DNA of 64,000 bases from Adineta vaga (Eukaryota; Animalia; Rotifera): assembly GCA_021613535.1 (NCBI GenBank), contig CP075497.1, positions 2,046,001 through 2,110,000 on the forward strand, read 5' to 3'. Within the stretch, counting starts at the first letter, position 1. The number at the start of each line of letters is the position of its first letter. Under the pieces are notes generated by a model. That model saw only the letters and a program-made list of their open reading frames with translations, searched no databases and was not told where the DNA came from. The translations under genes and the position numbers were made by a program. Positions 1 to 64,000 of the stretch are shown piece after piece.

Positions 1-220
1 ACCATCGGTAAGAAAACGTCGATGACGTCATTTTGACATGCACTTCTCCTACGTCGTGATAACGGAGATTGCATCATCGTTTTCATCGGCTATAAAAAAA
101 TGTGACTGTTTGGTTATATCCTAATTCGACATGAATCAAAGTTTTTCCATTATATTGCGTTTGAATTGCGAATACACTTGAAATTTAAGATTAACCTACT
201 TCCGTATGACTCATTTTTGA

Positions 221-273
221 GGGTGTGGGTAAGGGTGAAGGATAAATCTCACAACTCAAACCACATCCATACC
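221..273. repeat. degenerate telomere-like (TGTGGG/CCCACA) element
   Basis: GGGTGTGGGTAAG followed by a degenerate CCACATCC arm; resembles the copies at 693 and 2043. Confidence 0.5.
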
Positions 274-692
274 GTCAAGATGAAACTTACTTGATGTTGA
301 TAAAAATTACCCATAACTTTATTAAATTCATAAGGTATAAATAGTGTAAGGAATGAAATCATTTTGATAAGTAAGAATTCGTTTGTAGGAATTCTATTTT
401 TCATAATCGTTTAATTAATTGTTTAATAGATTGGTGAATTTGTATGTAGAACGAACAAAATCTGTATTGAATCAGTATGAAAATTATTCTTAGTAATAAA
501 TAGATAATAAAATATTTCTATTTAAATTCGATTGATCCAAATATATAAATCAAAAGGATAATCTTCACTATTAAATTCAGCAGTTATATCTAATCCAAGT
601 TTTTCGATTTCTTTTTTAATCGAACATATTTCATTTGTCTTTTTTCTTTCATGATTGTGTAGATACGTTAATTTAGGCAAATGTTTAATTAA

Positions 693-794
693 GGGGTGGG
701 TGTGGGTGTGGGTGTGGGTAGGAGTGCTAGTTGTATCTGGCCCCCACCACACCCACACTCACATCCACACACCTACTCACAACCACATCCACCC
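693..794. repeat. inverted telomere-like repeat element, copy 1: (TGTGGG)n - core - (CCCACA)n
   Basis: TGTGGG array, core GAGTGCTAGTTGTATCTG (722-739), then a degenerate CCCACA array. Confidence 0.85.
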
Positions 795-848
795 TTCATA
801 TTTTCCAGTTTTTAGAATTCTATAATGAAATAAAACAATGAACACGGA

Positions 849-1508
849 TTATTCATGATTTTCTTTATTGATTTTTGAATGATTAATAATTAAATATCCT
901 CGTGACTCTGATGCCATTTTATCTTCTGTACACATCATTCGTACTAAATCTTTCAAAGATAACCAATGATGAGGAAATCTTATGTTATTTGGATCCAAAA
1001 TGAGAACATGATCTGTTTTTGGATTGAATCCACCAATTAAAGCAAAATGTCCACTTTGATGAATATAATCTTTATCTCGAATATAATATTGTCTCCAATA
1101 ATTAATAATAATAAAATTATTTTCGTTAAGAAGATCTTCACGAAATATTTTTTCATATGAATAATTTTGACAATAATGTATTTGAGAAGATATTCCACAA
1201 AGATGAAGAATTTTCGCTAGATTAATTAATGTTATTCCATTTGACATATAATCTTTTGCAATTGTTGAATAAATTAATGATTGATTCCATTTTTGAATTG
1301 GTAATAATGTTTTTAATAATGTTGATATGCAAGCAATACCACAAAATGAAAGATGTTCTTGATATTCAAAATAAGAATTAAGATAATCATATGCAATATG
1401 AAATGATTGAGAAAAAAACTCTTCGCCACTTGACGAAGATAAAGGGATTATCACAGATGGATACCACAGATCTGTTGGAATTTGTGTTTTAAATGTATTA
1501 GCATCCAT
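849..1508 (-). CDS. PCS: phytochelatin synthase, catalytic domain only (half-type), intronless
   Basis: 219 aa ORF with Q-x5-CG (QEHLSFCG), SGHFALIGGF, DHVLILDP, HWL and SRGY motifs; Cys-His-Asp triad present; no Cys-rich C-terminal domain. Confidence 0.88.
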   Translation of the reverse strand: MDANTFKTQIPTDLWYPSVIIPLSSSSGEEFFSQSFHIAYDYLNSYFEYQEHLSFCGIACISTLLKTLLPIQKWNQSLIYSTIAKDYMSNGITLINLAKILHLCGISSQIHYCQNYSYEKIFREDLLNENNFIIINYWRQYYIRDKDYIHQSGHFALIGGFNPKTDHVLILDPNNIRFPHHWLSLKDLVRMMCTEDKMASESRGYLIINHSKINKENHE

Positions 1509-2042
1509 TTAATAATTATTTTGACAGATTTATATTGAGTTTCCTTTTCTTACGAAATACGGAAGGCTTTTACGCAATATAATGATTCATTCGCTAAATA
1601 GGAACAAATCATAATCAACCTCAAATGATAGATATCACATATTTACAGTTTTTTTATTTATTTCAATCATAATTCTAAAATCAACTAAAATCTTCCATAC
1701 TCCATTATCATTATAGACAACATAATTCAAATAAGAACTTTCTTATTGATTTGATTTGCAAAAATAATAAATAACTTATTATTTCATAAAAGTATTTTTC
1801 TATGGAAATATATACAAACAATTTGATTAATAAAAAAGAAATCTACATGAATTGAAATAAAAGATCAAAATCTGGTTGAACAAAAACTAGGCTTTGGAAA
1901 ACACTGTTGGCTGAATTTTCAAGTTGACATAATTCGATTGGTGAAAAGCATGATATCGAAAATAATGAGCATTGGTATTTAAACAATATTTTCTTGACTT
2001 AGATATTCTTTTGACCCTGACACTGACAAAAACACTAACACA

Positions 2043-2110
2043 TGGGTGTGAGTGTGGGTAAGAGTGCTAGTTGTATCTGACACCCTCACCCACACCCACA
2101 CCCACACCCA
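2043..2110. repeat. inverted telomere-like repeat element, copy 2
   Basis: identical 18-nt core (2062-2079) between TGTGGG and CCCACA arrays; same orientation as copy 1. Confidence 0.85.
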
Positions 2111-2385
2111 TTATAAATTGGGCGAATAATAGAAATGCAGTTAACAGTTGAATCATTCTCCTAGTAATTTAATGCTTCGCAGCACTCTCAAGATGGTTCG
2201 AATTTTGATAGAAAACATAAATAAATCCTAATTATTCCTGATGAATTTACTATCTTTTAATCATATGTAAACATTTATTCGATCAATAATTATTAGTATC
2301 ATAAAACAAACATAACAAAATCGAAAGGTAAGAATCTTGTTGTCTTTATTCAGGAGATTTTATGATCTAATATCAAAGAAACCGA

Positions 2386-4826
2386 TTATTGAATACGACC
2401 ATGAGTAAAATTTCGCAAACTTTGATTTAAACTAGCTAATGTTATCGGTGGTAAACGAACAGTGGATGATAGTGCTGATGTCATAGGAGACGTAGTTTGC
2501 GTATGTATAATCGAAGATTGACTTCGAGAAAGAAATTGTTTTGTGAATGCTAATCCATTCGTAATACAAGCACTCAAAGCTGAGCGATACAAATTCATAT
2601 CTGCTATGTCATACCTAGTTGAAATAATGAATACAAGATGTTATCAACATTGAAGGCATTACCATTCATCTGTTGTCTCATCAAAACATTCGACATTGGA
2701 TATTGTTGTTGAACCATTGAATCCACCAATTGTAAATAGAAGATCATCAAGAATCTATAATTCATTTTTATTCATATCACACATATTTCACATCAATTCA
2801 TAAATTACTTCAATAGCAAAATTACTTCTTGGATGAAACATATCTGGAATTGATCGCCACGAATTCATTGTTGGATTATATCGTTCACCTGTACTAAGTC
2901 GTGATGTACCATCGAAACCTCCAATTGCATAAATTGAACCATGATAAGCAATAACACCTTTTATAAAACAAAATTTAAACGAAAAAACACATCACATAGA
3001 AAGAACTAACCAACACCACTTCGACAACTATGCATCGGTTGAATCATTGTCCATTGATTTGTTATTGGATTGTAATATTCAGCTGTTTGTAAACATTCAT
3101 GTCCATCAAAACCACCACAAATATAAACACGATCTACAAAAAATATTTCATAACAAAACAATAAAATAAATGTCGATCGGTTTACCATTTAATGTACATG
3201 CTGATGCATCACTTCGTTGTACATACATTGGACAAATTGCTGACCATTGATTTGTTTCGAAAAAATATTTTTCTGCTGTATTTTGTCGAACATGTCCATT
3301 AAAACCACCCATTGCATATAGTAAACCATTTAAATAAGCAACACTAACATAACAACGTCGTTCATTCATTGGTGCTATTTCATTCCATACTCGATTGATT
3401 AAATGAAATGAACGACATGAATTAAAACATTCTGTACCATCGAAACCTCCAATAACATACATTTTATTATCAACTGTTAGACATCCATGATATGCACGTG
3501 GTGAAACTAAATTGTATCATATTTAAAAACAAAAACATACGATTAGAGGAAGAATATCACCTGGATGTGTTGAAATAATTGTCCATTTATCTGCTCGAAC
3601 ATCATAAGCTTCGAGTATATTTGTTGCATTTCCTCCAGACCATCCACCAAATGCCAAAATCATTTCATGTGGATGTCGTGGACGAATAAAAGGAAAATCA
3701 ATATCTACATCCTAAATACAATAGATTATTAATATCGACGTAAAATTAATTTCATTGGATTCATTACCATTAAACCTTCATTATCTAATTTATATAATAA
3801 TCGAAGTGTTTCTCCAAGAATTGATTTACATTGATCATTATCTTTAATATAGGGATGTTGTTTGACTTTATTAATAAATATTGATGATGGAATTAATCCA
3901 AGACGTACATGACTTATCAATTGTGCAATAAACTATTCAATTAAAATAGATATCATTTCAAAATCAATCAATAACAAACTATTTTTCGTTGTTTTATATC
4001 ATAATCAATCCATTGGATACATGCATCAAAAAGATTTTCTTCATTTCGTACATTTAGATCATCATTAGCAAGAAATTCTACGAATTGTTCAATTGAAAGT
4101 TCAACAAAAGTTTTAGTTGTTTTGATTATTTTAATAAAGTTTTGCCTAAAAAAAATGCTACTTGATTTTTGTTTTGTTTTATTATATGAATGTTTTTCTT
4201 ACATTAAATATTCATAAGTTGCATTGAAAAATTTCGAATCACTATGAATTTTTGCAAAGTTAAATAAACGAAAAATATTTTCATCATTGATATTTAACAT
4301 CAAATATTCACAACAATACTGAAATAAACTTGTCATTTGACATAATTTAGCTGCATCAATTATTCGATTAACATTATCTAATGTTAATTTACATCGACGT
4401 ATATAAGCATAATCCAGTAAACATTCCAGAGTATCACAATTTATATCTAATTCTAAATATGGATCTTCATTCTGTTGTAGATTTGTAAATGCCATACGAA
4501 GATATGGACTAGAAGCTTTTCATACAAAATTTTTGTTTTATCGATCGAGAAGAAGGCATGATAATCAATAACATACCAGCTAGGATAAATCGATGAACGG
4601 GATATTCGATACATTGTTCAGTACGATGATTTTTAATTGAAATTTTTGCATCACACAAAAGATTCGCTTTTCTTAGTTCATTCAAGATTTGACATGCTTC
4701 AGTTGTGAATGCACAAGTACGTTTTTTATCACCTGAATGTGCATTGGAATTTGTCATTTTAGACGATGAAGTTTTTCTTCGATCGTCAGGACAAAATGAA
4801 CTTTTAGATCGTACTCGTTTTAGCAT
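2386..4826 (-). CDS. KLHL10: kelch-like protein 10 (BTB-BACK-Kelch), about 10 exons
   Basis: BTB (LCDAKI..VHRFILA), BACK, then GGWSGGNATNILEAYDVRADKW, RRCYVSV, QRSDASA, RSNFAIE and YRSALS, all characteristic of KLHL10. Confidence 0.85.
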
Positions 4827-5983
4827 GCTGTCGAGATCTCGTTTCGACTAACATCGAGTTCATATCATATACAAATGATAGAATATAGATCAGTGTAAAT
4901 TAGAAAAGATATAGCAGTTTTATCGTCGAAGAAGAAAAAAAAGAATGAAAAGATCAAAAAAAATGAATTTAAGATTTGAGATTTCGATCTAGAGTAGCGC
5001 CGAGAGATTTATTTTTATTTTTATTAATTATATCATTTCTCTGCAATGAAAACATTCTTTAGACGAGATGTTCTTCTAAGTAAATCTTTGACTATGAACT
5101 TTAAGGAATGAGAGATAAAAACCTTTCTTGTACGGATATACAAAATAATAAAAATAATGTATGAATATCTTTTCCTTATCAACCTTCATGCCACACTTTT
5201 AATGATTTTTTTATTGAAAATTTTTCATTCCATAAAAAGTTTAGTTTTTCTCAATTAATTCAAGATTTAACATGAACAACACCCTTACTAACTAATTAAC
5301 TAACTGTACATATATAACTACTTCGATAGTTCATTAAAATATAGTCTATGTTGCTGAATTTTGAATACTGTTGCGTACTAAACGAATGAAAAGATTCGAA
5401 GAACCAATCCTGCAGAACTTATTATTACTCTTGCGACGCTGGAACCGGCTTTAATACCAGAAAAGAATCCATTCATAGTATTTTCATTTCCATAACCTGG
5501 ATAGGTTGTTGAAAGCATATATCCTTTGAAAAAAAAGAAGAGAACAAGTATTTAAACGAGACGAAACACAAGATAATCATACATGGTTAGAAGGAATATT
5601 TGATGTTTGCAATACTAACCGGTTGAACATTGATTTCTTGTGTAAAACAAGAACATCAAAGATGGCTCTTCGATATATGTAGGTCACAGAAAGAATATTA
5701 AGGATCACTTGTAACTATGGTATTGGAATGTTTATCACAGCTATGTAGACATGATATATCTGTAGACGAGAAAGACACCTGAAGTTTATTTTATAATATA
5801 TTCTTGTAGTTTTTTTCCTTCATTCTTTTAACCTTGAAGTCGTATGCATCTTAAGAAGAAAAAAAAACCAGTCATTTGTTTTTCTGTTGTTCTTATCGTT
5901 AAATCAACTTGTAGTAAAAGTCGGATATTTATTTTTGTTCTTATTCGATTAACATACATATATTAGCAAAGCACGTGTTGTAA

Positions 5984-7977
5984 ATGGATCGAATTCAATG
6001 TCCAATTTGTTTTGAAAATTTTTCCAAAGAAAAAAAGCCGATGATAATATGTACAAATGGTCATTCAATGTGTCAAGAATGTTTGAATGATATCAAATCT
6101 TCATCAAAAGTTGAATGTTCAATGTGTCGTGAAGATTTATTACCCGTCGCAATTGTTAATCGTGATGTATTAAATTTAATCGACGCTATTTATGAAACTA
6201 TGGCTGCGATTCCTGTTATTAAAGTTGAAGAATTAATAATAGAACCCAAACCATTTGGATTTGGTGGCAGTGCTGATGTATTTCGAGCACAATGGAAACG
6301 ACAGACAGTTGTTATAAAACGTTTACGTACAGGCACAAATGATCCTAAACAATTATCACAACTGAAAGGAGAAATAAGTATGCATGTTGGATTAAGACAT
6401 CCATGTATTATATCTTTATTTGGTTATACAAGTAATGGAAATGGAAAAGAAATTGTGATGGAATATGCTGAACGTGGTTCATTAAATAATAATTGGAAGA
6501 ATGCTGATCAAAACCAATTAATCAATTGGGCATTGGATATTATCGATGGTTTACAATATTTACATAGTCGAAAAATTTCACATAGGTACAAAGATTTTCT
6601 TCAAAAAGATAATCAATATCTTGTGTTTTTTTTTCTTAGAGATCTTAAGCCAGAAAATATTCTCATTGCACAAGATAATCGTGCAAAATTATCTGATTTT
6701 GGAATGGCAAGAGTATTAGCAACAATTCAACATAATACAGCAGGAAGTGGAACACCAGTTCGTATAAATTTTCACTATTCCATTGTACTTCTCATCGATA
6801 CTTTGTATAGAAATATACAGCTCCTGAATTATTCGATGCCGATACAAAATATGGTTCCGAAGTTGATATCTATAGTTTAGCATTGATTCTTTATGAAATG
6901 TTTTCAAAACAAGTTGCATTTGAAAATCTTACTCCACATCAACTTATTGCTGCTGTTTGTATAAAAAGAAAACGACCTGATTTTGATTCAACGTTTCCAA
7001 CTAAACTTCGAGAAAAAATTGAACTTGGTTGGTCACATGAAGCAAAAGATCGTTGTAAACTCGATGATTTTCTTCACATTCTCTTAGAAATAAAAAATCC
7101 ATCATCAAATAAACAAATCTTATCGATGGGAGAAACAACTCGTGTAACAATGATTGAACAAGCTGATAATACTCAAATGAAACGATTAGATTATTCACCA
7201 ATGATCGAAATGAAATGGTCAACTCAAACCGAACAAACAAAAACATTGTTAGAAAAAATGATTGATGAAATGCGTAAATCTTCAAATTTTGCAAATATCT
7301 TTTCCGATACAATCATCAATGCTATGTTACAAGTACCAAAACATTTATTCGTCGATATGAATGTGTATAAAATTGCGACAAAAATCAATGATAATGGTCA
7401 ATGTTTAAAAATGATTTATAATCCATCACAAGCATTACGTGCAAGTCAAACACAAAATATGAGTTCAACAGAAATCACCGCTGCTCAATTATGTTTAATA
7501 CCATTGAATTCTGGTGATCGAGTTTTATTTCTGGGTGCTAAAGGTGGTTATATTCAAACAATAGCTGCACAAATTGTTGGTTTTCAAGGACAAGTATGGA
7601 TTTGTTCGCAAGATGATCAAGGTCTTAAACATGTGGGAAATGTTCTAGAAAATCATGTACCAGAGATTCTGAAACAAATTATTAAATGTATTTTAGTTAA
7701 AAATGTTCAAAATGCCAATGAAGTAAAGAAAGAATTAAAAATAATGGAAGAATATTTCAATATAATTCATATTTGTGGTGCAATTTCACAAGATTCTCTT
7801 GAAGAGTTTCAAAAACTTTTGAAAATTGAAGGACAACTATTAGCACCGATTAATATCGATGAGAAAAATCAAAAATTTACTATCTTACATAAAACTCGCA
7901 ATCAAACTACCGGTCAAGTAACATTAAATAAACGTATTCTTAATGATTGGGGTATTATCTTTGGTCCTGTTCTTTAG
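5984..7977 (+). CDS. RING finger - TKL-type protein kinase - PCMT(PIMT)-like fusion, about 628 aa; exons 5984-6585, 6640-6757, 6811-7977
   Basis: C3HC4-type RING; kinase GFGGSADV, VIK, HRDLKPEN, DFG, APE and DIYS after removing two GT-AG introns; C-terminal AMLQVPKHLF..GDRVLFLGAKGGY..GQLLAPI resembles isoaspartyl methyltransferase. Confidence 0.85.
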
Positions 7978-8160
7978 TATTTTTTATAAATATACAAATA
8001 AAAGCGATAGTGAAAGGTGTGGGTGTCTCTTTTCTGCCTTTTGACTTTTTATAATTTTCTAGTTTTGAAGTATTTATAAGTCTTTCAAATAATAACAAAA
8101 AAATACACAAATTCTTTTCACTTTCACAAATCAGATGAACAAAAAAAAATTGTAATTGTT

Positions 8161-10266
8161 TTATTTTCTCTGTAAAATTTTCTCATCAATTTTGCCCAAT
8201 GTCGTTCGATCATTTTGTACTAATTCCATAACATTTTTAATTCCACGATGAATTTCTTGTAAAATATCTTTGATTTGTTCTATTTTGTCTCTGTCAAAAC
8301 GTAATGTTTCATTCGAATGAAGAATTGTTGACCATTGAATTGGAGCTAATAATGTTGGATTCATACGTATTTTCATAATTAAATCTTTTATTCGAATATC
8401 TAAGGGTAATTGAGAAAGACTTTGTAATGAATGAAGATTTGTCCAGATTTGAATTTCTGTTGACGTTAATTTTGGTTCATGTTGACGACGACGACATTCG
8501 AATTGAATTGTTGCCTAAAGATTGATTTCAATGACGAAAGAAGAAGAAGAGAAAACAATATATACCTTAAGAATTCGATGTGAATATTCAAGTAAATTGG
8601 TTTGATAACGTTTCATTGTCAAACGGAATGCTTCACATTGATCTTTAACATTACGTAATTGTTGACGAGTATTTTCTAATTGTTGTTTTTGATCTTCATG
8701 TTCAATAAATTGAGATTTCATACGATCACGTAAAGCTAAAACAGTAAATCAGATGAAGTCTTCGCATGATTTGCATTTAAATTACCTTTGACACCGACAA
8801 GAGGTACGGGAAGAAGTAATTGTGGTTTTGGATTTTCTTTCTTCGCTTGTTCCCAAACGAATGCTGTCATACCAGGTGGTGTTGTTTCAAGATATTGTTT
8901 ATAATCTTGATCATTTAAATCAGTTCGTCCAAAAACTTGAACGATTCCAATTGAATCTAAATGTGGTTTATTTGGATTTACTGGTTGACCAATTGTTGTT
9001 GTTGCTGGTACAGGTGGTTGAAGATAATTAACAATATCTGATGCTTTATGTTTTTTCACCACTAATGTTCCAGGTTGTTTTTCATTCACAACAATTAACA
9101 TCTAAATTGATGATATTGAAAACAAAGTATGAAAAGAGAAAAAAAAACGAATTTACTTGAGTACGATCATCAGCTAATGGTGAAATTCCTTCAAGTTCAA
9201 TGACACAATTCGGATTATTATTAAAACAAAGTCGATGAAGAGATTCAATACATTTATCTTTATTTTTAACAACATCAGCTAATTTTTGATTTATTATTAA
9301 AGCAACAAGACCATCTTCATCACGAGTTCTTGGACGAACACTATACGAATATGTCTATGAAAATAGAAGAAAACAAAACGATTATTTTTTATATTCGAAT
9401 CAAAAGGAGAACTAATGAATATAATTACTTTGAATACATGATAAGGTAAATTAGCATCGACATCATAGGTACCTAAATAAAAGTTGGTTAGATTTTTATT
9501 TTCAACTAAGAATCAATGTAATTACCTTGATGACAAAATGTTTTGCCAGTTCCATAGAATACTTGAAGAATATTCCATTTGAGGAAAATTTCATCACGTT
9601 CATCATTGAATAAACGTGGTGATGTTAAAGATGTAATTAATTTTTCTTCCGGACGAACTACATTAACTGTAGGGGCGGCTGGTTGAGCAATAGTTGTTGC
9701 AGCAGCACCAAATGGTTGTGTTGCACCTAAAGAATAAGATCATATTATTCTAAATCTTATGAAATGAAAGGAAAGGAATATAAACCTCCACCAAATGGAA
9801 ATGTTGAAGCTGTCGTTGTTGTTGCTGCTGCAGCTGGTGCTCCAAATCCAAATGAACCAAAAGGAGCGGTTGCTGGTGCTGTGGTTGTTGTAGTTGGTGC
9901 ACCGAATGTAAATCCTGGTGTTGCTGTGCTTGTCGCTGTACCAAAGCCAGTAAACGTTGGTCTCGTTGCTGTTGTAGTTGATGTTGGTGTACCGAATCCA
10001 AATGCAGGTGTTGTAGTAGGTGCTGGTGCTGGAAAACTGAATGGTGAAGCAGTAGTGGTCGCTGTTCCGCCAAATAAAGGAGCAGTCGTTGCTGCTGTAG
10101 CAGTTGTTGGTGCACCAAAACTGAACGGAGTTGTTGTTGCTGTTGTGGCAGCTGCCGGTGCACCGAATGTAAATGGAGTTACAGCTGCTGTAGTTGTAGT
10201 TGTGGCTGCAGGCGCACCAAATAGACTTGGTCTGGTTGCCGGATTAGCACCGAATGAGAATGCCAT
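8161..10266 (-). CDS. NUP54: nucleoporin p54, about 7 exons
   Basis: N-terminal FG/Thr-rich repeats; DERDEIFLKWNILQVFYGTGK; PPGMTAFVWEQAKKENP..PVPLVG; C-terminal coiled coil. Confidence 0.9.
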
Positions 10267-10601
10267 CTAGAAAAACTATCATTCATTATGAATTAAAAAA
10301 GAAAATATAAATTAAACGAAATATCGAAGAAAGTTTCACACAAGAAAGTTGTAAGACTGATAGACAGAGCAAACGATTCTTGAGTAATTATTATTGAAAT
10401 GATTGGAGTTGTCGTTCATCCTGTGAAATAATAACAATAGGAGAGGTCGCTAGAAAACTGTCCTCTTTCACATAACTTATTTAAATTTCAATTCTATTGC
10501 CCATTCAAAATATAACATAGAAGAAAATATATGATTCTCTAAATAAAAACTTTATTTGAAATAAAATTTCTTTTACATTCGGAAAAAGAACAATAAAAAA
10601 T

Positions 10602-12449
10602 TCATAACCAAATTTGAATAGAATCATCAATTAATTGAATTTGATAATTTTTTTCTAATTTTTTTAATCTGAAAGAATGCTGCATTAACCATTGAGAAAG
10701 ATCATCCGTTGGAATATTTTCGGATAACTGTCCGTTCATTGAAAATACAATTAAATGTTTACAATAATCTAAAATTTCACCAAGAGTTTTTCCTTCAATA
10801 ATATCATCATTTCGATATTTAATTTTCAATGAATGTATTCGATTAAAAATTCGTGCTAATTGATAAATATGTTCACTTGTAAATTTAACATTCGTTTTTC
10901 GTCCATCGAGAAATAAATGAATGACACCGGGAAAGAAAATTTCTTTATCATCGATTTCAAATAATTTTATTGCACATTGAACATCAAGACATAGAGTACT
11001 TAGATTATCTGCTGAGAGAATTAATTGTTTGAAATGATACCAATTATCAACAAGACCAGATACTGATAAAATTTTGAGACGTTTTAATTTAACTATGAAT
11101 GGAGTGAATTCGCTATTTGATGGAACTAAAGTACAAAGGATGATTTTGCATAAAACTTGATCGAAGAATGAATAACTCGAATCTGATGTTCTATAAATGA
11201 TACTTCTCATAATCTTACCTGAACGAATGGATTCATTTTCATCAATTTGAATTGTCAAATCTTGTATTTTTCTACAATGTTGTAAGATTGCAAATGTTTC
11301 TTTGAGATTTTTCACCTGAGTTATGTATAAATATTGAATACAATTATAAACTTGATCACGTTCTTTCGCTCCGAATTTATTTGAAGAAATTGATTGTAAA
11401 TTTAAAAGAATCGATGGATATGGTACTGTATGAATTAATATATAAGTTTTCTTTTGGTCTTTATTAATTGTATAAATAATTTGAAGAGATTTCCATGATC
11501 TGAGAAATTCTTGTGGATCAAACGAATAATTAACTGATGAAGAAAAATAAACCGCATATTGAAATGATTTCAATGATAAAGTATTGCAAAGTAAATCTTT
11601 ACCATAGAGAAGACGATCATCTTCTGTTAGAAGAACTAATGAAAGATATTCAACAGTTGGAATAAGTTGAAATATGGTTAAAACACTTTCTAATTTCGAA
11701 GGAGAATTCATTGTGTCAAGTGAAAAATGTGTGAGACATTGAAATGGAATGATATCTTGTTCAATAGGTAAGAGTTCTTCAATAATAACATTAACACGAC
11801 GAATTGTTGGAAAAAGAAAAGCGAAATAAAGTAAATCATTTGATGTTGAAAGTGAAAGATTTATTTGAATTAAATTCGAATAAATAGTTGAAAGTTTTTT
11901 TGTATTAAACAGTGTCATTGAATAACAATCGGGTTCGAAAAGAATTGTTTCTATTTGAGGATTTTTTGAGATCATTTCGAGTAATTGATTGTAATCATCA
12001 ATAATATTTACAAATGAATTGACTTCAATGGATTTTCTTAAACCACGAATGACAATTCGACGAAGATATTCAAGTTTAGTCAAATGATTATTAATAAATG
12101 GAAATAAATCAACATTTTTCCAATCATCTATAGCTAAAATTTCTAAATTTGGAAAGATGTTCTTGATATTCAAAGTAAAATTTTCTAAAAATTCTTGTTG
12201 TTGTAAACGATTGATCGTTAATGAACGAATACAATGACCAATTTTAGGTAAAATATTCGAATATAAATAACGAAATTGTTGATAAGTTAATCGTCGAAGT
12301 ATAACATATTGACAATAATTAATTATAGTTCGATTTAAACGTAAATTGAGATTATAAAATGAATAAAGTACATGACCACAATGGAGATATTGATAAATTT
12401 CGAGAAGAATTTCATCAGGAAATAATTCTATTTGAAAAGAATTTTTCAT
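10602..12449 (-). CDS. F-box / RNI-like LRR protein
   Basis: IELFPDEILLEIYQYL..YSFYNLNLRLN F-box, LRR-like repeats, C-terminal IQIWL; probable in-frame intron 11218-11126. Confidence 0.75.
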   Translation of the reverse strand: MKNSFQIELFPDEILLEIYQYLHCGHVLYSFYNLNLRLNRTIINYCQYVILRRLTYQQFRYLYSNILPKIGHCIRSLTINRLQQQEFLENFTLNIKNIFPNLEILAIDDWKNVDLFPFINNHLTKLEYLRRIVIRGLRKSIEVNSFVNIIDDYNQLLEMISKNPQIETILFEPDCYSMTLFNTKKLSTIYSNLIQINLSLSTSNDLLYFAFLFPTIRRVNVIIEELLPIEQDIIPFQCLTHFSLDTMNSPSKLESVLTIFQLIPTVEYLSLVLLTEDDRLLYGKDLLCNTLSLKSFQYAVYFSSSVNYSFDPQEFLRSWKSLQIIYTINKDQKKTYILIHTVPYPSILLNLQSISSNKFGAKERDQVYNCIQYLYITQVKNLKETFAILQHCRKIQDLTIQIDENESIRSGKIMRSIIYRTSDSSYSFFDQVLCKIILCTLVPSNSEFTPFIVKLKRLKILSVSGLVDNWYHFKQLILSADNLSTLCLDVQCAIKLFEIDDKEIFFPGVIHLFLDGRKTNVKFTSEHIYQLARIFNRIHSLKIKYRNDDIIEGKTLGEILDYCKHLIVFSMNGQLSENIPTDDLSQWLMQHSFRLKKLEKNYQIQLIDDSIQIWL

Positions 12450-13813
12450 CTAAAAAAGGAATTTTCTTCAATAAAACCATTGTCGGAATTTTTGAAGTAC
12501 GATAAACTATTTGTGAACAAGTCCATTTGGTTGATACTAAACTTTGAGAAGGAGATAATATTCGACACCTTCAATTTTATCTACAGTCAAGATTCAATAC
12601 AAACCTAAATACTTCATACTGAACTTAGTGGAATTAATTTCAGATTTATCGATAAAATGAAATGATACATCCTTTATGAAAGTATAGGTGAATCTATAAT
12701 TGTTTGATTAATAAAATTGAGTAAAAGTTTTTATTTTCGAGTAAATTCGATGACTCATTTTCTTCAAGATCATTTCGACTGGATGATATGTAACCGATAA
12801 ATATGCAAAGACATCTAGCGCTTAAATGTGAATAATTATGCTCAACTTTTCTTGTAAAAAAGAAAGAACAAAAGGATTTTTTCTATTCGAGAAATTTACT
12901 CCAATTGAAACTGTTCAATATTTATTTATTATTATTATTATTATCATCATTTATTTTATCAAAGATATGAAGATCAGCTTCTGAATATTGTTTGAAACTC
13001 ACAGCAACGGTTTCTCTTCGGGATAAATTTGTCTTTACTCTAACAATCAATGATTGAAAACACCATTGTCAATAGAATTAACAAAGTACTCTTTCGCAAA
13101 TGAAATCTTACATTTTATTCATAAGAAACACATTATTATAGTTGTTTTGTTTTCTTCTGTGTTAATAAATTCATTAAACAAACTCATTTATGATTTGTTA
13201 TCTTTCTTTCACTCACGTGCTAATCTTGACAAAACATCATATATTCTCATGTGATTCTTTCGAAAATATCTCATTGGAATGTGCACTATCACGATGATAC
13301 TACTCAAGTTTTTTTTTATCGATTTACGTTAAGATTTTTTAATCTAAATATGCAATAGACTTTCGCATGATTTAATATGAGATTCATTGTTTTTTTTATG
13401 ACGTGTTGCTTTGTATTTCAAGGTAAAACAATACCCATGTTATACGTAAATGTCTTTCGACGACGGTTATCAAATACGAAACATGACGAAGAAGGTTCTT
13501 TTTTCTTTCCTATACTTTATTTCGTCGTTGTTTTTTTCAACTGTACTTTTCGTTTTGATTTATTAGTTTCAATGAGTAATACTTCCGTTGAAATGGGCAA
13601 AATATCACAACAACTGGCATACCATGTCGGAAGAAAAACCTATTGATTACATTCACCATTTAACCTCAAGATATTTTCTTCTTTTACATTTTAGCGCACT
13701 CATTTTGTACTCCATTCTTACATATATGTGAATAATAAGTGTCATAACTTGGCAAAAACTGAGAGAGAGAATGAGAGGGTGTGTCGTAGAAAAACGAAGA
13801 AAAAAGCAGTATA

Positions 13814-13821
13814 TGACGTCA
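13814..13821. promoter_or_regulatory. palindromic CRE/ATF site TGACGTCA
   Basis: perfect palindrome about 280 nt upstream of the ATG at 14100; a second copy lies at 14394-14401 in intron 2. Confidence 0.45.
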
Positions 13822-14099
13822 TTACACAGCGAAGGACGTCCAACAATAATCATCTCCGACAAAAGGAAAGAACGAGAAAAAGCCTATTTACATGCTGACG
13901 GTGTTCTGATCGGCATACTATCGACGATGTTTTAGTAGAACGAGAGAAAAAAAAACTATAGCCATAGACAACTATATATACTTGAAGTTTGTTCTTGTAT
14001 TTCTAATAAGAATTTCTATAAGAAAAACGCGTTTTATTTTCTTAGAATTCCTTTATTGAAATAAAAACTCAACAAAAGAATTTCTTTCGTTAATACTAA

Positions 14100-14865
14100 A
14101 TGGCTTCAAAATTGTTCAGTCGAACACGTCCAATAAATTTTGATGCGAATCCTTCACCGGAAACTATGTTTCATCTTCCCATGAGTCCTAGTGAACCTGG
14201 TAAATTTGATTTCTATCGGTAAGATAAATCTTCTTCAAAATTCTATGACAATTTACTTTTATAGAGTACATCTCGCTAATCAAAATTGTCATAAAGATGC
14301 AACGTTAACGGATGCTTCCGACAGTAAGTTACATTAATAACTGAAATCGATTCTCTCAGCGCAGAAAAGAATCTCATATAAAAAGAAAGAAACTGACGTC
14401 ATGATGATTCGGGTACATTTATTGTGTACTTTACCCTTTTCTGTTCTGTTGTGAATAGAATTTCAAAAGAAATAATTTTTATTTGAATTTATATTTTCTC
14501 CTTTAGCTCCAACATTGTCTTCATCTTCATCGACGACAACGAGGCGATGGACTCCATTCGCCAATATTGCTCCTGTTGAAACACCGAAAATTTTCTCATC
14601 GACGAATTCTACGTCGTTAAATTCCAATTCTACTGGAAGATCCCATACAATATCAACAATGGATTCTAGTGTTATGTCTAACACTAATTGTTCACAAAAA
14701 GAATCAATTCCATCAACATCTTCGTTTTCATCGTTGACTGATATTGTCAAAAATGCTATGTATAGAAATCAATTAACAACTGAAGTGAATCAAATGCGAC
14801 GACCCATTAGTGGAACAACACTATCAACGAAAGATCTTAATCATTTATCTCCTCAATCAGCGTAA
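14100..14865 (+). CDS. small Ser/Thr-rich uncharacterised protein, 178 aa; exons 14100-14218, 14265-14323, 14507-14865
   Basis: GTAAG donors and YAG acceptors join three exons in frame (537 nt). Confidence 0.65.
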
Positions 14866-17157
14866 AACGAAATTTAGGATATGTTGAACATGTTTTTCTA
14901 TTTATTTATCTGTCAGATAGGACAAAACTCGCTTTTTTTGTCTCTCCCTATACTTTTAGCGCTTGTCGCTTTTCATATGCTAAAAATAAATTCTTTTTTT
15001 TTTGTGTTGTATTCATTCTATTCTGTCTTTTAATAATGTAACATCATTTCCACATGGTTACTCTATTTTTCTTAAATTTCAGTGAAGAAAAACTATACGA
15101 TTCAATAGAAAATTCCTTCTTTTATTATCTAAACTTTTATCTCGTCATAGAAAAATAACATATGGTAATAACAAAAAAACACACACTTAAAGTATGAAGT
15201 ACAAAGAAAAATAACAGTGGGCGTGTTTTCTATCATTTCTTTTCCTGGAAGATAGCGTTTTGTATGAGAATTAAATAGTAATTATTCGATAGATTTGTGC
15301 GTCAATCCGACACAAAAAGGTCAACGAGAACTGCAACATAAATCAAGCGATACTTGGTAGATCTTTCGGAGAAAATATCGAATAAACATTCGATGTTTTT
15401 CAACATAGACAATTGTTATTTCTTTATGTCATCATAACTTCGTTTTGTTTTCTCGCTATTGGATAAAAAGAGAATTCCGTCTGAATGCATAAATTAAGAA
15501 AAATAAAGTTCCTTCCGTTTTCCTCAGGAGATTTATTTTATAAATTTGACAAGTCATGACTTCACTCCAAAACATGATTTTCTTTCTTAATTTGAATAAA
15601 AACGTCGTCCTACGATGTAATATATAAATAAAAAGCAATATTGTGGAACATTGTATCTTTGTTCTCTATGATAGAGTTTCTCGCTTTTGATCTATAAACA
15701 ATGAAAGACTATTCTTATTTTTATTAAACATGTTACAAAAGAGTACAATTTGCATTTTATATATATATATTGTTCGACGAGATTTTATTTATCGTGTTAT
15801 CTGTTTTGATGGATGGAGAAATGGAATTTGAATATGCATCTATTAACTGATTTAGCCACTCTTGAGGAGAGATTGATTTTCTCCTTTTCTGTTCTTTCCT
15901 CTGTTGATTTACGACTCAGAGAAGATTTTTGTATTCTGGCTTTTTCCAGAAACCTCTTTTTTAAAAGTTACATCATGTGCGTCTTCTTGTTGCGTATGTT
16001 GACATTGTAGTTTTCTTCTAATCTTTTTCTTTTATATGATAGAACCTGATAAGTATCACTTTCTTTTAAATTAAAAGAATATTTTTTTAATGACCTCATT
16101 GATCTTGAATGAATGAGAATACAATGATTTGCTAATATCAATGGAAGATTTCCATCTTCTTTAGACAACTTTGTCACATGATGGATTTAATTAATAAAAA
16201 GCAATGAACTAAGGTTAAGAAAAAACGAATAGACAAGTTTTTGTTTCAATTTTTTGCAACAATATACTAAGAACATTAGTATCTTAAATCAATCGTAATT
16301 AATTGTTCCTGTCATATTTCTTTTATCAGGTTGAATGATTTGATTCCATTTTTATTGAATTCACTTATCTATTTATGCTTGATAAAATATCTATCCGACG
16401 TGTTTCCATAACAAATGAAGCTCTCTCCTGAATAAGACAGAATACTATTTGAATTACAAATTCGAACAAGGTTAAATATGATCATATGATCAATATACAA
16501 TCGATAATTTACATTTAAAATTTCAAGATGAAATCAAATCCTATCCTATTGAAATTCGAACGAAGAAGACTCTTGATTTATCATATATATTCTTTCAAAT
16601 AAAATTTCATTATTATATTTTCGAGGTTATTTTTATTACGAATATGAAGTGATCAAAAGAAAATATTTCATCGTTAACAAAAAAGAATGTATGCAAACAT
16701 TGAAATTTTTTCTTCTTATTTGATTTCGATGCCATGAGAGAGCTTCAGAGATGAAATTAGTTTTGAAAGACGGACCATGTCTGATTGAAAAATAATAAAT
16801 TTTGCGCCTTTCAATAGGTATCTACTGTTCGTCATCGTCTGTATAAGAAAAAAAAGGAAAGGAAAGGAAAGGAAAGTGTAATATAAGGTTTCTCTCATTG
16901 TCGTCATCTTCAATTTTGAAAATCTATAACGAAGAGAGAAAAAGAAATGACTGACGGTATTCTTTCATTTTCTTTGTTCTTCTCTGTGGACATCTTTATG
17001 TTAGTAGTGACGATGACAATAGTATATTGAGAACATGTATTTACACGAATAATTGAAATTTGGAAGAGAAGAAGAAAAAAAACGAAGAGAAGAGAAATAA
17101 GATTACCTCATACACATTTGGACATATTGTGAACAACTGATACTCTTCGTTTGAAAA

Positions 17158-20100
17158 ATGCCGTCGAATGATTATTATAATCAACAATATCGTATTGGAA
17201 AAGAAACAAGTCGAAGAAGGTATTTCGTAGAATCAGTTGATTACTAACATTCCTTTTAATCAATGAGTTATACAAATTTAATGAAAATCAAATAAAAATT
17301 TTGAATAATGATAAATAAATATCATGAAATAATAGATTGTAAAGAAGAGCTATAATTACTTGTAATATTTACAAGAGCAGATGTTTATATGTATTATTCT
17401 ATTGAAGGGCTTGTTAAATACATCTGGCAATATACAAAAAAAAAATTTCTCTCTTCTTATCTTCTTTATTTGATCCATACATTGACTGGTTTGTCTCTTG
17501 ATTTCTTTTCTCTTTCTAATGTAAATTTAAATAAACGAATAGAACTAATAAAAAAAAATAATAACCCAGTCGGTTGCTTAGTATCTGGATGTCTGACAGT
17601 TTTTTCTTCTCTCTCATTTTTTCTCTCGTCTTCTTTTTCCTCTTCTTCATTACACTAAATGATTTTAATGTTCATCATAGTCGACGCATGTCTGATGTGA
17701 TAACACGTTTCTTTTTCTTTCCTCCTGTAGGATATCCTGTCATCTTTTGCGATTTTCCTCTTCTAAATAAAATCTTATTCATATTCTTAGACTTCCATTT
17801 GATTCCACATCAACGCGTATGTCATCAACGGCAGCATTAAAACGTACAATTCCAAATAAAATTCGTTATCCCCAATCGAATTATCATCATGAAATATTCC
17901 TGAATAAATCCTCCTCGTTCTCCTCCTCATCATCATCATCAATTAAAGAAGATGAAGATGAAATGAAAATTCTTGATGAAACTCTTCCTGAAAATGATAT
18001 CAATAAACATAGATCTACAAATTCAAATCATCGTCATATAACAATGAATAATCATAAAAGCAAAAAAGATATCGGTGGTCCATTAATACAAGAATTACTT
18101 GAATCAAATATGAATCTTAAGTATGTACTTCTTAACAAGGAGAAATTCATTCATATGTTTGATATATATATTGAACTTCCTACTTGATCATATTCCTTGT
18201 ATGTAGAAAGGAGATTCGTGATATTCGTCGACAAATTAAACATGCTAATGGATCAAACAAACAACATATTGAACGTGCTACAATCAATTCAAGTCCTTCG
18301 CATAAAACGAAGGTGAAAGAGAAAAATTTTCATAAAATAAATTTTTATTAAAATTTTAGAATTTTGACGAAGAAGAAGATTGTTCATTTGCACCACCAAT
18401 TGAAAATGATTATTATCAAGATTCATCAATGACAAAATCAAAATTACAACAATATAAAACTGAAGCAGCAGTAAGGAAATCTTTTAGAATAACAAAAAAA
18501 ACTGATTCCATTCATATCAAATTATGTAGCTATATAAGCAACAAGTTGATCAATGCCAAGAAACGATTATTCATCTTCGTAAAACAATTAATTCAATGGA
18601 AAAACGAATGGAACAATTGTAAGTTGAAAGAAAACAAAAATTTTTTAAAAAAAATTCTTCAAAATAACTTTTAGAAAATCTATCGAAAATCGACAAAGAG
18701 GAAATGCATCTCATCAACATGAAAGCTATCCTTCAAATTCGAATAACAATACAGACCATCGAGTAAATTACATTTCTTTTCAAAAAGAGAGAAAAAAAAG
18801 TAGAATATTTAATATTTCATTGAAATCATTCTGTCAAAATAGTTTTCTATTAATTAGAGAATTTCCACTTCACATCATTTGAGAGAGAAAAAAAGTGTTT
18901 CACACAATGAATTTATTATTAAAGAATTTTATGAATAATTATGTATCATGTCATTAACGAATATTAGATGAGTTATGTTAGAGATGTAAAGAATGATATT
19001 TTATGTGTCATTGTCTGTATCGATAAGTTCTGCTAAGAATTTCAAACTATTCTATAAGAAAAAACTGAAAACGTATAATTCTCTCTTTAGTTCATCCATG
19101 AACTCTTTCATTTATGTATTAAATATACTCCACGATCATCTAAATTAAAAACAACTGTTCCAAGTCATCAAGACATGAAAACATATATCCGACAAACATT
19201 TACTGATTTAATTCGTACACCATCATCATCAAAGGTAAAAACAAAGACGAAAGATTTATCTTTGAAATAATGATTGAGTACGATAAACCGCTTGTTGAAG
19301 TATTTCAACACGTTGACGTATTTGAGGTTTAATTAAATATCTTCCTTGTCGTAATTCAAATGGAATATGAGTAGATGAACAATGATTTAAATGAAGAAAT
19401 GATGTGACAGAATATTCTTTGGAAATACTTATATGAATATTTGATTTTGCTATTCGACGACCAATTATTGAATTGGGTAAAGGTAGAACATTGTTTATCA
19501 ATGGATGTTGTTCATTCAAGAATGAATTTTCTTGCATAATTAAAAGACAAAAAAGAATTTTATTCATTTATTTAGATAAGCGCCAATAGAAATCACGATA
19601 ATGGACATTTCATTTGTAAATGTTCAGATCGCGTAAGTTCTCATTCTATTTGAATTCTTATGACCAATAATTTTTGTCTGTTTTAGAGTCAAAATGATCA
19701 TCGTCCAACATATCAATATTGTCTCAATTTAATTGAACAGTGTCAATCTTTATTTGATGTTCCATGTTATACACAATTATCAACAGCTCTAAATGAATTG
19801 TATTATCGACATGGTGAATTAGCGAATTTTAAACGATCAATTGCAAGTACACTTGGTGTTACTGGTAGTTATAAAATAAGAAAAAGAAAATGAGAAAAAG
19901 AAAGTTGATTTCTTTGTAGAAAGTTCAAGATTAGTTAGTTGTCCGAAATTAATTAAAACTTTACAACAAACATTAGATGATGCGAGATCAAATGAATTGA
20001 TTACATTCAAAAAAATGGCAAAAATTAATGATATGAACGAGTAAGAATGACCTTTTTTTCAAGAATTCAATCATCAACTTTCTTTTAGAGCTATTTCAAA

Positions 20101-20460
20101 AATTCGTTCGTATGATGATTTTGTTCCTTATTATCATCAATTTATTGAACAAATGGCAAATTTACTTGGTAAAATCATTCTTTTGTACAAATCAAAGAAA
20201 AGTTCTCTCTCTCTTTCTTTCCAGAAGTATCAAAAGGTGATGAAATTATGCCCGCAATTAAAACTCTTAAATTACTTGCCCATACGGATAGTTATCGTCC
20301 AAGTTTAACTTCTCAGAATTTAACACGTACATCATCATTGAATACTCAAAAAGAACCTTTGGAAAAATCTCTTCCTCAATCTCGATCACTTCGTATTCTT
20401 TCATCGAATGAACCGAATATTGAGGATTTATTGAAAACAAATGAAGAAGATTCGAACTAA
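17158..20460 (+). CDS. CEP70: CEP70-like coiled-coil centrosomal protein, multi-exon (middle exons uncertain)
   Basis: C-terminal QSLFDVP..LNELYYRHGELANF..YDDFVP..EIMPAIKTLKLL resembles the CEP70 C-terminus; coiled-coil exons upstream. Confidence 0.6.
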
Positions 20461-20976
20461 ATGTCGTTTATGTATTTGCTTGCGTGAATTTAGTAATAGG
20501 TGCTTTTCTTCTCAATGTATTTTGTAAGTTTGATTATTATATGAAAGAAAATAATTCATTGAATTATTTGAGAATAGAAAAATTATATAAGAGGAAATAT
20601 TAAATGTGAAAGAAAGAGGAACACTTGTGAAGAATTAATCGAATCAAAAGCCTACCCACTTACACCACTTGATTAGAAGACATAGATATGTCCTTTTCGA
20701 GGTTCGTTTTTTTCTACAGTTATAATTTGAAAGAATATCATTTTTATTTCATATCTTTTAAAAAAACGGCATTATTACCAATTTTATCACACATCTTCAT
20801 ATTAATATTTGAAAAAAGACAGGAACATATAAGACATGCAATTCTTCATAGAAGGACAAGAATTCTTTTTTTACATAATTCCTATTCAATAACACTATTG
20901 TATAAGTAAACAAACCAAAATGCATACGATTATATAATTTTTAAAGAATCTCTTCGAATTTAATTATGAATACATA

Positions 20977-21218
20977 GGAACTTACATTGCCTATTTGCGA
21001 TGATAGCCTGAAATCCTCTCTGTAAGCGAGGGGAGAGGTAGAATTCCTCGACTTAAAATCTACACTTACTTATTTTTCTGAGATTCCACCAAGTAAGTTT
21101 TAAATCGAGCGATTTTGGCCCAACCTATTCCTTCTGTCCTTCATTATAGAAATCATCCAGTTTTAAGCAAAATTCCATGATTAACATGCTATTATCTCAT
21201 ATGGTCTATGTAAGTTCC
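20977..21218. mobile_element. foldback/MITE-like element, about 240 bp
   Basis: terminal inverted GGAACTTACAT / ATGTAAGTTCC plus internal inverted CTCGACTTAAAA..ACTTACTT / AAGTAAGTTTTAAATCGAG; no clear target-site duplication. Confidence 0.55.
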
Positions 21219-21585
21219 ACAATTGAGCCTGAGATGAAAAGCTTTTCTCAAATCTCTCAAGTATAAATGAACAAATTGCAAATTAAAGACTTCGAGTTTT
21301 TTCTTCATCTAATTTTCATTTAATAATAGTATGACATTCCAAAAAGAATCTATGGCAAGACAGAAAAAAAACTCATGAACAATGTAATCAACAGGTAACA
21401 ACCATCGTTTCAACATTAGACTACTTTTTCATCATTCATTTTACAAAAAAACACGAATATTTCGTTTTTCGAACACTTATTTACATGAAAAAAAAATGGA
21501 ATTGATTGTACAAAGAATAAATACAAATCTATTGAATATTAGAAAGTCACATTTCTAATTTGATATTAAAAAATGAATGAGAAGT

Positions 21586-22743
21586 TTACGTATGTAATCG
21601 TTTTAATGAAACTGTCTAAAAGGAAAACGCAAATCTTATTCAATGAACTGAAAGATATCTTCACTTACTTTTTCACTTTTCTTTCTGATTTTTTCGCATT
21701 TCTTCTTTCCAGAACAATTTGGTGAACCAAGACGAGATTGATAATTTTCATCTGTTGATTTTCTTGATCTTGATGAATGAGATATATCTTCCTCAGCAAT
21801 ACTACTAAACAAACGAATTTTAAAGATTTCAATCGATTAGAATGTCAAACAAAATTTACCTGATACAATCAATAGTAATCTCATCTGTTGAATCTTTTGA
21901 TTTATTATTATTTTCTTCTACTCTACAACGAATTGAACAATCATGTTGATTATAACCTAAACAAAAAAAAATCGTGTATCTTTGATTTCTTTTCATTTTC
22001 AAATCTACTTTTATTCAAATGTTCATCGTGTGATCTTCTTTCAGCTAGAACTCTTAACAAAATAAATGGAAAAATAGATTTCTACGTTTTCAAATCAAAA
22101 CTTACTCTTTATTCAATTCAATTCGTTCAAGTCGTACTACTGGTCGAATTTTCGCTGGTGTACCTAAAATTCCATCCAATAATTTTTATCTTTTCCATTC
22201 TAAATTCAATTCAATTTTTACTTGATTCTCGCTTTATCGAAGGTTGTTCTTTCGATAAAATTGAATCAACTTTGTCAATATCAAATTCTGTTCCATCTAA
22301 TACTGATTCACTTTTAATAATTACTAAAACAAAAGAAGTTAAAAATCAATGAATTGGAATGGAAATCAAAAACCTTTTTCTTGTTGAAAAACTGCAATTG
22401 CTTTATGAAGTCTTTCTAAAACAGGACGAATTTGTTCAATAGGAACTAAAGCTGATGTATTTTGTAATAATAATGTTGATGCTTGATGAACAAGTTCACG
22501 ATAAACAGCTAAATGTTGTTCAAATATTGATTGATAAAGTGTTAAACTATTTTGAAGTTCATTAAGTACAACTGTATTTTGTTTTTTCTCTTCTTCATAA
22601 TAAACATCATGAGCATTTAGATGATATAAACATAATAAACGATCACAGTGTATTGTACAACGAAATAATCGAACTAATTCATGATTTGATGAGGATGATT
22701 GAGAACATTGAGGATCTTCACAATGACCAAGAGCAGAGATCAT
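21586..22743 (-). CDS. uncharacterised protein with N-terminal Cys/His (B-box-like) motif and coiled coil, multi-exon; 3' end approximate
   Basis: HCEDPQC..RCTIHCDRLLCLYHLNAH followed by heptads; successive GT-AG introns. Confidence 0.6.
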
Positions 22744-23103
22744 TTTTATCTAAAAATAAAATAAACAAAGAATGTCACATATGCATAAGAGATAGTGTTA
22801 AACATCTTCAAAATGAATCATTCTTTGAGGAGAAATAAAATGAATGAAGAATAATCTTTTTTAAGCGACATCTAGATTCGATGGATTGACCCGAGAAACA
22901 GATAGATAGAAAAATCAATGAACTAGAACGGATGACACGGATATATGAATGACCGTTGTCATGTTAATTAAACTCAATGAAAATGAATAGAAAAGATGAT
23001 TATTTCTTTTCTCGTTCGTTTTGTTTAAATCATAAGTTGCGCAACAGATTGTTTGTCTATATAGCAATATGTTACATTCATTTAAAACACTTCTTATAAG
23101 AAA

Positions 23104-23470
23104 GTCTTTTATTCAATGTTATTCAATACAATATTCATAGGTTTATGTGAATAAATCGAAAGACTTTGATGTTTTTCTATTTGATCACAACGAGAAATTT
23201 GTTTCTGGGATAAGTTTGACTGGAATATGCGATGAAATATCACGTATTCAACAGAAATCGTCGTCAGTTAAGATTCGATCGACAATTTCTAAACTTTGTA
23301 AAATCATTGATTAATTAAACCGAAGATAAGAATTCGAAGAATTCATTATTGAAATAATAATCAATCATCTTGACCTATTCAATATTAGCAAACGCATTCA
23401 CGTGAAGATAACCAATTCGCATCATACTTTATCGTTATGAATATCAAGATTCTCACTAAACGAGATTTTA
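23104..23470 (-). pseudogene. deleted, decayed copy of the LRR-like membrane protein gene at 31160-33288
   Basis: colinear nucleotide matches to about 31157-32040, e.g. GTTTCTGGGATAAGTTTGACTGGAATATG and ATTCGATCGACAATTTCTAAACTT, with internal deletions. Confidence 0.8.
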
Positions 23471-25711
23471 TATGAAAGAATTTATATTTATTGTGCTTAT
23501 CAATGAGTTATCGCTTTGTTGATTTTCTATTATTTTTGGTTGAAATTGAACAATACGAAAAAGAAAAAGAAGACGGATGATAGTGTAGGTAAGATTGAGA
23601 TTGATATGTAAATATGTTATCCTCATCCACCCTCATTTTCAAAAATTCCATGGGATTGTGTTCCTTTCCATTATGGTTTTGAATCAACTTCAATTATGCA
23701 GAGAAAGAACAGTTTTATTTATAACAAATTTTGTCTTCTTCTGATACACAATGAACATTATTTCGATAAAAATAGTTTTGATTCTTTATTTACAGCAATA
23801 AGTTTTCATTTCCAAAATGTAATATTTCACATAGTGGAACAGATATAATCATTAATAAAACAGAATGATATTAAATGACGAGTATTGAAATTGTTATCAT
23901 CAACTACAAGTCATAATAATGGTTCAATATGTTGTAAACGGTGACATAACAAAAGTAGTTCGAATTTTCTAATTGTACATGTTTCCTCAATAGTCATTTT
24001 TCTAATACAGTTTGATTTTGTTTAATAGATATTAAATTCTCTGTAAAAAGAGGAGGCATTGTTCTAAAGGTAAAATGCGGTTAAGATCATTTGCGAAAAG
24101 CTAGTCTTTTAAAGTAAGTTTAGTAATATTTGGAATATAATCCGTGCATTGATTCATTAGTTTTTTCATTTTTCGGACTTATTCCATTGTGTAATTTATA
24201 ATTTTTTCTTCTAAAAAGTAAAGAACATTATTATGTGATCTTATAGATTGAATAGAAGATTCTATATTCTCCATATTCTTTTTCTTCTATCTGAAAACGA
24301 GAAAACTATATTGTCGTTTAAGCCAAAATTCAAACTGAAATAAATGAACTTATTCATCAAATGATGTTTTTCGATTATTATTATTATCTACAATTCCTTC
24401 GATTCGAACATTAAAAACACGTAAATTTGATAAACTGGCTTTCATACATCTAATATCTTATGTGATGAATAGCATTTCAATAGAAGGAAAATGATTGATA
24501 AAAAATTGTTCAGAAATATCAACTGCTTCGGATTTGAATTTAAAAATACATACGTCAAACAAATTTGCTGATAAGTGACGAAATTGTGATATTAGACAAA
24601 GAAATTATTATGGCTGTACATACAAGAAATAAATGTTCATTATCATGTATAGTTATTTGAATGCACAGCATGAAAAACTACAAAAGATCTAATATAGTAA
24701 GTTCCATCGGCATCGATAATAAATATATTCAAAAAGAAATATGTGTGAACTCGAGATAGAACGACTTCACCACTCGCAAATCATTCTTGCTCTAATAATT
24801 CTCTGAATGTCAAAGAGAGAATAGAACTAGAATATAAGTATGGATCACTATGTAAACATGAAACTCTCTTTGTGTTCACAAATGCACCTCACCACATTTC
24901 ATTAAAACTCGAATATATCGAAAATTGCATCCAGATGCAATTTATATCCTACATTGTGTCTATACGTATTTCTTAGTTGAACCTGATATGGAAACTTTTC
25001 TTTAGAAAGTTTCTATTTCATGTGCAAAGATATACGAATACAAAATATCTTTCTATCATTAGACATCAAGCGTCAAATCCAAGAAGCAACTACATGAAGT
25101 TGTAGAACTCATCACCTACTTTATCTTCGCAACGACATCAACTCTCTAGTGTTCCAGATATAGTAAAGATTTGCAACGCACTGAAATATTAAAATAAACT
25201 CTCTATCACGAGAAATATTCAAAATAAAGTTCGGATGTATATTTTGTTACGTTTTTAATCACAACATAATGTTTAAGAAAAGATTTCCCAGTCGTTCCCA
25301 ATAGATCAGCGATGGCAATGAGTTCAACGAACCCATCAAAACACTTATAAGACGCACCGACCGTTGCCCTTCTTCTTCATAATCATTGCATTGTTGAAAA
25401 TTTTTCAGAAGACATTATCGTAAGAGTAGACAGTTTCAGAAAATATCATATGATACCCGTCAAACTCCTCGCATAACTGATAACCTCTAGTGCATTTCAA
25501 ACACACGATTTCACTTTCTCGGGCATACACAAATCAATAACTTAGATGAAAAGCCACCTCTCACACGCCGAACTCATGAGTTTACCACGAAACACGATAT
25601 ATACGATTAATACGACTTCCAAGCACACTGCATTCATTTTTCGACCATCAGTTTGTTCTAAAATAATTTTTCACAAAAAAACACTACCAAACAATGTCCA
25701 ATGAGCCCGAA

Positions 25712-26905
25712 CTACAATATCACCCTGTTTCCTAAATCAGTTCCAATGTATCCTGCTACCATGAGGTCGATTCCATTGTGCCGGAGATCTAGTCTCATGA
25801 GTGTCTACACACGAGAGATAGCATGGATGTGTCAATTAGGTAAACACCGAATGAGTATTACTGTGTTTGTTCGCAAGGCATCACCAATATGCTGTGCTCC
25901 TTGATCAGCGATTTGATTTCCCCGGAGATCCAGTGTGGTTAGCGTCTATAGATGAAAGAGAGAGCGGGAATGTGTCAATGGGGGAAGAGCGAATGAATAT
26001 TACTGCGTTTGTACGCAAGGCATCACCAATATGTAGGGCTCCTTCGTGTCCGATGTGGTTGTCCGAGAGATCTAGTGTGGTGAGTGTCAATGTATATAAT
26101 ATTCCTTTCGAAAATGTGGTAAGGGAACGGCGACTTTTCAGTAAGGTTTATCAATTAGATATAGCATTACAGAAGAGTTTTGGCGGTGGTGTGTGAAAGA
26201 TCTCAGAAAGTGCTTGGTTTGTTTTGATCGGTTGAAAAGAAAAATCGTTGCTTGTCTGATGATTAGTGAGTTTATGTTCGAATTGTCGGATGAGTAGGGT
26301 GAGCACTGTACTGAAGGTAATGATAGTTGCTTATTTCGAATGGTTTGGGATTTATTTTTCAGTTGGTGTGCAAGGGATAGTATTGAGTCGTGGCACAACT
26401 TAAAATAGTTCGCTTTTTTTTATTCGGTGTGGTGCAAAGATAGTTGTAGCATTTTTTAAGAATTTCAAGAGAGATATTTGTTTGAAACAGGAAAGGTGTT
26501 TTATTATTCTGTAGTTTTATGCTTGTGCGGCACATGAGTGCACGTTTAATAAGATGCATATTCTATGGACATGGATAGAAAAGAACAGATGAAAGGTAGG
26601 GTTGTTTTTAATAACATAAGTCAATGTTGTGGTTGATTCAATCGTAGAAATAGGTTCGAATTTGTGAAATCTTCTTTTTCTTTGAATAAACTGTTTATGT
26701 TAGATGTTACGAGGGTCATGTGTGCTTGAACAGACGAGAAAATAGTCAAAGCACTCAGCAAACTTACTTGATATCGATGATAAATGTTAAGGATTTGATT
26801 AAAACGTTGGGAAACATTTTGCATTGAACCAAATAGTGTAAAATCGGTGAGATGATCGAAAATCCGGTAGACGAGTTCGATCGGTAATGTTGAAAATGTG
26901 CACAT
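25712..26905 (-). CDS. F-box plus NLRC3/RNI-like LRR protein; exons 26905-26768, (26087-26004), 25945-25862, 25804-25712
   Basis: LPIELVYRIFDHL F-box; 84-nt phase-0 exons each encoding TLTTLDL..N.I...GA.HIGDALRTN; the first LRR exon is preceded by TTG instead of AG. Confidence 0.7.
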
Positions 26906-28447
26906 AATCTCTTTAGAGTTCGAGAAGTTTCTTGAAAATATAAGCTATTCAATATATGTTGGTTGTTATGAAAAGATATTCGCTTTACTGAAAGTATTGA
27001 GTTTTTGTTATCAAAAGAAGAGAATGGAGTCTGACGATTTCAACCAAAGCGAATGGTTAGTTTATGCAGAAAGATGACGTTAATGTATGTGTTGAATGAA
27101 GTTTCATCTGCTGTGTATGATTATTAATGCCAGTACACTCGCAAGATACGTACTTTTCATCAGTAATTGTTTAGTTTCACAGGAGAATTCATTTTAGGAA
27201 AGGATATTTTTGCAGTTGATATTCAACAAAAGTTCGATCATAAATGCAAATCGTTGAGGGTAGATATCGATAGTCTTCTTTGCACATCCACATCCTCAGT
27301 TTATACAACATCATTCAATCGCATTTAATTATAAGCACCCTAGACGGTAAACATAGGAAACAGAAATCGAAGACAAAAGCGCGTATCTAGCTCGTACCGA
27401 AGGGTAAAGCAATATTTTTAGTCAATCTAATGGTCCTGAATTTTGATTGATCGATTTCATATTCCAAAAACCTTGTGTTCGTCGATTTCAGATTGGTTAA
27501 TTTGATCAACATCCATTTCTGATTAGTTATGAAACCTTGATGAAGATAGATGGGAAAACAGTTTTATGTTGTGTAGCCTTTAACTTTTGATTCTTGATCT
27601 TTCACATTGATCGTACGCACATCCTCAAGAATATTATAGAGAATAATAGTGTTTTTAATAAGATTACATCGCCATCGAAGCTGACAATAGTTCTTCAACG
27701 TCGTAATCATTCAAATGTAGGATTAAATAACAAGATGAAAATTGAATTCATTTCATCAAATCACGTAGTTGAACTAGTTGTTATAGAACGACGAAAAAGA
27801 GTGGTTCATATATCTCATAACTTTTGATTACCTGCTATATCAACATTGGTTTTGAAATCGACGAACGCCGTTTCCAAGCTTACTATGAATTTAATTTTAG
27901 AAAAACGTTATACATTTCAGTTTGTCATACATATGTATGAATGTTTCTTTATTATCATCCATCGTAGAATCTGACTATATTGTAGAATGAACCGATGTCG
28001 ATTGGTGAAAATTATTTTTTAATTCAAGGTGACTCAAATAGCAAAAAAAACTAATGCTAATCTATATGAAGTGGTTCTTGCAATAAAAATGTTTGTTATT
28101 CTACTGTTTGTCATCGATTTATAATGCATCTGTTGATATAAAAAAAAACGATTTTTTCTCCAATTCTGAAGTCTTCATGTTACTGCAAGACTAAGAAAAA
28201 AATGATAAAAAAACTTGTCCTCGTTATTTTGTTCTCACATTTATCATTTAACATTGTCATCATATTTTTTCACCGATTTATTCAAGTAATGTTAGACTGA
28301 TTACAATAAGTTACACAAAAAGAAGAAAAATAATTCTTTGAGATAAGAAAAAGGACTTTTAAAAGCAGAATTATTTCGCTATTCTCTAGTTATAATAGTT
28401 TCTTCAACTAATTTTACTTTACAAAATCCGCATTACAACCAAGGCTA

Positions 28448-30012
28448 ATGGCAAGTAGCAAATCAACATTAGTTTCAAAAAAGCAGATAGACGCCGTTGT
28501 CTTGACATTCATAAAATCCACAATGTTCTTCTTATATGGCTGGATATAAACATCGATGACAATAACAAGGATTGTTAAAATACCATGACACAACTTCAAC
28601 GTATAGTCAACGATCTGAATATCTATACAGATTGTGAGCGATGCATTGAATTCCTTAGAACCATCAAAGATCAAGGGAGTCTTTACAGAGATCAAGCCCA
28701 TCTATGATGCTCTCGAGCATGCAGCACAACATTGTGAACAAAATGCTGTACCAATGAGTTTCGTGGCATCAGGCAAAAGGTTCGATCAACTGGATACTTC
28801 TTACCTGTGCACTCAGATCCTCAAGGAGATCTTATTGACCATCAAATTCAACGGCACACATATTCAAGATTACGTCAACTACTGTCGCGAACTTTTCGTC
28901 GGTAACGATCAACAATTGGACAATGTGAAGTTATTGGAACGCAAATATCATCAGAAAACACCTATCTGGTGGTATACTTATCTCTGTTTCTTATGCAACA
29001 TGCTCAATAGTGGAATTCGAATGATAGATGGTGACATCATCACACGGATGAGTTTCTTTATTAATGATTTACATCGATATATTGAATTCGTGCGTCACGA
29101 ACAACATATTAATCATGTTTTCACAGTTTATCGTGGACAAGGATTATCAAAAACAGATTTTGAACAACTAAAGCAAACAAAAGGTAGACTCATGCCGTTT
29201 AATAACTACTTATCCACTAGCAAGAATAAAGATGTTTCACTTCGGTTTGCAAAACAAAATATTAATAATCCCGATTTGGTGGGAATTTTATTCGTAATGA
29301 CAATAGATCCAAAACAATCAACAACAGCATTTGCATCAATTCGTGACCTTAGTGCTATCTCGGATGAAGACGAAGTGCTGTTTTCAATGCACAGCGTGTT
29401 TCGAATTCAGGATATCCAACAAATGGGTGGAAGTAAGAAACTCTTCGAAGTGAGTTTGACATTGACCAACGATAACGACAAAGACTTACATGCATTGACT
29501 GAGCGCTTACGAAAAGACAGTTTTCCTCATTTGGGAGGATGGTACAGATTGGGTTTGGTATGGTTAAATTGAGTCAAAATAAGAAGGCTGAAGAGATTTA
29601 TGAAATACTACTTGATCAAAGACAATCAAGGAGAATATGAAGAGGCAATTAGATTCTATGAAAAATCACTTGCCATCTATGAGAAAACTCTTTCTCCTCA
29701 AGATCCTAAGTTGGCTATGTCTTACTGCAGCATTGGTTCTGTGTATTATAACACGAGCAACTACACAAAAGTACTTTCATATTATGAGAAAGACTTTGCA
29801 ATTCGGCAACAATCACTTCCTGCAAATCATCCTGATTTGGCTATATCTTACAACAATATCGGTTTGGTGTATGAAAACATGAAGAAATAATCAAAAGCCT
29901 GTTCGTTTCATGAGCGTGCTGTACAAATTACACAACAATCATTGTCTCTGAATCATCCTCATCGCCAAATATATGAAAGAAACTTATTGAACGCATGAAA
30001 AAGAAATTATAA
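28448..30012 (+). pseudogene. NAD:arginine ADP-ribosyltransferase - TPR family pseudogene
   Basis: NVLLIWLD N-terminus, R-S-E motifs (VYRGQ, STS, EDEVLF), kinesin-light-chain-like TPRs (HPDLAISYNNIG); in-frame stops near 28575 and 29888 and frameshifts near 28670 and 29560. Confidence 0.8.
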
Positions 30013-30444
30013 TTCGTATTTATTTTATTTTCTTGTAATATAGAGAAAACTATCGAAAATATCAATGACGCGTGTACAAAGAAACTCTGCTAAATTAAAT
30101 GGTTTAGTTGTGTTTCGACAAGAGAATTATTCATCTATGAAAAGACGAGGCGAACGACATAAATAGGGAAAAGAACACATTATTTTGAGTTTTTATCCGG
30201 CTATAGAGCACCCTTTGGATATCATCGTAGAAGTTTTCCGTGGTCGCAAAATCGATCGATCATTTTCATCTGTACAAGGATATTTTGAGGATGACCTCAG
30301 AGTTTAACCGGTATGAAACCAAAGCTATCAAGATAAGATAATCAATATTTTCTAAATAATAGTATAACGAAAATGTTAGACGGAAGTTCCTGTGAAAGAT
30401 ATAAAACAATCTAAGTTTATTTTCGAATTTTATGGTTTATGCAC

Positions 30445-30955
30445 CAGAGATGGGCACAGTTCGTTTCGGTTTTTAGCTAAATTAATCCAATTAAAAAAAG
30501 AAGTCTTTAGCGACACAGATATTTTACTAAGAATGTGGTGATTAAAACCCTATTTTTTTGAACTTGTTAAATAATGGAGAGGAGTTTTCTGATACAAAGG
30601 TCTTTTAATATGCAGAGAGATTGACTGCATCTTCTTCATCAAAATTATCTCGTTCTTATCAATCTATATCTGTGCAAATTATTACTTAGAACTCGAAACC
30701 TGATTAAAAAGCATTGGATGTTTGTTGGTGTGAAACATGAAGGATCTTATATTTGCCAATACTTTTGTATTCTCTCTAAAAAAAAACTCTCATAATATAG
30801 ATTCATATAAATATAATAGAGAGTAATGATTTAAAAAAAGATGAGCGAACTCAAAGATGAATTACATAGCTAAAGCTATCTGTAATGAAAAAGATGACTA
30901 ATTTTTTCGGTTCGGTTTAAATTTTGAAAAATCCAGTGAACCATGTCCACCTGTG
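30445..30955. mobile_element. degenerate non-autonomous DNA transposon with hAT-like TIRs
   Basis: left CAGAGATGGGCACAGTTC versus reverse complement of right end CACAGGTGGACATGGTTC; TTCGGTT subterminal motifs; no matching target-site duplication. Confidence 0.35.
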
Positions 30956-31159
30956 TTTTCTAGGCCATGATTTTAGCCCTGTATAACTGTTTCAGTTCCT
31001 CAAGACATCCCGTAGATGCCATACTGAGTCCAAAAGATATTTTTTTCGTTCTCTCGTTTTCTTAGAAGACGAATATCATTTGATATTCAACCAATTTATT
31101 ATCAGCAGTTTCTTCTTATTCAAAACAAATGATTACAACAAAAAAGAAAAAACAACTCT

Positions 31160-33288
31160 TTATTCAATGTCATCTAATGGATTCGTATTCAATTGAATTG
31201 GATTTGAAATAATAAAATTTGAAGATTCACTTGTGTAAAGATAAGGTAGCGTTAGTTTTGTTATTGTATCAAATTTCATGACAATATCCATTGATTTCTC
31301 TTTATTGAAATGTGTTAATTGTTCATAAGAATCTTCATTGAACATCGATCGCTTTCGGCGATGAAAGAGATTGAATATAACTATTCGTTGTTTACATGTT
31401 GCGATTAGATAAATACATATCAAGATAAAGCTCATTGCTGGCAATGTTAATACTAATGAAATAAATGATGAAGATTTATGTGAATAAATCGAATTTTGAT
31501 AACATTTTCCAGGTGAAATCGAAAGATTTTGATATTTTTCTATTTGATTACAACGAGAAATTTGTTTCTGGAATAAACATTTTCTTTCTTCATGTTCAAT
31601 TTCGTCAGGAGATAGGTGAAAATAACATAAGGGTGTTAAATCTTTTAACATTAATGGATTTAATATTCGATGAAGATGACGATATAAATAAAATATTGAA
31701 CATGAACATGATGTTTCTGGGATAAGTTTGACTGGAATATGTGATGGAATATCATGTATTCGACACAAATCTTCGTCGGTTAACATTCGATCGACAATTT
31801 CTAAACTTGTTAAGTTTAGATATCGTAGATAAAAATCGGATGAATTCACGATTTGAAATAAGAATTGACTATCATGATCTTTTGAAAAATAAAGAAAATC
31901 GATTGAATAGATTAGATGAATCAAATTACCTCTATGGACATTAACAAAAGCATTCGAATCCGTGTGTAGAATTCCAGTCGAATGAAAATAACCGATTCGC
32001 ATCATACTTGATCGTTGAATATCAAGATTCTCAATTGAGTTCGATTGAAAAATTAAATTTCTTCCATATTTTATCCAAATATCAATCAACGATCGTTCCC
32101 GTTGAGAGATATTTCTCATTGAATGATGCGAAAACTCCACATGCATGGAGTTTCGTAAAATAATCGATAATTTTGATTGAGTATGTTGACTAATATTTGA
32201 AAAGGTCGATGAATTCAAATAAATATTCTTTCCGTAATCAACTTCTAATTGAAATGAAGAATTCAGATCTTGTTTTATTGAAGTAAATGTTTCAGACGGA
32301 AAACAGAGATCATTTGTCATGTTGTACAGAGAAAATATTATCGAAGATTGGACTGAAATGAAAAAGAATCAATAGAAAAGCAGGAAATATGTTTGAAATT
32401 TACATTGGGTGATGAATGAGAATAAGAAATGATCAATGATTATATTTTGAAAGTTTGCGAAGATGAGATGAAAATGTGATTGATTGAATTGATGAAAATT
32501 TCGAAATGATTCAGAACCAATTGATGCCTGATGAAAATGATCGAAATGAATTTCGAATTGACTCAATTCTCTTTGGATTAGATGATTAAAACTTTGTTCT
32601 TTCAATGAAACATCAATCAAATTTGAGAAATACAATTCCATTTTTGAATAAGATGGAAGTGTCAACGTTCCTAATAGAAGAAAGGATTATCGAATCTTTC
32701 TATTTTGTTTTTGAATTTACCTGAATTAGATTGAAACTCAATGGTATGCTTGATAGAAAGTATAGAACATCGAAAAATACTTTTGAAACCATGTCTGATT
32801 CCATGAAATGCATATGGTTCGATTGTTAATAAAGATGATGTAACATTAACTATTTCGAGATGAAATTTCGATTTTGATTCAAGTTTGATTTGATCGAAAA
32901 GTTTTGAAGGAATACTTGATGATGAATATTCTGCTATTTGAATGACCAATGTGTGATCTTTCTTCAAAAGAATTTTTGAAAAAGTTTTAGATGAAATAGA
33001 ATCTATTTGAGCGAATTGTATTGTAAACGATTGATTACTTTCATAATCGAATAAATCATAATAACGAAAAGATTCTGCTGGTAAAATATTGACATCTTTA
33101 TTGAAGAGTATCGTTTTATAACGATAACACGTATAACAACGTTTTGGTAATGACGAACATTGAATTGAACTTTGTTTTAAATCACAAATACATCGATGAT
33201 CTTGAAGATCTTTATCATTTGAACAATAAGCATTAGTCATTGAAATACAATTGAAAGCAAAACCACAAGTTAACAATAAGAACAACAT
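31160..33288 (-). CDS. single-pass membrane protein with degenerate LRR ectodomain, about 4 exons
   Basis: signal peptide MLFLLLTCGFAF, Cys cap (CICD), repeats of the I...SF/AF..I type, CSCSIFYLY cap, hydrophobic TM segment followed by basic residues. Confidence 0.7.
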
Positions 33289-33833
33289 ACTTATAGGCGT
33301 AGATGTTCGTTTGTTCGATCGAACAGCTCGAGTGTTGAATACATATGTCTGTATATGAATAGACGCTCGTTTTTCTTTTCTACTAAACATTTTCATCATG
33401 AAACAAAGAAAGAGAAGAGAAGAAAAAAACATTCAACCAATTTATCTTCCTGTTCATTGCATCTCAGTTGATGACATGTACCAGTTTGAAAGTAAAGGCA
33501 ACAGATGAATTTACTCTTACTATTCTTGCATCGAAGTATCGATTTAAAATTAGAAGTTGCTTTTTTATAGTATCAATGAATGCTCTCTTATTTTGTCTGA
33601 TAGTATCACGTCGAGTATTCTTTATATATTGGTCCGGAATGGATTAGGATTTTGTTTTATCAATGATCTTGATATCATTTTGATCAATCGAAGGTTCATA
33701 ATTTTAGAAAATTGATCTTCATTTAACAGAATATCGAAATATTTTCAAGAACATTAAATAAAGAACTCTATGATCAATGAAAATCGTATTTTATTGTTGA
33801 TTTTTTTACGGATTAATACTAAAAATAAGGAAT

Positions 33834-35621
33834 TTATTTCCAATATCTTTTCAAAACTTGTTGACGTTCGATTTCCTCCGAAGTGGCACGTTTTAAAATA
33901 AAATCAAGTCGTTGAGCATCAACTTGATTGGGTTGATTTTTCACATGAACGTATTGAATTTCCTTTTTATATCCCAAACTATTCACTTCAATTGCATAAG
34001 ATCCATCCACAAGTAGACGATAATAATCTCCATCGATATCTATAAAAATCAATTTTAAAAATCAAATTTTCTTCTTCAAATTCCTTTCTTACTTGATTTA
34101 AGATCATGATCAATATAATTCCATTTATCATTCTTCAAATAATAAACTTTGATTCCTGCATTATGAATCTTCTCTCCTTCTTCATTTTGAATCAAACCTT
34201 TAATACCTATATGAACCTAAAGAAAAAAAACCAAAAAATCGAAATTCGTTCGAAAATATTTCGCTTACTTTCATCATGAAATCAATCAATGACTGTTGAT
34301 TATCATTCCAGAGTGATTTCAATGTATTTCCCGGTGGAAATTTGTCACAACCAAGTTCGAATGTTAATTCAAAACAATTACTTACTAAATAATTAAAATC
34401 TTGCATTCCACCGCATACAGGATACCTAAATGAAAGTTTATAAAAACGAATTGAATTCATTATTGACATTTTTACCATGCAGCACCATTGGTAATTCCAT
34501 GTTGAAAACCTTCCTTACTACAACTTTTTTCTGGTGATTGCATTCTTTTATGTGCAAAAGAATAGGTTTCAGCTAATTGTCTAAACGATTGCCGATAGAT
34601 TAGTAAAAATATGAGGAAGATATTTACCGAAATAAATCATCATCGGGTGAACCGGAATACTTTTTACGAGTATCTTCTGAAATGTCATAAGGATAATTAG
34701 CGACGAGATCACCATTATGTAAATTCGCGGATAAGACAAATGAATTTTCCATAATCCACGATGCAACTGAAATTGTTTCAATTTGATACTAGAAATAAAC
34801 GAAAAGAAGATTTGATATATAGAAATGAGTTTTATTTCTTACTGGCTTGCCCTTACAATCATTTCCTGATAATAATGAACGAAATGTTTCGGAATCTAAA
34901 TGATTATTCTTATGTTTTCGATGATGATTATAGGCATAGATAAATTTATCTAAATCAGGAAAATTGCGATTTAAATCAATCTCATTTGCATTTGCTCGTC
35001 CAATTGTCCAATGCTTTGCACCGTGTTCCTATGAAATCGAAATAATGACGAACTTTGACATGAAAATAGTTACTTTTAACATTGTCGAAATGTCGGCAAA
35101 ATCATGTTTTCCTTCATTCCATTCATGTTGAGCAGCAATTTCCCATCCATCTACAAGAGAAATGACGTATTTGATTGATAGTTTTTATTCAATACATTAC
35201 CTGGATTCATTGATGGCATAAGATGAATACGAGTATTGTCAATTAGATTTTGAATATTCTCATTTTTATTTTGATATTCTTCACAAAGATATTCCGCTAA
35301 TCGTAATAATAATTCCCGTCCAACAACTTCATTTCCATGCATATTTCCCACATATTTTAATTCCGGTTCGAGTGTTTCGTGAATTCTGGGATTATCAGAA
35401 AAGATAATGACACGTAATGGATGATTTTTATTCGATCGTAATGGTAAATCATAAATATATGTTATATCCGGACATTGTTTGTGAATTGAATCTAATGCAG
35501 CAAACATTTCCTCTGTATTATGATGATTTCCATATTCGCGAATTTTATTCCATTGATAAGCTTGGCAATAAGAAATGAGAGTAAGATATGTTAAAATAAG
35601 GAATTTTAAATAATAAAGCAT
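33834..35621 (-). CDS. CPE: M14B metallocarboxypeptidase (carboxypeptidase E/D-like), multi-exon
   Basis: signal peptide, [61 protein letters not shown], transthyretin-like tail. Confidence 0.88.
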
Positions 35622-36315
35622 TGTTTAGAATGTTTTTTTTTATGTCATATGATGTTGCTTTTTATCTACGTACAGTAACGATGATAAATAAGGAATGATT
35701 GTGAAAACTATTTTGCCGTTTGTTTAATAGAGAAAAAAGTAAATGGGAGAGGAAACCAATGAAAAATAACAACCATCGATAGGCAAATAATCATTCATGC
35801 GTTAAAAATATGCAAAGATAAATTTTGATGTAGGTTGAGGAGTGAATGCTTTTATTCCACGACGACATTAATGTAACTAGTTATATTTTTTGCTTGCTTG
35901 AAATAATATTTAGAAATAAAGGATTTTGACGATATTCCTTGAGATTTTGATTGGTTAAAATGTATTTTCACATTTCTACAACGAACTTTATCAGTTTAAT
36001 GATTCTTATCTGCAATAAAAGTCTAACAATTCGCTTTTGATAAGCATAATAATCAGATTGAAAAATAAAATCATGAAGTAACATATGATGTGTTTAATAA
36101 GCCGACTAATATTTATCTTAGAAAAAAAGGAGAAAATTATCACAATAAAATATTTATTTGACTAATCACACCTTTGATACTAAAAGAGAAATAACTCGAA
36201 GACTCATCCTTTTAAATTCACTTTAATTTACTATTCAATTATTATTAGCTGATAAATTTCTATAATCTTCTTTGAAATCTTATACTTTTCATTCATTTAT
36301 TATTTTTAGCATATG

Positions 36316-36441
36316 AAATAATTTGATGAAATCGAAATTCATGAAAGATGTATCATTGAGATATTCATCAGTACTTCAAAATTTTAGATAGAGATAAAAT
36401 ATATTTCTTTTTAACCTATCCAAATTCACAATAAAAATCTC
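36316..36441 (+). repeat. diverged direct repeat of about 125 bp, copy 1 (copy 2 at 37545-37669)
   Basis: AAATAATTTGAT..AAATCGAAATTCATGAA..CAAAATTTTAGATA..ATCCAAATTCACAATAAAAATCTC present in both copies. Confidence 0.85.
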
Positions 36442-37189
36442 GATCAATAGTTTTTATTTCTTCTGTTTATACAAGTCTCCAGTGTTTTCGGTATCGATTA
36501 TTCAATATGAATATATTTAAAAATCTACTACAACTTCATTATCTATCCCATATATCTTTACATCGAATAACAACTTATTATGAATTTTAAATATTAATTC
36601 CAATGAAACTAATTCTTGTGATCTATCAGTAGTTTTCCTAATGCTGTAAACTTGTACAAAATTTATAAATATCCCTTTCAAAATTTTATTTCATAAAGTA
36701 ATGATGTATAATGAAAAAAAAACTCAGTTGTGAGTTATCGTTCAATTGTTTGATCGAAGACTTTCTTTGTTGTAATTTTCTAAAAGTTAAGTTCAAAAAG
36801 TTCAAGAGATTTTCCCTAGTGTTCAATTTTTAAATAGTTTTATCGCAATTGCGCTACGATTCCATCGCAATTGAAAACATGGGTTGTTTTCAAAAATACT
36901 ACTTCTGATAGCTTCTTAATGAGATCATCGAGATTTTCAAAACTGATTGTTCCTGGCTTAGTTGGATCAGCTAAGTTGTCGATTACACGCTGTCCAGCTA
37001 ACACCTGAAAAACGGATATATAACTAGTGGAGTAGTGTAGAAATTGTTAATTCGATTCGAGTATTAAACTTCTTCAACTTCTAAAGTTTCAGTTTAGAAT
37101 TCGAATACTCGAATTCTAAACTATTCAACTTCTAAATTATGACAGCGCCGGTGTAGATGAAAGTGAGCGTTTAGATAAGTAGAGAGTGT

Positions 37190-37489
37190 TCAGTCCACAC
37201 CCACACCCACCCACACCCGAATTACACCGCCTCATCTCGTCTCGCCTCTATATGATGTAGTTTTTTTTATCAAGTGATAATCCTTCAAAGTTTTGTTATG
37301 AACATCGATCGACATATTCTATTTTTTTCATCAAAAATAGCACGCTCGATTTTCTCAATTCCAGCAAGTACAGTTAATGTCGAACGTCAGTTTAGTGCTG
37401 ATAGTTTAATAGTGAACTTAAGACATTGATTAAATCCACAACAAGTAAATAATGCTTTGTTTATTCGTTTAATAAAGGAAAATGCCTGA
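37190..37489 (+). mobile_element. hAT transposase C-terminal dimerisation-domain relic with an adjacent CCCACA array
   Basis: translates to DNPSKFCYEHRSTY../KIARSIFSIPASTVNVERQFSA..*LNPQQVNNALFIR with a frameshift and a stop. Confidence 0.75.
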
Positions 37490-37544
37490 CATAGTGACGA
37501 GTTGAATTTGTGACTAACTCGCGGATATCTGGTTTGAAGAAATA

Positions 37545-37669
37545 AAATAATTTGATAAAATCGAAATTCATGAAGAATATATCATTGAAATATTTATCAG
37601 TACCTCAAAATTTTAGATAAAGATAAAACAGAATCTTTTTAACATATCCAAATTCACAATAAAAATCTC
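37545..37669 (+). repeat. diverged direct repeat, copy 2
   Basis: matches 36316-36441. Confidence 0.85.
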
Positions 37670-38103
37670 AATGAACATCATCAATGAATAAGATTTTTCA
37701 CAGAAATCTTGGTTGATAATAATGATTTGTGTTCCACTTGGATCTGTCTTTGAAATGAAAGTATTTTGAACCAGGAATGTGTAATACAAGATCAAGTTAG
37801 TTTCTTATTCATAACTCTTCAATCATTTAGAAAATATCGATTTTGTTCACCTATGAGAAGAATCGTTATTTTGACAATTTATTAAAATTTATATAACTAG
37901 ATGTCAATTAACAAATTTGTAAAAGAAGAAGAAGAAAAATATATAATCGTTCAATTTTGATAAGCTCAAAAAAGAAATCAGTACTAACACACTGATTGAA
38001 ACAAAAATAAAAACAACAATAGAAATACAAATGAATTCTATACATTCATATATACTGTTTCTATGGAATGAATACCAAATGAAAATATCACATGAGATTT
38101 TAT

Positions 38104-41100
38104 TCACTCAAAATAAGCATCATGAACACGAGTTATTTCACGTAAAATCGATGTTTGCATGAGAAAACCTCGAGAATTATATGTCACATCTTTCCATACT
38201 GCCATACCCTACGAACAAAAAAAAATGATCTTATTTTTTTAATTGAATTCATTATCAATTGACAAACATACATCAGTACGTAAATTTGGAAAGGATAATG
38301 TTGAACCATAATGAAAATTCCAGACTTCTGCTTCTACCCAAGCATTATCCGTATTTCGTACATCATCAATATATCCTAAATGATAAAAACAAACTTTTTT
38401 TCTTCTTCTTTAGACAAAAATCTATGATTTACCTCGATATATCATATGATATTCAAATCCTGTTGATCCACTTGGATTACCAGGTGTACGAGAAAATGAT
38501 TCAAAATGCTAAATAAATTGACAAATACGTATTTATCGAATTTCTTTCCAATAAATTCATTTACTTCAATCATATCACGTTCTTGTAATACTAAACTATG
38601 TTCGGAATCTTCATCTTGAAATGCAAGTTTATTAAAACTACGACACACAGCACCATAAGATGATTCAACACCTAAGATTTTTCCCTAAAGAAAACCAAAA
38701 AGAATTCAAAACTCGAGTAAAATAAAAGGTAATTCCTACTCCTGGTAGTTTCCAATCGTTCGTATATTTATCTTTGAAAACTAATGCTTCTAAAATTCTC
38801 TGTCCATCAACGATAGCAAATTGTCCACGATGTTTTTTCCATCGTGTTATAATAGCCATTATCGTTTTGTTGGGTCCCCAACGTATTAATGCACCACGAC
38901 CACGTACACCTGTTCGACCCATTGGATTTAATGGAATTAATAATTGTGTATCTAATCGATAGACCAATGGACTCTTATCTCCAGGATTTGTTACCCATGT
39001 TGTTCGATCTAATATCATCTAAATATACGAAAAATTTAACGATTTTAATGAATAAAATGATTCTTTTTAAAACGAACCTTTTTATCATCTGGTAATTGTA
39101 TTTCAACAATTTGATTCCATTTAGAATCCGTTGGTGGAACTCTAAAATCACTTGGCATTGTTGTGTTAGCTGGTTCAATAGCTCCGAAAGTTCCAGTTTG
39201 AGTAACTGGTGTTGATGGTGTTATAAGAGTATCAACTGCTGACTGAGAATCATCATCGTTTTCAGTTGAATTCGATTTCAATATTCTGAAATAAACGAGT
39301 TAATTGAATTGTTTTCTTTTTTGAAAAAGTGAAACATACAAATTTGGTTCAACAAAAGGTCGTTCATCATCTCGAAAGCAATTATGTTCTTTTGGTAATA
39401 CAATAATTGTTGGATCATAAAGATCAAATGGAATCTAAAAGAGAATGTTTTCCGTTCCAACATGTTTTTGTTTCTGAGAAAACGAATTTAACTAACCTTC
39501 CAAGGAATATATCTTTCTGTAACTGGAAATCTTGCTTCATTTGTATTAATATATGGTGATTCTCGTGATAAAATATGAATAAATTTATGACTTTCAGGTA
39601 AAGCTTTATCTTCTTGTTGAATTGTTGCACGAATTTTTTCTAATAATATATGAGAATCAATCATTAATTTTTCTAATGAAACAACACGATCATTAATTCG
39701 TCGTAAGGATTTCCGTTGTACTTCCATATCTTTTTGAACGTTAGTCACACTAGGAGAAAAACAATTGAATCGATGATAACGAAAGAAATTCTTTATACTT
39801 ATTCGTTAAATTATCAAGTTTTTCTTGAACTTTATCGGCTTCTTGAGTTTTAGCATAGAATTCTTTCGCTTTATATTTCCAATAGACATTTGCTTCACTA
39901 TCTTCCCAATTTCGTTTGGCTAATTCCTAAAAAAACAACAATTTCATTTTCACAGAACAATTCTCACTGAAATTTACAAGTTTTTGTCTTTGATTTTCGG
40001 TAACTTGACGACATGGTTTACAATTGAGTAGTCGTCCTAACAATGATCGATCTTCAGCAATCTCAACTGTTGTATCATTTAATCTACTTCTATTATCTGC
40101 TGTCGTAACTAATGGATCATTGGACTCGAGATTATTAGTTGCTATTACATCATTACGATAAACACTAAATCCCGATGCAGTTGATAAAGCTCGAGGTCGA
40201 GCAGCTGAATTATTCTTTTTATCGGAATATTCTTTTAATTTTAAAACACATTGTCGACTTCCACTGGAGATTACCATGCCTAATTAAGAGAAAAAACAAC
40301 AACAAATCATTAATAGTTTTTTTGATAAGAATCAGTCAATTTTCGATAACTTGTCGATTATGAAATGATAACAAACACCTACCAATATAAGAAATAACCA
40401 CAAATGGGGGTGGTAAACGTGGTCGTTTGGCATATTCCATCACAATTTCATATCGATTGTACATCCAAATTTGTTCCGATTGACTTTGTACTCGTGCTCC
40501 GGTTAAACTAAAAAAGAGAAAAGAAAAATTATTTCTTGGAACCATTTTGTCAATCGTTTGCGTAGCAACTTTACCCAAACATAGCTGTTAAAAGTGATGT
40601 AAGAAATCGTTTGGCTAAGAAGAAGTATTGAATAAGTAGAAACCAGGCAATCCATGATGTTTGATTACATTTGGGTGAAACTATTCCATAACGATTATAT
40701 GCATGAATATTATCATCTAAATAAGGAAAAACCTTTTTCAATCGAACTTTATAATGAATTCTTTTACATTGAAATGATAAACCATGTGATAAACGTAAAC
40801 AAGAATATTCCTTTTCTGCGTCAGTTGTTGCATTTATGGTACATGCTTGATGTTGATTTTTTAAATCAGCCATTTCACTACTAAATAATGCCATTAAACC
40901 ACGAAATACAAATGCTTTAGTAAATAATTCTAAACCCAATGGATAATGTGGATAGAGAACAGCGGTTATAGCAACACCGGATGAAATCATAAAGATAACG
41001 AATAATTGTAAAAATGTAAAAAAATCATCCATAATCTAAAAATCAATTTATTAATAAAGAAACAAAAAAATTAAGATGATATTACCATACACCGAAGTCG

Positions 41101-44100
41101 AATCATCATAGGACCAAGTTTTGGACTGATTGGTAAGAAAATAAATAAAATGCGATAATAATAATAGATCAATCCAATACCCAATATTGCTTTTGCTGTT
41201 AAAACTTGGCAAGCTAATAAACACGAACATATGATTATTTTACACAAATCGTCTCTCTCTCTCTCTCACTTCCGAAATTCCATAAACCGATGATTCTCAC
41301 GATCAGATAAAGTGAGAGAAATATCGTCTGAACAATAACTTCTAAAACTGCTCGTTGTAAAGGTAAACTACTTTGAGACTAAATCAAATCAATATTCAAT
41401 GAATATCAATAGTAAAAACGCAAGATTAATACATACACAATATTTTTCATATGCAACACGTGTATTTTCAAATGCAATCGAAGCTGTCCAAAACCAAACA
41501 ACACAATCAAGTAATAAATTACCACATGTTGGCCACATAACTGCCAATGTAAAGAAGGCAAGAAAAACGATATAAGCAACGAAATTTGTATAAAATTTTG
41601 TAATTGGTGCAGTCCATAGAACTTTGATTTCTTCGAAATGACTCATTGGTTCTTCGTCAGATGCTGAAGCTGGTGGTGGTATACTACTTTTCTGACGTTG
41701 AAACTTTTTTTGAATATTAGTTTTTGTTCGTTGAAAAAAACTATTCTAAAGATAATTTTCTAATTGAAATCGAAAACCATCAATGATTTAATACATACTC
41801 CTTCTCGAATACTAACATCGCCAACATGTTCAGTTAATCGTTTGGCTTCTAAAATGATTTGTTGATAATATTATGAATGATTTTTTATGAGTCAAAGAAC
41901 TAACCATCAGTATCAGGCTCAGGTTCTTTATCTGTCTTTTTATCATTTTGTAAATCACTGATCTTTTTAGGAGCTGGTGGTGCTTGACCAATCGGAGAGA
42001 AATTAATCCAAAACCACATTGGAAAGATTAGAATAGCACTGCAAATGATCTATTGGGATGTTTTTTTTTCAAAAAATAAAACGAATCTTTTCTCAATCAT
42101 TATTCTTTACTTTTAAATAATCTGGGCATTTAAATAAACCCCAAGAAAGTTCTCGTGGCGTAATTTCACCATAAAATTGTCTTGTAACCCATTTTTGACA
42201 AGCAGCATGTGCCATAAATTCTTTATTTTCGGCATTATATGCTAATTCAACCGTTGCCATATGATTCCAATCCTATAAAACACGGCAAATGGTATTTCAA
42301 TTCAAATCAATCATTGATCTTACTGGATGTTTTTCATCTAACATTTCAAATGTTCGCATTGTGTCTTCATTAAATGCTTTATCAAGAACACCAACAGCAC
42401 AATCCGAAAATTCTCTAGAGAAAAAAAGAAAGATTTCTTAAAAAAAACTCAATTCGAATGTTCATATTTACTTTGCTTGTTTCATGATTAATAATCTCTG
42501 ATATGATTCATGACAATAGGGAGCTAATTTTTTGAACATCATACAACAAATTAAAGCTAATGGAATCGGTTCCGACGAACGTTTCCAAAGAATTTTCGCT
42601 AATTGATGTCGATTCATCAGTACAGCATAGATAATCAAATGTCGAAGTGCCTAAATAGTCAAACATGATTGAAAGAAAAAAAAAGAAAGTAAAATCCGAC
42701 TTTTTTTTCTGCACGTATTCTTTGTCGTTGAACACCTTTATCTGATTTATCACCAAAATAGATTCCCATTGCATTACAATCCATTTCATGTTTACTAAAG
42801 AAATGACTAATGCCCGTTAATCGTTTTACAATAATATTTAGACCATGTTCAACAAAATTCGGTGGCATCTCTTCTTCATCCTAAGAACGAAATGAATCTT
42901 GAGTAAAACAAAACAAAACTAGGTTTGTCATATTTACTCCAGTTAAACCAAGAATGCCTTCGAGTGATGTTGTTGTGAGAAATTCTCTATCTTTGGCTTG
43001 ATTAAATAAAGCAACAAGTTTATCAGATTTTAAATAACGATGTAAAACAAATTCTCGATCAAGAAATAAATCAACGAATGATTCGAGTTTTTTTCCAAGA
43101 ACAGCTTTATCAAAGAGATCGTTTTGTATTGTATATTTCATATCATCATCACGTTGAAAGATTTCTGAGAGTGCTAAATCTGGTAGATTCCAATCTAATG
43201 TTAATTGAAGATTTCGTTTTAATTGAACATTAACTTTGCTTCCTGTCACGGCTTTTTGAGCTAAAGAAAAGAACTATGAATTGAACAATGAAAAGTTATT
43301 TTTCCTACATTGTAAAAGAGCGGAGAGAATAAATTTATGGAAATCATTTAAAGATGCTGTTGTACTATTCACATCGAGAAATGTCAGAAATTTTCGTTTG
43401 CCTTGATCTGCATTTTTAACAATTGCTATAATATGATCACGAATTTCATTTCGTTTAACATTATTATCTTTTAATATTGGATATTCTTCAAGTAAACGTC
43501 GTGTTAATTCAACTTTTAAATAACTATCTTCATATTCTTTATCATTTCTAAAAACAAAATTCAATCAAATGAAATCTTATCTCTTTTTATTTACTTGGCA
43601 TTAATTTCTTCATAAGCAAATGCAATTATATCAGCAGCTGAGCCCGTTCCTTTTAAGATAACTGCAGGAACTTCTTGTTGAATTTTTCGATATAACAGTT
43701 CAATTGTTCCTGGTGTACCACGAACTAATGTACAAACCATTGGAAAACCATCTTCACTCCAAGGAGCTGCTTCTCTTGCTGTTGTAAGTACAGAATCTAG
43801 ACAAAAGAAAAAAGGAAATTTCAAGGAAATCTTTGGTTTACTATACTGGTTGTCATCGGAGATGTGGGTTGTTGTAATGTTTCTTGATGTAAGAATTGTT
43901 CGAAATGATCACGAAATTTATTCGTCGTACTTTCAGCTGAATCAGTTAATTTTTCTAATTGTTTTTCTCCGGTATTATCAGTTGAAGATTCTTTTTCAGC
44001 AGACTTTTTCGAACTAGATCCGATTGGTTGTTCACGAATAATAATAAAATGTGTATGATCACTATTCAATGATAATTGTTCACGTTTACGTGTGGGAACT

Positions 44101-45191
44101 TTGACTTCCTATATTTTCAAATGAAATCATTTGAAGAAAAGACGATATTTCATACCATTTTTGTTGCATCTTTTGGAGGTTTTGTATCAAATATTTCCTT
44201 TATTTCATCATCACATACGATACCAATTAAAACTAATTGTTTACGTTTTTTCGGTGTTCGTTCCATTTGGATTGCCCATGCATCGTCAGCTCGTCTCATT
44301 GACTAAGCAAAAGAAAAAGGAATAGTGATTTATCTTTTTAAAAAGAAACGACAGTTTTTTCATACAAGTTCATCTCGAAATGCCGATCCAATTAACTGTG
44401 GCATACCGGTATCAATACCATTGGTAATAAACCAAACTTCAGATGCATTTGCTGCCTAAATCAAATCGAATCAAATTTTCAAGTCTTTCAATCGTCTTGT
44501 TGTATATTTTAACATACATTTTTAATACCATTCTTTAATGTTTCAGTCATTTTAAGATTTTTAAATGCTTTATGATTTGTTACACCACTGAGAACAGGTA
44601 GAACTATATTAGGTGGTTTTAATTTCCATTGATCTGTCATAAAATGTCGTAAAATATGAACATCAATTGTATCATCAACGTAAAGAAATGGTCGAGCCTA
44701 AATCAAACGAATGATTTTCGAAAAGATATATTGAAAATGAATTTACTTCATTAACATAATCACTGAGTGAATCTTCAAATTTAAGTGTACCCCAACATGC
44801 ACCATATTCTTCTTGAATAAAACCATAAAATTCTTGTGTTTCTAATGTTACTACTGATTGATTCATAGGTTCATCTGATGATCGTTTCTTTTGATCATCT
44901 TGAACCGAAGGTGCTTGCGTCGTTGACGCAATCATCTAAAACAATACGAGAAAAAAAGAAGAAGAAACAAAACCGAACTTTTCTTATTGAAAAAGAAAAT
45001 TAAAGATCATTTATAATACTAAATCAAACCATCCTACCTAAATATTTTCAATTTGAATGAATAATATCACGCTACAATTTTCAGTGATTCTCAAACGAAA
45101 TGAATAACCCATTTAATTTTTACTTCTTTTTCTTTTTCTTCTTTCCTTTTACTTGTTTGGTTACAGTAGATTTGCGTCGGTGATTTCTCAT
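38104..45191 (-). CDS. TRPM/TRPS (CED-11-like) cation channel with N-terminal SLOG and C-terminal NUDT9-H domains, more than 20 exons
   Basis: VWFITNG, SDHTHFII, LTLDWN, APITKF, LGPMMI, TRP-box-like IWMYNRY, LPPPF, PLNPMGRTGVRGRG..WGPN, YIDDVRNTDNAWVE; first exon (45191) inferred, alternative start 44935. Confidence 0.85.
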
Positions 45192-46449
45192 CTACATACA
45201 CATATTTCACAGTGACAATCGTCCTCACTATTCTATGTCTTGTCCTTTCTCTCGATACTTATTATGCTTCAATCATCGAATACCTTTCTGTCTGCATATC
45301 TAATGAAAGTGTGTCTATGCAATATAAGAAGAAAAAAAAAGACGCATAACATATAGGAAAGAACAGAAATGTTATATATATATATATATATACACTAACA
45401 TTGACAAGCAATCGTTTTTAAAAAAAAATGGTGCAAATAGTAAATGAGACAAATCTATACTTCGAATTTTTCTTTCTGTATTCTCGTTATTTTGCCTATT
45501 ACCAATGAGTCTTATTCAAATTTTTTTCTCGCCTTTCGTTTTCTTCTGCTTGTCGAACGCTTATATAGGTTACTAGTTATTTGGTTTGTATCATTAATAT
45601 TCATCAACAAAAAAAAAGAAAAAAAGAAAGAAGAGAAAATAAGAATAACACATTGATTTTCCCATCGGGAATTATATAACTATAAATGCAATGGTAAAAT
45701 CATCAAAACTAGAACTAATACGTTTTTCTTTCTCTTTCCCTAGTTGTAATATATCAGTTCTCCGACATAGAAAACAATTCTCTTCTTTTCTGATGACAAA
45801 ATTCCATGACATTCGTATTGCGTTGTATTAACTGCTCAAAATGTCATTATCTTGTTGATGAAAATATAAATAACGAAAGAGACCATATACAAAAGAATAT
45901 TACAGATCAACTATGCCAAATGATTAATAACATGTGCTATGTGGGTGTGAAGATTGCTCTTAAGTAAATAAACAATCAAGATATCAAGATGAGGTTGTAT
46001 CAATCGAATATATCATTTGAACTAATAATATATTTACTACATGAATCGAGTGATATCAATAGAAAACTACATGACATAACAGAAAAACAATTGTTACGCA
46101 TATCAATCATGTTTATCAATATAAAATTCTTATTAACTATGGATATTAAACTTCTAACATATGTGTATAGTATGTTCCCTTTTTTTTCGAAGAGAAATGA
46201 TGAATATTAATCGTTAAAAGGTAAACAAGTGACTGTAGATGCACTTTGATTTGCTAACTCGTGTTTTTCTCTCTTTCATAAATCGAACGATCAATCAATC
46301 AAAGACACATCACAAAATGCGAACTGTCAAATAAATCGAAATATTCGTTAAGGTTTGTATAGAAATGAGACAATGAATAATCATACATATGATTTATTTC
46401 AATAACAAATATACATACATGTAGAAAGAAAAATAATATCTATTGAGAG

Positions 46450-47929
46450 CTATTTTGACTTTTTAATTAAATTAATTTGATTTTTTTCAATAAAATTTAT
46501 TACACTATCAAGATATGATTCACTATTTTTATTGGGTCGATTTCCCGGCCACGTCTGAAGTGTAAAATCTGAACCATAATATGAAAAATATTCATGCTCA
46601 GGAATGTCATCATCAAGTTTCTTATTCATACATAAACCAGTTATTGAGGTCCATAATCGTGCTGTATCAGCTATATTATAACCTCCACCACCTAAGATCA
46701 AAAGTGGTTTATTCAATTGAATAATTTGTTCAAGACATGTTAAAATCGATGGAATTGTTAAATTAAATGATTTCATTGGATCATCAAATAATGTATCAGC
46801 ACCACATTGAATAACAAATACTTCCGGTTGAAAGGATGAATTAATCTGTGGTAATAATCGAGAAAATATTGATACATATTGTTTATCATCAATTCCATGA
46901 TGTAATGGAACATTGATATTAAAACCACGTCCCCATGTTTCACCAATTTCTTCCAGACTACCGGAATTAATTGGAAAAAAGCCAAATTCATATTTATGTA
47001 GAGAAACAGTTAATACTTTTGAAGAGCAATAAAAAGCTTCTTGAAGACCTATAAAAGAAAAAACAACAACAATATGAAAATTATAAATATAAATCAAGTC
47101 AATAAAACGAAACCGTAGACAACTAATAAATATTAGATTAATAAAACACAATCAGAGAGTCATATTGACAAATAAAAAAAGAGAACATATTTAGAAATTC
47201 TATCTCTAATTGGATTTACATTGAAAGAGAAATTCGAAATAAAAGATGACCTTGAAAAACAACATTTCTATCAAAGAATAATGCATACCATCACCATGAT
47301 GTAAATCAAGATCAATATAACAAATTCGATTGAATCGTTTTCGAAGTTCATTGATTGCCATGACAATATCATTGATGTAACAAAATCCTGATGCTTCTGA
47401 TCGTTCTAAAATCTCTTTGTTTTCTTGGGTTTTTTTTCTAATCAAAATTTACATACTTGCATGATGCCATCCACCAAAAAAGTTTATTGCAATATTATTA
47501 TTCGTAGGTGTGAGATATTTTGCAGCTGTAATCGATGCTCCTCCAACTAATTGACCTAAAAAATGATTTTCGTTTGAAAAAAAAAGAAAAGTTCAATGAA
47601 ATTTTCTACGAACAAAAGGTAACTAAATCTTCAAATGGTGGACATTCATAACCAATTTTATAAAAATCCATTTGTTCATTATAGGTTTGATCATGATCAA
47701 GATCAATATTGGCAATTAGATTTAAAAATTCTAAATAATCTCGATCATGTGCTGATGCAAGTTCATTCTCTGTTGCCAATTCTGGTTGAATAAGATGAAA
47801 AGATTTATCTTTATCAAGTTCATAAGCTTGAATCAATCCATCAACAAGATATGAACGATGACGAATTTTGTCAATATTATCAAGAGCTTTATGTAAATCT
47901 TTTGATGTTATATAAAAAACGTCTCTCAT
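46450..47929 (-). CDS. HDAC8: histone deacetylase 8 (class I), 4 exons
   Basis: [69 protein letters not shown]. Confidence 0.9.
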
Positions 47930-47935
47930 TATATC

Positions 47936-49509
47936 TTAAAAGAATAACCAATAAATAATAAATGTTAAAATCAAACAAAAAATAAGTGTTAACAAAAAAC
48001 TTGAAGTTAAATTGCCATTTTGAGGAGGAGTGACTAATAAGTTTTTCACATGTTCATCTAATTTTTTAGCAAACGAAGTAAATGAAAAGTTGTTCTTCAC
48101 ACGTTCTTCACCATGTTTACCCATTTGTTTCGATAAATTCTCATTCTCAACAAATTCTTTCATTCGTTTAGCAAATGTTTCCACGAAAGGTTCTCTACAT
48201 AAATAACCGGTTTGACCATCTACAACTGTTTCCAATGGGCCACCGGTCGCGGTCGCTATAACTGGTCGACCAGCTTGCATTGCTTCAAGTGGAACAATAC
48301 CGAAATGTTCATTAAGTGGAGTATATAGAATACAATGAGCTTTCGAAAGATATTCACGTTTTTCTTTATCAGAAAATGATCGAACAAATGTTATGGATGA
48401 TGAAGAAAGATTTAAATCTTTTGCTAATTCTTGAAGTTCATTGTAATATTCGACATTTTCACTTAAACGTTCATCATAACCGCCGATGATATATAAATGA
48501 ATCGGTTTCGAGTTTGATGAAAGTAATGTTTGAAGATGCGAGAAGGCATGAATGGCAAGACCTAAATCTTTTTTTCGTTCAAAACGATTGATTGAAAGAA
48601 AATTTATTGATTTTTCACTGTCATTTGATAATAATGGAATTATTTGATCAGGTATCGTTGGATAAAGTATATGTACGGGAATGTCTGATCGAATATGTTC
48701 TCGAAATACGGATTCAGTATAACGACTATTTACTAATATACGATCAGCAAGACATGTTGTATAGATCTAAATAGAAAAAGAAACATTTATATGGCGAATT
48801 CATTTGAATTCGATATCTTATTAGTATTTCTAATGGACTCTATCTGACCCTTGAGCATTTCTGACAATTATTGATTAAATTAAAGAGAAAAGAACTTCAA
48901 GAGACAGAAAACTAAATGGATTATTTCTCATACACGCGATTCATCAGTCTAATCGAATTAGCAAAACTATTTCGAAGAGAAAGATAGAATTACATAGTGA
49001 TCAAAATAAGCGTGTGAAATAATCACTAAATATTCTTTCAAAATCAATAAGGACATGCTTACTTCAAATGTATCTATCGGCCAACGATAGAATTTCTTCG
49101 CTAATGATTCTCGTTTTGTTAATAAATGATCAGGATAATGACAATAGAATAAAACTGGTCGTTGACTTCGTTTTAAAACTGGTATACACGCACTTATTTG
49201 ATCACATAGAAACAGATCATATTGTTTGTCTTTTTTCATATAAACAACATAAAAAGCAAGAAGAATAAATCGTAGATAAGCACATAAAGCATTGAATCTT
49301 CCAAAGATATTTCTCGGAAACCATGAACATGCAACAAAAACATTCAATTGATCATTTCGAGTTTCATCAAAACATCTTCGTTTATCATGAAAATTTGTAT
49401 AAAGATCTACATCATATCCTGATGTTTTCAATGCTAATCCTATATCAACAATTAATCGTTCCGCTCCGCCAATACCTAAATCTGGATGAAGAATCGCAAT
49501 ACGTGGCAT
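47936..49509 (-). CDS. ALG2: alpha-1,3/1,6-mannosyltransferase ALG2, 425 aa; exons 49509-49063, 48766-47936
   Basis: HPDLGIGGAERL, FYCHYPD, SINRFERKK, GGYDERLSENVEY, EHFGIVPLEAM, GGPLETV; hydrophobic C-terminal tail. Confidence 0.93.
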
Positions 49510-49927
49510 ATCTAAAATGTGATTATTACGGATTGTTTTTTTATTCATTAATGAAATTGATTAGAAAAACCTTCTGTTTTTTTTTCAATTTGCTGAGAAA
49601 TACTTGAGATAAATGAAAAAGAGATATAGATAATAGTATAATACTGATTGATAAGGAGAAAAGAGAAGTATTTTTCGAAAGGTAGGAAAGTGATAGGCTG
49701 TTGTATGTGAAAAAAAACTGTACAAATAAATAAAATCACGTTGCGGCTAAACAAAACAACAGAAAATTGGTAGAAAAATACACCAAAAAGAGATATACAA
49801 TAGAAGGAAAGATGCAAAAAAAAACAAACAAACAAAAACATTTTATCTAAAGTATTTCATTAGGGAAAACAACAAAAAATAAGATCTGCCTAAATAAATG
49901 CATTGTAAGAATAGAATTGAAATAAGA

Positions 49928-52900
49928 TCAGCAAAAAAGACCATCACCATCCGTTAACTAAACAAGAAAGAAAAACATCTCCGAACAGGAAATCAATCAT
50001 TTCATTATACCCACACTGTTAGATTTTAAGAAGCATTACCATTTACATCGACCTTCAAACACACAGAACAACATCAATTACAAAAAGCATAGAAAAGTTT
50101 TCAAGTTTTTAATAACAAACATACACGCACACAGAGAAACATTTTGATATTCATCTTACCGGTGAAAATGGTAGCGATTTTTCTCGTTGTTCATATTCTT
50201 GTTTAGAAGCCATATGATCTTGGATTATCTTCGTTCGAATTTCCGTCTAAATACAAGAAAAAGTTATTCATATGAAAATAAAAAATCCAGCATTCTTACG
50301 AGTTCTTTTAATTGATGATGTAATTGATGTTTTTCGGAATTTAATTTCTCAATTGTATGTGCACGATTTGATGCTCCAGAACTACTTCGATCCATTTCTA
50401 AATCAGCGATTTGAGAATCTTTTTCACTCAATTCTAATAAAAGTTTTTCTTGTCTAGAAGAAGAAAATGAATTTCATTGAAATTGAAGAGAAAAAAACCT
50501 ACTGAGAAATAAAAGCATCATCTAAATGTCTAATCTGTTCTTCTAATCGTTGTTCATATTGACGTTTTCTTTCAGTTAATTCCGTTCGTAATTGTGTTAT
50601 TATCTGTGATTGTTCATTATTATCTTTACGTAAATGTTCAATTTCATTCTGAAGTGTTTTTATCTGAAAGAAAATCTTCGTAAAGAAGAAATATTTCATT
50701 GAATTATCGTTACCTGTTTATCTAAGTTTTCGACTTTTCGTTTTTGTTGTGTCATCGCATATTCTCTTTCAGTTGTGATCTGCAAACTTTCTCGAACAGC
50801 TTCTTCTAGTTCTTCAATTCGTTGTTGTTTTTTATTTATTTCTAATTCATATTGTTGTTCATGTTCATTCGTTTCATTCGTTGACGTTAAGGAAGAAGTT
50901 TTCTGTTGCTCAAGTTCCTGTTGCATCCATTCAATTTCACGTTTCATTTCTGTACTTTCAAGTTCATAAGTTGATAAACGATCTTGTAATGTTCGATTTT
51001 CATATTCTAGTTTTGCCGTATCACCTGAGTCTGTTTTAACTTTCTTTAAATGTGCTACCTGTTGTTCAAGACTTTGAATATGTGTCTCACGACGTTGTAA
51101 TAATGATTTTGCATTATTTATTTGCTCTTTTAATTCAATAATATGATTCTAAAAAGAGGAATAAAGTTACGAAGTGCAATCTCGATTAGAAGGTCCGTAA
51201 TATTTAACTATTTTCGATTAAAAAAAACTTCAGTTTGTTCCGTCTTTATTGAAGGCCCGGAGGAGGAGGATTATTTCTTTTCTTTTTCCGATCGATTATT
51301 TAAAAGAAACAGTTGTGTTGTCGTTAACCTTTTTCCTGTTTATAACAAACGCATAAACGATTGTCTGTCGAATGTCAGGGCTGACAGACACAAAATCTTG
51401 ACTTGTAGGAAAAATAGTATATAACATTTATATCTTTATTTAATGATGTTAATCAATAAATCATGTTATTCTCATTGAATTGATGTTTATTCTTATAAGG
51501 ATCGAAAGAAAATCAGTATTAATTCTTTTCTAGAGAACATTTCTAATCTTCTTTGAATAGATATTACCTTGACAAATGATTCTTTTCTGTTCTCTTTTCT
51601 CTATTAAAAAAAATGCCTTGGTAATAATTATTGATCGTAATCTCTCGAGAAATGATTAAAAGAAGAAAAGAAAAAGAACATACTTGTCCTTCATAATAAT
51701 CTTTTTCCTTTTGTTCAAGTTTCAATCTTGTATCATTTAATGTTTTTTGTAATTGTTCAATTTCTTCTTGATGTTCAATATCGATTGTATGTTTTTGTTC
51801 TCGTAATTTTTCAATGGATCGTTCTTTTTCTGCAATTGTTGCTTCTAAACTAGAAACTAATGTGTTATTTGTTACTGATGTTTGTTGTTGGATATTGATT
51901 GATGCAGCTGTCGTTGTCGCTGCTGATAATTTTGCTCGTGCCATAGCAATTTGTGTCGATTTTTCTCGGAGTTGTTCTTCAAGATTATCAATTTTTCGAT
52001 TAAGAACATTGATCTTTCGATCACGAATATCTAATTGTTGTTTCGATTCTTGTAAATCACATTCTCGTTGTTGTCGATCAACACGTGTCGATTGAATTTT
52101 TGAATTTTTCTTTTCAATAATTGCATCTTTTTCTTTAAGTCGTGTACGAAGGTCATTGATCTAGAAAATAAATACAAACAATTGAATATTTTTCTTTGAT
52201 TAAAATTGAATTTAAATACTTCAGATTGAATCATATTAACTTGTTGATCTTTAATTAAGATCGATTCTTTTAGAATACTTATATAATGTTGTAAATCTTT
52301 TTCTTTACTTTCATAAGTATCAACTTTAGCTTTCAATGTAACACATTCATTATCTTTTAAATGCAATTCATTAACACGTTGTTCTAATTTCTCTTTCGTA
52401 TCTTGATATTGCTTTTGTGATGTTGCATTTAAATCAATGGACGGTTTTTGTTCTGGAATGATAAATGTAGATGGAATTGATGTTGGATTATTATTATGTC
52501 GAGCTTTGTCAAGTTCATCACGCATTTGTCGTAATTGATGTTCAAGAGATTGAACATGTGTATCCTATGCAAAGCAAATCGAATCAATTAATAAAAAAGA
52601 GAAAATCAATCGACGTGTTTTCTTTTTACTTGTTTTGAACGTTTTTGATGTTCAGTTATAAATAATTGATAACGACATGATTCATCTTTTCTTAAAGCTC
52701 GTTCTTTTTTTAGTTCAGGACTCCAAAATGTTTTGATACTTTTCATTGTTGCATTTAATTGTTCTTTTGTTAGTTTTAATTCTTGAACTAATTGTTGCAC
52801 ATATGTATGATTAGTTGAATCATAATCATAATAATTCATTTGATCAGGAAGATAATTATCTGAAGGATAAAATGAAGCATTGGTTGTTGACGAACGATTC

Positions 52901-53759
52901 ATATATTCATGATTATTTTGACGACATAGCAGATCAGCACTTCCATGACGTTGATGATTTTGTCGACTTAATGATCGACGAGATTGATGTTGAGAAGATG
53001 AATATCGATCGTCTTCTGTATAGTAAAGGCTTTCACCTGCTGATTGAGATATCGTACGTTTCGATGGAAATGTTTCGACAGGTGCAGATGCTGGAGGGGG
53101 TGGTGGTGGTGGTGGTGCGGGAGCTTTCTTTTGAATTGGTTTAGATGTTGGAGATGATTGAATTTCATCTTCGAAGTCATTTTTTAAAAGTTCATGAGCG
53201 ATTGGAGTCTAAAATAGAATAAAAACAAATCTCGATGTATTGAATTTCTGTCATTCGATATGAAAAAACCTGTTGAGAATGACTTGATGCTGATGATTTT
53301 GTAGATGATGATGAACTACTTGATGGAAATGATCGACATTGAATAAATGTTGTTGCACTTTTTTTTGTATCTGTTTCTTGATTGATTGGTAATGATTGTG
53401 GTGCTAATGGTGAGTTTAATATTGGATTATCCAACATAAGTAATGGAGTTGAACTTAGATCCCCTAAAAATTCCGATTCAATTAATTTCAATTGATTCAT
53501 TAAGAATCTATTTACCAAGACTATTCGAAGTACAAACAGGTAGAAGTGTTTTTGTATTATTTTCAATTTGTAAAACACTTGATATCGACGTATTTGAAAG
53601 TGATGGAATGACAATTGAATCTTTTCTCGTCATTGTTGTTGGCTCAATAACAAGTGGAATATTTGTTTGATGATCATGTTGTTGTTGTTCATCATTTGCA
53701 TTAATAAAATCTGTCTCTTCATATGATGAAGAAAAATCAGTTAGAAGTGTTTCCATCAT
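49928..53759 (-). CDS. ERC1: ELKS/ERC/CAST active-zone coiled-coil protein, multi-exon; last exon ambiguous (stop at 50026 or 49928)
   Basis: IKTFWSPELKKERALRKDE, RIEELEEAVRESLQITTERE and EKDSQIADLE motifs; long coiled coil. Confidence 0.85.
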
Positions 53760-54228
53760 CTCACCATTTTATCTTCTAACTTTAAACGATTGAGAAATCT
53801 AAGCTAATGGAATTAACTATTATTTCCGTTAGTAACGATAGCTAAAAAAAGAAAAAAAGCGATTATGGATGTTGTGTTCTGTGTTTGCTGTCTGATCGAT
53901 TCAGCGGTTTGAGATGAACCAATGAGAAATGCGTTTGTCAAAGTGCATTAATGTGTTGTAAATGAATTTTGATTAGTTGCAATGTTGAAGGTGTAACATT
54001 GCCATTAATATCATTAATGGTTGAAAATACTTGCGTAAATGTTTTTTTTTTCATCATCTAAAACCAAGATCGCGTGCTTCTTTTGCTTTCTTACAGAGTA
54101 AACATTGTCGATCAATTCTTTCAATTATTTATATACGAATCCTGTCAACTGTTGTTCGTTTCTTTTTTTTTTGTATTCCGTTTTGAAAAAAGAAATTGAA
54201 ATTTAAGTGAAATAGAATCTAACTTTTT

Positions 54229-56139
<1,911 letters not shown>

Positions 56140-56711
56140 CAAAGAAAGAAACACGTCTTTTCAAATCTAAAGATCTTATTATCAATTTCATGTTGTTGTT
56201 GTTCTTATTTTGTTGTCATGATAATATGCCTATGATTGAATTTTAAATATTTTCTTTCGCGCGCGTCCTTTCTTTCTCATGTATAGTCTGTTTTTCTCTT
56301 TCTTGCTTATCATCATCATCATCATCACACGCACACACCCCAAAATGTAAACCGTCTTTATATTTTATTTAAAAACAAGAGATCAGAACAATGAAATTGA
56401 TTTGACATTTTCCTTTTTTTTCTGATATTTAAGATTGTAAACAATTTCGACCATCAAACTATGAAGAGAACTGTTTATAAGATATCACTCATATCATCTT
56501 AATAGATCGATTTTCATCGCAATGAATCTCTTTTACCTTGAGAAAGATTCAAAATCAAGGATTTGTTTATTATGAAAGGATAATGATCTTCTTTACTCTA
56601 TTGAACAAATATTTTTCATCTGGAAATTAATATCGATTTTCTCGTTTCAATGACTCCATAGAATTCTTTTTTTATGCTTCGGATAGATTTACATTCCAAC
56701 TGACAACCCAT

Positions 56712-58142
56712 CTAAACATAAGATTGTTCTTCATCTTTACGTTTATAAGTAACTTTGACACAAATAATCATAAGAATTCCAATGATCATCATTAATAAAA
56801 CTAATAAATTCATAAGAATATATCGATTAGGTGCAATAGCAAGAAATATTAATGATGTAACATTAAAAAGTTGAGCATAGATCGATGCGGTTAAGGATTC
56901 AGGTAATGGATGCATCATTTCTGCAAGACATTCATAAGTCAGAGGTGAACCAGCTCCACTAAAAAATCCATTCAGAGATAAAAGAATTCCAATTGAAAAA
57001 ACATTTGAAGGTATTGGAGGATCATTTGGCCAAAAAAAGTGTTCGAATACTAAGTTGAAAGAATAAACAAAATACAAATGAACAAATCAATGATATTAAT
57101 AACAATGTTTTAAATGATCGTTGAAATCGAGGAAGATCAGCTAATTGACCGGTGATTAGAGCACCTAGAATCCCTGCTACTGATTGTCCAAAACCAAACC
57201 AACCTATACAGAAGAAAATTGATTCTATCTGTTTGTTATCTTCTCAATAAATTCACCTGCTTGTGTTTCAGAATAACCTAATGGTTCAAGAATCGTTGCA
57301 AATAATCCACCCCAAGCTGATAAAGTTCCACCTATAGTTACACCCTCAAGAATTAACAAAACACAAGAAATATCTTGACAACAATGTAAAATATCGGAGA
57401 GAAAACGTTTTAATGTACTAAGTAATGGTTCAGTTTGAAATCGATTTGCAGTTAATAAATGAGCTGCACTTGATGGAAGTGAAGGTGGTTCACCGGGAAA
57501 ATAAACTAAAGTACAAATACAAGCAAGAAGAGCTTGACCTGTATGAAGATATAGAAGATAAGGAACACGTTGGGATTCGAAAACTAAATGTGGTGAGATA
57601 AGAAATGCGATAGCACCACCTAAACTGGAACCAAGAATAGCAATTGTTGTTGCACGTGTTCGTTCGTGTGGAGCAAACCAAAGACAAGATAATTGAGATA
57701 CAAGTGCCATACCAATGGGACCTGTTGCTGCTATAAGAATTTGACCAATATGAAGAAATGGAACAGTTATATCATGAAAAGATGGATGGGATGATGAAAT
57801 AACTACAGAAGGAATCACACGAATGATAGTTGCTATTAGGGAAACAATTGCATATATCAAAACACATTTTCGAAGACCATGATGCGTGTTTAGTATCAAA
57901 TAAATGATTGGTAATGTTGGTAAAAATATAATCGGACCCCAATTGAGTAAAAGGTCAATCGTTGCTTCATCAATATGAAAGAAGATTTTTGCTGAACTAG
58001 CTATTGGAGAAAATGTTAACCAAAACATACATTGATTAAATGATAAAAATGTAAAAACAAATAAAATCCAAAATCGTTGAGGATATACACGAAAGATATG
58101 ATTTTCATTAATTCGATATAATTCATTTGTTGATGACTGCAT
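56712..58142 (-). CDS. SLC49A4: MFS transporter, SLC49/DIRC2-like, 2 exons
   Basis: VYPQRFWIL, WLTFSPI, LLLNWGPI, HIGQIL, WFAPHERTRATTI, YECLAE..HPLPE. Confidence 0.75.
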
Positions 58143-58778
58143 AATGTACTTTATAACTGCGATTCGATATGATGATATTCTCAACAGATGCACTATATGA
58201 TAACCTGATAAAAAGTATGAAAAATAGCACGATACTGGACACGTGACTGATACAACAATGAAATCAAAACTAACTGTTTTAGCTCAAAGATTTCAAATTG
58301 TTATATTAAAATCCAGATAAAGCAAGAATGTTTTTTTGAAGTAGTAAAATTTTTCAAAAGAAAATTAAAGATTGTTTCCAGAATATGTATTCTTCTAGTT
58401 TTCGTTCTATTCATGAGAAAATATGTTGACATTGAATTTAATCACGAATATATGTCATGATTTTGAGAGAAAGTGCGTTTTCTGTATGACAGAGGTCGCT
58501 GGTTTACATAGGAAACATATTTTATTATGAGTCATTTATTCAATACACCAATTAGATCTCTTGCTTGTTGTTGACTATCTTTCCAGCTCTAGCATTAATA
58601 GCTAAAGATCGCAAAACGTAGATTTCTCCCTTGAATCTTCCAGTTTTAAAATAATCAAACTATTGTTGATCCTTAAAATTCGAAGGAATCAATTGAATTG
58701 ATTACATAAATCCAATTTTGATTGTTTTATTCATCTGATGCAATACGAAAATTGATCGATTCTTATTCTAGATTAATA

Positions 58779-60610
58779 ATGAACGTACAAAAAGTTAATT
58801 TAGATCAAGTACCTGTAAGTAAAAAAGATGCAATTTTCATCTAAATATCATCAATTTCTTCGATAAAGGCTTATTGTGCACGTGTTAATGTCAATGGTAT
58901 TCAACGAACTAAAGAAGATTATATTCGTCATCAAATCGACAGTGTCTTTACCTCGAATACATTCGAATCATTGCTTCTTAACGTCGAACAATTACGAAGT
59001 AAACTTTTACAACTCGGCTGCTTTCGAGATGTAACAGTTGTTATTGATTCTGCGAAAGGTTTGAATAACAAAATGATTTGAACGTTATAATTCATGTCGA
59101 GAGTTTTCTTCTAGATGCAAAAGCTAATTATAGTTATGATGTAACTTATATAACTGAAGAATATCGACCAATATCCGGAGGAATTAATACAGCTGTTGGA
59201 CAAAATGAAGGATCACTTGTAAGGATATTTAATCAATGTTGTGTTAAGATGATGTTTTGATTAATTTAGTGTACGAATTTTTCTTTACCAAATCTCTTTG
59301 GTCGTGGTGAAAAATTTGGTGTGGATTATTCTTATAGTAATCGTGGTAATACTGAAGGACGAGTGTTTTATAATATGCCAACACAATTGGATCCAAATAA
59401 ACAGTAAATTATAATACAATAAGTTTCGTATTCGATTTGATTTTGTTTTTGAAAAATATGTTTAGATTTTCAATGTCTTTATTTCGAAGTTATTTTGATA
59501 ATACTTGGAGTTCTTTTAAACAAGATGATCATGGAGTAAATATCAGTTATAATGTAAGAAATAATCTTCAAAAATTGTAAATCAATTATCTCTTGTTGAT
59601 ATTCGTTTATAAAACAAAATTAGATTCCTCTTGGTATTGTTCCAAATGCTGTGCATAGTTTCACTTGGGAAGGTGTTTGGCGATCAGTTCTAGCTGCTAG
59701 TCCATCAACATCTCTTGATATACGAAAAGATGCTGGTCATACATTAAAATCCTCTTTAAAAGTTTGTTTTTCTGAATAAAACAAAAAGCTTTCTAATGAA
59801 TTTCTTTAGTATACAGCAACGATTGATACTCGTGATCATCCTGTTATTGCACATCGTGGTTCATATTCTCAAAGTTCAATTGAATTAGCTGGTCTTGGTG
59901 GTGATAGTCAATTTGTTAAATGGTCAACTCAACATCAAGTTAATGTTCCATTACCAATGAAATCAATTCTTCAATGGTGTCTATCAGCTGGTGCGATTTG
60001 GCCACTTTTACAAGGAAGAGATCAAACGATTAAAATCAATGATCGATTTTTTCTTGGTGGACCTTTGAATGTTCGAGGTTTTGATTATCATGGAGCTGGA
60101 CCACATAGTGAAGGTTTGTAAGAATGAAATCTTTGTTAAATTTTATTTCTTTTTTGTTTCGAATTAAAGGAGCAGCATTAGGTGGTGATTGTTATTGGGC
60201 AACTGGTCTTCATCTTTATACACCACTTCCTTTTCTTTATCATCGAGAAAATTTAATGTCTCATGTACGTTTGCATTATTTTCTCAATGCAGGAAATGTT
60301 TGTAATCTTCAATCAGTTCGTAAGTTTAGAAATTCTGTTTGTATTTTAAATAAATTGATTGATATCAGGTTCAACACAATCGTTCTTCTCTCAATTAACA
60401 AATGCCACGCGTTTATCGTGTGGTCTTGGCGTTGTTTTAAATCTAATGAATGTTGCTCGATTAGAACTTAACTATACTCTTCCATTATGGACTCAAGTAC
60501 ATGATCGGTTAGTTTATATTCTTAAATAAAAGATAATATGATTGTTTTGCTGTCTTTTTTTTAGAGTGATCAAAGGTTTTCAATTCGGTGTGGGATTTAC
60601 ATTTATTTAA
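58779..60610 (+). CDS. SAMM50: mitochondrial sorting and assembly machinery component Sam50, multi-exon
   Basis: [65 protein letters not shown]-terminal FQFGVG. Confidence 0.92.
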
Positions 60611-60911
60611 CTTTCATAGACAAATAACCTTTATTTGACTTTGTAATGTGTTTTTTTCTTCTTCCGAACGATATATAGAATTTGTTTTGTTCTTTTTCAT
60701 ACATATAGAAAGATTTTATATAAGAGATATCGAATATCGTCTCACTTGAAGATTTCAGATCTTAAATTTTCAGAAGATTGAGTAGGAAATGAATGGTTAT
60801 GCTAGAATGATTTAGTTTCTTGATGATATATTTTAGATTATCATGAATATGCTTTCAGTTAGTAAACGATGACTCTTTCTTCCTGATTTCCAATAAAATC
60901 ACGTCATTCAA

Positions 60912-61479
60912 ATGGTAGATATCATCATTTACCTTTTTTCTTTAACATATTTTATTTTGCTTTCATTTATTAGGCTAAAAATTTGATTCAAATCGCCATC
61001 TTAGGCGCACAAATTGTCGGACGAGCATTTACTCGCGCATTACGTCAAGAACTGCAACGTAAATTTCGCTTAGAAAAAAAGCAACAACTCATTTTTCATC
61101 TCAAAACCCTTATTTTCAGATGCAAAAACTGCGACTCAAACCGGTAAAACATCTACAAAAACCGTTCAAGCAGATCGTGTTACCGGTATGTCTCTACAGG
61201 TAAAATACACATGTTTCCTTTCGATAAACACATACATTCGTTTCTGTGTGATTTTAGGAAGCAAAACAAATTCTCAATCTAAATGATCTCGATATTCAAG
61301 ATCCGGAAAAAATTCGTAAACAGTACGAACATTTATTTCAATTAAATGATAAAACAAAAGGCGGTTCGTTTTATTTACAATCGAAAATCTATCGAGCCAA
61401 AGAACGAATTGATAAAGAATCAAACGTTTCATCGTCATCAACGAAAACTGAGCCAACTGAAGAGACGAAATCTAATTAA
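60912..61479 (+). CDS. PAM16: mitochondrial import protein Tim16/Pam16, 4 exons (first coding exon is the ATG only)
   Basis: [69 protein letters not shown]. Confidence 0.92.
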
Positions 61480-61586
61480 AGTTTTTTTTTACTCGAAAAT
61501 TTTGTATTTTTATGTGTGATGGTTTTTCGTTTTTGTTTTCGTAGAGAATCAAATCTTCAAATGATTTTTTGTAGATTAGAAAGAAA

Positions 61587-64000
61587 ATGTTCGACAATTT
61601 TCAATATTGGGATATTCTTCAAGAAAAAAGTGAACTTTTTCCTGAACGATCATCATATGTGCAATGTGATCGTCGGCAACAAATTTTAATCGTTCATCAT
61701 CCATCTCTAAAAGCTACATCCATGTCTTCAGCTAGTTCGACATTGAGTTTAAGTGATCATTCAAGTACAATGAGTAGACAATCAACACAACCGACTGGAG
61801 TATCAACAGCATGTAAATATTCCATTGATTTCAAATGAAAACTTTGTAAAATATGTTTTAGTATATTTGGAACGTATTCAGTATATTCAACGAATTGATG
61901 GAATAAGTACGGGTCGTTCGGCACGAAATCAAGAATCAATTCGATTGAATTATCAACTTGCACAGAATAGTCGAAATCGCCAACATCAGAAACGATTAGA
62001 AATCTTTTATTGTGATGATCGTTCTCATTCGGAATATCTTTATAAAAGTGTAACCATTCAATTAAGAAAATTTGGTACGAAGATTTGTTTCTAATAGTAT
62101 TAATTTCAACAGAATGTCTTCTGTCTATCTTTTAAGATGATGAATTTGATGAATGGGTTGATGCTCTTTATGCTGGAATACATGAAGCTAAGAATTTAAA
62201 TGAAGCAGCAAAACGAAATCGGTTAGAAACTAAAGAATTTTTCCATCGATATTTTATGTTTGTTGATTATTTAGATGGCTTTTAAGACAATATGAAAGAT
62301 TGAAAGCATCATCGGGAGGTTTAACATTTGATTCAATTAATGGATGGTTAAATTCTCATCTTGGTCTAGTTGGTGCAAAAGGTAATGTTGAAAGATCAAT
62401 TAAACAAAATGAAATCTTTCGTCAAACAAATGAAATTACTGATTCAGTTTTCAATGATTTATATTATAGTTTCATTAATAATCAACAAAAAGTAAATATA
62501 TTGATCGTTTTGATTCGCTTTTATCTATTTGATTTCTATAGATTCTCACAAGAACTCTCATGTCTGATATAATTGATGATAGGTAAGATTATTTCTATGT
62601 ATATTATTATTAGTCTTAATGAATCGTTCTTTAGTGGAATTTCATTAAATAATTTCGCATTACGTGTTACTAATAATCAAAAAGATGTCGTTTCACAAGA
62701 AACAGATCAAATCAAAAGTTCGCTACATTTAAATACTGATCAATCGGAAATTTCTCTTCGACAAGTAATGAATTCAGAATAAATTAACAAATTAGAAATC
62801 TAACGATTTAATTTAGAGTATGAATTATCTTTGGTCTGATGCGAATTCAGCATTTGATCCAAAATCTCGTTCGATATGTGTCGATGATATGGATCAACAA
62901 TTGAATTATTATTGGATTTCATCAAGTCATAATACGTAAATGATTATTTCGAAGAATTTCGTTTTATTTTATTCTTTCGATATAGATATTTAGCTAAAAC
63001 ACAAATGTTCAATCCATCATCTGTTCATTGTTATATTCAAGCTTTATTGAAAGGATGTCGATGCATTGAAAGTAAATGAAGAAAACTTTTCATTCAATGC
63101 ATTTCTTTTCTTATATAAGTCGATGTTTTCGATCCTCGAACTGGTACAGAACCGGAAATAACGCATAAAGGTACACGTATCAAAACGATTCCATTACGAA
63201 GTGTTCTCGAAGCTATTATCGACTATTCTTTTGTTACAAGCGAGTAAGAATTTAAGAAAATTGATTTGATTGAATGTAGAATCGAGGGAATATTTAGATA
63301 TCCAGTTATAGTTTCAATAGAAAATCATTGTTCACCTCAACAACGTTCAGTAATGGGTCGAATGTTCATTGAAATATTCGGTGGTAAGTTGAAATATAGA
63401 AATCGAATCGAAAATAGAGAATTATATTGAGTAGAAAGTCTGATACAAGTACCTCTATCACAAAATGAAACTGAACTTCCTTCTCCTAATAAATTAAAGA
63501 GGAAAATTCTTTTAAAGGTATTTGCTGCTTAAAGATCAATTGCTTTGATTATGAATTAACCTTGCTTTTTTTTCGGTACATTTCTTCATTTGTTATTTGA
63601 ATTGAATAGGATTCGAAATTGAGTAATGGATCATTATCACCGCAGCCTAGTCTTGACGGTGATGAACAACCTGGTATATCTGCAAGTCATCTCGAAGGAC
63701 ATGTTCAGTTGTATAATGCTACGAAAAAAGTAAATTTTTAAGCTTAATAAATGAATTGACATGTGAAATATTATTATAGAATTGGGTGGATTATAATTAT
63801 ACAATAGGAAATGATAGTATATACTTAGCTCAAATGTATGAACCACGAAATCAGGAAAAAAATGATTATGATCTAAGTGATGAAGAAACTGATCAAGTTA
63901 GTTGAAAAAAATCTCGTTTTCGAAAGATTTATCTGGAATTTTTCTAGAAAAAAGATATTTCAAAGGATGGTTTTATTCAAATTTGGTATCATGGCACCAT
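61587..64000 (+). CDS. PLCG: phospholipase C, gamma-like; 5' part only, runs off the window
   Basis: PH-like N-terminus, X-box YWISSSHNTYL, GCRCIEIDVFD, YPVIVSIENHCS, LPSPNKLKRKILLK, then WYHG (start of an SH2 domain) at the window end. Confidence 0.8.

Follow-up and report, generated by a model that had tools for sequence, protein, structure and literature searches.

A RING–kinase–PIMT-like fusion gene of the bdelloid rotifer Adineta vaga and an apparently undescribed family of pseudo-PIMT domains

The gene described here lies in a 64,000-nucleotide stretch of the Adineta vaga genome (GCA_021613535.1, contig CP075497.1, positions 2,046,001 to 2,110,000 of the forward strand; hereafter the window), where it is flanked on one side by a BTB-Kelch gene and on the other by an FG-nucleoporin gene. 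The coding sequence starts with an ATG at position 5984 and, once its three exons are joined, comprises 1,887 nt with no internal stops, encoding a 628-residue protein. This protein consists of a RING finger, a kinase and a C-terminal domain resembling the isoaspartyl methyltransferases (PIMT, also PCMT), hereafter the PIMT-like or pseudo-PIMT domain. The features of the gene, in window coordinates, are as follows.

5984..6585 (+): exon 1, encoding the RING finger and the kinase N-lobe as far as HR in the HRD motif; its junction is visible in contigs
5999..6130 (+): C3HC4 RING finger, residues 6–49, with 8/8 Zn ligands (Pfam zf-RING_UBOX, E 1.5e-7)
6236..7095 (+): TKL-like Ser/Thr kinase domain, residues about 85–335, lying across both introns, with Pfam Pkinase matched in all three exons
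6586..6639 (+): intron 1, 54 nt, GT–AG
6640..6757 (+): exon 2, encoding the DLKPEN catalytic loop, DFG and the activation segment (Pfam Pkinase, E 1.5e-8)
6758..6810 (+): intron 2, 53 nt, GT–AG
6811..7977 (+): exon 3, a single 388-codon frame encoding the kinase C-lobe, a linker, the PIMT-like domain and the stop
7216..7974 (+): PIMT-like domain, residues about 376–628, at the end of the protein (Pfam PCMT; family profile against solved PIMTs, E 4e-16)
7453..7473 (+): pre-motif I, QNMSSTE, with Ser kept, Thr replaced by Asn and Tyr/His by Glu
7534..7551 (+): altered motif I, GAKGGY, with the family lysine Lys484 (Lys in 69 of 72 family members)
7606..7608 (+): Ser506, replacing the ribose-binding Glu of post-I (Ser/Thr in 72/72 family domains, Glu in 8/8 canonical PIMTs)

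Splicing was read from contig joints in five transcript-like runs, that is, runs judged to be RNA by a program's guess or left unlabelled. Intron 1 is spliced out in contigs of three of these runs (X12, X14 and X11) and intron 2 in four (X12, X13, X14 and X11); X17 covers neither. X11 also skips introns of the adjoining nucleoporin gene, and both introns of the fusion gene are retained in the DNA-type runs X1 and X5. One X14 contig extends unbroken from 6811 to 8032, through the kinase C-lobe, the entire PIMT-like domain and the stop, and another transcript-like contig covers 5879–7205 in spliced form. An earlier note, made from the sequence alone, had proposed two canonical introns and a fusion that is no artefact of prediction, and on both points the contigs agree with it; nor do the transcript-like contigs stop short of the C-terminal domain, which would have spoken against it. 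A prediction artefact, a misassembly or contamination has next to nothing to recommend it as an explanation: spliced transcript-like contigs exist, full-length orthologues occur in several bdelloid assemblies, and a DNA contig of X5 (7257–10380) joins exon 3 to the neighbouring nucleoporin gene. In favour of such an error are a 1-nt deletion at window position 6654, within exon 2, in one X1 DNA contig (depth 7), which is either a null allele or an assembly error, and the absence of the gene from most animals in the searches run. A real fusion transcribed as one unit is thus supported. The 20 allelic differences listed from RNA-type contigs, 10 synonymous and 10 non-synonymous, are too few to use.

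The FG-nucleoporin gene (8009–10270, −) converges on the fusion gene, and transcript contigs of the two genes overlap near 7964–8035. Elsewhere the window contains a phytochelatin synthase domain (849–1508, −; E 7e-27), an open reading frame matching an ADP-ribosyltransferase domain (28619–29572, +; E 4e-7) and a GT4 glycosyltransferase in long exons, possibly a foreign gene (47936–49560, −). Three long single-exon reading frames have no Pfam match (10602–12449, 31160–32368 and 32671–33432, all −; 615, 402 and 253 residues), the first of which has an F-box/LRR look by eye.

The motifs of the two N-terminal domains are intact, as previously noted. In the RING finger, all eight Zn ligands (C6, C9, C23, H27, C30, C33, C45 and C48) and the RING spacing are kept, and the Pfam match exceeds its cut-off, as for a putative E3 ubiquitin ligase. 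The kinase has all six catalytic residues (K112, E130, D202, K204, N207 and D220) and matches the HRDxKxxN, DFG and APE motifs. For the A. steineri orthologue, AlphaFold2 with a 27-sequence alignment gave a model with three folded domains (mean pLDDT 83.9, pTM 0.70). Fold searches with this model place the kinase nearest to CRAF, HCK, BTK and CTR1; the label TKL-like follows from the closest folds (RAF, Src and CTR1) and not from a group tree. Both searches with the full-length model gave kinases alone among the matches listed.

The C-terminal domain matches the Pfam PCMT model (PF01135) at E 8.4e-10, with 39.2 bits against a cut-off of 20.3, over model positions 5–193 of 210, in line with the PCMT-like fold proposed earlier. 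A profile built from the family matches solved PIMTs over nearly their full length (best E 4e-16), with PCMTD1 at E 1.4e-6. The fold was assigned from these sequence profiles and from the strand–helix pattern in the AlphaFold2 model; single-sequence AlphaFold of exon 3 gave a pLDDT of 36, and a prediction of the domain as a homodimer, run without an alignment, scored 0.00, which is no evidence either way. An atlas search with the domain returned ordinary PCMT clusters. In Adineta and Rotaria the domain is conserved to roughly the same degree as the RING finger (78–80%).

The earlier note had also remarked on an altered SAM motif. The sequence VLFLGAKGGY occupies residues 478–487, with F480 in place of Glu and K484 in place of Gly, and the alteration proves to be common to the whole family. 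Substitutions were counted in 72 family domains less than 80% identical to each other, out of 123 chosen by profile score and coverage, and compared with a reference set of E. coli Pcm and seven other canonical PIMTs; the motif counts are partly circular, as the selecting profile contains the motif, but the tree nevertheless recovers the clade (support 96/99). In E. coli numbering, E81 of motif I is F, L, V or M in 72/72 domains and an acid in none, G85 is Lys in 69/72, and E104 of post-I is Ser or Thr in 72/72. In the DG of motif II, where the alignment is looser, D131 is kept in 11/72 and G132 in 0/72. E81, E104 and D131 are the SAM contacts established for class I methyltransferases. Further changes are T148 to Cys (62/72), A149 to Gly (66/72), and, in pre-I, T57 to Asn (54/72) and Y62 to Glu (62/72). 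Retained are G83, G87 and Y88 (invariant), S59 of pre-I (67/72) and F199 of post-III (65/72); conserved within the family are a His (His418 in the rotifer protein; 69/72) and the residues Glu461, Lys484 and Cys562 of the rotifer protein. The pattern persists at a 60% identity filter (37 rows). By alignment with canonical PIMTs, the SAM side of the pocket has been rebuilt and the substrate side partly kept.

Because the motif-I Glu and Gly and the post-I Glu are replaced family-wide, SAM-dependent methylation has probably been lost, and the new invariant residues suggest selection for a new function and not decay. For human PCMTD1, PMC12590147 assigns AdoMet binding to motif I and post-I and the substrate site to pre-I and post-III, and reports that the protein needs AdoMet, bound by an intact motif I and the post-I Glu, in order to bind isoAsp. 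The lysine by itself is no proof of lost SAM binding, since four prokaryotic PIMT-like relatives combine the motif-I Lys with a retained post-I acid (L005:4093-6240, L006:256-2562, L004:726-1763 and L013:28-747); the lysine either came before the post-I change or arose separately. At L005 the Lys-type gene overlaps a canonical pcm gene. Lys-type proteins of Flavobacteriales and Planctomycetota (715 and 768 residues) have a common long C-terminal region with no Pfam match.

The cassette is neither restricted to bdelloids nor recent. Of 750 candidates, 41 proteins were matched by the PIMT-like region, including Adineta and Rotaria orthologues (67–78% identity in this region) and a protein of the fly Bradysia coprophila (58%). 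When 1.84 billion representatives were searched exhaustively, there were 55 matches; 40 proteins from the matches were scanned in Pfam. Kinase and PIMT-like domains occur together in Anaeramoeba flamelloides and A. ignava (Metamonada), in one EukProt transcript and in Eukaryota sp. TZLM1-RC, GEM-RC1 and TZLM3-RCL, anaerobic protists unclassified in NCBI; the label TZLM1-RC reportedly occurs in a paper on the metamonad Skoliomonas. All long matches of the family profile (29/29) contain both kinase and PCMT, RING ligands are present in most full-length proteins of this kind, and the A. flamelloides copies are pseudokinases. For 20 such proteins, the tree of the kinase and that of the PIMT-like domain have their supported groups in common, indicating that the cassette has been inherited as a unit and predates bdelloids. 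An invention specific to bdelloids is contradicted by the copies in Anaeramoeba, the three unclassified protists and Bradysia, and a recent chimera finds no support in the congruent trees, which cover two of the three domains for which separate phylogenies had been proposed as a check.

In a 73-row tree, the family forms a clade apart from canonical PIMTs (96/99), and eukaryotic forms are a subclade (99/97) inside archaeal-type sequences, a nesting found in both trees. Two alternatives survive approximately unbiased (AU) tests on 49 of the 73 rows, the other 24 having been dropped as long-branch or redundant: archaeal-type sequences as a monophyletic group (p 0.19), and Anaeramoeba forming a clade together with the three unclassified protists (p 0.07). 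Bradysia and five further proteins group with bdelloids (98/100 in the 73-row tree), as their sister in one tree and among them in the other. This grouping, at 59–66% identity, is a candidate for transfer from a eukaryote to an animal or between animals, and the foreign origin allowed by the earlier note appears likely for bdelloids. The Bradysia record, XP_037033280, lies on a 5.87-Mb contig and may still be a contaminant. The proteins P0036 and P0039 belong to the Bradysia group; the fragment P0039 starts just before KYTAPE with intron-like residues, suggesting that its intron 2 has the same position as in bdelloids.

A eukaryote-like metagenomic clade adds 38 partly redundant loci. RING and motif lie in one intronless frame amid non-coding DNA at 23 of the 38, the kinase HxD–K pattern is missing in 5 of these 23, and three loci have split copies; such intronless, multi-copy genes lie on L017–L050, and one locus, L024, has two copies beside a reverse-transcriptase fragment. 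No phage matched the family, and no viral contig matched with the archaeal-type alignment; a viral contig match at E 1e-4, within a DNA polymerase gene, was weak and was rejected as chance.

The partners of the PIMT-like domain vary, and its position is nearly fixed: 122 of 123 proteins have it at their C-terminus. In 3 of the 40 scanned proteins it follows a TIR domain, each with Glu at the catalytic position; the tree suggests an archaeal origin for these proteins. In a Lokiarchaeon it is preceded by a bpMoxR AAA ATPase, and Promethearchaeota have a helical N-terminus in that place; individual proteins have UBA- or ubiquitin-like domains there (P0078, and P0058 below the Pfam cut-off). Among 400 Promethearchaeota genomes, many of them incomplete and with up to six candidates scored in each, two carry the domain, and both also keep canonical PIMTs. 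One of these (G002) has it on a MoxR ATPase and on a helical protein, encoded on different contigs. An atlas search with the helical N-terminus produced leads at 0.80 or below. PADLOC matched the TIR and kinase parts to generic models and has no model for the PIMT-like domain, to which mad2 alone was assigned, weakly, in 2 of 10 proteins (E about 1e-5).

We tentatively favour, at somewhat below even chance, the reading that the pseudo-PIMT is a methylation-dead sensor gating N-terminal effectors in defence-type signalling. It is favoured because of the fixed C-terminal position, the swappable effectors, the rarity of the family, its local expansion and its pseudokinase offshoots. Immunity genes typically occur patchily, expand and exchange their effector domains. 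The C-terminal domain, probably no longer methylating, would act as a ligand sensor, and the ligand would sit in the remodelled pocket with its conserved new Lys, Glu, Asn, Ser/Thr and Cys. Binding could lead to clustering and trans-phosphorylation of the kinase, by analogy with RIPK and IRAK, and a RING finger switched on in this way could start ubiquitin signalling, as in TRAF-type pathways. The module itself may have entered bdelloids laterally from another eukaryote. Our first guess at the ligand is isoAsp or another peptide carboxylate, Lys484 taking the place of the SAM sulfonium. The second is a phosphorylated adenine nucleotide, since Ser/Thr together with Lys is reminiscent of the NADP-type substitution in Rossmann folds, and the third is an invader protein.

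With TIR and MoxR AAA among the partners, defence signalling seems a better fit than housekeeping repair, but UBA- and ubiquitin-like partners suit protein quality control just as well. The bdelloid gene lies among ordinary host genes; it is well conserved and gives no hint of the fast turnover of an arms race. On the three archaeal contigs, which are too short to reveal an operon, the neighbours are mostly unrelated housekeeping genes, one contig also encoding a separate TIR protein. A rival along the lines of the earlier note is a one-chain quality-control ligase, which would bind isoAsp-damaged proteins without SAM, ubiquitinate them and signal, in convergence with CRL5–PCMTD1 and of use in desiccation. 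The retained pre-I Ser and post-III Phe lie in what PMC12590147 describes as substrate-site regions of PCMT1 and PCMTD1, the RING, UBA and ubiquitin-like partners fit, and the domain stops right after its last strand, which may leave the pocket open, like that of PCMTD1. We nevertheless consider such a ligase unlikely. According to the same source, PCMTD1 needs AdoMet for isoAsp binding and keeps motif I and the post-I Glu, both of which the pseudo-PIMT family has lost, and within pre-I the Thr and the next aromatic residue or His have mostly become Asn and Glu. Desiccation-induced PIMT paralogues of Polypedilum, an expansion confirmed in PMC4175575, lend the idea some appeal, but nothing ties them to this family. 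Neither the anaerobic protists that carry the cassette nor the TIR and MoxR partners suit a desiccation role, which is unsupported; a desiccation-specific invention likewise finds no support.

An improbable alternative is that the domain still works as an enzyme, either methylating by way of an unusual SAM site or catalysing a new reaction through His418, Glu461, Lys484 and Cys562. The whole fold is retained, with invariant Gly83, Gly87 and Tyr88, and these four residues are each kept in at least 62 of the 72 domains (His 69, Glu 62, Lys 69, Cys 62). However, the domain has lost the two acidic SAM contacts along with the DG adenine motif, canonical PIMTs are kept in the host genomes checked, and TIR and kinase partners already supply catalytic outputs. 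Less probable still is a homotypic adaptor that binds no small molecule and, in the manner of death or effector-associated domains, connects effectors with an NTPase core. The near-invariable terminal position and the two carriers in G002 would suit an adaptor; yet the invariant residues fall in the columns of the PIMT cofactor and substrate sites, the two G002 genes lie on different contigs, and in bdelloids a second carrier protein was not found among the matches. A fuller history built on the reading as a methylation-dead sensor strikes us as doubtful: a PIMT that ceased to use SAM would have become a sensor serving Asgard TIR and MoxR proteins, been fused once to a RING–kinase in early eukaryotes and entered animals laterally more than once (bdelloids, the sciarid fly and possibly a further host), yielding a one-chain receptor for immunity or damage and perhaps the first SAM-independent reader of isoAsp.

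Both the pseudo-PIMT family and the three-domain cassette are real and apparently undescribed. Databases list the proteins as 'unnamed protein', 'ULK3-like' or under generic kinase or PIMT labels, and no description of the architecture or the family was found in the open-access literature searched; subscription papers and other supplements could hold one. The earlier note did not recognise the architecture either; the cassette is present patchily in protists, a fly and a metagenomic clade. If the domain is a sensor, it would represent a new ligand-reading module found in Asgard archaea as well as in eukaryotes, and the isoAsp repair fold would have been coupled to ubiquitination twice, independently of its use in PCMTD1. 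Signalling on age-damaged proteins and the archaeal roots of eukaryotic immune modules would become questions testable with one small soluble domain.

Compared with PIMT/PCMT1 (PF01135; E. coli Pcm, PDB 3LBF and 4O29), the pseudo-PIMT has the same fold and ancestry and keeps VPRxxF, the pre-I Ser and the GY, whereas the motif-I Glu and middle Gly, the post-I Glu and the DG motif are replaced and the family forms its own clade; PIMT is a stand-alone enzyme and the pseudo-PIMT a C-terminal module of multidomain proteins. Fusions of RING and kinase, such as plant KEG and MEKK1, and RIPK/IRAK–TRAF signalling are well known, and like them the rotifer protein brings together an E3 RING and a TKL-like kinase in one chain or complex, a comparison made at the level of the generic kinase fold. 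To our knowledge, no known RING–kinase fusion carries a PIMT-like domain.

The arrangement of an N-terminal effector and a small C-terminal domain, the TIR and bpMoxR partners and the patchiness also recall TIR-SAVED, TIR-STING and MoxR–vWA ternary conflict systems (PMC7159879); unlike those defence proteins, the pseudo-PIMT family would use a PIMT fold as the sensor, for which PADLOC has no model. No PCMT or PIMT term occurs in the available text and two supplements of PMC7159879 or in 12 of the 13 supplements of PMC8195603. The closest functional parallel noted earlier, human PCMTD1 in CRL5, is a fair one, as both couple a PIMT fold to RING-type ubiquitination: according to PMC12590147, PCMTD1 is a methylation-dead PIMT fold tied to this machinery, and like the rotifer domain it has no C-terminal helix closing the pocket. 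PCMTD1 still binds AdoMet and uses a SOCS box to recruit a cullin, whereas the rotifer protein has its RING and kinase in cis and has lost the SAM residues; a Pfam scan of the 628-residue protein found no SOCS/BC-box after the PIMT-like domain, with which the protein ends. As PCMTD1 is a much weaker match to the family profile than prokaryotic PIMTs are, the resemblance looks convergent.

What the first reader, a model, noticed from the sequence alone, without database searches (positions are those of the whole stretch)
47920..49620. ALG2 stop lies 6 nt from the HDAC8 start with a splice acceptor overlapping the stop codon: shared-exon or operon-type locus
Seen (minus strand): TGG TTA TTC TTT TAA GAT ATA ATG AGA. 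The ALG2 TAA (47938-47936) and the HDAC8 ATG (47929) are in frame, leaving no intergenic room for a 3' UTR, poly(A) signal or promoter. TTATTCTTTTAAG|ATATAATG forms a plausible 3' splice site. ALG2 has a matching acceptor, CATTTTAG|ATATG (49512), and a candidate upstream donor, GAAG|GTTTTT (49570). Models (inference): (a) one non-coding first exon spliced alternatively to ALG2 or HDAC8, as at the unc-17/cha-1 locus; (b) a polycistronic RNA resolved by spliced-leader trans-splicing, which is known in bdelloids, where making HDAC8 mRNA would cut ALG2 at its stop so the two products exclude each other; (c) a dicistronic mRNA with reinitiation or readthrough. Splicing ALG2 exon 1 to this acceptor would give an overlapping TAATG stop-start.
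Basis: partly seen in the sequence, partly recalled or inferred. Interest (0 to 1): 0.82.

Follow-up and report, generated by a model that had tools for sequence, protein, structure and literature searches.

The report
Rotifer gene pair, likely an operon
Two unrelated housekeeping genes of bdelloid rotifers lie 1-57 bases apart with a conserved splice-acceptor signal on the first gene's stop codon, so they are probably transcribed together and separated by spliced-leader trans-splicing, a layout known from sea squirts and worms but unpublished for rotifers; RNA proof could not be obtained here.

Summary
On the minus strand, ALG2 (2 exons, 425 aa, identical to an annotated Adineta vaga protein) ends at TAA 47938-47936. 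HDAC8 (4 exons) starts at ATG 47929, six bases later, and an AG (47936-47935) overlaps the stop.

This is not chance or misassembly. In 14 bdelloid lineages ALG2 is followed directly by HDAC8, with gaps of 1-57 nt. Spacer length, sequence and frame vary, but a T-rich tract plus AAG|AT persists. It persists even where it is no longer the stop codon (Rotaria socialis, L041). The genome has 42 spliced-leader (SL) RNA genes. ALG2's own ATG has a conserved TTTYAG|AT acceptor. No canonical poly(A) signal lies near the ALG2 stop. Brachionus lacks the adjacency.

Best reading (0.6): a two-gene SL-resolved operon without intercistronic DNA, like Ciona and C. elegans SL1-type operons, with the acceptor fused to the upstream stop codon.

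Earlier notes of this scan report other SL-operon candidates elsewhere in this genome, some with RNA support. I did not check them.

The parts
49599..49647 (-). Conserved non-coding block upstream of ALG2, holding TCAGTATT (49647-49640) and TCAAGTATT (49607-49599). It is a candidate transcription-start or promoter element of the pair, or possibly a 5'-UTR splice donor.
   Evidence: The motif TCA(A)GTAWT lies 35-143 nt upstream of the ALG2 ATG in 6 of 7 lineages. It never occurs inside ALG2 or between ALG2 and HDAC8. Background in the window is 0.12 per kb. It is not a general gene-start marker in the window.
49510..49519 (-). 3' splice acceptor CATTTTAG|AT, two bases before the ALG2 ATG (AG at 49513-49512). 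Candidate SL acceptor of the first cistron.
   Evidence: TTTYAG|AT(or AC) sits two bases before the ATG in 6 of 7 lineages and 23 bases before it in L014.
49063..49509 (-). ALG2 exon 1 (149 codons), followed by the donor GTAAGC.
   Evidence: P0001 residues 1-149.
48767..49062 (-). ALG2 intron (296 nt). The gap between the two ALG2 exon ORF calls is under about 80 nt in L014, L025, L027 and L042.
   Evidence: gene calls.
47936..48766 (-). ALG2 exon 2 (276 codons plus TAA at 47938-47936).
   Evidence: 100% identity to P0001 residues 150-425; Glycos_transf_1, E = 4.6e-34.
47939..47998 (-). The last 20 codons of ALG2 (C-terminal membrane anchor ...IIYWLFF). They double as a T-rich polypyrimidine tract.
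   Evidence: T content is 64% across lineages, against 21-40% in the rest of exon 2. About 25 of 30 bdelloid-type ALG2 proteins end in F, whereas other animals' ALG2 C-termini vary.
47934..47940 (-). Conserved acceptor core TTAAG|AT. The AG at 47936-47935 overlaps the ALG2 stop. Predicted SL trans-splice site of HDAC8.
   Evidence: AAG|AT is kept in 14 of 14 lineages and abuts the stop in 11. It is retained where it is no longer the stop (R. socialis, L041).
47930..47935 (-). The 6-nt spacer GATATA. After the AG cut, ATATA would be the gene-specific 5' UTR of HDAC8.
   Evidence: Spacers in other lineages are 1-57 nt, A-rich and cannot be aligned.
47614..47929 (-). HDAC8 exon 1 (ATG at 47929; ends in phase 1; donor T|GTTCGT).
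   Evidence: The N-terminus MRDV.Y.TS is conserved, with the ATG at the same place in all lineages.
47457..47555 (-). HDAC8 exon 2 (...GGWHHA).
   Evidence: Intron 1 is 47613-47556 (58 nt).
47289..47405 (-). HDAC8 exon 3 (...DLDLHHGD).
   Evidence: Intron 2 is 47456-47406 (51 nt).
46450..47048 (-). HDAC8 exon 4, with stop TAG at 46452-46450.
   Evidence: Intron 3 is 47288-47049 (240 nt).
46393..46398 (-). AATAAA 52 nt after the HDAC8 stop. Likely the poly(A) signal of HDAC8 and of any dicistronic RNA.
   Evidence: By contrast, the first AATAAA/ATTAAA after the ALG2 stop is at 47488, inside HDAC8 exon 2.

Best explanation
ALG2 and HDAC8 form a two-gene operon resolved by spliced-leader (SL) trans-splicing, and it is conserved across bdelloid rotifers. 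Transcription would start upstream of ALG2, and the primary transcript would run through both genes. HDAC8 mRNA would be made by trans-splicing the 23-nt rotifer SL to the AG that overlaps the ALG2 stop codon (47936-47935), giving SL + ATATA + AUG. The T-rich codons of ALG2's membrane-anchor tail would serve as the polypyrimidine tract. ALG2 itself probably also receives the SL, at TTTTAG|AT two bases before its ATG. With no intercistronic DNA, the layout is that of Ciona operons and C. elegans SL1-type operons.

How the ALG2 mRNA gets its 3' end is unresolved. Either it ends at or next to the acceptor, leaving a 3' UTR of about 1 nt, or it runs on into HDAC8. In either case one primary transcript probably yields only one of the two mRNAs.

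Shown here: the anatomy, the SL RNA genes, and the conservation. Inferred: co-transcription, use of the AG by the SL, and the mode of 3'-end formation.
For: (1) Six nucleotides between stop and start leave no room for a promoter or a 3' UTR.
(2) The genome has 42 SL RNA gene copies with SL exon|GTAAAT, against 0 for the reversed control. The SL sequence is from PMC3795323.
(3) ALG2 followed by HDAC8 on the same strand, with gaps of 1, 3, 6, 14, 16, 18, 19, 21, 22, 25, 31, 43, 56 and 57 nt, is found in 14 bdelloid lineages whose sampled ALG2 identity is 62-88% and locus GC 25-46%.
(4) The spacer cannot be aligned, yet Y-rich+AAG|AT is kept in all 14 lineages, including loci with 40-46% GC. It is also kept where it has stopped being the stop codon: in R. 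socialis the in-frame stop lies 77 nt upstream of the motif in 5 assemblies, and in L041 the motif is read as FFKIII*. The constraint is therefore on the nucleotides, as expected for a splice site.
(5) ALG2's own ATG has a conserved acceptor 2 nt upstream, a typical SL-acceptor geometry.
(6) A conserved upstream element is found only 5' of ALG2 and never before HDAC8. No stretch of ALG2 exon 2 has unusual synonymous constraint, and the ALG2 intron is not conserved in size.
(7) No canonical poly(A) signal lies near the ALG2 stop, as in most Ciona operons.
(8) Brachionus plicatilis has no ALG2 within the 1.5 kb of contig upstream of HDAC8, so the pairing arose within or before the bdelloids and was then kept.
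Against: There is no RNA evidence from this locus. A scan of public metagenome contigs for the SL 3' end joined to the HDAC8 start found nothing; this is a weak negative. No full-length bdelloid HDAC8 transcript contig was found. The one related ALG2 transcript contig (L012) stops 10 nt after the stop codon and shows no clear SL. An internal promoter inside the ALG2 coding sequence cannot be excluded from sequence alone. Operons are not established for rotifers in the literature (PMC7986045).
Confidence: 0.6

Rival explanations
1. Overlapping but independent genes. HDAC8 is transcribed from its own promoter inside the ALG2 gene, and its short outron is removed by SL trans-splicing at the conserved AG. 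The ALG2 transcript ends independently.
For: The conserved acceptor fits this model equally well. Bdelloid genomes are compact. Internal promoters inside operons are known in C. elegans (my own knowledge).
Against: With gaps of 1-57 nt the promoter would have to lie in ALG2 coding sequence in every lineage. No window of ALG2 exon 2 shows raised synonymous constraint apart from the T-rich tail. The ALG2 intron varies from under 80 to about 300 nt. The conserved upstream motif occurs only 5' of ALG2.
Confidence: 0.17
2. Shared non-coding first exon (unc-17/cha-1 type). One upstream exon is cis-spliced either to the ALG2 acceptor or, skipping all of ALG2, to the acceptor at the ALG2 stop.
For: Both acceptors are conserved. 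The conserved TCA(A)|GTAWT motif upstream of ALG2 contains a GT that could be a donor.
Against: The skipping intron would be about 1.6-1.7 kb, where the local introns are 51-296 nt. In L026 the motif-to-acceptor distance is only about 35 nt, too short for an intron. An acceptor 0-2 nt from the ATG is the usual SL geometry, and published work reports that at least 50-65% of bdelloid mRNAs carry the SL (Pouchkina-Stantcheva and Tunnacliffe 2005, from memory).
Confidence: 0.06
3. HDAC8 starts at an unspliced, capped site in the ALG2 tail. The AAG|AT motif is conserved for another reason, such as ALG2 termination context or 3'-end formation.
For: G after UAA is a favourable termination context (my own knowledge). 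No RNA evidence shows that the AG is used.
Against: The motif persists where it is not the stop codon (R. socialis, L041). The AT after the AG and the T-tract are kept in loci with 40-46% GC. The same TTTYAG|AT motif precedes the ALG2 ATG.
Confidence: 0.07
4. A stable dicistronic mRNA in which HDAC8 is translated by stop-codon readthrough (giving a fusion protein) or by termination-reinitiation.
For: In A. vaga the stop and start are in frame and 6 nt apart.
Against: Neither frame nor distance is conserved. Gaps are 1-57 nt, only about half are multiples of three, and three of the six in-frame gaps tabulated contain further stops. This model does not explain the conserved AG. Reinitiation after a 425-codon ORF is inefficient in eukaryotes (my own knowledge).
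Confidence: 0.03

Closest known systems
Ciona intestinalis SL-resolved operons that lack intercistronic DNA (Satou et al. 2006, PMC1488885)
   Same: Same-strand unrelated genes are directly juxtaposed. A single SL type serves both monocistronic and operon genes. Most upstream cistrons lack a canonical AATAAA. The downstream trans-splice AG marks the boundary. Mutually exclusive production of the two mRNAs has been proposed.
   Different: In Ciona the upstream gene keeps a normal 3' UTR before the AG. Here the AG overlaps the stop codon itself, so a Ciona-style cut would leave a 3' UTR of about 1 nt. The phylum differs (Rotifera). The RNA ends at this locus have not been seen.
C. elegans SL1-type operons (e.g. 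mes-6/cks-1; Williams, Xu and Blumenthal 1999, from memory; mentioned in PMC1488885)
   Same: No intercistronic region. A long polypyrimidine tract lies just before the trans-splice site. 3'-end formation and trans-splicing compete. The general SL is used, not an operon-specific one.
   Different: The C. elegans cases have a canonical AAUAAA a few bases upstream. None is present near the ALG2 stop. Here the polypyrimidine tract is coding sequence.
Oikopleura dioica and C. elegans SL2-type operons
   Same: Polycistronic transcription resolved by an SL, and operons conserved among relatives.
   Different: They have intercistronic regions of 23-30 nt or about 100 nt, with distinct poly(A) sites. 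SL2 is operon-specific. Only one rotifer SL sequence was searched for here, and it was found.
unc-17/cha-1 (VAChT/ChAT) nested locus
   Same: Two proteins are encoded by one transcription unit, with the upstream gene lying in what would be the first intron of the downstream one.
   Different: That locus uses a shared cis-spliced 5' exon and functionally linked genes. No conserved donor supports that here, and ALG2 and HDAC8 are functionally unrelated.

Membership tests
SL-resolved eukaryotic operon | The organism has SL RNA genes and SL trans-splicing. | tested here: met
   42 matches to SL exon+GT in G000, against 0 for the reversed control. The gene reads SL|GTAAAT. The SL sequence comes from PMC3795323.
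SL-resolved eukaryotic operon | Same-strand neighbouring genes with a very short intergenic distance. | tested here: met
   6 nt in A. vaga and 1-57 nt in 13 other lineages.
SL-resolved eukaryotic operon | An unpaired 3' splice acceptor lies immediately upstream of the downstream cistron's ATG. | tested here: met
   Y-rich+AAG|AT is conserved in 14 of 14 lineages.
SL-resolved eukaryotic operon | The downstream mRNA carries the SL at that acceptor. | not testable with these tools
The pattern scan of metagenome contigs found 0 hits. No bdelloid HDAC8 transcript contig was found.
SL-resolved eukaryotic operon | A polycistronic precursor RNA spans the junction, with no independent promoter for the downstream gene. 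| not testable with these tools
   Only indirect evidence: no conserved promoter-like element or extra constraint inside ALG2.
SL-resolved eukaryotic operon | The gene pair is conserved among relatives beyond the surrounding synteny. | tested here: met
   Cast-ALG2-HDAC8 is kept in Adineta, two Rotaria species and metagenomic bdelloids. The adjacency is absent in Brachionus plicatilis.
Operon without intercistronic DNA (Ciona type / C. elegans SL1 type) | The upstream mRNA's poly(A) site coincides with the downstream trans-splice acceptor. | not testable with these tools
   No poly(A)-anchored reads were available. The related transcript contig L012 ends 10 nt past the stop, which is uninformative.
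Operon without intercistronic DNA (Ciona type / C. elegans SL1 type) | A long polypyrimidine tract precedes the acceptor. A canonical AAUAAA is absent (Ciona type) or present (SL1 type). | tested here: met
   The last 20 ALG2 codons are 64% T. No AATAAA/ATTAAA lies between -150 and +449 of the stop in A. vaga. This matches the Ciona pattern, not SL1-type.
Shared-first-exon locus (unc-17/cha-1 type) | A conserved 5' donor of a common non-coding exon. | tested here: inconclusive
Another conserved motif that contains GT exists upstream, but in L026 it is too close to the acceptor to bound an intron.
Readthrough / termination-reinitiation dicistron | Conserved reading frame or conserved stop-start spacing. 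| tested here: not met
   Gaps are 1-57 nt, frames are mixed, and several in-frame spacers contain extra stops.

The most novel reading that the evidence does not exclude
The HDAC8 trans-splice acceptor is physically fused to the ALG2 stop codon, and the same cut creates the ALG2 3' end. ALG2 mRNA would then end ...UUUUAAG+poly(A), a nuclear animal mRNA with a 3' UTR of about one nucleotide and no poly(A) signal. Each primary transcript would yield either ALG2 or HDAC8 mRNA but not both. This coupling would have been held across the sampled bdelloid lineages, with ALG2's membrane-anchor codons constrained to double as the polypyrimidine tract.
Probability: 0.3. Interest if true: 0.75.

Novelty: new variant of a known kind. 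Interest (0 to 1): 0.55.

Why it matters
SL trans-splicing has been known in rotifers since 2005, but the literature I could search says operons have not been reported for the phylum (PMC7986045). A conserved, gap-free gene pair adds a concrete, easily testable locus to that question. It would place rotifers alongside tunicates and nematodes as lineages with intercistron-less operons, which bears on whether such operons evolve repeatedly once an SL exists.

The particular twist is an acceptor overlapping a stop codon, with coding sequence serving as the polypyrimidine tract. [quoted passage not shown] It also matters for annotation: gene finders have truncated, split or fused these models (the Rotaria sp. 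Silwood2 ALG2 model of 280 aa; L020 fuses Cast and ALG2).

Tried and rejected
(1) Homoeolog comparison within the genome: G000 holds only one copy of each gene.

(3) Transcript contigs through the protein index. One spliced ALG2 contig from another bdelloid was found (L012). It shows no clear SL: its 5' end is adapter plus GAG..., which resembles genomic sequence in L014. It ends 10 nt after the stop. No full-length bdelloid HDAC8 transcript was found.

(4) A pattern scan of metagenome contigs for the SL 3' end + 0-30 nt + a degenerate HDAC8 start gave 0 hits.

(5) TCA(A)GTAWT as a general start-site marker: not supported in this window.

(6) Poly(A) signal search: nothing conserved near the ALG2 stop.

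(7) Rfam on an SL RNA gene: only sub-threshold chance hits.

(8) The joined (spliced) HDAC8 and ALG2 proteins were not built or searched. Exons were handled one by one by reference, and full-length comparisons used database proteins P0001 and P0124.

Full report
**Observation.** Reading the minus strand confirms every sequence detail in the finding.
- ALG2 ends ...TGG TTA TTC TTT TAA, with TAA at 47938-47936.
- Six bases (GATATA) follow, and HDAC8 starts at ATG 47929-47927.
- The two are in frame.
- The AG at 47936-47935 overlaps the stop and follows a T-rich tract.
- The ALG2 start (ATG 49509) is preceded by CATTTTAG|AT, and GAAG|GTTTTT sits at 49570.

**Gene models.** ALG2 has two exons (49509-49063 and 48766-47936), 425 aa. 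It matches the annotated Adineta vaga protein P0001 at 100% over exon 2 and 97% over an exon-1 alignment that runs on into the intron, and it has GT4/GT1 domains. HDAC8 has four exons (47929-47614, 47555-47457, 47405-47289, 47048-46450). Each was checked by reference and against Rotaria socialis HDAC8, P0124. The catalytic motifs [14 protein letters not shown] and GGGGYN are present.

**Organism and machinery.** The window is C6:2046001-2110000 of a 100.8-Mb assembly in 6 contigs. With the P0001 match, this is Adineta vaga. Only one copy of each gene exists in the assembly. The published rotifer SL exon (PMC3795323 Table 1) followed by GT occurs 42 times in the genome, against 0 for the reversed control. 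One gene reads SL|GTAAAT.

**Comparative anatomy.** I used the protein index, encoding-contig look-ups and one metagenome scan. They gave the ALG2-HDAC8 junction in 14 bdelloid lineages:
- A. vaga, Rotaria sp. Silwood2 and R. socialis (five assemblies);
- eleven metagenomic or Logan contigs.

Sampled ALG2 identity ranges from 62 to 88% and locus GC from 25 to 46%. In every lineage HDAC8 follows ALG2 directly on the same strand. The larger order Cast-like gene, ALG2, HDAC8, LSDAT/TRPM2-like gene is kept wherever enough flank is available. Stop-to-ATG gaps are 1, 3, 6, 14, 16, 18, 19, 21, 22, 25, 31, 43, 56 and 57 nt. By contrast, about 0.5-1.1 kb separates Cast from ALG2, and about 1.5 kb follows HDAC8 in Rotaria. 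In Brachionus plicatilis the 1.5 kb of contig upstream of HDAC8 holds no ALG2.

**The conserved signal.** The spacers cannot be aligned and are mostly A-rich, and their length and frame vary. What is kept is a T-rich run followed by AAG|AT.
- It abuts the ALG2 stop (TAAG|AT, TAAAG|AT or TGAAG|AT) in 11 of 14 lineages, including loci with 40-46% GC.
- In R. socialis the in-frame ALG2 stop lies 77 nt upstream of the motif, yet TTTTTAAG|ATAATTATTTAA is retained.
- In L041 the stop has moved 12 nt downstream, so the motif is translated as FFKIII*.
- In L014 a second TTGTTAAAG|AT lies 10 nt before the ATG.

The constraint is therefore on the nucleotides, not on the stop codon or the protein tail, as expected for a 3' splice site. 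The last 20 ALG2 codons are 64% T, against 21-40% elsewhere. About 25 of 30 bdelloid-type ALG2 proteins end in F, unlike ALG2 of other animals. The membrane-anchor tail thus doubles as a polypyrimidine tract.

**The ALG2 5' side.** TTTYAG|AT (AC in R. socialis) sits two bases before the ALG2 ATG in 6 of 7 lineages, and 23 bases before it in L014. This is the usual geometry of SL acceptors. A conserved block with TCA(A)GTAWT lies 35-143 nt upstream in 6 of 7 lineages and nowhere inside ALG2 or before HDAC8. It may be a start-site element or a donor. It is not a general gene-start marker in this window.

**3'-end signals.** In A. vaga no AATAAA or ATTAAA occurs from 150 nt before the ALG2 stop to 450 nt after it; the first is at 47488, inside HDAC8 exon 2. 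HDAC8 has AATAAA 52 nt after its stop. No canonical signal is conserved in position across lineages. The Ciona study (PMC1488885) describes operons with no intercistronic DNA. In them the upstream 3' end coincides with the downstream acceptor AG, mostly without AATAAA, and the authors suggest that each transcript may give only one of the two mRNAs.

**Interpretation.** The most economical reading is a two-gene SL-resolved operon of the intercistron-less kind, with the acceptor fused to the upstream stop codon (confidence 0.6). The rivals are:
- an internal promoter inside ALG2 with SL trans-splicing at the same AG (0.17);
- an unspliced start, with the motif conserved for other reasons (0.07);
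- a shared first exon (0.06);
- readthrough or reinitiation (0.03), which the variable frame and spacing contradict.

No window of ALG2 exon 2 other than the tail shows raised synonymous constraint. The ALG2 intron is not conserved in size. Both points speak against a conserved internal promoter but do not exclude one.

**What is missing.** I neither retried nor altered the stretch, and I did not use read laying. A scan of metagenome contigs for SL + HDAC8 start found nothing. The only related transcript contig (L012, ALG2 of another bdelloid) is spliced and ends 10 nt after the stop, but it carries no clear SL.

**Literature and earlier notes.** Wenzel et al. 2021 state that operons have not been reported in rotifers, and my searches found no later report. 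Earlier notes of this scan list several SL-operon candidates elsewhere in the same genome, some said to have RNA support for SL junctions and Ciona-like abutting ends. I did not check them. They raise the prior but are not evidence for this locus.

**Verdict.** This is a real, conserved feature. It is most likely a new variant (stop-codon-overlapping acceptor) of a known kind of system (the intercistron-less SL operon), in a phylum where operons are unpublished. Interest 0.55.

Noticed in passing
G000 C1:2551158-2551338, C2:8.68-8.69 Mb, C5:9.88-9.93 and 10.91-10.93 Mb, and others (L008-L011): The 42 SL RNA gene copies often occur as divergent inverted pairs about 156 bp apart and in clusters, especially on contig 5. 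The first base of the SL exon in the genome is T (TGCTTATT...) where the published SL has G.
   Followed up: partly
L019-L023 (Rotaria socialis), about 3890-4000: In five R. socialis assemblies ALG2 has an in-frame stop (plus two more) before the membrane-anchor tail. The tail sequence persists in another frame. This is either a real loss of the anchor or a small unannotated intron or frameshift.
   Followed up: partly
window 49520-49650 (-), and L019, L027, L031 upstream of ALG2: A block of about 90 nt of non-coding sequence upstream of ALG2 is conserved between Adineta and Rotaria-like lineages (CTCAAGTAWT ... TTTCTCAGCAAAT ... TAATAATCAGTTTATTTATTAATG ... GATTTTAGATATG). That is unusual conservation for an outron or promoter.
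   Followed up: partly
Spacers between ALG2 and HDAC8 in L013, L028, L031, L035, L042: The longer spacers are strongly A- and purine-rich (runs such as A9-10 and GAAAAAG repeats) straight after AAG|AT(T)A. I could not tell whether this relates to 3'-end formation of ALG2 or to the HDAC8 5' UTR.
   Followed up: no
window 48767-49062 (-) and 47049-47288 (-): The ALG2 intron (296 nt) and HDAC8 intron 3 (240 nt) are much longer than the 51-58-nt introns nearby. The gap between the two ALG2 exon ORF calls is under about 80 nt in L014, L025, L027 and L042. The intron content was not examined.
   Followed up: no
L012:1-35: The Logan RNA contig begins with an Illumina adapter remnant joined directly to GAGATTTTCAA-ATG. 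This means several fragments ended at exactly that base, 11 nt before the ALG2 ATG. It could be a true RNA 5' end or a truncated SL (...GAG).
   Followed up: partly
L020 (R. socialis assembly GCA_905332285.1): One public annotation fuses the upstream Cast-like gene and ALG2 into a single 1281-aa model, and the Rotaria sp. Silwood2 ALG2 model is truncated to 280 aa. Tightly packed genes here mislead gene finders.
   Followed up: no
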